From the NCBI GenBank assembly GCA_028534125.1, contig CM052841.1, forward strand, positions 24,428,001-24,492,000: 64,000 bases of DNA, read 5' to 3'. This document shows positions 1-64,000 of this stretch, in pieces. Position 1 is the stretch's first letter; each line of letters begins with the position of its first letter. A model generated the notes under the pieces. The model saw only the letters and a program-made list of their open reading frames with translations. It had not been told where the DNA came from and ran no database searches. Origin of the DNA: Lama glama (taxonomy: Eukaryota). A program made the translations under genes and the position numbers.

Positions 1-800
1 AAACAGGGAAGACTTTAATTGTCTGGGTGATGTAAAAGAACAGAATGTTATAAAAACTAAAAAGAGTACATGGAAATCAAATCGATCATTGTCAAAACTG
101 AAAGCTCCACATTGGGCTAAGTAGTTAAATGGAGACAGCTGATGAGTGAATGGGTGAGCTGGCCCAGCAAGCAGAGGGATTTTCCCAGAATGCAATGCAA
201 AAAGGCAAAGAGAACAAAGTACAATAGCAAAGTTTAAAGTAATGGGAGATAGGCCACAAGTTCCCTTGTAAGTATAAACATAGTTTCAGAAAATGAGGAA
301 AGATTGAAGAAAGGGAAGAAATATGGCAATTACAGGAGAAATTTTCCCTTAGTGGATACTTGAGTCTTCAGATTGAAAGGGCATACCAAATGGCAGTCAT
401 GAGGGAAAAACACAGTTAGACCCATCTTGGAAAAATGTATGACTTCTAAGAAAAAGAGAACTCTAAAAGCCTCCTGCAAGAGACAGGAAAGGAAAAGGAT
501 AGGTATAAAGGACTGAGAATGAAACTGGCATCAGAATTCTCATCTGCCATCGTGGATGCTGGAAGACAATGGTGTACTTTCTCCAAAATTCTTAAAGAAG
601 ATAATTTTGAGCCAAAAATTATATACTTAGCCAAAATATCATTCACATATATGGGGAAAAAAGTGTTTTTAGATATGAAGGAACTCGGAAAGTTTAGTCT
701 ATGAACTTTGACCAAATAATTATCTAAAGCCAAGAAAAAAATGAACACAAGAAAGGCCATGAAGAAAAAACGGTTATTAAAAGTTAGTTATTTCAAAATG
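1..800 (+). mobile_element. ancient L1 fragment (ORF1 region)
   Basis: A-rich. The degenerate peptide KLASEFSSAIVDAGRQWCTFSKILKEDNFEPKIIYLAKISF resembles the L1 ORF1p C-terminal domain. Confidence 0.8.
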
Positions 801-826
801 ATTGTTGATAAAATGCTCCTGAAGCC

Positions 827-1230
827 TGTGGTCAATGCTGTGCTGTGCTGCCTCATGGTCCTTCAGGAAAAAAAAGGACTTAACAGTTTCACCAGCTGGG
901 AGACCCCCCCAGGGGGCAGCCCTCAGCCATCAGGCCCTGTGAGAGATTGCCCCACCTGAGGTCACATCCTCTGCTTGGGTGGCCCTCACCCAATGACTGA
1001 TCTACCCAAGGATAGAAGACTGTCTTCTCTATGCAACTCAAACAGCTCTGAAGAGTCCTCCACCTTCAGCACTCCCCCAGGGCAGGCTGAGGTTTCCCTA
1101 CATCACAGAGAATTTTCCCTCTGCTCTGTCCTGCTCCTTTCCTTCCTGTCTTCCCCAGGTGTTAATCCCAAAAGCACTCCCTAATAAACTTCATCTCTGT
1201 TTCAGTGACTACTTCCGGGGGAATCTGACA
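827..1230 (+). mobile_element. ERVL solo LTR (LTR16-like)
   Basis: TG...CA ends, with CCCAATGACTGATC and CACTCCCTAATAAAC...GGAATCTGACA motifs typical of the LTR16 family. Confidence 0.7.
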
Positions 1231-1501
1231 TGCCCCAAATCATAAGAAATTATTATGATTTCAAGAAAGTAGAATTTATTTCAAAATAAATAAATAGGTA
1301 ACATTCCAAATGAGTTTAACAAGATAGGAGGCAGCAGGAGTAGAGGATGAAGGGAGAGGCAAGGGCAAAGGAGAAGTAATCTTCCAAGGGTCTGATCTTC
1401 TTCAGAAGGGAAATGTTTATATTTACTGGTTAATTCTCAACATCCATCTAAACCTGTTCTGTTTTTTAGAAATGGGAGGGTAAGTTTTCAAAATACTGGA
1501 A

Positions 1502-1675
1502 CATTGTTTCTCAAACTTTAATGTGTATATATATAATCTGATTGGCTTGTTTTAAAATGTAAGTTCCTAGACCCTGATTTTCAGAAACTCAATTCCATAG
1601 CTGGGACGTGCATTTTAACAAACACCTGGTAGACCTGATGCAGGTGGTACTGAGAATGCATTTTGAGAAACACTG
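1502..1675. mobile_element. hAT-Charlie MITE (MER5-like)
   Basis: Terminal inverted repeats CATTGTTTCTCAAA...TTTGAGAAACACTG and an internal TGCATTTTAACAA motif. Confidence 0.75.
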
Positions 1676-2459
1676 TGCTAGAGGACAAAAAAGAACAAAT
1701 AAAATTCAACCAACCTAACTAAAAAAGGGGGTATTTTAAAAATTAATAAGAAAGCAAAACAAACACAAAAGATGTTAGAGACAGGAACAACCATATCAAT
1801 AATCAGAAAAAGTGTGAATGGATTAAGTTCACATGTTATAAGGCAGCCTGACTGATTAAATATGAAACCTAGCTATAAACTGTTTATAAGAGTTAAAACT
1901 AAAATGACACAGAAACATTGAAAATAAAAGGACAAAGATATGTCTAAGCAGATGGTAATAAGAGAATAAGAAAGGTGACATGAATGGAATGAATAGAATG
2001 CTAGGCAAAAATCTTTAAATGAGAAAAAGGAGTATGTTTCATATAGATAAACTTACTTACGAATACGTTAAAACATGTATAAAATTTTTACGTACCTTAC
2101 TGCATGAAATTAAATTAAATGTGAAATGACTATCAAAATACAAGCAAAAAATACCACAACACTCAATGTGATCTTTTTAATGCACAAACAGTTTTAAATT
2201 GTTTTCTTACAGGACTTAAAATCCTATAAAAGTGAAGAAAGTAAAATAATGAGTTCCTATATGCCCATTATTTAGTTCAAATAGCCATTATTATTTCATC
2301 TAATCCTCAATTTTTTGCTGAGCATTTTTAAAGCAAGTCCCAGACACCATATCATTTCACCTGTAAATGATTTCAGTATGCACATTAACTGGTAACATTG
2401 TTTTATAACCAATATAACATGACCATATCTAACAAAATCAACAACTATTTCCTAATATC

Positions 2460-2821
2460 TGTCTGAGCCCATTCAGGTTGCTATAATAAAATACCATAGA
2501 CCGGGTAGCTTATAAACAACGGGAATTTATTTCTCACAGTTCTGAAGGCTCAGAAGTCCAAAATCATGGCCCTGGAGGTTTGGTATCTGATGAGAACCCC
2601 CTTCATCAGTGGCCTGTCTTCTCACTATAACCTCACAAGGTAGAGAGCAATGCAGCTTTCTAAGATTTCTTTTATAAGGGCACTAAATGCATTCATAATG
2701 GTTCCCCGAGTGTGTCCTAATCACTTCCCAAAGGCTCCGCCACCTAATACCATCATCTTGAGGGTTAGAAGTTCAACATATGAATTTGGGGTGGAGGTAT
2801 ATAACCATTAAAACGATAGCA
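2460..2821 (-). mobile_element. MaLR solo LTR (MLT1A-like) nested in an old L1
   Basis: TGT...GCA ends, a TTTATTTCTCACAGTTCTG motif, and a perfect 5-bp TSD ATATC at 2455-2459 and 2822-2826. Confidence 0.85.
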
Positions 2822-3543
2822 ATATCTAACATTCAGCCCATAATTAAATTTACTGGATAATCTCAAAGTTATATTTTTACACTTGATTTGACTCGGGATC
2901 TAAATAAGGTTCTCACATTACATTTGATTGCTTTGTCTCTTAAAACTTTTTGATCCTGTAACAGTCCCCCTGCCATGATTTTTTCATGTCTCAGATTTTT
3001 CAACAACTTTATTTACATGTAATTCACTGACTATATAGGGTACAATTTGATGGGGTTTAGTATATTTACAAAGTTGTGCAACTATCATTACAATCAACTT
3101 TAAAGTATTTGCATCACTCCCTTCAAAAATAAATTTTGTACCCCTTAACCATCATCCCCCAAACCTACCACCTGCCCCAGGTGTAGATAACCACAATTTT
3201 CAGTCCCAATGCCTATTCTGGACATTTCATATAAATGGAATCACAGAATATTTAGTCCTTTATGCTGGCTTCTTTCACTTAGCAAAATGTTTTCAAGGCT
3301 CATCTATTTTTAATAGTATTTTGTTTTCACTGACAAATACATTCTATTGTATGAATATATTATACTTCATGTCATGGATTTTTGAAGAAACTGAGTCATT
3401 TGTCTTCTAGATTTGTCCTGTAGCTGAGTAACATTTTGGATATGGCTGATTGCTTTCTCTTGGTCTCAGGTAATGTGTGTGTGTGTGCTGGGGGTGGTAA
3501 ACTGATAGAGGTCTGGTTAGATTAAGAATTAATATCATGAAAT

Positions 3544-3699
3544 GGGGAGGGTACAGCTCAAATGGTAGAGCGCTTGCTTAGCATACACAAGGTCCTGGAT
3601 TCAATCCCCAGTATCTCCTCTAAAAATAAATAAAGAAGTAAACCTAATTACCTCCCACCTAAAAAATAAAAATAAATAAATGATTTTAAATTTAAAAAA
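3544..3699 (+). mobile_element. tRNA-Ala-derived camelid SINE (vic-1 type), full length
   Basis: GGGGAGGGTACAGCTCAAATGGTAGAGCG (A box), GGATTCAATCCCC (B box), an AAACCTAATTACCTCCC tail motif and an A-rich tail. 16-bp target-site duplication AAGAATTAATATCATG at 3524-3539 and 3700-3715. Confidence 0.9.
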
Positions 3700-5899
3700 A
3701 AGAATTAATATCATGGAAAAGAATACTTCAGGTAATGCTGAGTATTTCCTATCACATCATATCATGAGACATGTAATATCTGGTAGTTCCTTTTATGAAT
3801 ATCAAAATAATCAGAGGGTTTAGGTGGTGAGAACCTGATCTCTCTGTTGTAAAATTCCCCATTAATTTTCTCTTTATGGCTTTAATATTCATTGACAAAC
3901 ATGTTGCTTAGGTCCACAGGGTTGCAAACTGGTGATTTTTACTTCTGTTATTCCTCCTGCACTTATAAGCTGGACTTCCTCCATAAAGAACATTCATCAA
4001 TGGTTTGATTACTCTAAAATAAAGTTTGAAAGGCAGCATAAATGCTTGAATCTTTCATTTTATTTATCAATTTGTGGGTAAGCTGGTGCATTAGTAAACT
4101 TCAGTGGCAACCAATGAAGTATGTTATGTTTTACATTACTATGAAAATTTACATATTGGGTATGATTCAATGAATTTTAATTATTATTCTTTTTCTGAAG
4201 TCTAGATTTTTCCCATTAGTTTTTGGTAGCTTGCTTGTTCTCTAGAACAATAAGATATTCCAGGTTTATCTTAATACACTTCTTACCCCAAACCTGCAAT
4301 CAGCCATTTTTCCAAGAAGCCCAGTTTCTTTTTTGTTGAAAATCCACAATTTGAATACTAGGGGTGTTCATTACTACTGCATTGTTATTGCTTTTAAGAT
4401 TTTTCAGAATTAGGAAGATTAGGACAGAGTTAGGAAGTACATACTGGTTTTTTTAAAGAAAAATTTTAATTAAACTGATACCTTCTTTTCGAAGTTCAGA
4501 TTATAGAGTGTCATTTAACTTCTCTGGTTTTGTGTGTCTTTTCTCTCCTAAATTGAAAATCTTGGTTTCTAACATTAACATGATTACTTATTTTCTTTAT
4601 CCTATGACAGATCTATAATAGTTTTAAAATAGCATTACCAGTATTATTTAAAACAATAAGATTACTGAATGCAATTTAATATTTTTGTGGGATTTTGTTC
4701 TAAGGATATACCCCACTAGGGATGTAAACTCAGTATACTGCAATAACTTTACAGTCACTTCTAGTAATGATTTTCTTTACGTGGGTTGGCATCAACTTTC
4801 TCTACAGTTATGGCCATTTGTTTTCAATTTTTAGAGATTCCTTTTATTCTTTTTCAATTCAATTTTTATATGTAAAACATTTACATGGTTCCAAAGTCAA
4901 AACTATATAACAAAGTAATTTGACAAAAGTCTTGTCTGCCCCCCAAACCTTGTTTCTCAACATAGGCAACAAATGTTATTAGTTTTTTATTTATAACTAA
5001 CTGCTTTAAAAATATAAGTTATTTATGCTCCCCTTACACAAACATAGGCTTCTGTAAATAGTGCTCTGCATCTCACTTTTTTCATTAAAATGTATCTCAG
5101 AGATAACCCTATATAATATACAGAAATCTTCCTCATTCATTTGTACAATTGCATGGTTAACACAGATCTTTTTAAAACATCAATCAGACTATGGGATTTA
5201 CCTGCTTAAACCTTTTTAAAGGTTTCTCATTGCACTTAGAAAAAAATCTAAACTCTTGACCACAGTTTTCAAAGCCTTGTCTTATATGGACCCGTTAATA
5301 ACTCCAAACTCATTTCATTCTCTGTCCCCTCTAATCCACTGTTTTACTCTACCCTACCTCTATATTAGAATAATCTGGATTACCTCAAAAAATATTTCCT
5401 CCAGCCTCACACTAGACTAATTAAATCAGAACCCCCAGAGGGCAGGGCTCTGACAGAATTTTTGAAAACAGCAATTCTCAAGCTTTAACATACTTCAAAC
5501 TCATTTGAAGGGCTTGTAAAACACATTCCTAAATCCCACCTCCAGAGATTCTGATTCAGCAGATCTGACCTAGGGCCTGCAAATTTGCATTTCTAAGATT
5601 TCCCAAATAATGCTAATCCTGGTAGTCCTAAGGATATCCTTCGAGAACCCAGTCAGTTTATCATCTTCTATCACTTTAGCACATCTATTTCCTTTTTACT
5701 ACTAAATCACAAATTTTGATGACATTTGTCAGTACTGTGTAGAAAGGGCACTTGTTTATCACTTAACACCTAGTATAATGCCTGGAGTATAGCTCTTCGA
5801 TAAATAACTGTGATTTGTTGAATCATAATGGAAGAATTTAAGAGTCTCTCTTACAAATTAGCAACTCAAGCAGTCAAAAATAAATAAGACCACTTCACA

Positions 5900-6530
5900 C
5901 ACACTGAGATGGTTATAATAAAAAATACAGATGATAAGTGTTGGTAGAGAGGTGGAGAAATTGGAACTCCTATACACACCAATATAATATGACCTGGCAA
6001 TTTCACTCTCAGAATATACCCAAGAGAAATGGAAACATGTCCACACAAAAGCTTGTATATGAATGCTCTTAAANNNNNNNNNNNNNNNNNNNNNNNNNNN
6101 NNNNNNNNNNNNNNNNNNNNNNNNNNNNNNNNNNNNNNNNNNNNNNNNNNNNNNNNNNNNNNNNNNNNNNNNNNNNNNNNNNNNNNNNNNNNNNNNNNNN
6201 NNNNNNNNNNNNNNNNNNNNNNNAAAAACTTTATGCTGACTGAAGAAGTCAGTCATACAAGACCACATATTAAATAATTCCATTTATATGAAATGCCAGA
6301 AATAGGCAAATTATACAGATGGAAAGCAGATTAGTGGTTGCCTATAGCTGGAAGGGAAGGATTGAGAAATGACGGCTAAGAGGTGTGGAATTTATTTTCG
6401 GGGTGATTAAAATATTTTAAAATTGATTGTGGTGATGGTTGCACAACTCTGTGGATATACTAAAATCCTACTTTAAAGGGGTGAATTGTATAGCATGTGA
6501 ATTGTATCTTAATAAAGCTATTATAACAAA
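5900..6530 (+). mobile_element. L1MB-like 3' end spanning an N gap
   Basis: ATATACCCAAGAGAAATGGAAACATGTCCACACAAAA...GATGGTTGCACAACTCTGTG...AATAAAGCT. Confidence 0.8.
6074..6223. other. assembly gap (150 N)
   Basis: Run of N. Confidence 1.
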
Positions 6531-6682
6531 ATAGTAAATAAGAATGTGAAATAAATGAATAACAAAATTTAGAAGACTGAACACACAAATTTACAACTTT
6601 TAATCTAATATACAGAGAACACAAATACTTTTCAAACATCCATGGAACATTAAAAGGAATTCATCATATATGACATCTTATA

Positions 6683-6726
6683 AACACAAACACACACACA
6701 CATACACACACACACACGCACGCACA
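6683..6726. repeat. (CA)n microsatellite, imperfect
   Basis: acacaaacacacacacacatacacacacacacacgcacgcaca. Confidence 0.9.
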
Positions 6727-6829
6727 GAGTCACATACATAAACCCTCAAATTGGAAAAATAAAAAATCTTACAAACCACATTCTGACAATCACAAATAAC
6801 AGAAATCATGGCAAACAATAAGTTTTTAA

Positions 6830-9800
6830 AGTCCATGATGGAGTAAATGGTACCAGATTTGCCTTTTGGCCAAAAACTGAAAAAAACAAAAGGGGACAGT
6901 TTTCAGATATTAAATAACTTGCAGCACAGCACTGTGATCATTGAGAGAAGAGAAATACACAAGATGAGCCCTGTGATCAAGTTCACTGGCTTTCTGCTTA
7001 GAGATGAGGAAGTGGGAAGTCCGAGTATGACGGTGGTGTCGGTGAAATGATGACACAGATCAGAGTTTCAGATTGCTTAGGAGTTGGAATATTCAGGTAG
7101 CTATATTGGAGAAAAAAGAAATGCCTGGGGCTGGGAAGACAAAATTTAAATGAAAATTTAGCATGAGTCCTTGGCAAAAAACTTGGAGAAACTCCACCAA
7201 GCCTAGCAGAGATAGTCTGTTGTAGGTCTCAGAGTTGAAGTGCTAGGAGATAATTTGGTTTCCTGCCCATCCAGTGTTGAGAAACCTCACTTAGTAACTA
7301 ATTTATTCAGCTGAGTCCCCAGAAAGGCCATGCCTGAGAAGTAAGGAGCACAGCCTAGAATAAGATTCATACCTTAGACTTATTTCAAAACTGAAATAGA
7401 CCTACTCTAAGAGTAAAACCAATCTTTGCAGGACCAAGAAGTTCTTTAACTACCCAACACAACAAAATTCAACATCCTTTAAAGGATGATGAAATAATAC
7501 ATATTTTTCAACATACGATCCACAAGGCCAGCATGGGATTTTTTTCAAAACTGCCGAACATGAAAATGAGCAGGAAAATATAAACCATGATTAAAAAAAA
7601 AGAAATGTTAGGAAAAAGACACTGAGATGACCCAGAGATTGAAATTATCAGACAGTAATTTTAAAGAAGCTGTCATATATTCAAGGATGTAAAGGGAAAA
7701 GTAGATATATGAGTGAACAGATGGAGAGTCTCAGCAGAGAACTATGAACTATAAAAAACAATCAAGTGGCAATTTTAGGATAGAAAAGTACAATATTTGA
7801 AATGAAAATTTTACTGGATGGACTTAAGAGACTCCAGAAAAGTTAACAAACTTAAAGACAAATCAATAGAAATCATTCCATTTGAAGAAAGTCAGAAGAC
7901 TGAGAAAATTAACAGAAACTCAATTACACATAGGACAATATTTAGCAGAATAAATATACATAAAATTAAAGTTCTAGAGGGATTAAGAAGAAAATGGGAC
8001 AGAAAAAAAAATATGTGAAGTAATTAATGGCTGGTAATTTTCCAAATTTGATGAAGAACACTGACTAACAGAACTAAGAAGAGCAGTAAACCCAAGTGGG
8101 ATTAAACACAAAAATAATCACCCCGTGGCCCATTAAAATCAAACACTAAAAACTAAAGAAAAACAATCTTAAGAACAGCCAGAATAATAAGATATATTAC
8201 ACATAGAGAAACAATGATACAAATAATGGCTGACTTCTCATCAGAAAGAAAGGAGGCCAGAAAAGAATGTGATTAACATTTTGTGAGTGCTGTAAGAAAA
8301 TCACTCTCAATGCAAACTTTTACATCCAGTGAAATAGGCTTTAAGACTGAGGGTGAAATAAAGACTATTTTCAGATAAAGAAAAGCTTAAAGAACCCATT
8401 GCCAGAGTACTGGCACAACAAGAGATACTAAAAGAAGTTCTTCAGGTTGGAAGAGAATGATATCAGATGGAAACATGAATCACTAGGAGGGAATAAAGAG
8501 TGCCTGAAATGGTAAATATATAGGGACATATAAAAGGTGATTTTTTTTCTTCTTTTAATTTCTTTGAAAGACAACTGACAGGTTAAAGGAAAAATGATGG
8601 TATTATATTGTGGAAATTATTACAAAAGTAGATATAAAATGAATGACAACAATAGCTCAAAGGATGGAGAGATTACTATTGTAAGATTCTTACTTTTTAT
8701 TTGAAGTGGCACCATATCATTTCTAAGTAGACTATGACAAATTAAGGACATGTATTTTAATGCCTAGAGCAAATATTTAAAGAATGATACAAAGAGATAT
8801 GGCTATAAAGCCAAAACAGGAATTGAAATGGGAAAGTAAAATAATAATTTCTTTTAAAGCTAACTATGTATTTACCCAATTCCAATTCTACTCCTAGCTA
8901 TTTACTCATGAGAAATGAAAACATGCCCACCAAAAGACTTGCAGATAATGTTAATAGAAACTTTAATGAAAATAGAGGAAAACTAGAAATAATCAAAATG
9001 ATCAACAATTATCAAATATTTATACAATGGGATACTACTCAGGAATAAAAAAGAACAATTAGTGATACATAAAACAACAGAATTGAATCTAAAAAGCATG
9101 TAGAACAATAAAAAACAGGTATCAAACGTTGTATTATTTCTATAAAGTTCAAGCGATAGAAATCAGAACTGTGGTTGCCTGTGAGGGAATGAAGATCAAC
9201 CAAAACACAAGGGAATAATTCTGGGATGAAGAAAATGTTTTATGTTTTGATTGGAGTGTTAGTTACACGACTGTATCCATTTATAAAACTCAACTAATTG
9301 CAAACTTAACATTTGTGTGTTTCAGTGTAAATTTTACCTGAGTGAAATATATTTTTAAAATTTCACAAAATTTGATTAATGTAACCCACTACACAAGGAA
9401 GCTAAAGATAAAAAGCACATAATTATCAACTGATGCAGAAAAAAAACACTTCCCCAAATCCAACACCCATTTGTGATTTAAAAATAAGCAAACAAAAACC
9501 AAAAACCTCTCAGAAAGTAGGACTAGGGAAACTTCTTCAACTAGATAAACAACATCTTTAAAAAATCTTTATCTAGCACCATACTTATGGTAAGAAACTA
9601 GATGCTTTTCCTGAAGATTAGGAACAAGGCAAGGATGCCCTCTGTAACTAGTCCTACTCAACATAGTTCTGGAAGTCCTAGCTACTGGAATAAGATAAGA
9701 AAGGGAGATAAGAGGTATACATACAGGCAAGGAATTGAAAAAAACTGTTTTTCTTTGAGGATGACAATTATCTACGTAGAAAATCAGAAAGAATCAACAA

Positions 9801-10400
9801 CAAAACTCCTGGAACTAGTAACTGTTATATTGTTATAATCAATTTTGCAGGATACAAAGTCAATATACAAAATTCACTTGATTTCCATAATCAGCACTGA
9901 ACAAGTAGAATTTGAAACTGAGAACACAATATCATTTATAGTAGCAACCCCCAAAATGAAATGCTTATGTATAAATCTAACAAAATATGTACAAGATCCA
10001 TAAGAGGAAATCCACTCTGCAATATGGATAAAGCAATATGCAGAGGAAAACTAAAATTTATATCCTTAGATGTATATCTTAGAAAACAATAAATTTTGAA
10101 ATAAACTAAGCACAGAATTGAAGAAAAAAGTAATATATAAAATAGAAACATATGATTAAAAAGCAATACAAAGAATATAAATTGAAGGAAAAAGAAAAAA
10201 ATAATTTTTTATTAAATCTATAAGATCACCACAGTCTTAATTAATAAAACTGTGTTCCTAAGAACCAATAACTATAGGTAACTATGATTCTTTTTAAAAA
10301 AGGAACCACAAAAAATATAATTTAGGAATGAGAAATATTTAACTGCAGGTACAGGAGAGATTTTTGAAATTATAAGAGAATTATCTATATTATTTTCATC
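6830..10400 (+). mobile_element. cluster of degenerate L1M fragments (5' UTR/ORF1, a 3' end, ORF2 pieces)
   Basis: ORF1-like sequence at 7600-8500 (GCTGACTTCTCATCAGAAA...GGAGGCCAGAA). RT-region ORF2-like sequence at 9370-10010 (GATGCAGAAAAA...CAACACCCATT; AGGAACAAGGCAAGGATGCCC). Many stops and frameshifts. Confidence 0.8.
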
Positions 10401-10424
10401 CATCAATTTGAAAATTCAGGAAGT

Positions 10425-10700
10425 TTATTAGTCAAGACTGCCTTGGATGCAAATGACAGACACTCCATTCAAACTAGCTGCAGCTAAAAAGATACTATAT
10501 TGACTCATATACTTGCGAAGCCTATAGGATAGTACTGGCTTCCAACATGGCCAGGCCCAAGGACTCAGTGTCAAGAGAGTACCTCTCTTCCCACTGTACC
10601 CTCAGCTCAGCTTATCTCTCTGCTTATGCAGGTTCTCTTCATGTGTCAGGGGAAATGGCCATCTACAGCCACAAAATTTCATCTGATCAACTTAATAACA
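10425..10700 (-). mobile_element. old MaLR LTR fragment (MLT1J/K/L-like)
   Basis: TTAGTCAAGACT...TGCAAATGACAGA...CAAACTAGCT matches the reverse-complemented MLT1 3' terminus. Confidence 0.55.
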
Positions 10701-11214
10701 GTCAGAGGATATGGGTAAGAGAGAAGGAAATGGAGAAGTGGAATAATAAAGGATCAGAAAGTGCGGGTAGAGACAAGTCGTTCGAGCTTCTCTGATTCAT
10801 TCCTTTCCATGAGTAAATCCTCATTATCTGAATTCCTTAAATTTCAAAATGGTAATACTTCCAGAGGAGAGTATTCAGTCCTGGGGGAACTTCCGGTGAA
10901 AAGACTAGGAAATATTCCTTATATAAAATTGCTCAATTGTGGATGACTTCCTTTCCCATTCTCCACAGATTCTCCCAAATATCCCTTTCTCTCTCCTTGG
11001 CCTCATTCCCATTTTGCTTTTCTTCTCTTCCGTTTTCCTGCCCTTCTCCCCTTCTTCTCATCTGAAACTAGAAGGTCCTCCCTTCTTTCCGTTAAGCCTG
11101 GTGTCAGAGGGGGCTGAGGAGGCTCTGGGTTTTGTGTCTAATTCAGCCACATCCTCTGTGGTGTGGGAATGAAGGAGTCAGAAGTGGTCAAATATTTACT
11201 GAGTGCGTTCCACA

Positions 11215-11410
11215 TTTAGAAAGAGTGAGCATTTGGGAATAAATAGAACTGGGTTGAAATTAGTCTCCATGCTTAAATCTGTGCCTCAGTGTTCTCATCA
11301 GAAAAACGAAGACAATAATAGCAGCTCCCACAGAGAGTTGTTGTATGGATTAAATAAGGTATTGTTTGTACAATGCCTAGTTCAAAATATGCACTCAGCA
11401 AATAATGCCT
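11215..11410 (+). mobile_element. MIR SINE
   Basis: Core CTGTGCCTCAGT...GTTGTTGTATGGATTAAAT. Confidence 0.7.
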
Positions 11411-13839
11411 ATTAGGGAACTATGGTTGAAAAAACAAGGGAAGGAATAGAAAGGCTATACTCCAGTTTTTTTCTCCCACTTTCCTCCCTCTTACCTAAAA
11501 TCATAGAAGGGAGAGGAAAGAAGGCAGGGAGGTGAGAACGTCGGTAAAGCAATACTAAATCTTAAATCTCAATCCCTAATTTAGCCGCTGAATCAAAATC
11601 AAAGACATTGAGATGACAGTTTCTATTTCATATACTGGATTTATAGTTTATTCCAGAGAACTTATCTAAGCAATAATATCATACTTGGAATACAAATCTC
11701 AAGGAGGAAAATGCTCTTAGACAAAAACTACAGTGAAACTGACACACCCAGATTACTCACTGTCTTCTCAAGAGAAAAAGAAATCTAGTGATGTCATTTC
11801 TGCCCTTGCCCACTCCAATATCAATACAGTTTCAAATTCTCAGAGCATAATAAAAGCTCTTGTATTTCACACAATAAATAACAAAGCAAACTCCCAAAAA
11901 CTCATGGATGTACCGTAGCTGAAACAAAGGGGGCAATTTTATCTAATTAGTGAATTTTTCAGCTATTTTATATTTATTCTACATAAAAAATATGAATGTC
12001 TGTTGTAGATCATTTATTCCTAGTGGTAAGTAATTATAATTCATTTGGAAAGCAACTTCAAAGCAGGTAGATACATTTTTCAAAACACCAGTCCACTGTA
12101 TAATTACTGATACACTTATCATCATTCTTCTGATTTAAAAAAGGAGGTGAACAAGTTTCATCACAGTCCCCTAAGAAACTGTTTCACTTCTCTCTGTTAT
12201 CATTCAGCCTTGGCCATATGTGATTTCAGTGTTAGTGAATCTACTGCACTTTTAAGTAATAAAGAAAACAACATATTCTGGTTACTGCTGAAAAGATATT
12301 TCATCAGTCTTCCTGTTAGTATGAGTCATAACAGAAAAGAATTTAATGATTTGCAAGAAGAAACCACAGTCCCCTAATAAGCACTCCAAGCCTTTAAGCC
12401 ACAAGAGAAGGAATCGACAACAAATTTTACCCTTATTTTTTCTTTGAGCACCTACTGTGTACTAGCACTCTTCCAGGATCTGTGAGTACTCTTTAAAAAT
12501 ACAATTTAAAAATAAAAATATGACCTTAAGAAGTAGTTAGCCTGAAGTTTTCTTTATAAGAAATCAGCATTATTTTTGAATCCTCTGATGCTGAGACTTA
12601 AAAAAAAGCAATCCAAAGAGCTTAGCCTTCACTCACCTTTAGAACAAGGATAATAATAACATTAATACCCAAATTTCACCAGCTCCAAGCCTCCCACTTG
12701 CTTGACCAAGGGAAGTCCCATCTCTCAGAATCTCCCCTTCAAAGCTATTTTCTAGAGCCTGCAAAGATGCCATAAACATCCACAAACACTGAGCTGCAGA
12801 ACTTAGAAAGGAAAGAAGCCACAGCAAAGTTGCTCGAGCCTCAAAATGTTAAGTGATTAGTCCAACAAACTCATTTGTCACCTTATTCGCTGTTTAGGCA
12901 ATGACAGTTCACCTAGAGGTCACACCATACTGCCAATGCTGGACATCCAGTCACTTAAAACTGACCTTGAAAAACCAGAGGGATTTCAGGATGATCCACA
13001 GTAACGTTGACCAGCCTCCAATTTGCTTTGGAAAGCTCACTCACAAGTTAGAAACAGCCATCATTTCCCTTGGGGCTCTTACTCACCAGGCAGGTAAGGT
13101 CAGGGTGGATTTTGGCAGCAATCTCTATGGTGCACCAGGAGCAACCACTCCATAAAATATTACAGCCTTACTGCCGGGTTTGGCTTGGTATGGGAGTCTC
13201 CTGCTTTCCTTCTTGTGACTTAGCTCTCCATGCCCCAGTCATTTCTCCCTGTCATCTGGCCTCTATTGAAGCCATCACAGTCCATGAGGCATGCTGTCTG
13301 AAGCCAGTGGTGGTCAGGATCCAAGACCTGTGTTCCACGAGGCTCCTAGCCCCTTTGCAAACCAGTGCCTGGCTTTCTCATTAGAATCACCTGGGCCCCA
13401 ATTGTGGCCTAGCTAAGATGCTCTGTTACACCAACATTGGGAATATTACTACCAGGTGAGTGATTATAAATGATGGGTCAATGCAATGGTAGGCACACTA
13501 AAATTGTAAAAAGCCTTCTTGGTGCAAAATTATATTTTTGCCTATCAGTTACCCAATTTAAGGGGGCAGTGATGGTTGTTATGTGATTAGATAGCTATTT
13601 AAAGTAACCAGCATAAGAGAAATTCATAATCAGTCTACAAGAATTAATGTTTTACATGCAGCTTTTCTTTTCTCAAAAAATTAAGATATTTTATTTCAGA
13701 ACATTATGTGCCCAGAACCAGGTTGATCATAAGAAGCAATATACCTGAAATAGTCTGGTTTAAAGATTTTAGAGATTGAGAATAGCAATTTGGACATACT
13801 TCAGTTTCCAAAGCCCCCAAAAGATAAAGTAGATGGTAG

Positions 13840-14070
13840 GTCATATTTATTGAGCAGTTTCTATATGCCAAACATTGTGCTACATAATTTACATGCATTG
13901 TCTCACGTGATCAAACAATGCTCTGAAATAGCTACTATTATGATCTGTATCCTACAGATAGGAGAACCAAGCTTAGGAAAATGTTCCAACATTCTGAGTT
14001 AGTAAGAGGTGAAACTGAGTTATGAACATTGGGCTTCTGACTCTGACACCTCTGTGCTCAACTGCCTCCT
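13840..14070 (-). mobile_element. MIR SINE
   Basis: CATATTTATTGAGCA...CTATATGCCA...ACAGATAGGAGAAC. Confidence 0.7.
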
Positions 14071-15319
14071 GCTGGGCTCATCATGAGTTTGGCCACCAAA
14101 TTTGACTTCTAATCCCATTTCTTCTCGTAAAAGGTCATTTAACCTCACTACCTTGCCTGTAAACTGGAGGAATGAGGATTCTCTGAGCTAACATTTGCAA
14201 AGACCCAAATGTAAGGTTATCATTACATGAGAGGGCAGAGTTCATCCCTCATGAGAAGAATAAAGTGGGCAGAGGACCCTCTTGCTGCAGAATCCAGCTC
14301 TGGGGCACCATCAGCAATGCCCAGGCACATGTGAAGATGGGTGCACTGTTACCGGGTATAGTGGTAATGTGATTTGAGGCATGAAAAGAACGTGGGCCCT
14401 CCAATCACAATGCTGACCGCAGTACCCACCACTAACTTCTCAAAAGGAGGTTCAGACATACTAGACTTCATTCCTACCCAGACTGTTTTTAACTTTGCCC
14501 AAAACTGCTCAAGTTGGGAATACTGGGATTATCTGTTTCTTTCATTTTTATGAAAATTGTCTCAATGACCAGAGCTGATTACTTTCTACAGATGCTCTCA
14601 TGCTTTTATCACAGTGTGTCAGACCAGAAAAGCTCAGAGACCCCCATGCTATCTCCTTTCTAAGGCTTGAGTTCTCTTTTAAATGTTAAAGATACAGCTA
14701 GTCTATTCTATCTTCAGTTTGAAATTCCTACAGATACAGAAAGCTTGTCACAAGGTTCTCCATCAATACAGGCAGCTGGACATAGGCCCACTGCAGGGAG
14801 CCACTTCTGGACCTTTGTGCTTAAGATGAAGTGGAATAAGGTGAGAGGAAGAAGGGGAAATGTTGAGCCCTTAGTCAAAGGTCTGAGCTTTCTAACCGGC
14901 TGATGTCCGTATCATTGGTCCTGAAAGGTGACCGCAACAAAAGAGAGCTAACTGCTATAGTCAGCCTGTTTAAGAAAGCCCAGTCTCTCTCTCCACGGCC
15001 AGTCTACTCTGGGTTGAGCACTGACACTGAATATTTATCACTGAGTCCTCTATGCGAGGTCATTTTAAACCCATCATTTGTTAGTTGATTGTTATTATCA
15101 CCTCTATTGTAACTCAATCTAAGTAATATCCATGTATGCGTTTGTTAGTATTTTATGCATACCCCATGGACCTGGAAATCAGTGGAAACCAAGCAGAGTC
15201 CCTCTTTTAATTGTAGGTGGTTTCCACTGGTCTCTTGTGGGTTTTCAGGGTTCTGTCCACAGGATTGCTTCATTTTCTCTTGGAACTCCCTGACTGCCAC
15301 CATCATCATAACATCAAGA

Positions 15320-15550
15320 TACACTGAGTATTTACCATGACTCATTAACACATATATACTTCACATGAATGACCTCACCCAATCCATACAATTCTATCAG
15401 GTTGCTATTGTCATTATTATTATTACCCCCATTTTACAGTTGGAGAGGGTGAATCAGAGAGAAGCTTCCTGACCACAAGTCACAAAACTAGAGAGGGCTG
15501 GAGCTGGAATTTATACCCATGTCTGTGTGACTCCAAGTCTTGAGCCCTCA
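15320..15550 (-). mobile_element. MIR SINE
   Basis: ATTACCCCCATTTTACAG...GTCACAAAACTAG...TGACTCCAAG. Confidence 0.7.
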
Positions 15551-16499
15551 AGAGCTCCACCAGATACATTCCTCTCTGACTAAGACCTGGGGGGAAAAAA
15601 AACCTACATTTCTACCAGTTCTGCTAAAATTCAGCCCAATGAATGGCTTTCTCAGGGGGCAGGTTACAGGCTATTTACCAAATTATAAAACATGAATTCA
15701 GTCTACAGTGAAGGACAGCTACCTGAATGTGGTGAGTCCAAGCGATTGTCTAAATTAATCAGTTTCAGAAAAAAACTGAGCTGCATTGTAAGGTACAGCA
15801 GTGGGTGTGAGGAAATGTGTCTCCCTTTTTATTCTCTTCTGTGTGCCTTTCTCTTTTAACATATTTACAAAAGTGACATCCGTTCCTTTCTTTGTTCAGT
15901 GTGAGTCCATAAATGGTAAGAAACCAAAGTAACACAACTAACCTTGTGATATCAGCTCTGCGTGTCATAATTTGTCAGTATTTAGGCAAAATCCTCGTGA
16001 GATACTTGGTATAATCTTATGATTCCATTTGCTTTGAAGCTGCACTCCTCGTTTGATCCAATATGGCAATTTAGTATAAAAACAGAACAATCTAGTCTCG
16101 CAAGTAAACTGCCACATCCACCTAGACCTACCTATCTCTTTATGCAGCTCTGAGAAAAGGTCTATTTCTTTTTGAGCCGTACCAGATCAGACTGTGGCAG
16201 TCAGTGTGGTGGACTGCCAATGGCTTTTCTGAGCATCTCCATAATGAACCCCTAGTGTATGAGTGTTGCCCACAAAGATTCCTCCCCAGTACAAAGGAAA
16301 GATTAGGTCTAGGGAAGGACTAAAATACTGTTTTCAGAAAAGCAGCAATTCCTCCAAAACTTGAATCTAAATGCATCCACCAGAATCCCTGGGGAGCTTT
16401 TCAAACATGGATTCTGGAGCCCCTTATGTCGATAGTTAAATTAGGTAGACTTTCTAATTTGTTAGGTCTGAGATTGGGCCTAGAAGTCTGTATATTATA

Positions 16500-17060
16500 A
16501 ATAATGGGCAGCATACATACAAAAAAATGTAAAAAATCGTGTGTGACTTGAAGAATTTTCGTATAGTAAACATTCCCAGTTAACTGAACATATCAAGAAA
16601 CAGAGCATATTGGCATACCAGAATCCTCTTCATGTTTTTTTCCCCAGATTCTGTCTCTCCCCCTCAAGGTTAGCCAATATATAGACTTTAAACAGTACAG
16701 ATTGGTTTTGCCTTTTTGTTTTTAACTGTTTTTCGAACTTCATATAAATGAAACTATACAATATAAACTTTCCTGTGTCTGGCTTTCTTTGCTCAATATT
16801 GTGATTGTGAAATTTATGTTGTCACTATATTTGTAGTTTGCTCATTCTCACTGCTGTTTTGCTGATGGATATTCAGATTCTTTCCAATTAAGGGTTGTTG
16901 CAAATTGTACTGCAATAAATTCTTGTACACATCTTTTGGTGCACATATGAATGCATTTCTGTTGGGTAAATATATAGGAATGAAATTGCTGGGTCAAAGA
17001 ACAGCTTTAGCAGATACTGCTGGACAGGTTTTCAATATGGTTTTATCAAATCTGAGTATT
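16500..17060 (-). mobile_element. L1ME-like 3' fragment flanked by MER5-like pieces (~16350-16500, ~17060-17110)
   Basis: TGTGTCTGGCTTTCTTTGCTCAATAT...GGAATGAAATTGCTGGGTCA. Confidence 0.65.
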
Positions 17061-17475
17061 TTAAACTATTTCCCAGTTGATTTGATGCCAGGTTAGGTAA
17101 CCACTGAACTAAAAGCCTGAGAATTTAAAGGCAGGCACTATGTCAGTATCTTTCTGCTGCTCTGAATGTACTGGACAATATCTTACACAAGGTAAGAGAT
17201 CAACAAATAGTTCTTGGATTGAGTTAAGTTTTCTATAAGTATTAATCTATAAGTAAGGAACAACAAAGCTCTCACTTTATTTTCTGGTCAGCTTTTCTTA
17301 CAGTTTTATACAATGGTATTTTAAATGAGGTGGTTAAAAAGGAGCCATCATCCCATCCAAGTCAGTCATCTGTGCTCACTTCACAGCGCCCACTCTACAA
17401 TAGGGTCAAATTCCCTCAGATCCATCCAGAAAAAAAGTCCTTAGGACTCATCCTGGCTTAGCTACAGACACACTC

Positions 17476-17647
17476 TGTTATGGATTGAATGTTTGTGTCC
17501 CCTTAAAAGGCATATGTTGAAGCCTTAATCCTCAGTGTGGCTCCATTTAGAGAAGGGGCCTCTAAGGAAATAATTAAAGTTAAATGAGGTCATAAAGGTA
17601 AAGCCCTGATCTGACAGGATTAGTGTCCTTCTAAGAAGAGATACCAG
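17476..17647 (+). mobile_element. MaLR LTR 5' half (MLT1A/MST-like)
   Basis: TGTTATGGATTGAATGTTTGTGTCCCC...CATATGTTGAAGCCTTAATCC...GATTAGTGTCCTT. Confidence 0.75.
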
Positions 17648-17763
17648 CGTCATTTTAAGTTAATCATATTTTCAAATCCCTATCTCCAAACAGTCACATT
17701 CTGAGGTACTGGGGGTTAGGAATTCCAACATATGAATTTGTGGATTCATAATTCTGCCTATAT
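17648..17763 (-). mobile_element. MaLR LTR 5' part (MLT1B/C-like), inverted relative to its neighbour
   Basis: Reverse complement reads ...AAATTCATATGTTGGAATTCCTAACCCCCAGTACCTCAGAATGTGACTGTTTGGAGATAGGG. Confidence 0.75.
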
Positions 17764-19934
17764 TAGGGTTGACTTCTGCACTTTGTCTACATAGTCTCCA
17801 ATTTTTATGATGGGCATATATTTCCTCTGTAATTTTTAAAAACAGAAAGGTAAGAAAAAAAAATTGACTGGAAGACAAATGTTAACAGCAAAATATTAAT
17901 AGGAAATATCTCTAAGGATTATAGGTGATCCTTATTTTTTTCCTTTCCATGTTTTTTAATGTTTTTCTCTTGTGCTCTTCAATGAGCATGTACTGCTTTT
18001 TAATTGGAAACAAAATAAATATTTATTTTTAATGAAATAAGTAAACTCAACAGCTGCCCCTTCAAAAGCCTGGAAATTAGATACACTCGGGGAAAGCATC
18101 TACCTTTGGAAGTGGCTAGTGATCTTTAATTATTCACAGTGACACTTCACTGATAAAAAGCTACTTAAAATACATGATCATTCAGAGATGGTATGTGATT
18201 CTTAGGTTATGAAAACTGACGTAATTTCCCTTAATTTTCCAGGTTACAGTAGTAAAGTGAATCTAGTCTTAAATTATTAGCCTTTTGAAGCAATTATTCA
18301 AATTAAGGTTTTTTCAAATGAGTATTACATTATGCTTATAGTATGGACTGCACACTTCTTAATTTATGAATATTCATTAAGTAATGAGTCTTAATCCCAA
18401 CAGCAATAATAATGTCATATATTAACAGACTGTTCTTTCCAAGAGATGTATATCATAGTTTTTAATTAAATAATCCCATTATGTTATGAAATCACCTGTG
18501 AAGAAATGTGTTAAGAATAAGAAAATAAATAGCTTGTGACTCCAGTACTTACCAGCTTTGCCTCAGGGTTTGGAGCTCAGACAGAAACACCCATGAGATC
18601 TGGCAAAATTTCCTCACAGCCCACGTAAGCGAACTACCCATCAGGTGATGGGCTTGTCAGTCTAGCTCTCAGGAGAGTTCCAGTCTGCATGGAGAGAAGC
18701 ACAGGATGCTCTGAGCAGAATTTCCTAACAAGGAAATTGCTGCACGTTCCCCATGTGGCTATTTGAAGGATGAAGCAATGACATCTTCTAAAGTGGCATC
18801 TTCTTCTTTTTCTTCTTTATTCCTTAGAAACTGCCTTTAGTGCTGGTAAGAGTGGATTTCCCAAAGACAGAAAGTAATCTAAAATGACAAATAACTGGAA
18901 TAAATTTTGAAATCTTTCTTTTTGTGGTCAGCAATCCTAACAGTTTTCTTCCTAGTGGGGAGCCACTCATAACTCCTGACTATTCCTTCATCCACTGGAA
19001 TGTAGCAGATTTGGAATTTCCCAACTGTCATTCTTGTCAGGAATCCATTTCTTCACCATGCCAAGTATTGTCAGCTACAGAAGTTTTCATTTAAATGAAG
19101 TTTAGTTTGCATGCTTCTTGAAGTGCCTTTAGAAGTGGGTAGGATACATGTTTCTTTTACATTTGTATCTATTTCATACATTGAGCAATAAGTCAAAACA
19201 AACACTTTGGAGAATGACTATGGATGAAAGATGATGGAGTGGATGGCTTCCAGTATTACATCACCGAGTGTGATGTTCCACAAACTCTTTGGCAATAGCA
19301 ATATTGTATTTACAAATATTTCCTTCCTATAAAATCTAAACTAAAAGTTGGCTTACATTAGCAATTATCTAAACATCTGTCTCTACATTCAGCTCTATTC
19401 CCACCATGCCAGTTAACCTTGCTTGTCTACCTGCTGGAAAAGATTGGGAGAGTAAGAAGAAATGGCCAATCAATTGCCAAGTGACTGAGAGCTACTGTTT
19501 ATGTTTGGATTCAGTTTTCCTTCATGTCCCAGGTGTGAAATCTATGCCATTTGTCTCCACAGAAAAGACGCAGGATCTTTGCCAAATTCTTTGGCAGGAT
19601 TGGGGAAGCGCCTTGTACTGCTGGATTAGCTGAGGTGTTTCCATGTGAGAAACTGAGCAGCACAGTTTAAACGAGAGGGACTGAAAGAAGTCAGAGGAAG
19701 GTAGGTGAAAGGAGGCTGCTGGGCAGTCTCAGGCTGGATGTAGGTTGCTCTTCCTTGTTTCACTCTGGCCAGCAGTGAAGTGCTGCCAGACACTGCTCAC
19801 TGACACTAGATAGTCCTTCATAGTTTATCAAGCAGTTGTACGAACAAAAGCTCATCTGGCTTTCTTAACACCCTACGTTGAAGAAATGGCGAGCATACAC
19901 ACTAAATACTATTTTGTATCATATTCCATGAAGT

Positions 19935-20170
19935 TTTCAGGCTTTGGAGTCAGATTACTGGGCTTTAAATATTAATTCAGTCACTTCTGGCTGGGTGACT
20001 TTAACTAAGGTAAACAACTTCCCTGTGCCTTCTTTTTTCACTCATGAAAGGGTGATAATAATGATACCCACCTCAAAGGATTAATGTGAGGATTAAATGA
20101 GATAACACAAGTCCTCAGGACATGGCCCAGCATATAGTAAGACCTGTATAGATGTTAGCTATTATTCGTA
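19935..20170 (+). mobile_element. MIR SINE, near full length
   Basis: GGCTTTGGAGTCAGA...GTGAGGATTAAATGAGATAA...GTTAGCTATTATT. Confidence 0.8.
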
Positions 20171-20339
20171 ATTAGCATTTGCTTATAAGGCTTCTGTCTT
20201 TGGTATCATGCCTAGAAGTTTCTTTCCTGCCCTAAGATGATATATTCATTCATATTTCCTTTCATGATCTTACGTTTTATATTTAAATCCTTTAAAATTT
20301 TATCAGAATGTTTTAAATTTCAAGTATTAGACACCAGAA

Positions 20340-20677
20340 TAAAATTTAATATTTCATTGTGATAAGAATATTTAACATGAGCTCTACCCTCTCAAAATTT
20401 TAAGTTTATTATACAGTATTGTTAACTTAGGTACACTGTTGTACAGCAGATCTCTAGGATTTATTCATCTTGTTTAACGGAAACCTTATGCCCACTGATT
20501 AGCTACTGCCCATTTCCCCCTTACCCTAGCCCCTGATAAGCACCACTCTACTCTCTGAATCTATGAATTTGACTGTTTTAGATACCTCATAAGGATGGGA
20601 TCATGTAGGATCTGTCCTTCAGTGACTGGTGTATTTCACTTAGCATAATGCCTTCAAGGTTCCACGTTTTCAAGGCT
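20340..20677 (-). mobile_element. L1MA8-10-like 3' end inserted in an older L1
   Basis: TTGTACAGCAGATCTCTAG...ACTCTCTGAATCTATGAATTTGACT...TTTCACTTAGCATAATG. Confidence 0.75.
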
Positions 20678-21533
20678 TTATGTTTTACATTTAAATCCTG
20701 GAATTTATTTGTGCATATGGAATAAGGAAGGGATCTAACTCTACTTTTTCCAAATGGTTACAGGACATAATATTTGAAACAAAACCATGCAATACACAAT
20801 TCCTAGCAAGGGTAAAAATAAGAAAATTCTTTCATAATGAGAGCAGGTTATTTTTCTCTTTTTAAAAATAATTTGTATATAGGGTGCTTTCCTCCATAAG
20901 GCTATGAAATTATTGGATTTTCTTAGTTCTCCCTGGTTTCTATCACCCAAAATAATGAAACATTTATTTATCTTCTCATAATATTAGTGAAAGAAGAATA
21001 TTCTCAAAGGGAGTGGAAATAAAATGGTAAAAATAATGACATGTTGGTGGCACCAACTCCTGTCCATGGCTGGCAGGAAGGAGCTATAAAAAAACTTACA
21101 CTATTATTCAAATATCAGATCATTACGTTGTACAACTGAAACTAATATAATGTTACATGTCAATTATATATCAATTTTAAAATCTATACTTCTAGATATT
21201 TAAGGACAAAGCAACACGGGGGGAGGAGGAAGCATATTACAAGCAAATTGTATTTTATTTGTTTAAGCCTACTTTAAAAAAATTAGTATGACTTAGCAAA
21301 AATATACAAAATAGGAAATAAATTAGAAATAAACAAGAAAGATGAGGCAAAAGGAAAAATAAGAGTATGAACATAATTAAGAAGCAGGAATGAAGCTAAT
21401 TTAAAAGCACCACATTACTCTGTGCATTTGCTATGAATGGACCACAGATTTATCTCTGAGTTTTCAACTGTTAGGGCAGGATCAAACAATCTCAGTCACA
21501 AAACGCAAAGTATCTATAAGAAAAAAGCAAGGC

Positions 21534-21780
21534 TGGGGGTGGGGGTGGATAAATTAGGAGTTTGGGATTAACATATATACACTACTATATATAAAATAAA
21601 CAACAAGGACCTACTGTATAGCACAGGGAACTATATTCAATATCTTGTAATAACCTATAATGGAAAATAATCTAAAAAAGGATATATATGTATGTGTGTA
21701 TAAATGAATCACTTTGCTGTACACCTAACACAACCATTGTAATTAACTATACTTTAATTTTTAAAAAGTCTAAAAAGAGA
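21534..21780 (+). mobile_element. cetartiodactyl-type L1 3' end, 5'-truncated
   Basis: GATAAATTAGGAGTTTGGGATTAACA...CAACAAGGACCTACTGTATAGCACAGGGAACTATATTCAATATC...GAATCACTTTGCTGTACACCT. Degenerate TSD AGAAAAA(A)G(C/A)AAGGC. Confidence 0.85.
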
Positions 21781-21819
21781 GAAAAAGAAAGGCAATTTTT
21801 CAGAGCATATTACACAGAA

Positions 21820-22330
21820 GTGGATATCGATGGTTGTCTTCCTGGAATCCATTCTGCCCTTCATCTTTTCTAACAGTAACTCAATTTTGCTCAGGTATCT
21901 ACACTTCCTCATGCAGAATTTGTGATCCCAGAGGTGAACTGAGTAATATAAGCCAACCAGTGACAGGTTCAGGACTGAGTACATGATTGAGAATCAGCCA
22001 ATAAGACAAAAGGAAATGGTTGCTGAAGAACATCTGGGAAAGCTGGGGAAGTTTTTTCTTGGCTTTAAGAGAGACCAATGTCTCTTACCTGCTGAACGTG
22101 AAAAGAAGCTGCAGGTGCTACTGGCATCCATCTTGTAACCACGAGGTAAACCAGCCTGAGGAAAGACAAAACACATTAGATGAGATCAGCTAAACAATTG
22201 AAGTGGATTGGAAGTCCTGACCACACTGCATCTGAAGTCTACGCTACTACTAGACATCTACCCCGATGAGATTCACTGTTTACCACTTTGATTCTGGTGT
22301 CTAATACTTGAAATTTAAAACATACTGATA
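21820..22330 (+). mobile_element. old MaLR LTR (MLT1J/K-like)
   Basis: CATCCATCTTGTAACCACGAGG...ACTGATACA terminus. Confidence 0.55.
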
Positions 22331-22589
22331 CATACACCCTCAAGTGTATGAAAACATGCTCTTTTCCCTAATCAACTCAGATTAACATTGTATAACAACA
22401 CACCCTCTCCCATTCAACCATCTACACCACAAATATTTCTAGAGCATATATCATATGCCAGCCTACTGTGCTAAATTCTGGGAATATAATAATGAAATGG
22501 TGATGCAATAAGTGCTATGAGAGAGTGCTTCCTACCAGGGACAGGAAGGGGATCTACCATATTCTGGGAGCAAGAGGCATCCCAAGGAA

Positions 22590-23450
22590 ATTCCGTTTTC
22601 ACTATTGACTAGTTTTTATCTATTCTAAAATTTTATTAAAAATGAAAAGAGTACTCTCTGTGACCGACTTCCTTCACTCAGCATAATGTTCTTGAGGGTC
22701 ATTCATGTTGGTACATGAAAGTGGTTCATTACTTTTTGTTGCTGAGTGGTACTCTACTGTATGAATATCACTATTTTCTATTTATTCTCCCTGTTTATTG
22801 TACCTCTTATTCTCCATTTCTGCCCTCCTCTACTGGCTTCTTACATATATCTCTTTGCATCATTTCCTGTGTGATTGCTCTAGGAATTAAATACACACCC
22901 CAAACTTCTCTAAACGCTCTTTAGATTTAATATTATATTACTTTATATAAAATGTATGAATCTTATAACTCTGTATGTCCATTTACCTCCCCTTACCTTA
23001 ATGTTACAGTTGTCACATGTATTTGTCTAGGTTGATATTTGGGTTTTTTCTTTCAACACTTTAAAGGTATCATTAGCCTCCCAGGTTTCTGATGATGTGT
23101 CCACAGTCATTTGAATCTTTGTTTCCCCAATGTATCATTTGTCATTTTCCTTTTAATGTTTTCAATATTTTCTCTCTCTCTCTCTTTTTTTTGTGGGGGC
23201 GGTGGGTTCAAACTTTCACTATGATGTGCTGAGGCATAATTTTCTTAGTATTTATCCTGATTGGAGTTTTTCTTGCATTTCTAGATATAGTTTTTTAGTA
23301 AATTTGTGAATATTTTTGCCATTTATTTCATTAAATAAATGTTAGGCCCCATTTTCTCTTTACTCTCCTTCTGGAACTTTAATTATGTGTATGTTAGACC
23401 TCTGGATATTGTTCCACAGATATCAATGATTAAGTTCATTTTAAAAGATA
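22590..23450 (-). mobile_element. degenerate L1M fragments
   Basis: T-rich, with CCTTCACTCAGCATAATGTT and TTTCACTATGATGTGC motifs. Confidence 0.6.
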
Positions 23451-23454
23451 TTTT

Positions 23455-23940
23455 CATCTCTAGTTTATTGTAAAGAATATTATAAAGCATACAAATGGAC
23501 AGATGAAGAGGTACATAGGCCAAGACCCAGAAGGGTCCCTGGTACAGGAGCTTCTGTACCCAGGGAGTTGGGGCGTGCCAACCTCCTGACACACAGATGT
23601 GCTCACCGACCTCGATACTCTCCAAATTCCACACTTGAGGGGTTTTTTGGAGGTTTCAGTAAGTAAGCATAATTGATGAAATCATCAGCCATTGGTGTTG
23701 AATTCAATCTCTAGGTGCTCTCCCCTCCTGGGAGGTCAGATGGAGTTAGGGGAAGCTGAAAGTTCCAATCCTCTAATCATGCCTTGGTCATTCTGGCAAC
23801 AAATCCCCAATCTGAAGCTATCTAGGGGCGTCCAGCTATCATTTATCACATTAGCATACAAAAAGACAGTAATCCCTCTGGAGAAGTTCTTGTGCCAGGA
23901 ACCAGGGACAAAGACCAAATAAATATTTACTATATCACAA
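23455..23940 (-). mobile_element. MER21-like LTR
   Basis: CAGATGAAGAGGTACATAGG...GGAGCTTCTGT...GCTGAAAGTTCCAATCCTCTAATCATGCCTTGGTC...GTGCCAGGAACCAGGGACAAAGACCAAAT. Confidence 0.8.
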
Positions 23941-24210
23941 TATGACAACCATGTTCATGGATTAGAAAACACCATATCATTAAGGCATCAGTTCTCCCCA
24001 AACTGGTCAACAAGTCAATCACTATCAAAATCCTACCAGTCTTATTTTTGTAGAAATTGACAATCTAATTTTTAAATTTATACGCAAATCAAAAAATTCT
24101 AGAACAGAATAGCCAAGATAATCTTGAAGGAAAAAAAAGTAAAACAAAATTGGAGGACATCAATCACTGAATTTCAAAACTTACCATAAAGCCACAGAAA
24201 CAAAGACCAC
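23941..24210 (+). mobile_element. L1 ORF2 fragment
   Basis: CAGTTCTCCCCAAACTG...GAAATTGACAA...AGAATAGCCAAGATAATCTTGAA. Confidence 0.75.
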
Positions 24211-24519
24211 CTGCTGATTTTGCTTACATGCAACTGAGACCTATATTTCTGTTCCTTATATAGCAAGGAGTCTTATACAATGAAAGGACATCGTACAGAT
24301 CTCCTAAGTTAAGTCAAAGCCTTCCCAAAGATATAAATTGACTAAATACACCTTAATGTCATCATTTGGTAATGCTGTCCATAGTAGAGAATACAGCCAA
24401 AACCATAAGAAAGTTTTTAATCTCAGAAGAAAATCAGTGGCCTACTATAAATTGATTTTCAATTCTGTTTACCTTAGTCCAATATTTCACAAAGTGCATT
24501 ACTTGATAATCGTGCTTCA

Positions 24520-24590
24520 CGGGGAGGAAGGAAGGAGGGGAGGGAGGGAGGAAAGAAGAAATAAAGGGAAGGAAAGAGGAAGAATAGAAG
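24520..24590. repeat. purine-rich (GGAA/GGGA)n low-complexity tract
   Basis: ggggaggaaggaaggaggggagggagggaggaaagaag. Confidence 0.8.
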
Positions 24591-27339
24591 GTAATTCTTC
24601 TTTTTTTTCCAGGGGGAGAGGGAAGATAATTCTCAAATAAATTCAAATAAATTTGACGAATGCATAGTTCAAGAAACTTTGATTTCATTTGTCTCAGGAC
24701 TTCCCAGAAACTTTAATATGCTAATATGCACTATAAGTCTCCAAGATGGCAGAGAGTGTAATTTTGTCTTTGAAACCCTTTCTAAAATTAACTAGTGTTC
24801 AGCGGAACAACATACTTTGAGAAATGCTTTCTCAGGCTAATGGGAAAAAAAGGCCATAAATATAAATGTATTATTTTTCTGACTCAAGAGTGATGAGCTA
24901 GTCTAGTCTTGAAGCTTATTAAGGGAACCCTTATTTTTTAAGGGATATGAACCATCTACTTTTTAACAAAAAAAACCACAGGACTGAGAGGAAATGTGCT
25001 CTCTTCTAACCAGCTGTGTGACTTTGGGCAAGTGTCAGGTTAATCCTTTCTAATCCAATGTGTTTCCTATAGCTGTAAAAGCAGAAATCCCCTGGTCACA
25101 GGGTTCTTTGTGGTGGCCGAATATAAACGTATCCAAATAACAAAGAATTAAAGAGAACACAAGTGTTAGGATGGGAATCCCCAGACTGCCCAGTCAGAAA
25201 TTCCCTCCAATTGTCCTGGTTCTTGCCCTTTGACTACTGACCACAGCTTGATGTTGGGCTTGGTACCAGTGTCCCCACAGGTAGAGTGAGGTCAAGGTGC
25301 ACATTGCTGGGACAAAGGCATCAGAGGTGCCAAGGAAGCTGGGATCTACTTTGTCAGCTTTCCACCCAAGGCTGCGTTCACTCATGCCCCCTCCTCAACC
25401 AGGCCTATGGGAACAGTTGTGGAGAAAAGAGGCAGGGAAGGATCTTTAAAGAACGTAAAGTTATAAAAATCCAGAATGATACAGATTAGCCCTAAGGGGA
25501 GAATCTGAAAAAAAGACTGAGGAGTTTGTGAGAATACATGCTCCAAAATATCTTTCACCATATTTTTTTTTTCATTTTATCTTGTTAAAGTGAATTCCAC
25601 TAATTAGAGACTGACTTATTGTAAGCTGATTTTAGAAAATTGGAAGTATCTCTAGGAGGGTTAAAGAACTATCAAACATCCATCTGGAGTGTGAATTTTC
25701 TCAATCAGGTCATTTTTCTCTTAATATTTGAAATCACTTGCACTCAGGGAATAAGATTGTGATTGACAGTGTGAAGAATAAGAGGTTCCTGGGTTGGGGA
25801 GGAGGCTGCTGCACTTAGGGGAGGGCCTGATAGGGAACAGGTGCAGAGGAGTGACAGAGAAGGGCAAAAGTGGAAGTGTGAAAAAGGATGACATTTATGA
25901 CAAATGATCCAATTCCAAATGCCTCCTAAGTCCTATCCTTCTTCCATTTCTTCTTCCTCCTTCATTGTATGCAATCCTGCTCAAAGGGAACCAGAAAAGC
26001 TGGGACTTGAGTTAAGCAATATCATGGGTGAACTTGGTTTTTATAAGCTAGTCTGATAAGCTAAAAACCACCTATCACCTATACGTTTGTGATAGCCAAA
26101 CGTATTCCAAATTCCAAAGGACCTCCTTACAAGAGAAACTGGTGTATAACCTGTTCATGAGATGAAAGTTTCCAATAATATCCAGTCAATAAATAATTAC
26201 TAGGTACCTACTATGTGCAGGCACTGCTAGGTGTTGAAGTTACAATGGAGAATGAGAGGTGTCACCTCTGTTTTCACAAAGCTTAATGATCATGTTTATA
26301 TTTCAAAGGTCACTCAAGTGCAGAAAGTGGGCTCGAGGGAAACAGGACTGGAGCCAGAAGACAGCTAGGAAGCAGTTTCAGAAATGCAAAGAAAGACTCA
26401 GTACATAATCTTCATTGAACATTTCTGAGTAGAAGGGCATTAGCAAGACTGTAGTCTTTTCTACCTTTGGCAGAACGTGCACTTTGATTAGTGGAATAAT
26501 GGGCCTTTTTTGCCTCTTTGTAGGTTTATCATGAGTAACTGGCTTGGTTTTAATACCCTATGCCAACACCTGTCAGTCTTTGGTTGCTTCCTCTACAAAA
26601 GGAATGGCCACAGTAAGCCCTCAAGCACAACAAGCAGGTGCTGGCAGTTGAAAGTTCCATCCTGCACTGAAGTGATAAGAGTAAGAGGGTATGGTTAAGG
26701 CAAGCACATCTGGTACCCTCTACTGGGGCAGGCAGTGACTTTCAGATCACCTTACAGGTTATGGAAAGACCACAGAATCAGAAACCCTGTCTTAGCTCTA
26801 TACACTTAGACACATCCTCAGCCATTTCTAACCATCTACCTGAGTGTTCCACATGCTCTGGTGACCCACATTTTGAGTCCTCTGCATTGTGTCTGGCAAA
26901 TATTAACGTTGGTTGAAAGGGTGGACATACAGTTTGTTTACAGAACAAGCATGTGCTCATGTTCTCCATTATATCTGACTTCACTTCTCAGGGTTAATTT
27001 TTCTCCTGTTAGTACTTGTCCTTCTGTGCTTAAGAAGTCTGGCTTCTTTTACTACATTATCATTTAGCCATCCTTCCTCTAGGTTCTAACACTCCAGTGT
27101 ATCATGGATAATTTGATTCAATTTAAAAGGTATTCCTGAGCACCTACTGTATGTAAAGCTCTGCCCTGAGTGCTGTGGGGGCCACAAAGATTATGAGGAG
27201 AAGCAGTGGCCCCTCCTTTATAGAGTATTTCTTTTGACCTCTCTGGCACCACTAAAATTTTCTTTAATCCTCTATTATTAACTCCCTAGTTCTCTTCCTC
27301 TCAAGCTCGTCATTGCCTCTGAAACAGAAACTTCTAGGC

Positions 27340-27760
27340 TATAGTAGACTGTTGCATTAATGGTCCCTGAAGAAAACACACCACTCCCTAGGATAGTCCC
27401 CTCCCACACTGAATCTGAGCTTGGCCATGTGAGTTGGTTTTGACCAGTGAACATGAGCAAACACAATGCAAACAGAGGTCTGATAAGTGCTTGTGCGCTG
27501 CAGCTTTCTGTCTTGGAAAACCACCACATGGGGAAGCCCAGTCCAGACTCCTTGAGGATGAAAGCTCCTAGAGAAAGAAGCCCAGATGTCCCAGCCTTCC
27601 CAGTGGAGCCCAAACACCTAGTGGACTTCCCAGCTGATTGCAGCCACAGAAGAACCCAGGTGGGACCAACAGAAGAACTACCCAGGCCTGCCACAGAATC
27701 ATAAAAAGTAATTGCTGTTTAAGCCAAAGTGCTGGTTGTTTTGTCATGCAGCAACATATG
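27340..27760 (+). mobile_element. MaLR solo LTR (MLT1F/G/H-like)
   Basis: CCCCTCCCACACTGAATCTGAGCTTGGCCATGTGA...TTGCTGTTTAAGCCA...GCAGCAA. Confidence 0.75.
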
Positions 27761-28029
27761 CCTTATTTCCAAGGCCTTTCTCTGACTCTGTCATGGAAAA
27801 ATTCCATTTTAGTCCTGAAGGTGTCCAGTCAGCTCTTCAAGCTGCTATGCTAAGGTCTAGTTTACAAGAAGGAAGAGCATGGGCTCTGGCATCAAGGCCT
27901 CGTTGGCTACAGGGCCTTGGACCATAGACTTAACCTCTCCTTACATCAGTTTTCTGTCATAGAGCAGCATTTCTCAAAATGTGGTCCACTCCTATCAGAA
28001 TTACCAGGGGTTTTTGTCAAGAAATAGAC

Positions 28030-28490
28030 TTAAGTGGCTATTTTTATGATAGCCAAAAACTGGAAACAATGTCAATATCCACCACCTGGGGAAAGCCTGT
28101 GATACATTCATACAATGGAATACTAGTCAGCACTAAAAAGGGCAGAGCTACCGATACACTAACATGGTTCAGCCTCTCAGATGCTGTTTTCAGCCTGCCC
28201 CAGAAGAATACATATTGCATGGTTCTACTTGTTTTAAGTCTCAGAACAGGCACTACTGATTTGTGATCATCAGACAAAACAAATTAATGAAATTAGAGCT
28301 GAGATCACCTGAGTGGGAAGCAGGAAGTACTGACTGGGAAGAGGCATGAGGGAACTTACTGGCATGATGGAAATGTTCTGTATCTTGATTTCGGTGTATG
28401 TTACACAAGTGCATGCCACTGTCAAAACATCAAACTAAAAACCCCAAATCTGTACATTTTTATGTGAAAATTATACCTCAATTTTAAAAA
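28030..28490 (+). mobile_element. L1MD/ME-like 3' end
   Basis: ATAGCCAAAAACTGGAAACAA...GATGGAAATGTTCTGTATCTTGAT...TTATACCTCAATTTTAAAAA. Confidence 0.75.
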
Positions 28491-28559
28491 GATTGCAGAA
28501 ATCACACAGATTTGGGCCCGCTCTGTGGGCTGGATAAAAAAGCTAAAGCTAAATTGGCT

Positions 28560-29030
28560 TTCTCAAACTCCTATTTCACCTACTACGTGGAGAAGTTAGA
28601 AAGCTGTATGCTCACAGGTATGCTCGCAGCTAGGCTTCTGAGTGTGAATTGATTCTGCCAGTTTGGTGTGTTCAGGAGAGATGTGGAAAGTGGAACAAGG
28701 CAATTCCACTTTGCCATCTTTCCATGGAGCTTCAGGCCAATACGTGGGCTCTGACATATGGGAGTGCTGACAGACTCCACAATCCACAGTGGGTGGGTGG
28801 GTGGCAGTGACAACTGTGACAGCCTAACAGGCAACAGTGGCAGACTGACAGGTCACCAAAACTCTGGATCTCAGCTGCAGTCCAATGACCTTGAGACCAA
28901 AAGCCAAGCGCCTTCCTCTCCTTTCCAGCTCTTCCAGTGATTTTGTAAGCACCTCATTCCTTGTTCTAAATCCATTTTTGCCTGAAATACCTGGAGTAGT
29001 GTCTGATTCCTGCACTGAACTCTAATACAG
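28560..29030 (+). mobile_element. ERVL-type LTR (LTR67B-like, tentative)
   Basis: 3' terminus TTGTAAGCACCT...AAATACCTGGAGTAGTGTCTGATTCCTGCACTGAACTCTAATACA. Confidence 0.55.
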
Positions 29031-29479
29031 AGCCCCAGCCCAGAACCAATGGGGTAATGGTGGAACCTAGCGATTCTATCACAGGAAGTGATTCTGAGCC
29101 TCACGTGAGATCCTACAGTTTAAAAGAAAGCACTTGGCATAGAGTAGTCAATAAGCTGAGCATCAACTACGTTATTGGGACTGCTGGGTGAAGTCACTGA
29201 GATTATTACTGGGCAGAACGCAAGAACCCGTGAAAGCCTAGGTGCCTGGTGCAAATGCACACTCCTTTTGAAAAACGTCAACCAAACTCATTCTTTGCTG
29301 CCTAAATTGCCAAGGCTTGTGCCGCTGCCATCAGCTGAAGCCCAAAATGCTGTCTGAGCCACAGCTGTTTGGACCAGAGACTGGTGAAGGAGCCAAAGGG
29401 CACCAGACTTGGGCTGGGCAGAAGGGATGCGAATAGCCCTACAGCAGCTGGGCTGGATTTCAGCCAACCCCGCCCAACT

Positions 29480-29950
29480 GCCTTTCCCACATGGTCTCTA
29501 GCATCTGCTTTGAGCCTACTACAGTCCCTTCTCCACGGTGATTTTGAAATTTTAAATTTGCAAATCGGATCATATCACTTCCCTTCAATGGCTTCTCCTT
29601 GAATTTGGGATTAAATTACAGGCTCCTGAAAAGTTTAGCCAACAAGGCCCCTGTGATCTAGTCTACACCTGGTTTTCTGGCCTAATCTCATGCTGCTCCT
29701 TCCCTCACATCCATGCCATCCAGATTAAGTTCTGTTCTCTGTGGATTTCCCCTCGTACTTTTTCCTTAGAACCACTTTCACAACTGTAATTGAATAATTT
29801 GTAATTACTTAATACTTTCCTCCCACACTAGCAGTAAGCTCAATGAGAGTGACACTTGTGTATCTTGTCCGTTATTGTGTCTCTGGTGTCAGCCTCAGTG
29901 CCTGGCACATAGCGGGTGCTCAGTGAATATTTATAAATGAAAAAATGAAC
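29480..29950 (+). mobile_element. L2 3' end
   Basis: CAGTGCCTGGCACATAGCGGGTGCTCAGTGAATATTT...ATGAA terminus. Confidence 0.75.
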
Positions 29951-31089
29951 CAATACATGTTCATACCCTCATTGCTGAGCATGGTGACTCCTTGGAAAAG
30001 CATCATCTATGGCAACCTTAGGTCTTCGGGACAGCCCATTCAGCTCAGAACCAGTTAACCTGTTTAACCTGCAGGTTGATGATGTTCAAGATAAAAACGT
30101 AGGATTCTGGCAGTTGTGACAGGCAGGTGGCATCATCCAGGGGTCCTGGGGTTATTGGGCTGAGAGATTAGATTCAGGTGCAGTTTTTGTCTTAGCCTCA
30201 GAGTAAGAGCAGAAACTAGTCCTACTGGTTCTCGGCTTCCTTGTCCACCCTTGCAGGTGCCCTGTCTGGTACTTGTCACCCTCACCCCAGGAGGCTGCAG
30301 CTAAGAGGACTGTGTGAGACATCTGGCGCCAAAGGGTTTGGAAAAAATTAACTAGTTTCTGGTGGCACACATTATTACCACAAGTACCCATTTATCAAGA
30401 GCAGATTCAGAAAAATTAGACAAATTGTACTTTTTGTGTGATTCCACATTTCAAAGGATTTTCATTTACAAGGAAAAAGCAGCACCCAGTTTCCACCCAA
30501 AGCAAAGTCAGCTCTTAACACAGCTTGGAAGGTCCCAGAAAAATCTTTCAGCCCTTCTGAAGCTCCTCAGGTAGTAGAGTCTCATCTCCTGTGAAAACAT
30601 CCATCAGTGCCTTCCTGCAAATTCTACACATGCCTGCTCTAGACCCAGAGGAACTGCGTGAGGTTTTTGCTTTTTGTGAGAGCTACCCACCCATGACCCC
30701 ATTTACTGACTAAGACTCTGTCTGGTCTCTGGACAGGGGCAAAGAAGAATGAGACCTAATATTCTCTTCAAAGGACCAGTCACTTGACAGGATTAACAGG
30801 CTCACAGCCTGCAGCACCTCCTCCCTGTGAGGATTAGAAGAGATAGTGTACTTAGCCCAGAGCCTGGGAGATGATAGCTGCTCCAAAATGTTAGCCATTA
30901 TTATCATTACTGAGGCTGAAAATTTTGGAACCTCATCCCGTAAAATTATTTCTGGTGTTTACTTTCGTCTCAGAAGCTTTTTTTCCCTAATCTCTTAGAA
31001 TTCATAAAAATACGAAGCAAACTTGCCTCCTAGAGAAAAGGTGGAGGTAGAGGCTCCCTTTTTTGTTTGTTTTTCTCTTCTCATGCTGT

Positions 31090-31460
31090 ATGGTTTTCCT
31101 CAAAAATATTCATCACACACCTACCATTGCGAGGCATCATGCCGAACATAGGATATTACACAGTCCTGTAGCACCTGTAACTCAAGGGTAGGCACCCACT
31201 GAAGAAATTACACAAATTTTCATAACTAATAGTTCAACAGCAAAAGAAGGACTGAACAAAAGTACTATGAAAACACAAAACAGGGTACAGACCGACTTCA
31301 TTTGGGAGGTCAAGGGAATATCCCTGAGCAAGTCATGGTTGAGCAGTTTTGAAAGATGGGTAGGAATTAATTAAGCCAAGGCCTGGAATGTGAGACATGG
31401 AGGCACCACTGCAGGCCATGGGAACAGCAGGAGCAAGGATTTGGAGGAAGCAAGGAAAGT
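31090..31460 (-). mobile_element. L2 fragment
   Basis: GGGAGGTCAAGGGAATATCCCTGAGCAAGT...GGGAACAGCAGGAGCAAGG. Confidence 0.6.
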
Positions 31461-31779
31461 TTCCTTTCTGCCAGTGTTCTGTGTGTGTTTTGGGTTTGTC
31501 ATTTTTGCTTTTCTCTATAAATTAGAACCATAGGACTTATTAAGCCTAAACATGATGTTGTAGAAGATACTGGAATGGAAATTCTGGGACCTGGGTACTA
31601 GTCATTTTCTAGCTAAGTCATTATCTGGCTTCTGTGTGTAGGTATGACAGCTTGATTCTTTAATTTTTGAGGCTTCCATTTCTTCATCTGCAAAATGGGG
31701 GTCTTAGAATAAATGATCCTTAGGATGATTCTAGAGACCGCGTACACTTTTAGGAGAGTAACTGACGTATGTCAGGTAT

Positions 31780-32720
31780 TTACTGGACTTCTCCGTGTGT
31801 AACAATATGTTTCTAGGGTCTGACTTCTCCCCACCCTCCTGAGCATAACTAATTGGTTTGGGGGTAGGAATGGACTCAAGCTGGGCCAATCAGACTTTAT
31901 TTCTTGGGAATTTTAAATTAGGCTAGCTCCTGGAATGGAGGTAAAAACTGAGAGCTTGCAGAGAAACCACCTTCTTCCCACTGATTAGACTAAGCAAAAA
32001 AGGGAAGATTTCAGAGAGAGAAGAAAGAAGGTGCCTGGGCCCTGATAGCTTTCAGGTTCTTCCCTAAGGCCAGCTGTATGCCTACCCTTGAACTCCACAA
32101 GTCACTTCTATATCCTTTTAATAAATTCTCTTTTTCCTTTATGCTAGCTTGAATTATATAGTGGATCGTAACACATATCATGTTTGTCTAACAATGTGTT
32201 CCCCACCCGCCTCTTTTTTTTTATTTCCCTGGGGAACACCTCCTTCAATTTTCATGAGGTTCCAGTAGGATAAACCATCATGGATACTCCCCTCCAGGGT
32301 GAGTACATGATCCAGGGTGGCCAATCAGGGCACCCTATCTGCCTGGCCACAGTGGTCTGTTGTATGGGCACATGCCCCAAGTGAGGCCAATCAATGTCTT
32401 CCGTAGGATTGATACAGGGAGTTGGAAAGGGAAATTCTCCTTCTGCTGGGGTGGCTAAACTGAGATGATGTGTGTTTGGGACTCAGCCACTTTTTTACCT
32501 TCTTTGTGAAGAGACCCTGCCTGCAGAATGACACCCAGCAGAGACAAGCCAACCCAAGAGATGAAGAAAGACCTCGGAAACATTGAACCTGAGATTTTAT
32601 CCTGCCTAAAGCCAGATCCATTGCTAGCTTTTCCAGTTATGTAAGTCAGTAAATTTCTTTGTTTAAGGTAGCTGGAATTGGGTTTCCATCACTTGCAATC
32701 CAAACAGCCCTGACCCATAT
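31780..32720 (+). mobile_element. two adjacent old MaLR LTRs (MLT1J/K/L-like)
   Basis: Repeated GGCCAATCAG motifs and two LTR 3' termini (AATAAATTCTC...GCTAGCTTGAATT; AGTAAATTTC...CACTTGCAATCCAAA...CTGACCCATA). Confidence 0.6.
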
Positions 32721-32909
32721 AAGTTCACTTCTATTAACTTGATCACCAAAATCCTAACTAAAGGGACAATAAAAATAAATACATGGTGTTACGAAGTCTG
32801 GGAGTTAAGACAACTATCTCTATAGAATTAAAAAGACCACTATTCAGGCAGGGTCTTCCAACCCGATAAAACTTCTGGTCCACTTGCTGCAGGTCCATCA
32901 GCCTTTATT

Positions 32910-33560
32910 CTATCAGCCGAACTATGTCCCCCACAGGCAAAAAAAAAAAAAAAGTTATGTTGAAGTCCTACTCCAGTACCTCAGAATGTAACCTTATCTG
33001 GAAATATGGCCACTGCAGATATAATTGGCTAAGATGAGGTCAAATTGCAATAGGGTGGGCCCTAATCCATTATGACTGGTGTCCTTATGAGAAGATGGCC
33101 ATGTGAATACAGAAACCCAGAGAGAACACCATGTGAAGATGGAGGATTGGAGTGATGCCTCCACAAGCTGAGGAATGCCTACGGCCACCAGAGCTAGGAG
33201 AGAGGCATAGAAGGGGTTCTCCCCTCACAGCCCTCAGAAGGAACCAGATCGGCCAACACCGTGATTGTGGACTTCTAGCCTCCAGAACTGTGAGACATTA
33301 AATGTTTTTCTTTCCTTTAAAAAATTTTTTTTAAATTTCTATATAATTTTTAAAGGTTGTTTTCCATTTCCAGCTATTATGAAATACTGGCTATATTCCC
33401 TATGTTGTACAATACAGCCTTGAGCCTCTCTTATACCCAATAGTTTTATGCTTCCCATTCCCCCACGCTTATATTGCCTCTCCCTGCCTCCCACTAGCAA
33501 TAAATCAGTTATTTTAAGCCACTTAACTTGTGGTACCGTGTTACAGCAGCCCTAGCCAAG
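32910..33560 (+). mobile_element. MaLR solo LTR (MLT1C/D-like) with a nested minus-strand cetartiodactyl L1 3' end (~33320-33500)
   Basis: CCAGTACCTCAGAATGTAACCTTAT...GGACTTCTAGCCTCCAGAACTGTGAGA [insert: GGCTATATTCCCTATGTTGTACAATA] TTTTAAGCCAC...GTTACAGCAGCCCTAG. Confidence 0.8.
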
Positions 33561-36500
33561 AAATAGTCCGCAAACCATGAAGCACTGTTTGGGTGATGGT
33601 TGCAGATACAGAAGGTGCTGCACTTGCTGCCTCCCATCAGGGTTGTAATTTTTTTTTTTTAACATCAGAACAACTGTCCTTAGACCATCATCCTATTCCA
33701 CTACTCCCCCTTCACAGTCCTCCTTTCACTCTAGGGAAGCTGGAGGCCTAGATGGAAATTCTGATTAGAGAACTCATAGGCAACTCCAGTGGATCTGGGT
33801 TCAGAGTCCAGCTTCCAAGGGACTCAAGCATCTGAAGAAGAGGGCATTTGTTGACTGGCTGCAAGGTGTGAAAAGGGAGACAATGAGAACCACTTGCCTT
33901 AGCAGAGCCAGCAGCAAGCCAGGCACCCACAGCTGGCACCAGAGACCCTGTTCCCAGCCTTTGTCTGGGCAGTGTGTGTGGTAACCATCCTGGAGAACAT
34001 GGGACTCATCCTTCTCTATTCCCAACAGCCAGTCCCACGCCCCAGCTTGCTGAGGTTGGCCACCCCAGGGCCTGGGAAAGGGAGGGGAGAGGTGAGCTAG
34101 ACAAGAAGTGAAGCAAGTACAAAACCTGCCATCTCTGTCCCTCGGAGAGACACACAGGAGAGGAGACTGAGCTTGGACATCTGTTCTCTGCAACAAAGTA
34201 AAAGAATATGGAGAGCAGTGGTGCATCACCACTGAGGATGGAAGGCACCCATGCTGAGAGCCACACAGTTCCACTGGAAGTGGAGTCTCAAAGAGCTAGA
34301 GAGAGATTCAGAAGATGAGCTGGTATTTGTTACTCAAATATTTCTCCTCTAGTTTTTCTTCTGAAAAGACCATAGTCTCCTCCCTCATTTGCTAACTCCT
34401 CACTCTACCTATTGGAAGGACCTCCCCACCTGGACACCACAGGCCCTCCAGTCAACTGTGGGAGCAGCTTCTGAGTGCATTTTCACGCCTCATCAAAGGA
34501 TGGGAGCATGGAGGGGAGAGGGTGGGGAAATACTTTCCTACTGAAAAAGAATAACCTGAAGATCAACAAGGAGCAAGTTGTGGCTTTAGAAAAAAATCTC
34601 CTCCTAGGAGATGTCAGATACTTGATTCCAGCAACGGCTCCATTAAATTGGCATTTACTGATTTCGTGTTCAAGTGAGGTCAGCTCCAAGAAGTAGATCA
34701 AGCTGTTCTTGTCCCTTAGTCCAGACGGGTTTGGGTGACCGAGATTCCACAGGCTGTAAGTGAATCCAGGTCAGGCTTCTCTGCAAATGTGAGCTTCCAC
34801 CAGGCACTGCCTGTGACCTGCGGCCCCAGTCTCCCCTTCCCTGACCCCATCCCACAACCACCCATGCCTCAGGGCCCCGTCCAGCCTCCACTGGTCTCTT
34901 CACTCACCTGTGAGCCCAATCTGAGTCCTCAGCTTTTTGGAAATCTCTGGGTATCTAGGTGTAGGGGAGATGAGGGAGCTATGGGATAGGATCACACCAC
35001 TTCAAGTTCTTCACCAGCTTGAGAAAGGTTGGCATCTCCAAGGCCACCAAAGAGGGAAATTATCTTGGAGGGGAAAAATAAAATACTTTCTTGTTTTTTT
35101 GTTTTTTTGTTTTTTTTGCAGGGGGGACATTGTCTGCAGTTTTGGATATACTACCTAAAAGTATGTCAAATCATGAAGGTGTAATTATCTTTAAAGACAA
35201 CCCACTCACACACCATACCATGCACTAGCATTGCTGTAGTCCCAGTGGAAATTTAATCAAAAGACCCCTGAGGGACAGAGTTTTTGGCCAGCTGCCCTGT
35301 CCCCAGCTTGCTTCCACACTCCTGTGCCCCACCTCCACCCATCTGGGCATCTCCTTCTAGCACCCACCCCTTGAAAGTTTAGAGTTTCATCTTACTCCAG
35401 GTACCTCTCTTTTGCAGTTCTCTGAAGGGTTTGCTTATTTGATAAGAGGAAATGGGGGGAAATGACTTAGTTTTATCCCCCTTTACCATCTCTTTCTTGT
35501 AGACTTAATCAGAAAAAACTCAGTGGTCCAGAACTACCAGCATCCTTAGATGTACCAATGATTCAAAAGGGTACATCCAAGGCCACTGCCAATCTGGACA
35601 CTACAGATTTCACTTGGTACAAGAGAAGAAAGATGAAGTAAAGGTGGGGATAGACATAGGACCTTTGGGGAAGCAATCAGCAGAGGGAGAGAAGAGCAAA
35701 AAGGAAAGTCCCAAGTATAGCTGAGGCCACCAGACATTCTCAGGCAATGGCATGAAAGGCTTCTCTGCTTATGCAAATAAATAGCATCTTCTTCAAAGTA
35801 ATTTATTTCAAGAGAAAATAAATACTTCCTCAAAGTAATCTTATTTCAAGAGAAGCTGTGTGTTATAAATATTCAGGAAACCCTCTGCTGCCTTTAGGAT
35901 TTACACTTTTTTGTTCTAGATTTCTTCAGCAATGGCAAATCTCTATTATTTCAGGGCACATTTGATGACAGGAACAAGTCATATGGAGTGAAGCCAAGAA
36001 GCTGGGCAATTCCCTGTTAGGTGTGGCTGCCCTGCCTTAGTGATTATTTTTCTCTTACACCTTGTAACGTTGCACAGAAGGGAGGAGGCCAGGCTGGTGG
36101 GGCAGTGATTATCATGCCCATCAGCCAATAGGGTCTTGACAGTGTTAGGTCCAGTGGACCAAGTACATTGCCAAGTAGGGTCAGTGCCACTGGGAGAAAA
36201 AGTCTTTATCTTTTCAAGACCTTAACTTTTCTGGGTCTATGGCAGACACATGTTTGGGTCCTAAGTCTCCTCTCCAAACCCCAGCTCCCACCTAGTTCCC
36301 CATCAGAGGTACTTTGCCAGTCTTTGTGTTCAGGACCAAAAGGGATTGACCCAGTATCCTACTACTGCCTAGTGTCTCCTCCTAAATCACTTCAACAATA
36401 GAGAATAGATAAAGCAAAAAGTAGAAGTCTCCTCCCCAATCTCACAAGCCTAATCTACTCCTAGTAACAGCCTAGTGTGTTTCCTTCCACATGGTTTCTT

Positions 36501-37049
36501 TCTGGGGATTCTTAAGCATGCCCTTTCAACTAAATCAATTGCATATATTTTGAATGATAGAAAAAGAGTCCACTGCAGTTAGCACACTGACACACCCTCT
36601 GCAAAGCCTTAAGTGGGCTGTGATTATCCTGGGCCAGGATGGCCTAACTTCTAAGTCTGGGGGTCTCTTGGTGCAGCTACAACACACACCAACCTCAGGT
36701 CCTAGAATAACCCAGATGGGTTGTGGGCCAAGTGAGGCTGTTCTGCTGGAATGCCCAAGTAGCAGGGTCAGTGGTGCTTGCTGGTTCCAGCAGACAATGG
36801 TCTAGGGCCAGGATCTGATTTGGTCTCTTCCCTGTCCTGGCTGAGTCCTTTTGCTTTCCCATTTCCAAACCTGGTAAAGATAGAGCTGAAATAAGAGGGA
36901 GCTAGATAGTAAGATGTCCAGGAAAATAATCTATAATGTAATGGAACAGAGAAAATTGTATCAGCACTCTATTCAGGGAGCATCCTGAACATTTCTTTAG
37001 GAATATTTCGATAAGCTGCTGGGTGTTAAAGAAGACAGAAGAACATTTC

Positions 37050-37620
37050 TATAGTATATGTTTGTTGCCTTGGCCTGCTCAACCTCCATTTCCTCTCTTT
37101 TGGCACCAGAAGCAGTATTTTCCTTGGGGAACTACTTTCCCCACCTTCAGTGCACATGGTTTGGGAGCTTGACTCCCATGAGGCTTGACTCCAGCAGGCT
37201 GTAGGAGCTGGCATGTGACCCAGGCATGGTCGATCAGAGCAGCCAATCCTCTGGTTATAGTAATTGATTTCTGGCTGAGCAAAAGACTGACCCAAGTCAA
37301 TTCCATGATGTTCAACTTTTTGGGACACTGTTGGGAACTGTTAGACAGAGAAACTGTGAAAGGAGAGGATGTCAGCCAAGAACTGCCAGCCTATTGCCAT
37401 CATCAGTGGGAAGACCCTAGCAGAGAATGGAGCAGCAGAAAGAAGACAGAAGACATGGAGCCAAAGTGATGGGTCTTGATGACATCAATTGAACCCATGC
37501 ATACCCAAAGTGGGATGCTTCTCTGGACTTTACCCTTCAATGAGTCAGTACATTGCTGTTTTTGCATAAGCTTGTTTGTTTTCAGTCACATAAAAAAAGA
37601 AAAAAATCCTGACCAATATA
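37050..37620 (+). mobile_element. old MaLR LTR (MLT1J/K-like)
   Basis: GGCATGTGACCCAGGC...TCCTGACCAATA terminus. Confidence 0.6.
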
Positions 37621-39704
37621 ACTTTCAAGGAGAATGCTTGGGCAACACAATAAGATAAAGCAGGGCTTTAGTTCTGCTGAGAAGACATGTAAAACTGGTA
37701 TGCTACCTCCAGCATCCTCCTTTTCTACCCTTTCCTCATAGAAATTATTTGTTATTCCTTAAGCTCTGAATAAATACTAAACAAATATTTAAGAATACCC
37801 ATTTGAAAGGGCACCTGTTAGAGACACCTGCCTGACATGGTTCAGAGCTAATGGAACCAAAAGCTCTGTGTTCATGTTCAAGTTTCTTCACTAATCATGT
37901 GAACTTGGTTAAGTCTCATAGCTTCTCTAAGCCTAAACTTACATGTCCGTGAGGATGAAATGAAATAACATTTGTGAAATTGTTTTGAAATCCTTAAAGC
38001 AGTGAAAATTGTGAGTCATGGAAGTCTGAACACTTGCCACCTTGGAAGGCTGCTACTTTGTGGAAGAAAACATCCTGAGGGAAGAAAGCAGCACTTCTTA
38101 AAAATCTCCAAGCAAGAAGACTGAGATTGGACATTTTAGTGTCAGTAAATCAGTGATGCCAAATGAAACTTCTCTTTGAATGATGATGAACAGCTCAATA
38201 ACTGACCTGACCTCCAGTCTTCCCACTTCTCTTTCCCAACCTACCCCTTCCCCAGACACAAGCAGACAGCCAAGGTTTGGGCCAAGAAGTTCAAACCTTC
38301 CAGAACATTCAAGAATAACCACACGACCGACACAGGTAACCTACAAGAGATCACTACTTGGGACAAAATAATTGTACAATATAACAGTCAATCCAAACTT
38401 TTTAAGAAAACATGAGGACCTCTTTTAAACCCCTACATTTTTCACAGACACATCTGTTTCTACATGATAGAACTTGTTGATTGAGAAAGTACTTTATGGA
38501 ATAAGTATAAATTTAATATAATAATTTAATTTAATTAATTTAAAAATGAATTTGTATAGGACATCTGCTTGTTTTCCACATCCTTCCGCACTCTTCTTCC
38601 TCTCAGGCAAGTGGACAGGGGTTTCAAGTTTGCGTCATTATTTCCTAACCTAGGTCACACTCCAGCTCTGATTGAACCTTTGCTGCTATTCCACCTTCTG
38701 AACTCCTAAAAGACAAATGCAGGACTGCAAATAGCACCCACTCAGCTTGCCAAGAGCGGCACAAGTTTATCCCTGACGTACAGAATCAGCAGCTTTAAAA
38801 AGCACCCACGTAAATTCTACATTTTAAGGGAGGCGGCATCACAGGCAGGCCTTAGACTTGAGATTCGTCTTCATCTGTGACACTTCCTTCCAAAGGCCCC
38901 AATCACATCACACGTTGCTTGTACATATGTGTGTGTTTGTTTAAGGGAAGGTGTGGAGAGTGGGACAAAGGGGATACTTGAACTTTATTTGCCTTGGGGC
39001 TGATGGAAAATCATAGCAGTTGTACTTGAGATTCTGAATATAAGTAAATATATACACAGATAGAAATAGGTATAGAACTATAAAAACAAAATGGTGCAAA
39101 TTATTTGGAAATTAAGAGAAATACCTATCATGCTCCCATCCTAATATCTGTCATCACTTACATATATCTTCAATGCTCTTCCAGGGGTAACTCTCTACGT
39201 TGTTGTCATTTTAATTCTTGCATTCCTGGCGATGGAAAAAAAGTCTCACTCTCCCCACCACCAGCCCCACCCCGACTCCTGAATCTGTCTTTCCAGAGGT
39301 TGGGAAAGGTAGAACCATGACGGAGAACATGAACAGACATGGTACGGGGACTCCCTCTTTCCTCTAATCCGGCTCCCTACTCTTCCTCCTGGCCGACAAC
39401 CCACATGGTGCTCCCACACCCACATTTGTCACTGCCACTTCTTCTCCCTCTGTGTTATCATCTGGGTATGCTCCCCTTTCTAGTCCAAGAATACCACTGG
39501 CTAAAATGCCCAGTGTCCATATTAACTTTGGCTTTCTGGATATAGCAATCTTGCCTTTGTCAAGCAACATGTGTCAAACTGACTTAATCCTTGTCCACCC
39601 AATTCTGTACCATAACACCAGAAGACTTTAGATGGTGAAAGATGGTGGTGGGCAGGCAGTATTGTAGGATATCCTTTCAAGAATATTCAGGGAATTAGGT
39701 AATG

Positions 39705-40080
39705 CAGCCAACAGTGGACAACTGCTGTTTCTGCCTTCCCAGGGTCCATTCTCTCCTTTGTAAAAACATACAGCTTTTCCTTTGAGAATCACTTTTCTGT
39801 TTCCTCTTAATCCACACAATTTGGGTGAGGCTGACATCCCTACCACTCCAGGGATGAGAACAGGACCCAGATCTGGTCAATCAAAACATTCCAGAGTCAA
39901 CAAAGGGAGACACAATTCTGGGGGACTTTTTTTTTTTTTAAATATTGGGTAGAGAGAATCCCTCTGTCCACTAGAGTTGCTGAGAGAATTGAATATTAAA
40001 GAGGATGCCTGCTGGAGATGGGCAAGGACACCCAAGAAAGCAGAACTGAGAGCTGGGAGAGAGAGCTGATGACACAAGTT
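39705..40080 (+). mobile_element. old MaLR LTR fragment (MLT1K/L-like)
   Basis: GACCCAGATCTGGTCAATCA motif within MLT1-like sequence. Confidence 0.5.
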
Positions 40081-40862
40081 CCTCAGTTTGGTTTGGTATA
40101 CATAGCAGCTCTAGGCTCTGACAGTCCTAAGGCAGCCGCCTCTTCACTGCACCCTAACTAGATGGGTCCTGTTGGAACCTGGTGACTTCACAGAGATGCC
40201 CGTAGGCCCTCTTTTTAACTCTGTAACATTTGTCACAGGGCAGTCTGACCCCAACCTGTGTACAGGTGCCGTATCTTGTGCTCTGGTCTTCTAGCTGAGT
40301 ATATCCAAGTACCAGATGTAAAGATACACACTGACTCATGTAGACATTAACATGTTCAGTGGAAGACTGCTTTGAATCCTCACCGGGGATTTAACAGCAA
40401 AAAGAATCCTAAGCCTTTAATACTTAGTCGCTATGTTTAATAAGTCCTGTCAATGCCAAGGTGGACAGTAGCTATTTCTCATTTTATAGATGAGGTGGGG
40501 GATTTGCCCGATGCCACGTGTCTACTGACACAGCTAAGATGCAAACACAGGTCTCATTCCTAAGCATGTGTTACTTCCAGAGCTCTACTGAAGCTAAAGA
40601 AACCGAAAGCTTTCCTCACAGATGACTGAATTAATCTTTCTTTCTTTAAACAACCTTAAAGGAGTTGTTTAAAGGAGCCACCGCCACAGGGCACCCCCAC
40701 ATGTTCTCATACACACAACCCAGGGTGCCTCCCGTCTCTGCGCTCCACACACAGCTGTTGCTCAGTTTTCTTCCCTGTTAACCTATTACGGTGTACACTG
40801 GGTTCACCTCTTGAAGTTTGGTGTGGCCAAGCACCCAGGGCTGTATGAGAACGTGTCGCAGA

Positions 40863-40876
40863 GTGCCCTCTGCAGG
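40863..40876 (-). promoter_or_regulatory. candidate CTCF site
   Basis: Minus strand CCTGCAGAGGGCAC closely matches the CTCF core CCASYAGRKGGCRS in non-repeat DNA. Motif match only. Confidence 0.4.
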
Positions 40877-43800
40877 TGGGGGCTCCCTCAGGAGCTGCTG
40901 AGTCTCTAAGACTGCAGAGGTGGCTCAGAGAGTGAGGAGGGCTTCCACAGTTTTACTTTCTTGGACAGCATCACCAAACCACACACATTAAAATGTAGCC
41001 ACATGCCAAATTTCTGAAAGGCTCTTTATAATTCTGTCTTTTAAATTGCTTGGTTGACCAGCAACCCAGTTAATATATGATTAGGTCTGATTCCTTGCAA
41101 TCACTGTGTGTGCTTGGAAATACTTGTGAAGAAACTCTCACCTCTACTGTTCTCAACATTTTAAGCTTGGAAACGGTTCCTTTTGTGGATATTTAGTTAC
41201 TTTTGCTCTTTTCTTTGCATAATTTGGAGCCAGAATTTTCCCCCCACTTTTTTGGTAAGCCTTTCCATTGGTTCTTCAAAGCTTACAGATCTTAGGCACG
41301 ATGCCTTTAATTGCCTAACAGGTCAAACAGCAGAGAGATGGAAACAGCATGGAGGGAGAGAGGAGTATGTGGGAAGCTGCGGGAGTCAAGCGCACCCAGC
41401 ATTTAAAACAGCCTGAGGTCAGCTGTCATGACCTTATGTTGGATCCCTGGTGCAAACCAGGCACCATTTCAAATATACAGTCCCCACCAACATCTTTCCC
41501 TAAAGACTATAAAGAGATGTTTTCAAGATGTCCTACCATGTCCCACTGCAGATGCAGCGGGAACAGGCCGCTGCCCCATCATCCCCTTCCTTTGGGGCAG
41601 CATCTCCTCCCCAGGTGACACCAGTTGCCTAAATGGCCCCTGCTGAGCCCAGCAGCAGGACCACCACCCTCACTGGCGTGGTGACAGGGTATTCAGAGTA
41701 GACATATGAAGTTGCCACATGTGTCATGGCTGGGATGGTTCATTCAAGAGAGCCTCTGATTTCCAGAAATTTATATACCTTCATATACAATTTCCCAAAT
41801 CGCAGCAGAAATTGTTAACAAATTAACCAATCTGAGTATTTTTAGATGTAAAACTTTGGAATGGGGAGGAAACACAGGAATAGAGTATCCTGAGACCTGA
41901 GAGAAATATTTCAATGTCTAAAATAAAAATACTCATGCCAACTAACCTATCTGCCATCCCAAGTAAGCACTTACAGATGAGGATGGGGAGCAGGAGAGGA
42001 GGCAGTGATGGGCATCTCTCTCATCTTTCTGGCACCATCTCACACAGCCACCTTGATTCCACAGAGGAAGCCCAAGTGTGGGAAGGTGAATTATTTATAC
42101 CGTTACAGATGGTTAATTCCGAGCTGGGCCAGAAAACAAGCTGGGCCACTTACCTCCTGGAATCACCATCACCTCCCCTGCAGGCTCCACAGAAGGGTGT
42201 CAGCAGAGCAGGATGCACATCTAGAAACACCAGCATCAGAAAACCCAGGAAGAGAGGAAGCGGCCCATGTGCCAAAACTCTGACCTGGTCCATCCACAGG
42301 TGCTGACCCAAGGCCCGTGCCTCAGGCATGGGGTCAGGCTATCTGACCGTTAAGGGCCAAGTGTGACATGGAATTAGAGCAGCCCCAGACCCAGGCAGCC
42401 CCTGACCAAATGACAGCTTTTACTTGCTTGGGGTGATGTGGCTTGGCCTCTGAAAGATGCCAAACACTGATAAATTGTTCCACTTTAATGGCTTCTTAGA
42501 CCTGGCCAACTGGAGTTCAGGAAGACCCAGCTTGTCTACTGACATTTCCATTAGCTATTAGTCACTTCTAAAGAACAGGCCAGGGTCATCTAAGTATGGA
42601 AACCCTGCCGAAGCACAAGTTATTTCTCCTCCATCCTGGGGTCGGGCGAGGAACAAGGGGGGGTCCAGGCGGCCTGTGGTGTTGCTTTCCTGCTCATCAC
42701 AGACTGGCCCAAGTCACCCACTGGCAAATCCACAGGTCTTCAACAAATCACCAGCAGGTAAAGTCAACAGAACCCCACATTCTAAGCCTTCCACCATGAT
42801 TAAACCCCCCGATAAATCACTTCTGCACCCTGCCTTGCTCCCCTCACCTCACCCAGATGAAGGCCATGCCCACCTTGGGCACAGCCAAGACTGAGGTGAT
42901 TCCTTAGTTCCCTGGTGTTTCATTTTCTCTGTCTACCTTCAATTCTGTCCACTTCTTCAGGCCTCCTCTACTCCATTTTGCTACTTCCCTCCCTGCCTTG
43001 TAGCACCCTCAACTCTTCCCCCTTGGTCACCACAAAACAAACTGCTAGCACTGGCCTCACCACGAGCCTCCCAACACAAAAGACTGAGCGGAAATGGCCA
43101 TCTCACAGTCTTCCGTTGTACAATGACAGTGAGACGATAGGTGCCGTGGTGCAATCTAAGTTTTGGGGCTTTTCTGGTTGGGTCTGTAGTCAGTGATGTC
43201 CTTCACCACTTTTTATCAGAAAAGACTGAGACAAACAAGCGAACCATGAGGTTCAGCTGCCCTGAGGGCAGTCTGGATTTCAGCAGTGTCTCCTATTGCT
43301 CTTTCCCCTTTGGCATGTCACGTTGCAACACCCTAGCTTCCTTCCACCCTTATCAACTGTCTTGACAAATATGGTAAAATAATCACGATGGAGGGAGGCT
43401 GGCTGGTGTCCACACAGAATGTAGCACCGAAGGATGATGAAAGACAGAAGCAGGACCTGGTATATGACAGGGACACAAAGGCAATGATTCTATCATGACC
43501 CCCAAAATGTCACAGGTGTATCTGCCTTTAAAAACAATCACTAGTCTCACTGAACTCGAGTGGTCTGTCTCTGTCAGCAGAAGGGAGCAGACAGGCCAAG
43601 ACAGAAGAGTAAGCCCAAAATGCTGGAATGTCTCATCAAACTACACCAAAGGTAGCTGGACCAACCAGGAGCTAAGTTAAGAACAAGGCAGAGACTGCAG
43701 GAGCTGAAAGTCACTAAGGTGTACCAGCAACTTCTACTCAAGGGATGGTACTGCTTCTCTTGGGCATCTGAGAAGTGGCTGGGAGCAGGCTGTTTAAATA

Positions 43801-44123
43801 AACATTAAATCTGTCCTCCTATTGGCAATATCATCAACACTACCACTCCAGAAGCAGCTGTTCCAGATGGAGGGCTGGAAACCACCAGGCACATCTGTGT
43901 TTACAGCAGATGGGGCGCATGTCCCTTCTACTGATTGCAATGATCTGCCTGGAAGACTCCATGCCACCCAAAACTGACTAGCAGTACCATTTCCAGAACT
44001 TGTTCCAAGAGACAGAAAGCCCCTGTGGGACATATCCAAAGAAATCTGGCCCCTTAGTTCTGTCTCTGAGCATGGGCAGATCTGGGTTTAAATGTCAGCA
44101 GCAATAAATAAGACTGCAGCATA

Positions 44124-44604
44124 TGTGGCAGACAGAATTCTCAGTTGGCCATTCAAGATTGCTGGCCCCTGGCTATTCAAACACTACCCTAGGTACTGGT
44201 GTGATCATATGACCTTAAGTTAGAAAGATTACCCTGGTATCACAAGAAGTCAGATTCAAAGCGTGAGAACTCAGTGCATGTTACACTGGCTTGAAAATGG
44301 AGGGAACCAAGCTATGAGGAATGCAGGCAGCCTCTACAGGCAGAGTGCTGTCCCCAGCTGACAGCCAGCCAGAAACAGGAACTCCAGTCCCAGGGCCTAC
44401 CAATAACCTGAATGATGCTGAAAGCATACTCTTTCCCAGAGCCCGGCCTGGCCAACACCTTGACATTAGCCTTGGGAAGCCCTAAACAGAGAACCCAAGC
44501 AAGGCCTCCAGGACCTCTGACCTACAGAACTGAGATGATAAATGTATTGTTTTAAGCTGCCAAGTCTGTGGTAATTTGTTCTGAGGCAACAGAAATCTAA
44601 TATA
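44124..44604 (+). mobile_element. MaLR solo LTR (MLT1E-like)
   Basis: TGTGGCAGACAGAATTCT...GGAATGCAGGCAGCCTCTA...CTGACCTACAGAACTGAGATGATAAATG...TGGTAATTTGTT...CTAATATA. Confidence 0.8.
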
Positions 44605-44914
44605 GTATGTAAAGTTCTCAGTAAGTAGACAGCCCCAGTTCCAGATGGCCTAACCTTCTTCACTGTTAGCCTTCCATCTTCACATCCTCCCACAATCCCC
44701 AGACACAGACCTCCTCTGGACCCCTTTTACTGAAAAAGGAAAGGGTACCAAGAGAACTGGGGAGGCAAAGACCTTTCCTTACTTTAAAAGTCCACCCTGG
44801 GTGGAAAATACCCTTTGGAATCCTAATAGAAAGAATTAGATAGTACCCTTCTACCACCTCTGACTCCACACACACACCACATGCAGCCTCAGTTAGATGC
44901 AGGAGCAATCACAT

Positions 44915-45317
44915 TGTGCAGTGTTCCTGCACTTTCTTGCTGGGGAGGCCTTTACCCTGGCCTGTTCTCATCACTGTGCTCATAGCAAGCGATTTTGAAG
45001 GGTGAGTGATGTCTCCATCTGGAACAAAAAGCAGGCTTGCTGTAAGAGGTGGAGTCCAAAGCATCCGTGTTCCTTTGTTGTGATGCAAACCCCCTGCATA
45101 TATGGCAGCTACCCGGGCCCCCCCCCCCATGTCACCACTGTGGGACTCCGGGGACAAAGAAACCAATACAAACATGAAGCTCAGGCTGTTTGCTGTGCTC
45201 TGAGTAAAAAAGTTCTTTGTCTCTGACCCAGGACTCTCACATCTTCTGCTAATATCCATGAACTGTAATAATCGAACTTAACAGCTTGCAAGTAGGGCAA
45301 AATTCGAGAGTCTGACA
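44915..45317 (+). mobile_element. ERVL-type LTR (MER68/MER77-like) abutting the RCL1 3' UTR in antisense
   Basis: TTTGTCTCTGACCCAGGA...ATCCATGAACTGT...AGCTTGCAAGTAGGGCAAAA...TGACA terminus. Confidence 0.7.
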
Positions 45318-45329
45318 CTACTACACGTA

Positions 45330-46084
45330 GATCTTTAAATCAGGACACCTAGTATCTTTACATTATTGAACAAAATGCCCTTTTTGAATTTTTCTTGTGG
45401 AGATAATGAAATCACTGGGCTATTGTGAAAATAAAATAAGAAAATGCATAGCAGACCTGAGATATAGAAAACATTCAATAACTTTAGTTGGACCCCCGCT
45501 CTCCCTAGTCACTCATCCCCCAACATCCAAGTACAGCAGCAGCATCTGTCTCCAAGACAGCAGTCCATTCAGAAGACAAGGGCTAAAAGAGGCTAATACT
45601 CCAATTTCCGACATTTGCCTAACACTGTACTACTCATAAAGAACTTCCACCCGTATCATCTCATTCAATCCCTACATAGAAGCCAAGGTTCACAGAGGTC
45701 AGTCCTTGGAGAAAGAACGGTAACAGACTCCACAGGGCTGGAAAACAGCCACACGGCAGAAGCCCAGGGATGTGGGCTGAGGCATTGCCAACGTGCAGCT
45801 GTGATACTGTTCTAGCAGCCCAACTGTGTCCTGAAGGCGTGCTCTTCATCCAGGTAAGCCAAGGGAGCTCGCATCATGACTGGGCCTCCTGAGGAACGTC
45901 AATGCCCTGGAAACCACATGATAGAGACGTTCTTCCAGGTCGATATCCTGATTGTCATTAAGTGGAAAATTAAGAAAGTCCTTAATGTAAGAGGCCATCC
46001 CGTTCTGGATGAATTTGGTCCCTTTGGTTTCTTGGCGGCTTCTGCTTTGTCTGAGACCTTGGGGCCTTTCATTTTGTGACAGTG
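45330..46084 (-). other. RCL1: RCL1 3' UTR (3' end approximate)
   Basis: Immediately follows the TGA. Resembles the human RCL1 3' UTR as recalled, and unique sequence ends at the LTR at ~45317. No canonical poly(A) signal is visible. Confidence 0.7.
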
Positions 46085-46308
46085 TCACTTGAGGGTCTTG
46101 CTGAGGTTGGAGAAGCCAATGCCAACACATGTCATTAGNNNNNNNNNNNNNNNNNNNNNNNNNNNNNNNNNNNNNNNNNNNNNNNNNNNNNNNNNNNNNN
46201 NNNNNNNNNNNNNNNNNNNNNNNNNNNNNNNNNNNNNNNNNNNNNNNNNNNNNNNNNNNNNNNNNNNNNNNNNNNNNNNNNNNNNNNNNNNNNNNNAGGA
46301 ATTCGATT
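46085..46308 (-). CDS. RCL1: RCL1 terminal coding exon (exon 9 equivalent), interrupted by an N gap
   Basis: 46138-46085 reads CTA ATG ACA TGT GTT GGC ATT GGC TTC TCC AAC CTC AGC AAG ACC CTC AAG TGA = LMTCVGIGFSNLSKTLK*, the RCL1 C-terminus. On the other side of the gap, 46307-46297 reads ATC GAA TTC CT = IEF(L), the expected exon start. The 5' boundary is uncertain. Confidence 0.88.
46139..46296. other. assembly gap (158 N) inside the RCL1 last exon
   Basis: Run of N. Confidence 1.
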
Positions 46309-46689
46309 TTTAAAAATATTCTCTTTCTCCGACTGAGATCCCAAGCTTTTAATTCCCCAGATCAAGAAGAATGACTGATATTAAGAACTCGTCAAAGCTG
46401 ATTAAATAGCATTTATTTACAGCCTGCCAGATTCCAAAGAGGATTTAGACAGCTTGCAGAGAGGCACACAAGACAACAAGATAAATTAAATAAATGAATA
46501 AAAAGGTTAGAGGCTGGTCCGACACACTTGGTACAATGGACATGATTATGGCATTAATCTTCAAAGCGGCTCATGCAGAGAGAATCACGTGCTCTCACGA
46601 TTCACAGCACCATGAGGTAAAGCCAAGCCGAACAACTGCTGCTGATGCTGAAAGAAAGAAGTGTCTCTCTCTTCATTCCTCAACCTCGA

Positions 46690-47000
46690 CAACGCTTGCA
46701 CTCACTCAGCAAATATTTTTTGAGTGCCTGCTATGTGCCAGGCACTGTTCTTGGTGCTGGAGATGTGCAGTCAACTACAAAATCCCTTGTCTCATGAAGT
46801 TTTCAATCTAGTGCGGCAGACGAGATAAGTTAAATATCCTTGAAAAGCGTATATACTTCCTCCACGGTAGGAAATTGAAATGAATTAAACAAGGCAAATG
46901 GGGAGGAAATTTGAGTATAACAGAATTTATGTGTATATGGCAGGAGGTAACACTAAATAAGGAGGCCAGGAAAGAGTTCACAGTCAACATGGAGAGGGGT
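46690..47000 (-). mobile_element. L2 3' fragment
   Basis: CACTCAGCAAATATTTTTTGAGTGCCTGCTATGTGCCAGGCACTGTTCT. Confidence 0.75.
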
Positions 47001-47494
47001 TTCATGGGGCTGTTTCTTGTCATTCCCCTTAAGACAGAGCAGAGCGATGGCTTCAACCCAAGAGTATCTTGAGAACAGTAATTCCGTGAAAGGACCATGG
47101 TACAGGTATGCAGGCTTCCAGTGGCCTGGCCCAGCAGATTCGGCATCACCCCAGCTAGACTGACCACCTGGACAGTTCATTAAACAGATTCCTTAAGGTT
47201 CTGATCAACTGGCAACTGGTGGAGAGGAAGTGTCCATGGGGAAGAGCCCAGAATATAACAGGTTACACGTCTCCTCTCTCCTGCTTACTGGGCCCTGTCT
47301 CCCCAGTGCACAGGGGACAGAATCATCCCTGGTGATTCTTATTGGCCAAGTTTGGAAACAGTGGTTTAGTTAAGAACAGATGGTCTGTGCATCTTTAATG
47401 AAGTAGTCCAACTGCCCCCCAATCAAACCATCCAAACAGTTCTCACCCTTGAAGAATGTACATGGAATCATCTGACAATCTTTCAAAATACTGA

Positions 47495-47940
47495 ACCTGA
47501 CATACAGATCAATGAAACAGAATCAAGAGTCAAGAAATAGCCCACGTATTTGCAGTCAACCAATTTTCAAAAAGGGTGCCAAGATAATTCAATAGGGAAA
47601 GAATAACCTCACATGCAAAAGGAATGAACCTGGACCCTTTCTTCACATCATACTCAACAATTAACTCAAAACGGATCAAAAACCTGCATGTAAGAACTAA
47701 AAACTATGAAACTCACAGAAAACACAGTAATAAGTCTTCATGACCTCAGGTTAGGCAATGGTTTCTTAGATATAGCTTCAAAAGCAGAGTGATAAAAAGT
47801 TCTAAAATTAGCTTGTGGTTACATTTACACACTTTGTGAATATACTAAAAACAACTGAACTGTTTACTGTGTGGTATATGACCTGTATCTCAAAGCTGTT
47901 TAAAATAAATATTTTATTTCTGAAGTTAAAAAAAAAAACT
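47495..47940 (+). mobile_element. L1M fragment (ORF2 3' part joined to a 3' end), antisense in the last RCL1 intron
   Basis: CAGATCAATGAAACAGAATCAAGAGT...AATTAACTCAAAACGGATCA...GTGAATATACTAAAAACAACTGAACTG followed by an A tail. Confidence 0.8.
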
Positions 47941-50859
47941 GACTGACCCATGGCTCCTACGCTCACACAGTATATACCAAACTAACTATAAAGCCTACTG
48001 CAATGCATTTTCCACCCTCTCCTGTCCCTTTGTCCTAGTTAATCTAGTCAAAGGAGGGAAAAGGAGAAAAGAAAGTCTGAAAAATTTTGCACCCTGCCTG
48101 CCCAAGACAGAGGCCAAGAGATGGAACAGTAACTACCCTGGAGAGAAGGGGTCCTGGTAATTGCTGCATGCTTACAGAAAAACTCCTCACTTCTTTGCTC
48201 TCTTCCAGGATCATGCTATTTCATCTCCACCTTGAAAATAACATCCCATTTGTCACCTGTTCTACAAAGCCTTTCCTGGGCAATAATCCCTCTGGGTTTC
48301 CAAAGCATTCTTGGTTTTGTTTATGAAGGCTAATGAAGTGCTTACGTATAGTTGTCTCATAATTACTGCTCCCCACTTGGTAAACTATATGAGCACCTCC
48401 AGGGCAACGACCTTAACCCATCATACCTGTTAGGTACTATATAAGGCACTCAATAATGGGACACCCAATAAAATTTGGGAGTTAGGGCTAATTTTGAGAA
48501 ATGACTTCAACATTCTTAGCAGTTAAGGGAACTCAGTTCTTTCCCTGATAGCTTTGGCATCTTAACAGCCAGCTGAAATTTTCAGGTTTTTGCTCTCTGT
48601 TCCAGCCTCACTACCTCCCCAACCCTGCCCCAGGGGAAAAAGAAAACAAACACATCAAACCCATAAATAAACAGTCCACATCTGTGGGCAAAGCTTACAG
48701 CTGGCAGCAACGCAGAAGCCAGCCTTCTCACCCACTCGTCTGCATTCTAAGGAGGAAAGAAACAGCCCGTTCTCTCTCGCTGCTGCCTCAGTTCTAACAC
48801 AGGCCTGAGGCATGCTCTGCTCCCAGGGCCTCCCCAGTCTACTTCACTCTGAATTGTTCAACTGTGCTGGAAAAACCAGACACCCGCCCAGCTGGCAGAA
48901 CTCCTGAGAGGCCACAGCCTGCTTCTGATCTCTTGGGGAAGGATCCGAGAAACACAGGCTTGAGTGTGCAGGCCTGCATATTTGCAGCTTTGGGGTATTT
49001 GTAGCCTTTGGAATCGTTAGAAAAAGCAAAGTCGGTTCCACTTTTTACATAATGTTCTGCCAACCCTTCAGCCTGTCTGAGGAAGACTGTGTAAGTGACT
49101 GGACTGAGGTACATTTCAGGACGTCTTCCCACCTCCAGCCCCACTCTCCCTGTCTCCTGTAGGTGGATATCAACATGCAAACACGCTCAGAAGCTGAGAA
49201 ATAACTTCAGATAGATAATATACAGTCTCCTTATGAAAATGAACACCAGAGAATAAACTCACCCACATCTATATGTAGTTCAACAAAGCCACATTCAACG
49301 CTGGTCCACATCCTCCTCCCCAGCCCCAGAGCTCCGCAAGGCTGCAGGCACATGCTGGCCCCACGAGGCACCATCTCCCTTTCCTTCTCTTCTCTTCCAA
49401 ACATCATACTGTAGATCCACACTTTCTAGACACAACCACTCGGCCACAGAGTCAGGCAGAAGAGGCACCATGGGACACAAGGGCAACCCTGCTCCTCTAC
49501 AAATAACCTCTGCACAGTATGACTGGCAGCTTTTCAGACTAACCCTTTTAGGCAACTGGGATTATGTAACTCCTATGTGAAGGATTTGAATTCCTGACTT
49601 AAAGAAGAATCTGTAGTGAGCTTTGCCCCACCCCCGCCAGAACAAAGTGATTTATTTTCAGGTAGACAAAAGAACACCAACAACCTACTTTTCATGAAAG
49701 CCTCCAATCCATCTGACAAGCAGGTTTCAGAGAATCCTGGAGCACAGAGTTAATTTTTCCTGAGTATTTTCTGGGAGTGGACTGTTCCCACGACCACTGC
49801 TGGTCAACAGGTGAAGGCCACTGGGCCCAGGGTCATCTGCCCATTGGATCTCAACTGCCTGGAACTTGCCAGGTTGCCTGGCCCTGTCCCTTAAATACAG
49901 CCCCTCTTACCAGGTCCCCTGTCTGAAGCCTGCTAGAGAGGTGTGAGAGATCACGGTGGGGCTCTCTCTGGCAGTTTCACAGACAGAAACCAAGACAGAG
50001 GGTCCTGCTTCCTGCTCCACCAATCCACTTGGACACTGGGGTTACCTACCTCTCAGGTCTAAGGAATTGCTGTTCAAGTTCAGAGGATGGAAGATCTGGG
50101 GGTGAGATCTGAGGGTGGGAAGAGAATCTGCTCAGTGGGGCCCCCTGTAGTCACTACGTAATAGCTTTTAAATATGCTGGTGGTGCTTTTTCTGCCAAAG
50201 AGCAGCTTTCCTGAAGTGCAGCTGATCTCTGCTTCAGGAATAAAGTTATTACATTCAGTTATAAAGGCAGCAGGACACAGAGAGCCAGGCTGGCTGCACT
50301 CTCAGGAGACATGGGCCCTGTTCAGCCAAGAACTCACTATGAACAGGTGACTGACCTCTCTTTTTCATATGAAAAGTAAGGATAAGATATTACTTGTTTT
50401 CACTGTATGCCAAATATTTTCTGGGGCTCAAACAGCATAATAAAGATGACAGGGCTTCCCAAATGTAAGGTGAGTGGTATTGTGTCAGCTCCTGAAGAGT
50501 ATTTAGGCAACAGTACCCCAAAAGCAGCAGGCTCAGCCAGCAGGTCCCAGTCTTCCTGTGCATCATCTCAATTATCTTTACATCATTAAGACAGAGCAGG
50601 TGAGCCAACAACCCCGCTCAGTCGGTGTTTAACAAGGACCCCAGCACTTCACAAGTAGTGGACAGAGGGCATTTATTAAAGCCAGAATAAAACAAAGTGA
50701 CATGGTTTATTTTATACTTACAGCTAAAGACAGAAGGAGATGATTTTACGAAAATTTGAAACGAGGACTCTGAAAGATGCAGCATGGCCTCCCGGCTCAG
50801 GCATGGAGGTGCCTGGAGTCCAAGAGAATGGACTGAATCCCAGATCTTATTGAAGAGCA

Positions 50860-51090
50860 CATGGGTCAGGGAAGCACGGACTCTGGACAAGACACTGGAG
50901 TCTGAACCCACTTGTTGACTGTGTGACCTGGGTCCCAGTGACTCAATTTCTCTGTGTCTCAATCCCCTCACCTATAAAATGGAGTGTATAGCAGTACCTG
51001 CCTTTAATCACCCTTGTGGGGTTATCATGAAAACTGAATGAGTTTGTATTTGTAGCATGCTTAAAACAACATCTGGCCAAAAGTGTCGTT
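50860..51090 (+). mobile_element. MIR SINE
   Basis: CTGTGTGACCTGGG...TCTCTGTGTCTCA...CCTATAAAATGG. Confidence 0.7.
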
Positions 51091-51820
51091 AAATAACCAC
51101 CTACTCACAGAATTCTCAGGATCAGTAAATAAGATGTGTGCAGTTTGTTTAGTAATGTGACTGCAGGAAATTAGTTATAAATTTAAAAATCAGTGGATAC
51201 AGATTTAGAGACAGCTGAGTAGGCAAATGTGCAGCCGATTTCCGGCCTCAGATCGCCCAAAGCCAGCTCACCAGGCCTCCTGGGTTCAGTGACCTCAGCA
51301 GGAGACTGGACTTCCCAGCACACTCAGCACTGAATGAGCTCCGCTGGGTGCTGCTGGGAACACTAAGCATCTGACCTCGTTCAAGCCTTGCTCCATCTCC
51401 ACAAGCCCTTGAGTTAGGGCCATTCATGCCTCGACAGAGGAGACTGAGGCCCAGAGATGCCAAACCCCTTGTCCGTGGTCTCCCAGTGCTGTGAGGTAGA
51501 GATGGACTCCAGTCCAGATGGGCTGGATGCCAACACCTGTCACTGGCAGAATGCAGAAAGCTCTGGTAACTGCAATCTTGCACCGGAAACAATTTCTGAA
51601 AGTAATTAAGATGCTCACTGATACATAATCCTTCTTTTAAATAAAGTATAAATCCTCCCTAAACTGTAAAATTAAGCTTTTTGAGGGGAAAGGAGAACCA
51701 CCATCACCAACTGTAAACCACAAATTTTACAGAAATAGATTCTCCACAGACCAGCTTGTTACCCAAACTATTCTACTCTACTGAAAAAAAAAACCAAAAA
51801 ACAAACAAAAAATACTACCT

Positions 51821-51853
51821 ATGTATCTATCTATATATCTATCTATCTATCTC
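51821..51853. repeat. (TATC)n/(GATA)n microsatellite, imperfect
   Basis: atgtatctatctatatatctatctatctatctc. Confidence 0.85.
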
Positions 51854-52818
51854 TGGCCTTCCCAAAGAACTTCACACAAACAGGCTTACTTTGTCAAATA
51901 ACACAGAAAACCACTACCAGTCAGCTCTAGCAGTAAGACAGAGAGAAGAGGAAAAGGGAAGAACAGAGAGATCCTTATTTTCCAGAAAGGGTTTGAAAGC
52001 AACACTGCAGGAAAAAAAAAACCATCCTCCTTAATCCCAGTGCTCTGTAAACAGACATTTAAAAAACTATTTATACAAATCAAAGTGTGCAAACTGCCAG
52101 AAAAAATAACATTTCTTTAGACCAAGGAGGGTCTTGCTTCTGGTTTTCTTCATGAATCTGAGGTTATAGAAAACAGTTTTTTATGACTTCAACTGGACAT
52201 AAAAATAAGTGTGCTAGTTTGGGCTCCAAAGCTTTTGAATTCAACTAAGATAAGCTGTTCCCCTGCTACCATCATCCTGACTGTGAATTCTGTCTCCTTT
52301 TCACCCTTAACTGCACTCAAACATGTGATGATTACTTTGCCTTTCCTAACATCCTACATATTTATTCCCACCTATGCCCTTCATCACTCTGGGCCTCTGG
52401 AGGCTTCTACAGTGAATAAGGGCAGGAAAGGTCCCAACTGATAGAGCTTTCAAAAAGAAGCTCCCTTCCCCTCCCCGTGCTAGCTTACACAAGAAGGGAG
52501 GCTGCCCTCTCCCAGTCTGTGGCCACCTCTCTTACAGGAAGCCCCGGGAAACAGGTAAGCCAGAGGAAGGTTGTCCTGTAGCCCCAGCCTCAGGCCTCAA
52601 AGTACATAAATCTGCAATCTGCCCCATTCCTATAAAGCTCCATTCAGAGCAGACCACTTTGTTTTCCCAGGAGATGGGTGATTTTAGGCAAGGTTTCTGC
52701 AAGACAAGACTCTGTAATTCATGTTTGGTGAGGGGGTGTGTCAAAGACACAGAAACTTTAAAAAAAAATCCAGTCACATCTTGACTGTCTCCACGGAGGC
52801 TGCTGCTAAAAAAGATTA

Positions 52819-52963
52819 NNNNNNNNNNNNNNNNNNNNNNNNNNNNNNNNNNNNNNNNNNNNNNNNNNNNNNNNNNNNNNNNNNNNNNNNNNNNNNNNNN
52901 NNNNNNNNNNNNNNNNNNNNNNNNNNNNNNNNNNNNNNNNNNNNNNNNNNNNNNNNNNNNNNN
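52819..52963. other. assembly gap (145 N)
   Basis: Run of N. Confidence 1.
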
Positions 52964-53597
52964 GTCAAGGAAAAATAAAAATATACATTCCATTTTTCAC
53001 ATGATGTTCTGCCAAACCCCATGCCCCATGACCACACACATTTCTAGACACCACCTTATGCCATACGAGCAGTCAGGTCTTCCACTGCCCTGAAGTAGAG
53101 ATTGGGAAAGCAGCACGAGGCCAGCTAACAAGTCGAAGGGGACCGTGGTGGTCACACAGCTGTCAGGCGCTTCCAGCAAACTCTGGATGGGAAGCCAGTC
53201 TCGGCTCTTAGGGTGCTGTGCTCCCGGTCCTCACCACCTCTCCAAGTGCCTTAACTGCAAAGTCTATCTTTGCAATGTTGATTCCTGATGTCAGCGTGCC
53301 ATTTAAGATTACCCAATTTCAGGCTTCCTGTCCTGTGCAATACTTTACACAAGTTATCAGGAGATAATGTTGTCCTCACCAGTTTCCTGTTTATCAGTCT
53401 TCCCCCACTGCTAAAAGAATGTATTCTCTTCCATACCCTTGTTCAAAAAAAAAAAATCTTCCACCACCACCTTTACAGGGGGCAAAAAAAGCCTCCAAAT
53501 GAATCTTTTTCAAGCTGTGGTTTCTACATACCCAACACCATGGTGCAATGGTACACTGTGCTCTCTGCGGTGCCCGCCCCTTTCTCAATGTGATGGC

Positions 53598-53676
53598 ACC
53601 ACCATTCTTCAGTTATCACAGTACTGTACCTTTCAGATATACAGCATCGGTACCATGATAACCGAAAAAGGACAGT
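53598..53676 (-). ncRNA. MIR101-2: microRNA precursor mir-101-2 (mature miR-101-3p 53608-53628; 5p arm 53644-53665)
   Basis: Minus strand ACTGTCCTTTTTCGGTTATCATGGTACCGATGCTGTATATCTGAAAGGTACAGTACTGTGATAACTGAAGAATGGTGGT folds as a hairpin and contains UACAGUACUGUGAUAACUGAA. It is sense-oriented in the last RCL1 intron, as known for MIR101-2. Confidence 0.98.
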
Positions 53677-54369
53677 TCAGTCTCATGTCTACTTGAATAT
53701 TTCCTCCTACCCAAGGCCTGCTTCCCCAACTCCCCACCCAGAGGTAGCCACAGAATGATCTTCCAGTATACAGACACATGTACACACAGATGTCAGTGCT
53801 CAAACAAACTGTTCTCAGCAACCTCGTTTACTATCAGCGGGAATGCTTCTTTCACTGTGCTGTTTAGAATTCAAGACTTTCTGAGGATCTGCTCTTTTTG
53901 GAGAGTGACTGTTTTAATACCCCAGCAGTCAACTTCTGATAACATCCCACAGCCTCAAACTCACCTCCGCATTTCCCTCCTAGTCCAGAGGTGTTACTAT
54001 GGACTTTGCCTCTTGGACAAAAAGGCAGTTCCTTTAGCCATGGCTGGGGAAAACAGAGATTTAAAAAACTAATAACAATACCCAAGCTATAACAGAAGCA
54101 GGAGTTAACCTCCAAAATGGAAACAAGATCTAAAGCACAGACAAAAGAACATTTCCAATATATATCATGGATCCTGAATGACATGGGAATGACAGATAGG
54201 AAGGAAAGAAAGGAAGGAAAAATCCTCATTAAACACCAGATGTAAGTGACAACCTCCAGTGCACTTAAGGATGAGGACATGTATGGTGCTCAGTTCAACA
54301 CCGGTGTCATTTTATGCGACTGGAGGATTAAACTGGACAGCATAAGGAGGCTGAAAGAAGATAACTCAC

Positions 54370-54473
54370 GTGTAGGGAGAGAGCGGACCAAGGAGGACTT
54401 TGGAAACATCCTGCTGTCCAAGGGTCATGAGCAGCAGAGCCAGGCTTTGGTTGGTCGAGTCCACACATCCACC
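54370..54473 (-). CDS. RCL1: RCL1 coding exon (exon 8 equivalent), 104 nt
   Basis: tttatag|GGT GGA TGT GTG...CCC TAC AC|gtgagt, encoding GGCVDSTNQSLALLLMTLGQQDVSKVLLGPLSPY(T). Phase 0 start, phase 2 end. Not in the ORF track; read by hand. Confidence 0.97.
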
Positions 54474-55869
54474 CTATAAACAGAAACACTTCAAAGATTA
54501 ATCATTGTACCAACCAGATAATGGAAAACCAACAAAACAGAGGGGGAAAAAACAGACACAGATGCCTGAAGTATCAACCCACAGAAGAGCAGATTGCAAA
54601 GTTCAAACAATAAGAAAACTGGGTAAGTGACTTTTAAAGAGTAATCCTCCTATCCACTAACTTCAAGGGGTTGAACAGTTAATCAAAACAATTGTAACAG
54701 CCGACACTAACACAATGAACAGACATTTACATTTACCGAGGTATATCTAGTGAACAATTAAACTGTTTCTTCGTAGTTAAAGCAGTAGCAGGACACATAA
54801 GCAAAAAAGCATAGACATTTACGGGAAATGTATAGTTAATTACCAAGGGGTAAGTGAACACTGCTTCTGTTTATCTAATGTCAGATCACCACAGCTACTC
54901 TGACACGACAGGACCTTTCCCCTCAAGAGTGTCACCTACAGCACTTGTTCAGTTACGCTCAGAAACTGCCTGCCACGGGACATGAGATGTCCCTCTTTAT
55001 CTCTTCCCAGGTGCCTTAAAACTGGAGAAGTGCTTAAGTCAGATCCCTCCTTTCCTATTACTTATGCATTACTTCCCCCCACTTTTTCCTTCCAAATCAA
55101 AAAGCAGAAAAGGATTCCTTTCAAAAACTTTCTCCTGAGGTACAACTGCTTGGGCTGCCTTTCTTCTTTCAGTATTGAACTTCTTAACCATTTCAGTCGT
55201 TTTGCTTCTATGTGATGAGTGTTTCCATTTGTGTCTTAAAGACTACCTTTGTCTTGGATCATTCTCTCTGGGATAACTTTTTAAAAACAATTCAAATCTA
55301 TGCTGTACATAATGAAAGCAGGATGACTTCGAATCTCCACATATTTTGCACATGTCACAACAAGAAACCCAGTTTCCGATCATGGTATGTCACTGTCCAA
55401 GGCTAGGCTCTCCCAGACTCGGAATAGCACAGGTGGTTGTCCACTGCTGCTTAGGTGGATACACCTCTCTCCTTTTTAATGCCTGTAAGGGTAGGGATAA
55501 ATCCATTCTCAGGTGTAGACATTCATCCTCTACTGTCAGGCCCCACGTATGACACAGAGTAGGGAAATCGGGGGTGGATCCTACTGTTTGCTCTTTCTGA
55601 GTTAATAAAGGACAGTAAGTATTTATCTCATTTAGCAAATTTTAGGACTAGAAGAGTTATAACATGTTTATTTCCATCCAGAAGGAAAACTTGACCCGTG
55701 GAGAATGTAAGGACCAAAAAAACTAACTTTCAGAGAACTCGCTCCCTTTCATAAGACTGTCTAAAATTAAACTGTTGTCTTCAGTCTCTGCTTCCTATCG
55801 CTATGTCATTATTCTGCCATTCTCAATTATTTTTATTATGTAGTAGACCAATATTTTGGTGCAATAAAT

Positions 55870-56620
55870 ATATTAGGGTCTGTGTACAGGATACCGAGGA
55901 AGGAGAGGTGGGGCCACACTCACAGCAGAGGATGCAATCCTTGTGCCGAGTGGCTCCAACCTCTCTACAAAGAAGAGACAATGAGCAGGAACCAATAATA
56001 ATTTAAGGTTAGGATAAGGCTATGAAGCAGCTGTGGGCTGTGGGCACGGGGACTGCCAAGGTGGGCAGGGGGAGGAGTGCTCACTCACGTGGCACCAGAG
56101 GAAGGCTGAGGGGAGGTGGGGACTTGAGCTGGCCGTGGAGCAATGAGCAGGATTTAGAGAGGGAGGAAGAGAAGGAGGATGGGGGACACAGGACCCAGGG
56201 CCAGTAAGGAACAGCCAGAAGGTCAGCCTGAAAGTGGCTGCATGCTCTCTGTGGAGGAGAAGCATGTGAAACTGCAGGGAAAAGGTGGAGCCAGAAGCCT
56301 GATGTAGGGCTTTTCTAACTGAGTCAAGGGTTGTGACTTTATCTTGGGAAAGTGAGAAGCTGGTGAAGGTCTCTGAGCACAGAAGTAACAAGACAAGATC
56401 AGTGTTAGGAAGAAATTTAGACTGAAGAGGATGCTGGAGATGATTTGGAAAGGATTTCCCCTCTGCAAGTAGGGAGAGCCAGAGTGCGTATCAAGGGAGG
56501 AGGGGGTGACAGGGAGGAGAGTAGCAGATGGAGGCAGCAAGAGATGGGTAGGAAGGGCAGTTCCAGAAAGCCTGGAAGGGAGTCAAGAGGGCTTGCTAAC
56601 TGATGAGACATAATTAGATC
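55870..56620 (-). mobile_element. L2 fragment
   Basis: Purine-rich L2-like sequence (TTGTGACTTTATCTT...GAAGGTCTCTGAGCA...ACAAGATCAG). Confidence 0.6.
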
Positions 56621-57685
56621 AAAGGATTAAAACTTTGGTAATAAACAGTACCTTCAAAGGAGGTGGACTTTTATTACCTACTTAAACCATGTCACATCAC
56701 AGACTTATAAAGAATTATTCACAAAAAACATGAGGCATTTTCATCCTTTTAGCAATTAAAGATTATACACACAAACAAAGGAAGTTTTCGTAATGATCTA
56801 AAACAAAAAAGCTTGGTCCAGGCCCAATGAAATGGTTTAGAGTAGAACTTAACTAGAGTAAAAAAATAAAGTAAAACAACCTAATTCAGACTGCATGTGT
56901 TCTCTCTTGACTGTGCTTTCACCTTGCAGTTTATAATCTGCTATTACAGGGATATAAAACCCACATTCCAGCTGTGCCTGTAGGCTCCCATTAGGTTGTT
57001 CTGCAATGCGATGCATCCTATTCTCCCAGGTCTACTGGAAAGAAATGGATGCATCCCCACAGTCAAAGAGAGGGCCTGCCAACCACCACAGGACCAAGGC
57101 ACGGAAACTTGAACCAGACAATATGGGCTGAGGGACCCACGTTATCTCCCTCAAAGCCTTTCCTCACAAATGTTTAGGTGACTAACTTCTTGAACTAAGT
57201 AACTGACAGGGCAACGTCTTAATCATTTACTCCCAACTTTTAATTACTACTCATCTTTCAAAAAATCACTAAATTTAGCATCAAACATTGGACTGATTTA
57301 GCAACAAAAAAGCTGAGGACAGATTCTGACCACACAAGAATTGTGAGAAGATACTTCCTCCATTGGGGGGATTTCATATGATAGGACATTTCCTTCCTCT
57401 GCCACTTCCTAGCTGAATGGTGAGTAGCAGGGATAGGGTCACTCTACTGATGACACAGTTATAGGCTGTCTTCCATTTAACTAGATGGACATTACATAAG
57501 CTGGAAATTTTAGTGAACTCTGAAACAGTTCATTTTTACCTACTGCATCTTGCAACCAATGAGACATTTAAAAGAATGCTGACTCGGATCAGGGGAGCAG
57601 ACTGTGAAGATAAGCTGTTTTCCTTAGTAAGACCTGTGCAGAGATCAATACCCATGACCCTGCTACAGTGATAAATAAATTACTA

Positions 57686-57777
57686 GGGGGTGGGGTATAG
57701 CTCAGTGGTAGAGTGCATGCTTAGAATGTGTGAGGTCCTGGGTTAAATCACCAGTACCCCCATTAAAAAAAAAAAAA
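57686..57777 (+). mobile_element. short tRNA-Ala-derived SINE (tRNA head plus poly(A)), antisense in RCL1 intron 7
   Basis: GGGGGTGGGGTATAGCTCAGTGGTAGAGTGCATGCTTAG...GGGTTAAATCACCAGTACCCCC followed by an A tract. Short flanking repeat AAATTAC at 57677-57683 and 57775-57781. Confidence 0.85.
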
Positions 57778-58039
57778 TTACAGTGGCAAAAGGAAGAACT
57801 AACAAAACTACCACTGTACCTGCCTTAGTGGGTTTATTTCACTGGGTTCACATTTGATTTTTGCTACTTTAAACATAGCAAAACATCCTTGAAGACATCA
57901 GGAAAGAACTACAGAGATGTCTAGCAACTGAGAATAAATACAAAGGTAAGAACAAAGAAGAAAGGCACTTCTGCTTTTTAGCTGGAGAAGAGACGATTTA
58001 CAAACACTACACACCATCCAATAGCAAATCACCCAGAGC

Positions 58040-58262
58040 ACAGTCAGCCCTCCACATCCACTGGTTTAACCAATCGCAAATGATGTTTAATTTCCATTGA
58101 CTGAATTAGCAGATACAGAACCCGTGGATACTGGGAGGAGAGAAGAGACAAAATAAACCACGCCGTTTTATGTGGATGACCTGAGCATTCATGGAATTTG
58201 ATATCCATAGTGGGGCAAAGGGGTCCTGGAACCAACCCCCAACGGATACTGAGAAACGACGG
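58040..58262. mobile_element. TcMar-Tigger MITE (MER2-like)
   Basis: CAGTCAGCCCTCCACATCC...GGGGTCCTGGAACCAACCCCCAACGGATACTGAGAAACGAC, with imperfect terminal inverted repeats. Confidence 0.75.
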
Positions 58263-58464
58263 TGCAGTTCTTGCTGATGCTCAGTTCAAGAATGTGGGCC
58301 CTAGTGTGCATACACAGCAGAGGAAAAACCATCCCTGCAGCCTGTCCTGGATTTTCTACATGTCAAGGAAAAGGTTTCACCTTCCTGAGGCAGAAAAAAA
58401 CAGTGCAGATTAACAGAAATCTTGGAGCAGAATCTGCGACGCTCCTCTAACACCAAGTATATAG

Positions 58465-58530
58465 ACTTGTTTTTTGTTTTTTTTAATTGAAGTATAGTCA
58501 GTCCCAATGTGTCAATTTCTGATGTATGGT
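58465..58530 (-). mobile_element. very short young L1 3' end (cetartiodactyl/camelid type)
   Basis: T-rich tail followed by AATTGAAGTATAGTCAG...CAATGTGTCAATTTCTGATGTA. Confidence 0.6.
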
Positions 58531-59394
58531 CTCCTAAAGCATGAATTATCAGGCAGCTTCACCTTATTTCTCTTGCCAACATCTCTCCTTCTCCCCGAGT
58601 TCTTCCTTGCTTATTTGGAGTCACCTCAACTATCTCTGGGAAACAGAGTAAAGTGTGTGTGTGCAGATGTGCATATTGCTCATACAGATCAGAAGAGAAA
58701 GAACTGTGGCAACTGAGGACTGGTCGGGCCAGGCTGGCCTGAGCTGTGTTCCACCAGCGGAGTTGCAGAAGTAAAGCAGTAAGTGGTGCATCTGGCCTTC
58801 AGCATTGTGTCACCTTTTCTTTGTCCCATGTTCTCATCTTCCCAAGCTCCCTACCATGCTAACACAGGCCTGACTTTCCCAGACATACTTCTGTGCTCCA
58901 GAACACCCTGTAAAATCTAGCCCGTTGACACTGTTTCCCATCTGAATTAACTGTCACATGCAAATCCAGACTTCCAGCTTCTTCAAAAATGTGAAAAGCA
59001 TGAGCCCCCACTGACCTATGGCAATGAATGGAGGGCTGAGAGACGGTATCTGCTTTGATCAGGATGGTGTGTGCTCTTCAATTGGCCAGTCTCCATCTAA
59101 CATGCTTCATTTTTACCTTCTCTCTCCTGTATAACACTGTTTCGGTTCTTTGCCCTCCCAACTGAAACTTACCTGCCCTGTGTCCCACACCAGTGGGAAT
59201 AGATCTCTGCTCATTGGCTCGTTTAGCCAACCCATTAAACTAGTTAATGCTAAATTGTTTAAAGGGTAGGAACAGGTTAATTCCTTGACTGAAGAGCTTG
59301 GAAGAGGAAGAAAGTTGCTAACAAATAAAAATGAGAGACAAGGAACTGCTTTCTGGTGGCTCCCCTCCCAGACCTGCAGAGGCTGAGGACATAC

Positions 59395-59551
59395 CCTATA
59401 GATTTCTTCGAGCAGCAGCTTGGCACAGTTCCTGCCGAGGTCCTCGGGAAGCACTGCTGCTCCCTGGCCCTGGGGGTTGGAGGCCAGTTCAGCACTGAGG
59501 AAGGTGCCGTTGGTGGTCTCAGCAACCAGAGACAGCCCAAAGCCCGGAGAC
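59395..59551 (-). CDS. RCL1: RCL1 coding exon (exon 7 equivalent), 157 nt
   Basis: ctccag|G TCT CCG GGC TTT...ATC TAT AGG|gtatgt, encoding SPGFGLSLVAETTNGTFLSAELASNPQGQGAAVLPEDLGRNCAKLLLEEIYR. Continues the previous exon in frame (AA+G = Lys). Confidence 0.97.
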
Positions 59552-59633
59552 CTGGAGATTCAAAGGCACAGACACTGAGTAGCACTAATGAACTGGAGAT
59601 TCAAAGGCACAGACACTGAGTAGCACTAATTAA
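59552..59633. repeat. 41-bp tandem duplication covering the RCL1 exon-7 splice acceptor
   Basis: CTGGAGATTCAAAGGCACAGACACTGAGTAGCACTAAT occurs at 59552-59589 and 59593-59630; 40 of 41 bases are identical over the period. Confidence 0.97.
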
Positions 59634-59899
59634 GTCGGGTTCACATTCATCAGTAAAAAAAAAGAAAAGAGAAAAAACATCTTTCTGTTGGTACTCTCTC
59701 TGGTTACTTCAGGCCTTACTAGAGTTCCTACTCGCTTCCTCTGGAATTGTACGTGATGCAGTGAGGGCACACATGGCCAAACAGAAGGAAGTACAAATTT
59801 GCTTTTCCTATTAGCCCTCCCTTCCCCCACTTCCTACACTGTAAAAGATCCTACTGTGGGAGTCTGTAACAATCAACACTGACAGCAACACTAACAAGG

Positions 59900-60080
59900 G
59901 CTACCAATTATCAAGCACCTACTTCCCACCAGTTTCTGAGCTAGGGGCTTGACACTACTCTGCAGAGTAAATATTACCACCCCCCATCTTACAACTGAGG
60001 AAACAGAGAAATCAAGCAACCTGCACCAAGTCCACACAGCTAGAAAGAGACTGAGATGCATTTTAAATGCAGATCTCCCA
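59900..60080 (-). mobile_element. MIR SINE
   Basis: CCCCCATCTTACAACTGAGGAAACAGAG...CACACAGCTAG. Confidence 0.7.
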
Positions 60081-60292
60081 GACACCAAATGTTTGTTGGC
60101 GCAAAGCTTTCATGCACCCAGGAACTGGGGCGCTGTGGTAAACACAAGAGTTCCTGCTCTCATGAGGCTTAGTGACAATCAGTTTGATGCAGAACAAAAT
60201 CAGTCCACAAACAATAAGAACAAGCACCTCTCCACAAAATTTCCAGAGTTGACACTTCACATCTACCTTGCCCAGTGCCTTTAAAATAAATT

Positions 60293-60513
60293 CAGCTGAC
60301 CCTTTAACACGGGTTTGAATTGCGTAGGTCCACTTATATGATTTTCTTCACTAAACACGTACCACAGTACTGCATGATCCTAAGGTGGCTGAATCTGAGA
60401 ATGTGGAGGAACCACAACACACGGATATGCAGGATGACTGTAAGTCATACTCGGGCTTTCGACTGCACGAGGGTCAGCACTCCTAACCCTAGTGCCGTTC
60501 GAGGATCAAACAG
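60293..60513. mobile_element. TcMar-Tigger MITE (MER8/Tigger2a-like)
   Basis: CAGCTGACCCTTTAACACGGGTTTGAATTGCGTAGGTCCACTTATA...CCTAACCC...GTTCGAGGATCAAACAG, with terminal inverted repeats. Confidence 0.8.
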
Positions 60514-62559
60514 ACATACTGCCTAGCAGTACACTCCACATGCAATCACGACACAGACCTGCCTACTCTAACACAAATCAGGATACATGTTCATGAAGCA
60601 TTTTCTATGCATCTAGCACAAAACTAGCCAAAATATGTGTTTCACAAAAACTACAAGTAAAATTAATAATGTTTCAAATATGTGCTATGAGCTCATGGTA
60701 GGGAGGGAATTTACTGGTCAGTCCTTAATTTCTTCAAAAAAAAAATTGATTGTCTATATAGCCAAAGGTTAATTAACACCTGCCAAGGGAAGAACATGCA
60801 GTAAGAACAGAGTTTCCAGGGCACCCTGAGTCACGCTTAACAACTTAACACTGTACCCCCCAGCATCACCATGGGACGTTGAAAGCATAATTTCAAGTTG
60901 CCTATGAGTCACCCAACCAGGAGGCAGGAAGGGGCACCCAGCTCATCAGTAGGGGCAGAAGCACACAGTGGAGGGAGGGAGAACCAGGAGAGAGGCTACT
61001 ATCACTGCTCTAACACACTTACCTGTCTTTCCTAAGAACTTCCGAATTCTTCCATCCATGTGAAACTTCTGAGGTGTGTGTACTTTTTATTACAATACAC
61101 TTTATGTTTAATCAAGATTGTTCCATTTGATATCGTATTAGTTTTACAGAAAACAACAAGATAACATATTACGCTCTATGTATGTCACTTCAATTTCCCC
61201 TCCACATTTGGGGTACGTGTGTTATCAGGCCTATTTCAAGCTATGGCGACAAAGCATCTGGTCACCAGGTGACTCACTGAAGATGTGTATTAGTACAGTT
61301 TGCAAATGACAGCCTTTAAAACTTCGGTATAGGACTAGATTTTTCAAGAAGTCATGATGATGAGAATCAAAATGGGATCACACTGAACAAATGTGTGCTG
61401 GACAAAGAGCTGACACAGGCCACCAAGAACTGCTGGCCCCCAAGGTTCTAGGCCACAGCCACAATATAAACTCTCACTCCTAGACTTCAGTAAGCCTAAC
61501 CTGAGTGGATACTTCACTGAATTACCAGAGGAAAACACCCAACCATGACTTTATAGTGTCATAATGGAGAAGGAAGATCACCCTTTGTCAACTGTAACTT
61601 GAGATTCAGAGAGCTAAACACAAACTTAACAACATGCATTGGTTTTACATGTAATTTTTTAAGTGGAGCTTGGAGCAGATGACCCACGGGGCTAAGTGTG
61701 TGAGCTTCCTATTTGCTATTAGTAAGCATGGGCCCAGACCAGCATTAGGGTCAGCTGAGTCAATGGCATTAGAAAAACCCATATGATAGCTAGGGCAGCT
61801 CGGCCCTCACTCCTGCTACCCTCTGGTCAAGCAAGAGGCCAGACAGATGAGACACTATGGAGATCAGGCCATTCAGAGCTGCTGCTACTCACCCTCCCCC
61901 ACCCCTGGGAACCTCTCTCCCCTTAAATCCAGACCTGTGGCCAAGAAGGGAAGAGAAAGGAGAGAATGGCATTAGCAGTTCCCTTTTCTGCAGCACCTGC
62001 TATGTGCCAGGCATTGCACTACTGGCTGACAGATATGATCTTTTAATCTTTATGGTAAACCTAGGGAGGCAGGTGTTATCACTTCCATGGTATGAAGGAG
62101 GAAAACACCAATGTATTTGAGCAATACACCAAAGGTTTGGGACCATCACTGACCTTTCCGACTCCCTGCTCTGCACACAAACCCTTTCCCAACTGTAACC
62201 TCTGACACTGCCACCTCTGATGCTTTGGACTGTGAACAAGCACCGCATTCCTAAAATCACCTTCATCTCTCCCTTGGGCTTCATGAAGGTCAGAGACCCC
62301 ATAACACACTCAGCCCCTCCTTTACTCTCTTTCCTTCTTTTACTGAAGTTAAAAGCTCAGATGGAAGAGCTACGAAAAAAGATGAGCTCTGGTACTACTT
62401 AGGAAAAAACTGATTTCTTAACCCACCAAAGTCAGTCTCTGATGTTCTCATTTTTTCAAAGACGTAACCTGAAAACTTCAGAATCAAAGCGTAATGATAC
62501 TGTCATTCACACTGAAATGGTTCAGCAAAAACAAACAAACAAAAAGACCCCAAAAATCC

Positions 62560-62690
62560 ACACAAAAGAAAAGCAAATTTGGCAAAATATTCATTAACTA
62601 CAAGCAGTAGGAATAGGCAGGTGTTCACTGAATTATCCTTTCAACTTTTTTGTATACTGAACATTTCCATAATTAAAAAATTAGTTTTTA
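62560..62690 (+). mobile_element. L1ME-like 3' terminal fragment
   Basis: GGTGTTCACTGAATTATCCTTTCAACTTTTTTGTAT...TTTCCATAATTAAAA. Confidence 0.6.
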
Positions 62691-63283
62691 ATTGCTTCTC
62701 TAACTTACTGGTTTCTAAATATGTAACTAAAGCCTAAAACAGATATTTTCATTACACAGATCATCATTAACATTTTATTTTCTGAAGTGAGGTTTTCCGC
62801 TAGGACTTTAACTAAACCGAACTCAAATCTGCAATAACAACTTTCTTTGGCTCTTAGGGTGTTGTTCCCCTTGAAGGAGAGAGAAGCCAACTGGCGCTCA
62901 GACCAACAAAGGATTTTTTTGCCCCAAACTGTTATTTACTCAGGGTGGAAGAACTTGTTGACTTTAATTTTCTATGGGAACAGAGTACAGAAGGGATTTA
63001 AAGCTTGAAGCACTGTTTATTAATAGCTGGGTTTTAATTCCCCTAGGCTGGCCTCTCAACCCCTCCTCATCCAACACTGGGCACTGTGATGCTTTCCATG
63101 TGACAGGCGCTCAAAAGATGACTATTAGTGACAATGGCAATAAGTTGGAAGGAAAAGAATTCTGACTCATTCTTCCTCTGGCAGCCCAACCTCTGAGCTG
63201 GCAACTTTAGCTTCAATCAGAACAGAAGCATGAAAAACACCAGGGTGGCTGCAGAATCGGGCTCTAAAAATGCAGACACTTAC

Positions 63284-63409
63284 TTCCCAGAATTGACTCC
63301 TTTCATGTGGTCTGTGTAGATATAGATATCGGGTATAAACTTGTTGAGGATGCTCCTTGCAGAATCCACAATACGGTTTGCCATTTGAGGTGAGACACGA
63401 ACTGAATAC
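63284..63409 (-). CDS. RCL1: RCL1 coding exon (human exon 6 equivalent), 126 nt
   Basis: Minus strand ttgtag|G TAT TCA GTT CGT...TCT GGG AA|gtaagt, encoding YSVRVSPQMANRIVDSARSILNKFIPDIYIYTDHMKGVNSGK, which matches mammalian RCL1. Canonical AG/GT, phase 2 at both ends. Upstream exons are outside the window. Confidence 0.97.
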
Positions 63410-64000
63410 CTACAACCTGGAGTTAAGGGTATCCTTCTGCTTGGACTCCAGACCAGAGGAAAGTCAGTCATAAAGCTAGCAAATGTAATAAACTGTATTA
63501 ACATAAAATAAACTGTAATAAAAACTGGAACCTCTAATTCCAGTCTATTCTCCAACTGTATTTAATTACCTAACCTCATAGTACCATAACTCAATTTTTA
63601 CATTATTATTTTTATTATTATTGTATTATAATTTTTACATTATTGTTATAAAAAGCTCTTGGTGAAAAACATCCAAACAATATAGAAACTTGGAAAGTAT
63701 AAAATAAAAGCTGCCAACCCTGCTCTAGACTGCCTACCCATCCCTCTTCCCTAGAAATGGTTCACCTCAGTTTTGGAAAAAGTAAAGGCAACTGCCTCTC
63801 TGTATGGCATGACGCAGGCTCCCTTTGAAGTATTCTGTGACCATCCTCACTGCTGTAACCAATGAGTCTCTTAGGAATCTTAGGACCAGAACAGACACAC
63901 CACTGGGGCTGAACTGGGCCAATCCCCACCCACCCCCTGGTATGCTGAAAAGGGAAGCAGAAAAACATTAGTGAAAGAGCACAGTGGGGCTGTTCAGAAA

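Follow-up and report, generated by a model that had tools for sequence, protein, structure and literature searches.

In the Lama glama assembly, the final 41 bases of intron 6 in RCL1 are doubled by a 41-nt tandem duplication with a 38-nt identical core, which places a second copy of the exon 7 acceptor upstream of the canonical one. On balance, this is probably a real, young and tolerated duplication, with minor leakage to the upstream site that is removed by NMD. It most likely reflects a slip in copying and not a regulatory switch.

RCL1 gene structure in the window

Using tblastn with a mammalian RCL1 query, exons 6 to 9 were placed inside the window (the whole stretch of DNA analyzed, 64,000 nt in length) and exons 1 to 5 in the 60 kb beyond it. 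This placement, together with an Rfam match for the miR-101 precursor (RF00253, 96.3 bits) at 53600..53674 on the minus strand, within intron 8, bore out the first-pass annotation in its naming of the gene as RCL1 and of the intronic microRNA as miR-101. The exons in the window lie on the minus strand and comprise exon 6 (63284..63409; 126 nt), whose donor opens intron 6, exon 7 (59395..59551; 157 nt), which is in frame with exons 6 and 8, the penultimate exon 8 (54370..54473; 104 nt), and the last coding exon, exon 9, of which the 3' part is readable (46085..46138) while its start lies under N. Intron 6 is 3732 nt in length to the canonical acceptor. When exons 1 to 8 were joined via the downstream AG, the resulting 323 aa had no differences from a Camelus RCL1 protein (P0149).

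P0149, which is annotated as isoform X3, ends two residues past exon 8, and this end implies a putative alternative last exon in intron 8, near miR-101. The N-terminal extension of another Camelus protein, P0223, matches the intron-5 read-through of the window. In intron 5 (extended coordinate ~74770 to 63410, minus strand), the donor is of the U12 type, GTATCCTT, and a CCTTAAC branch motif lies 13 to 15 nt before the exon 6 acceptor. RCL1 appears among the human genes with U12 introns (PMC1874599), and intron 5, which directly precedes intron 6, is likely of the minor class judging by these motifs. A tRNA-Ser-like match at 57691-57762 (plus strand) had 29 other matches, at 75 to 93%, in 719 kb and is therefore a dispersed repeat, likely a tRNA-derived SINE.

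In the assembly, a 41-nt tandem duplication covers the exon 7 acceptor

The tandem doubling of the exon 7 acceptor, described at first pass as having a 41-nt period and one mismatch, is present in the assembly according to both TRF (array 59552-59630; period 41, 1.9 copies, 100% matches) and a direct comparison of the units. The upstream repeat unit, copy 1 (59593..59633, minus strand), ends in the extra acceptor, with AG at 59594-59593 and T as the next base (CAG/T), whereas the downstream unit, copy 2 (59552..59592, minus strand), ends in the canonical acceptor, with AG at 59553-59552 (CAG/G). The third base is the sole difference between the 41-nt units 59593-59633 and 59552-59592; it falls within the first three bases of copy 2 (59592-59590), which double as positions E+1 to +3 of the upstream site, a point absent from the first-pass annotation. 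Chance does not account for an exact repeat of 38 nt at 41-nt spacing, as the maximum at periods of 25 to 100 was 11 nt when the 5 kb around it was resampled 100 times under a Markov model. An estimate of age from one mismatch in 41 was set aside as uninformative. With 1.9 copies, the arrangement is distinct from a minisatellite or VNTR, which has several copies in variable number, and it is also distinct from a NAGNAG acceptor, in which the AGs are 3 nt apart and the frame is kept, as the RCL1 AGs are 41 nt apart and the frame is shifted.

To place the duplication against a background rate, near-perfect two-copy duplications with a period of 25 to 100 were sought across 718,918 bases from this genome (the window, 60 kb beside it and 60 other 10-kb stretches). 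Three others were found, with periods of 32, 50 and 38 (L019:8406-8464, L021:1336-1429 and L055:6490-6564, respectively), corresponding to 4.2 per Mb (95% range, 0.9 to 12). For the genome-wide extrapolation ~190,000 acceptors were assumed; the number of human U2 introns has been given as 183,089 (PMC12081236). Before selection, ~30 (7 to 93) duplications per genome would cover an acceptor AG and ~5 (1 to 16) would end within 3 nt of it. Thus, at ~4 per Mb, a few duplications ending at acceptors are expected per mammalian genome. No published account of a duplicated RCL1 acceptor was found in a literature search that was not directed at camelids.

Real duplication or assembly artifact

The assembly comprises 1,072,352 contigs, which lends some weight to an artifact in which the animal has one copy that was written twice by the assembler. 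However, there is no gap nearby: the closest N, at 52963, is 6.6 kb from the duplication, and the next 60 kb upstream are without N. A second, single-copy haplotig was not found in the own-genome search. Exact copying of the flanks yields TTA, GTA or GTC at the junction and never the observed TTC, so a substitution is needed under any exact-copy model. The spacer would be explained by any one of three single changes: copy 2 may have undergone A>C, copy 1 may have undergone C>A, or the upstream E+1 may have changed by G>T. Furthermore, the similar duplications elsewhere in the genome (L019, L021 and L055) have decayed, natural-looking, part-matching edges, which also argues against an artifact.

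Sequencing runs were compared with the locus by the share of short words that they contained. Fourteen DNA runs, the best obtained, spanning five organism labels and six studies (one of which may be the source of the assembly), all stopped at 0.97 of 60 sampled words, a share that leaves approximately two words missing and fits either one or two copies. From the 571 query words, 33 are specific to the two-copy state and 8 occur twice. Under random sampling, the probability that at least three junction words were among the 60 is P = 0.70, whereupon a share of 0.97 means that the runs hold the junction, whereas exactly two would be sampled with P = 0.19, and all of the runs may then lack it. The 8 doubly occurring words could also give 58 of 60. 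The share of 0.97 suggests one of three situations: a duplication shared across the labels, one private to an unlisted animal, or an artifact. The sequence leans toward a real duplication, and we regard the artifact as improbable.

The two acceptors differ at the first exon base

The two acceptors were initially described as identical, which is correct for the intron side, where 38 bases are common to both, but not for the exon side, where the first exon base (E+1) is T upstream and G downstream (CAG/TTC versus CAG/GTC). Each unit contains a branch-point candidate (at -25), a tract (13 pyrimidines in -24 to -5) and CAG, and at the upstream and downstream acceptors alike the longest pyrimidine run is 5, with 15 pyrimidines in the last 25 nt. 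The intron 6 tract is weak in comparison with those at exons 2 to 5, where runs of 9 to 14 are present. The best branch-point candidate for the canonical acceptor (59575..59581, minus strand; A at -25), a motif match only, scores 5/7 against the branch-point consensus, and the same motif lies at -25 of the upstream acceptor.

The single mismatch does lie in a branch-point-like yUnAy motif, as first noted, but it falls on a free position of that motif. As both versions fit yUnAy and the higher-scoring candidate at -25 is common to both copies, the mismatch was rejected as a branch-point switch. Masking of one site by RNA structure was also rejected, as the differences in local unpairing were small and opposite in direction for the tract (0.39 upstream, 0.53 downstream) and the CAG (0.47 upstream, 0.30 downstream). 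Separately, at 59649-59678 (minus strand), 58 nt above the upstream acceptor, a T/C tract of 24 nt precedes a branch-point-like TACTGAT; this tract-then-branch order is the reverse of the usual branch-then-tract arrangement.

Published rules were used to predict which acceptor would be chosen. Sites with runs under 10 to 15 pyrimidines are described as needing G at E+1 for U2AF35, and loss of this G impairs them (Fu et al. 2011, PMC3105431). A variant survey gave the order of preference at E+1 as G>A=C>T and reported that splicing was altered in 66.7% of 96 losses of an E+1 G, although tract length was no help in classifying the E+1 variants of that study (PMC12081236). For tandem acceptors in reporter libraries that varied -15 to +3 together and not E+1 alone, no first-come preference was reported, and the stronger site dominated (Mikl et al. 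2019, PMC6783452). Because the longest pyrimidine run is just 5 and the site would lean on the reading of AG/G by U2AF35, we infer that the original acceptor wins, and the upstream RCL1 acceptor is accordingly predicted to lose to it. Exon sequence adjoining a duplicated splice site is also said to favor that site, as reportedly found by Reed and Maniatis in 1986. Some features could favor the upstream site instead: the upstream copy has two additional TNA candidates (-38 and -39) and a longer AG-free stretch, from -36 to -60, and the original acceptor is now preceded by an additional AG at -43.

The base at E+1 also bears on how the spacer arose. In one scenario, the duplicated segment would initially have extended past the acceptor to include three exon bases, so that two identical CAG/GTC sites frameshifted approximately half of an essential mRNA, and G>T at the upstream E+1 would then have disarmed the copy, with the repaired allele spreading in a camelid lineage. 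This sequence of events is doubtful in our estimation. If it were true, single-copy relatives should have TTA, not TTC, at -41 to -39, and the copy should be present in all five organism labels; the locus would then be a natural, fixed test of how far the choice between acceptors that are alike in all other respects depends on a single exon base.

Predicted consequences of upstream acceptor use

Use of the upstream AG would enlarge exon 7 from 157 to 198 nt and shift the frame after residue 236, giving a product of 318 aa that ends at the TGA at 54427-54425 (54425..54427, minus strand). This stop is 55 nt before the exon 8 donor, which is the last junction under the 9-exon layout, the start of exon 9 being under N. 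The frameshift, the stop and its distance were all part of the first-pass annotation, and the arithmetic held when recomputed. An ORF at 59277-59585 corresponds to the shifted frame of exon 7 and was rejected as a coding feature, as no listed protein continues into that frame. Plain skipping of exon 7 leads to the same shifted frame and the same TGA; thus, the stop owes its position at the NMD boundary to exon 8, was not made by the duplication and is no sign of tuning.

In a mutational scan of two genes, RNA was ~30% of the wild-type level with a stop at -54 and ~100% at -42 (bioRxiv 10.64898/2026.03.24.714003). Given such a graded window, from -54 to -42, transcripts with a stop at -55 are likely still mostly degraded. 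The C-terminal part that would be lost aligns with yeast Rcl1 C277 and R327 (from an alignment in which positions were counted by hand), residues that contact Bms1 (PMC4150785). RCL1 that is defective in BMS1 binding is reported to be degraded, the stability of RCL1 depending on BMS1 (PMC11023236).

The stop also raises regulated unproductive splicing (AS-NMD), in which an acceptor switch would tune RCL1 while miR-101 output is kept. Splicing of this kind occurs in ribosome and RNA-processing genes, and an alternative acceptor at RCL1 would resemble these cases in giving a premature stop in the penultimate exon. The usual position for such a stop is at least 50 to 55 nt before the last junction, and the 55 nt at RCL1 is borderline, at the NMD-competent edge of the graded window (bioRxiv 10.64898/2026.03.24.714003); the location of miR-101 within intron 8 is also as this explanation would have it. 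However, exon-7 skipping meets the same stop, the copy is young (38/38 identical), no sign of use, of conservation or of a regulator was seen, and chance alone yields ~5 (1 to 16) such duplications per genome before selection. Regulation by this switch is therefore very improbable.

Signs of upstream acceptor use

Among 253 listed RCL1 proteins (120 listed of 261 matches to an exon-6 peptide, plus the members of 10 clusters), none had the shifted exon-7 tail, a weak negative result as NMD targets are seldom annotated as proteins. Fourteen of the 253 depart otherwise from the canonical start of exon 7 or end there, and the anchor motif was missing in 2 of the first 120 listed. Four camelid proteins use the downstream site, but all are named as Camelus and possibly come from animals without the duplication. 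Word shares in RNA runs (six rows) ranged from 0.13 to 0.45, and one share of 0.23 equals the exon-only expectation of 127/571, from a host that possibly lacks the duplication; these rows were left out of the interpretation.

When the genome was searched with the stretch from the window, the sole match besides the locus itself was on C24, where a processed RCL1 pseudogene (~29,482,730-29,483,840) comprising exons 1 to 9 contains stops and frameshifts and has 69 to 92% identity per exon. It joins exon 6 directly to the downstream site, which indicates that the downstream site is ancestral. At that level of identity, the pseudogene is too old to be evidence of present use and was rejected as such.

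The earlier suggestion that RCL1 mRNA is diverted to NMD or to a truncated protein was thus unsupported, as 0 of the 253 listed proteins were shifted and the upstream E+1 is T, the least favored base. A larger effect was nevertheless considered, namely, a real duplication with 10 to 50% of transcripts going to the upstream site or to induced exon-7 skipping, and an unregulated lowering of RCL1 mRNA that is tolerated via BMS1 buffering. The 38 identical intronic bases, the additional TNA candidates of the upstream copy and its cleaner AG-free stretch are consistent with such mis-splicing, and a duplicated acceptor has disturbed splicing in USH2A, where an acceptor-spanning duplication gave 60.9% of reads skipping the exon and 1.8% with upstream use (PMC11311777). 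Stability of RCL1 that depends on BMS1 could, in addition, hide a loss of mRNA (PMC11023236). T at E+1 on a short tract and the want of a shifted protein among those listed argue against it, as does the importance of RCL1, a ribosome biogenesis gene that is essential in yeast and needed for organ development in zebrafish. We consider mis-splicing on this scale unlikely, though not negligible.

Under the preferred explanation, a tolerated duplication with a minor leak, the original acceptor would outcompete the upstream copy through the reading of AG/G by U2AF35 at a short tract. The small share of transcripts spliced upstream or skipping exon 7 would meet the exon 8 TGA and be mostly removed by NMD, and any 318-aa protein that escaped would be without the BMS1-contact residues. 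Overall, RCL1 would be lost to a small extent or not at all, and it would not be regulated in this way.

Comparison with known duplicated splice sites

If the duplication is real and fixed, RCL1, a gene intolerant of mis-splicing, offers a natural pair of acceptors with 38 intronic bases in common and a different first exon base. Such a pair would help in the calibration of splice predictors and in the interpretation of clinical duplications at exon borders. Greater weight would be warranted only if an appreciable fraction of transcripts is spliced to the upstream site or if the T turns out to have arisen later as a repair.

Several known systems resemble this arrangement in part. Engineered tandem 3' sites, with acceptors 2 to 59 nt apart, likewise compete by strength (PMC6783452), and in AG-dependent acceptors, sites with a short tract likewise require a G at the E+1 position (Fu et al. 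2011, PMC3105431). However, both are reporter constructs in human cells, and duplication of a full unit differing only at E+1 was not among the cases found in these reports. In the USH2A variant c.3812-3_3837dup, a tandem duplication also copies the acceptor AG, and splicing to the first copy results in a stop; in contrast to RCL1, 3 intronic and 26 exonic bases are copied, the second AG is without a tract, and exon skipping is dominant (PMC11311777). At RCL1, the copy comprises the complete branch-tract-AG unit, and the original acceptor still has a tract and an exon start of its own.

Cases such as that of RCL1 should arise a few times in each mammalian genome. The closest natural precedent found is the minisatellite of F7 (PMC1557585). 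In intron 7 of that gene, a 37-bp minisatellite contains identical 5' pseudo-sites that are described as silent (PMC1557585). In both genes, a natural tandem repeat over an exon-intron border sets identical splice sites beside the real one, and the copies in F7 are normally silent. The two differ in that the F7 repeat concerns a donor, has several repeats, is a VNTR and follows a first-come rule, whereas in RCL1 an acceptor has been doubled once, and acceptors are chosen without a preference for order.
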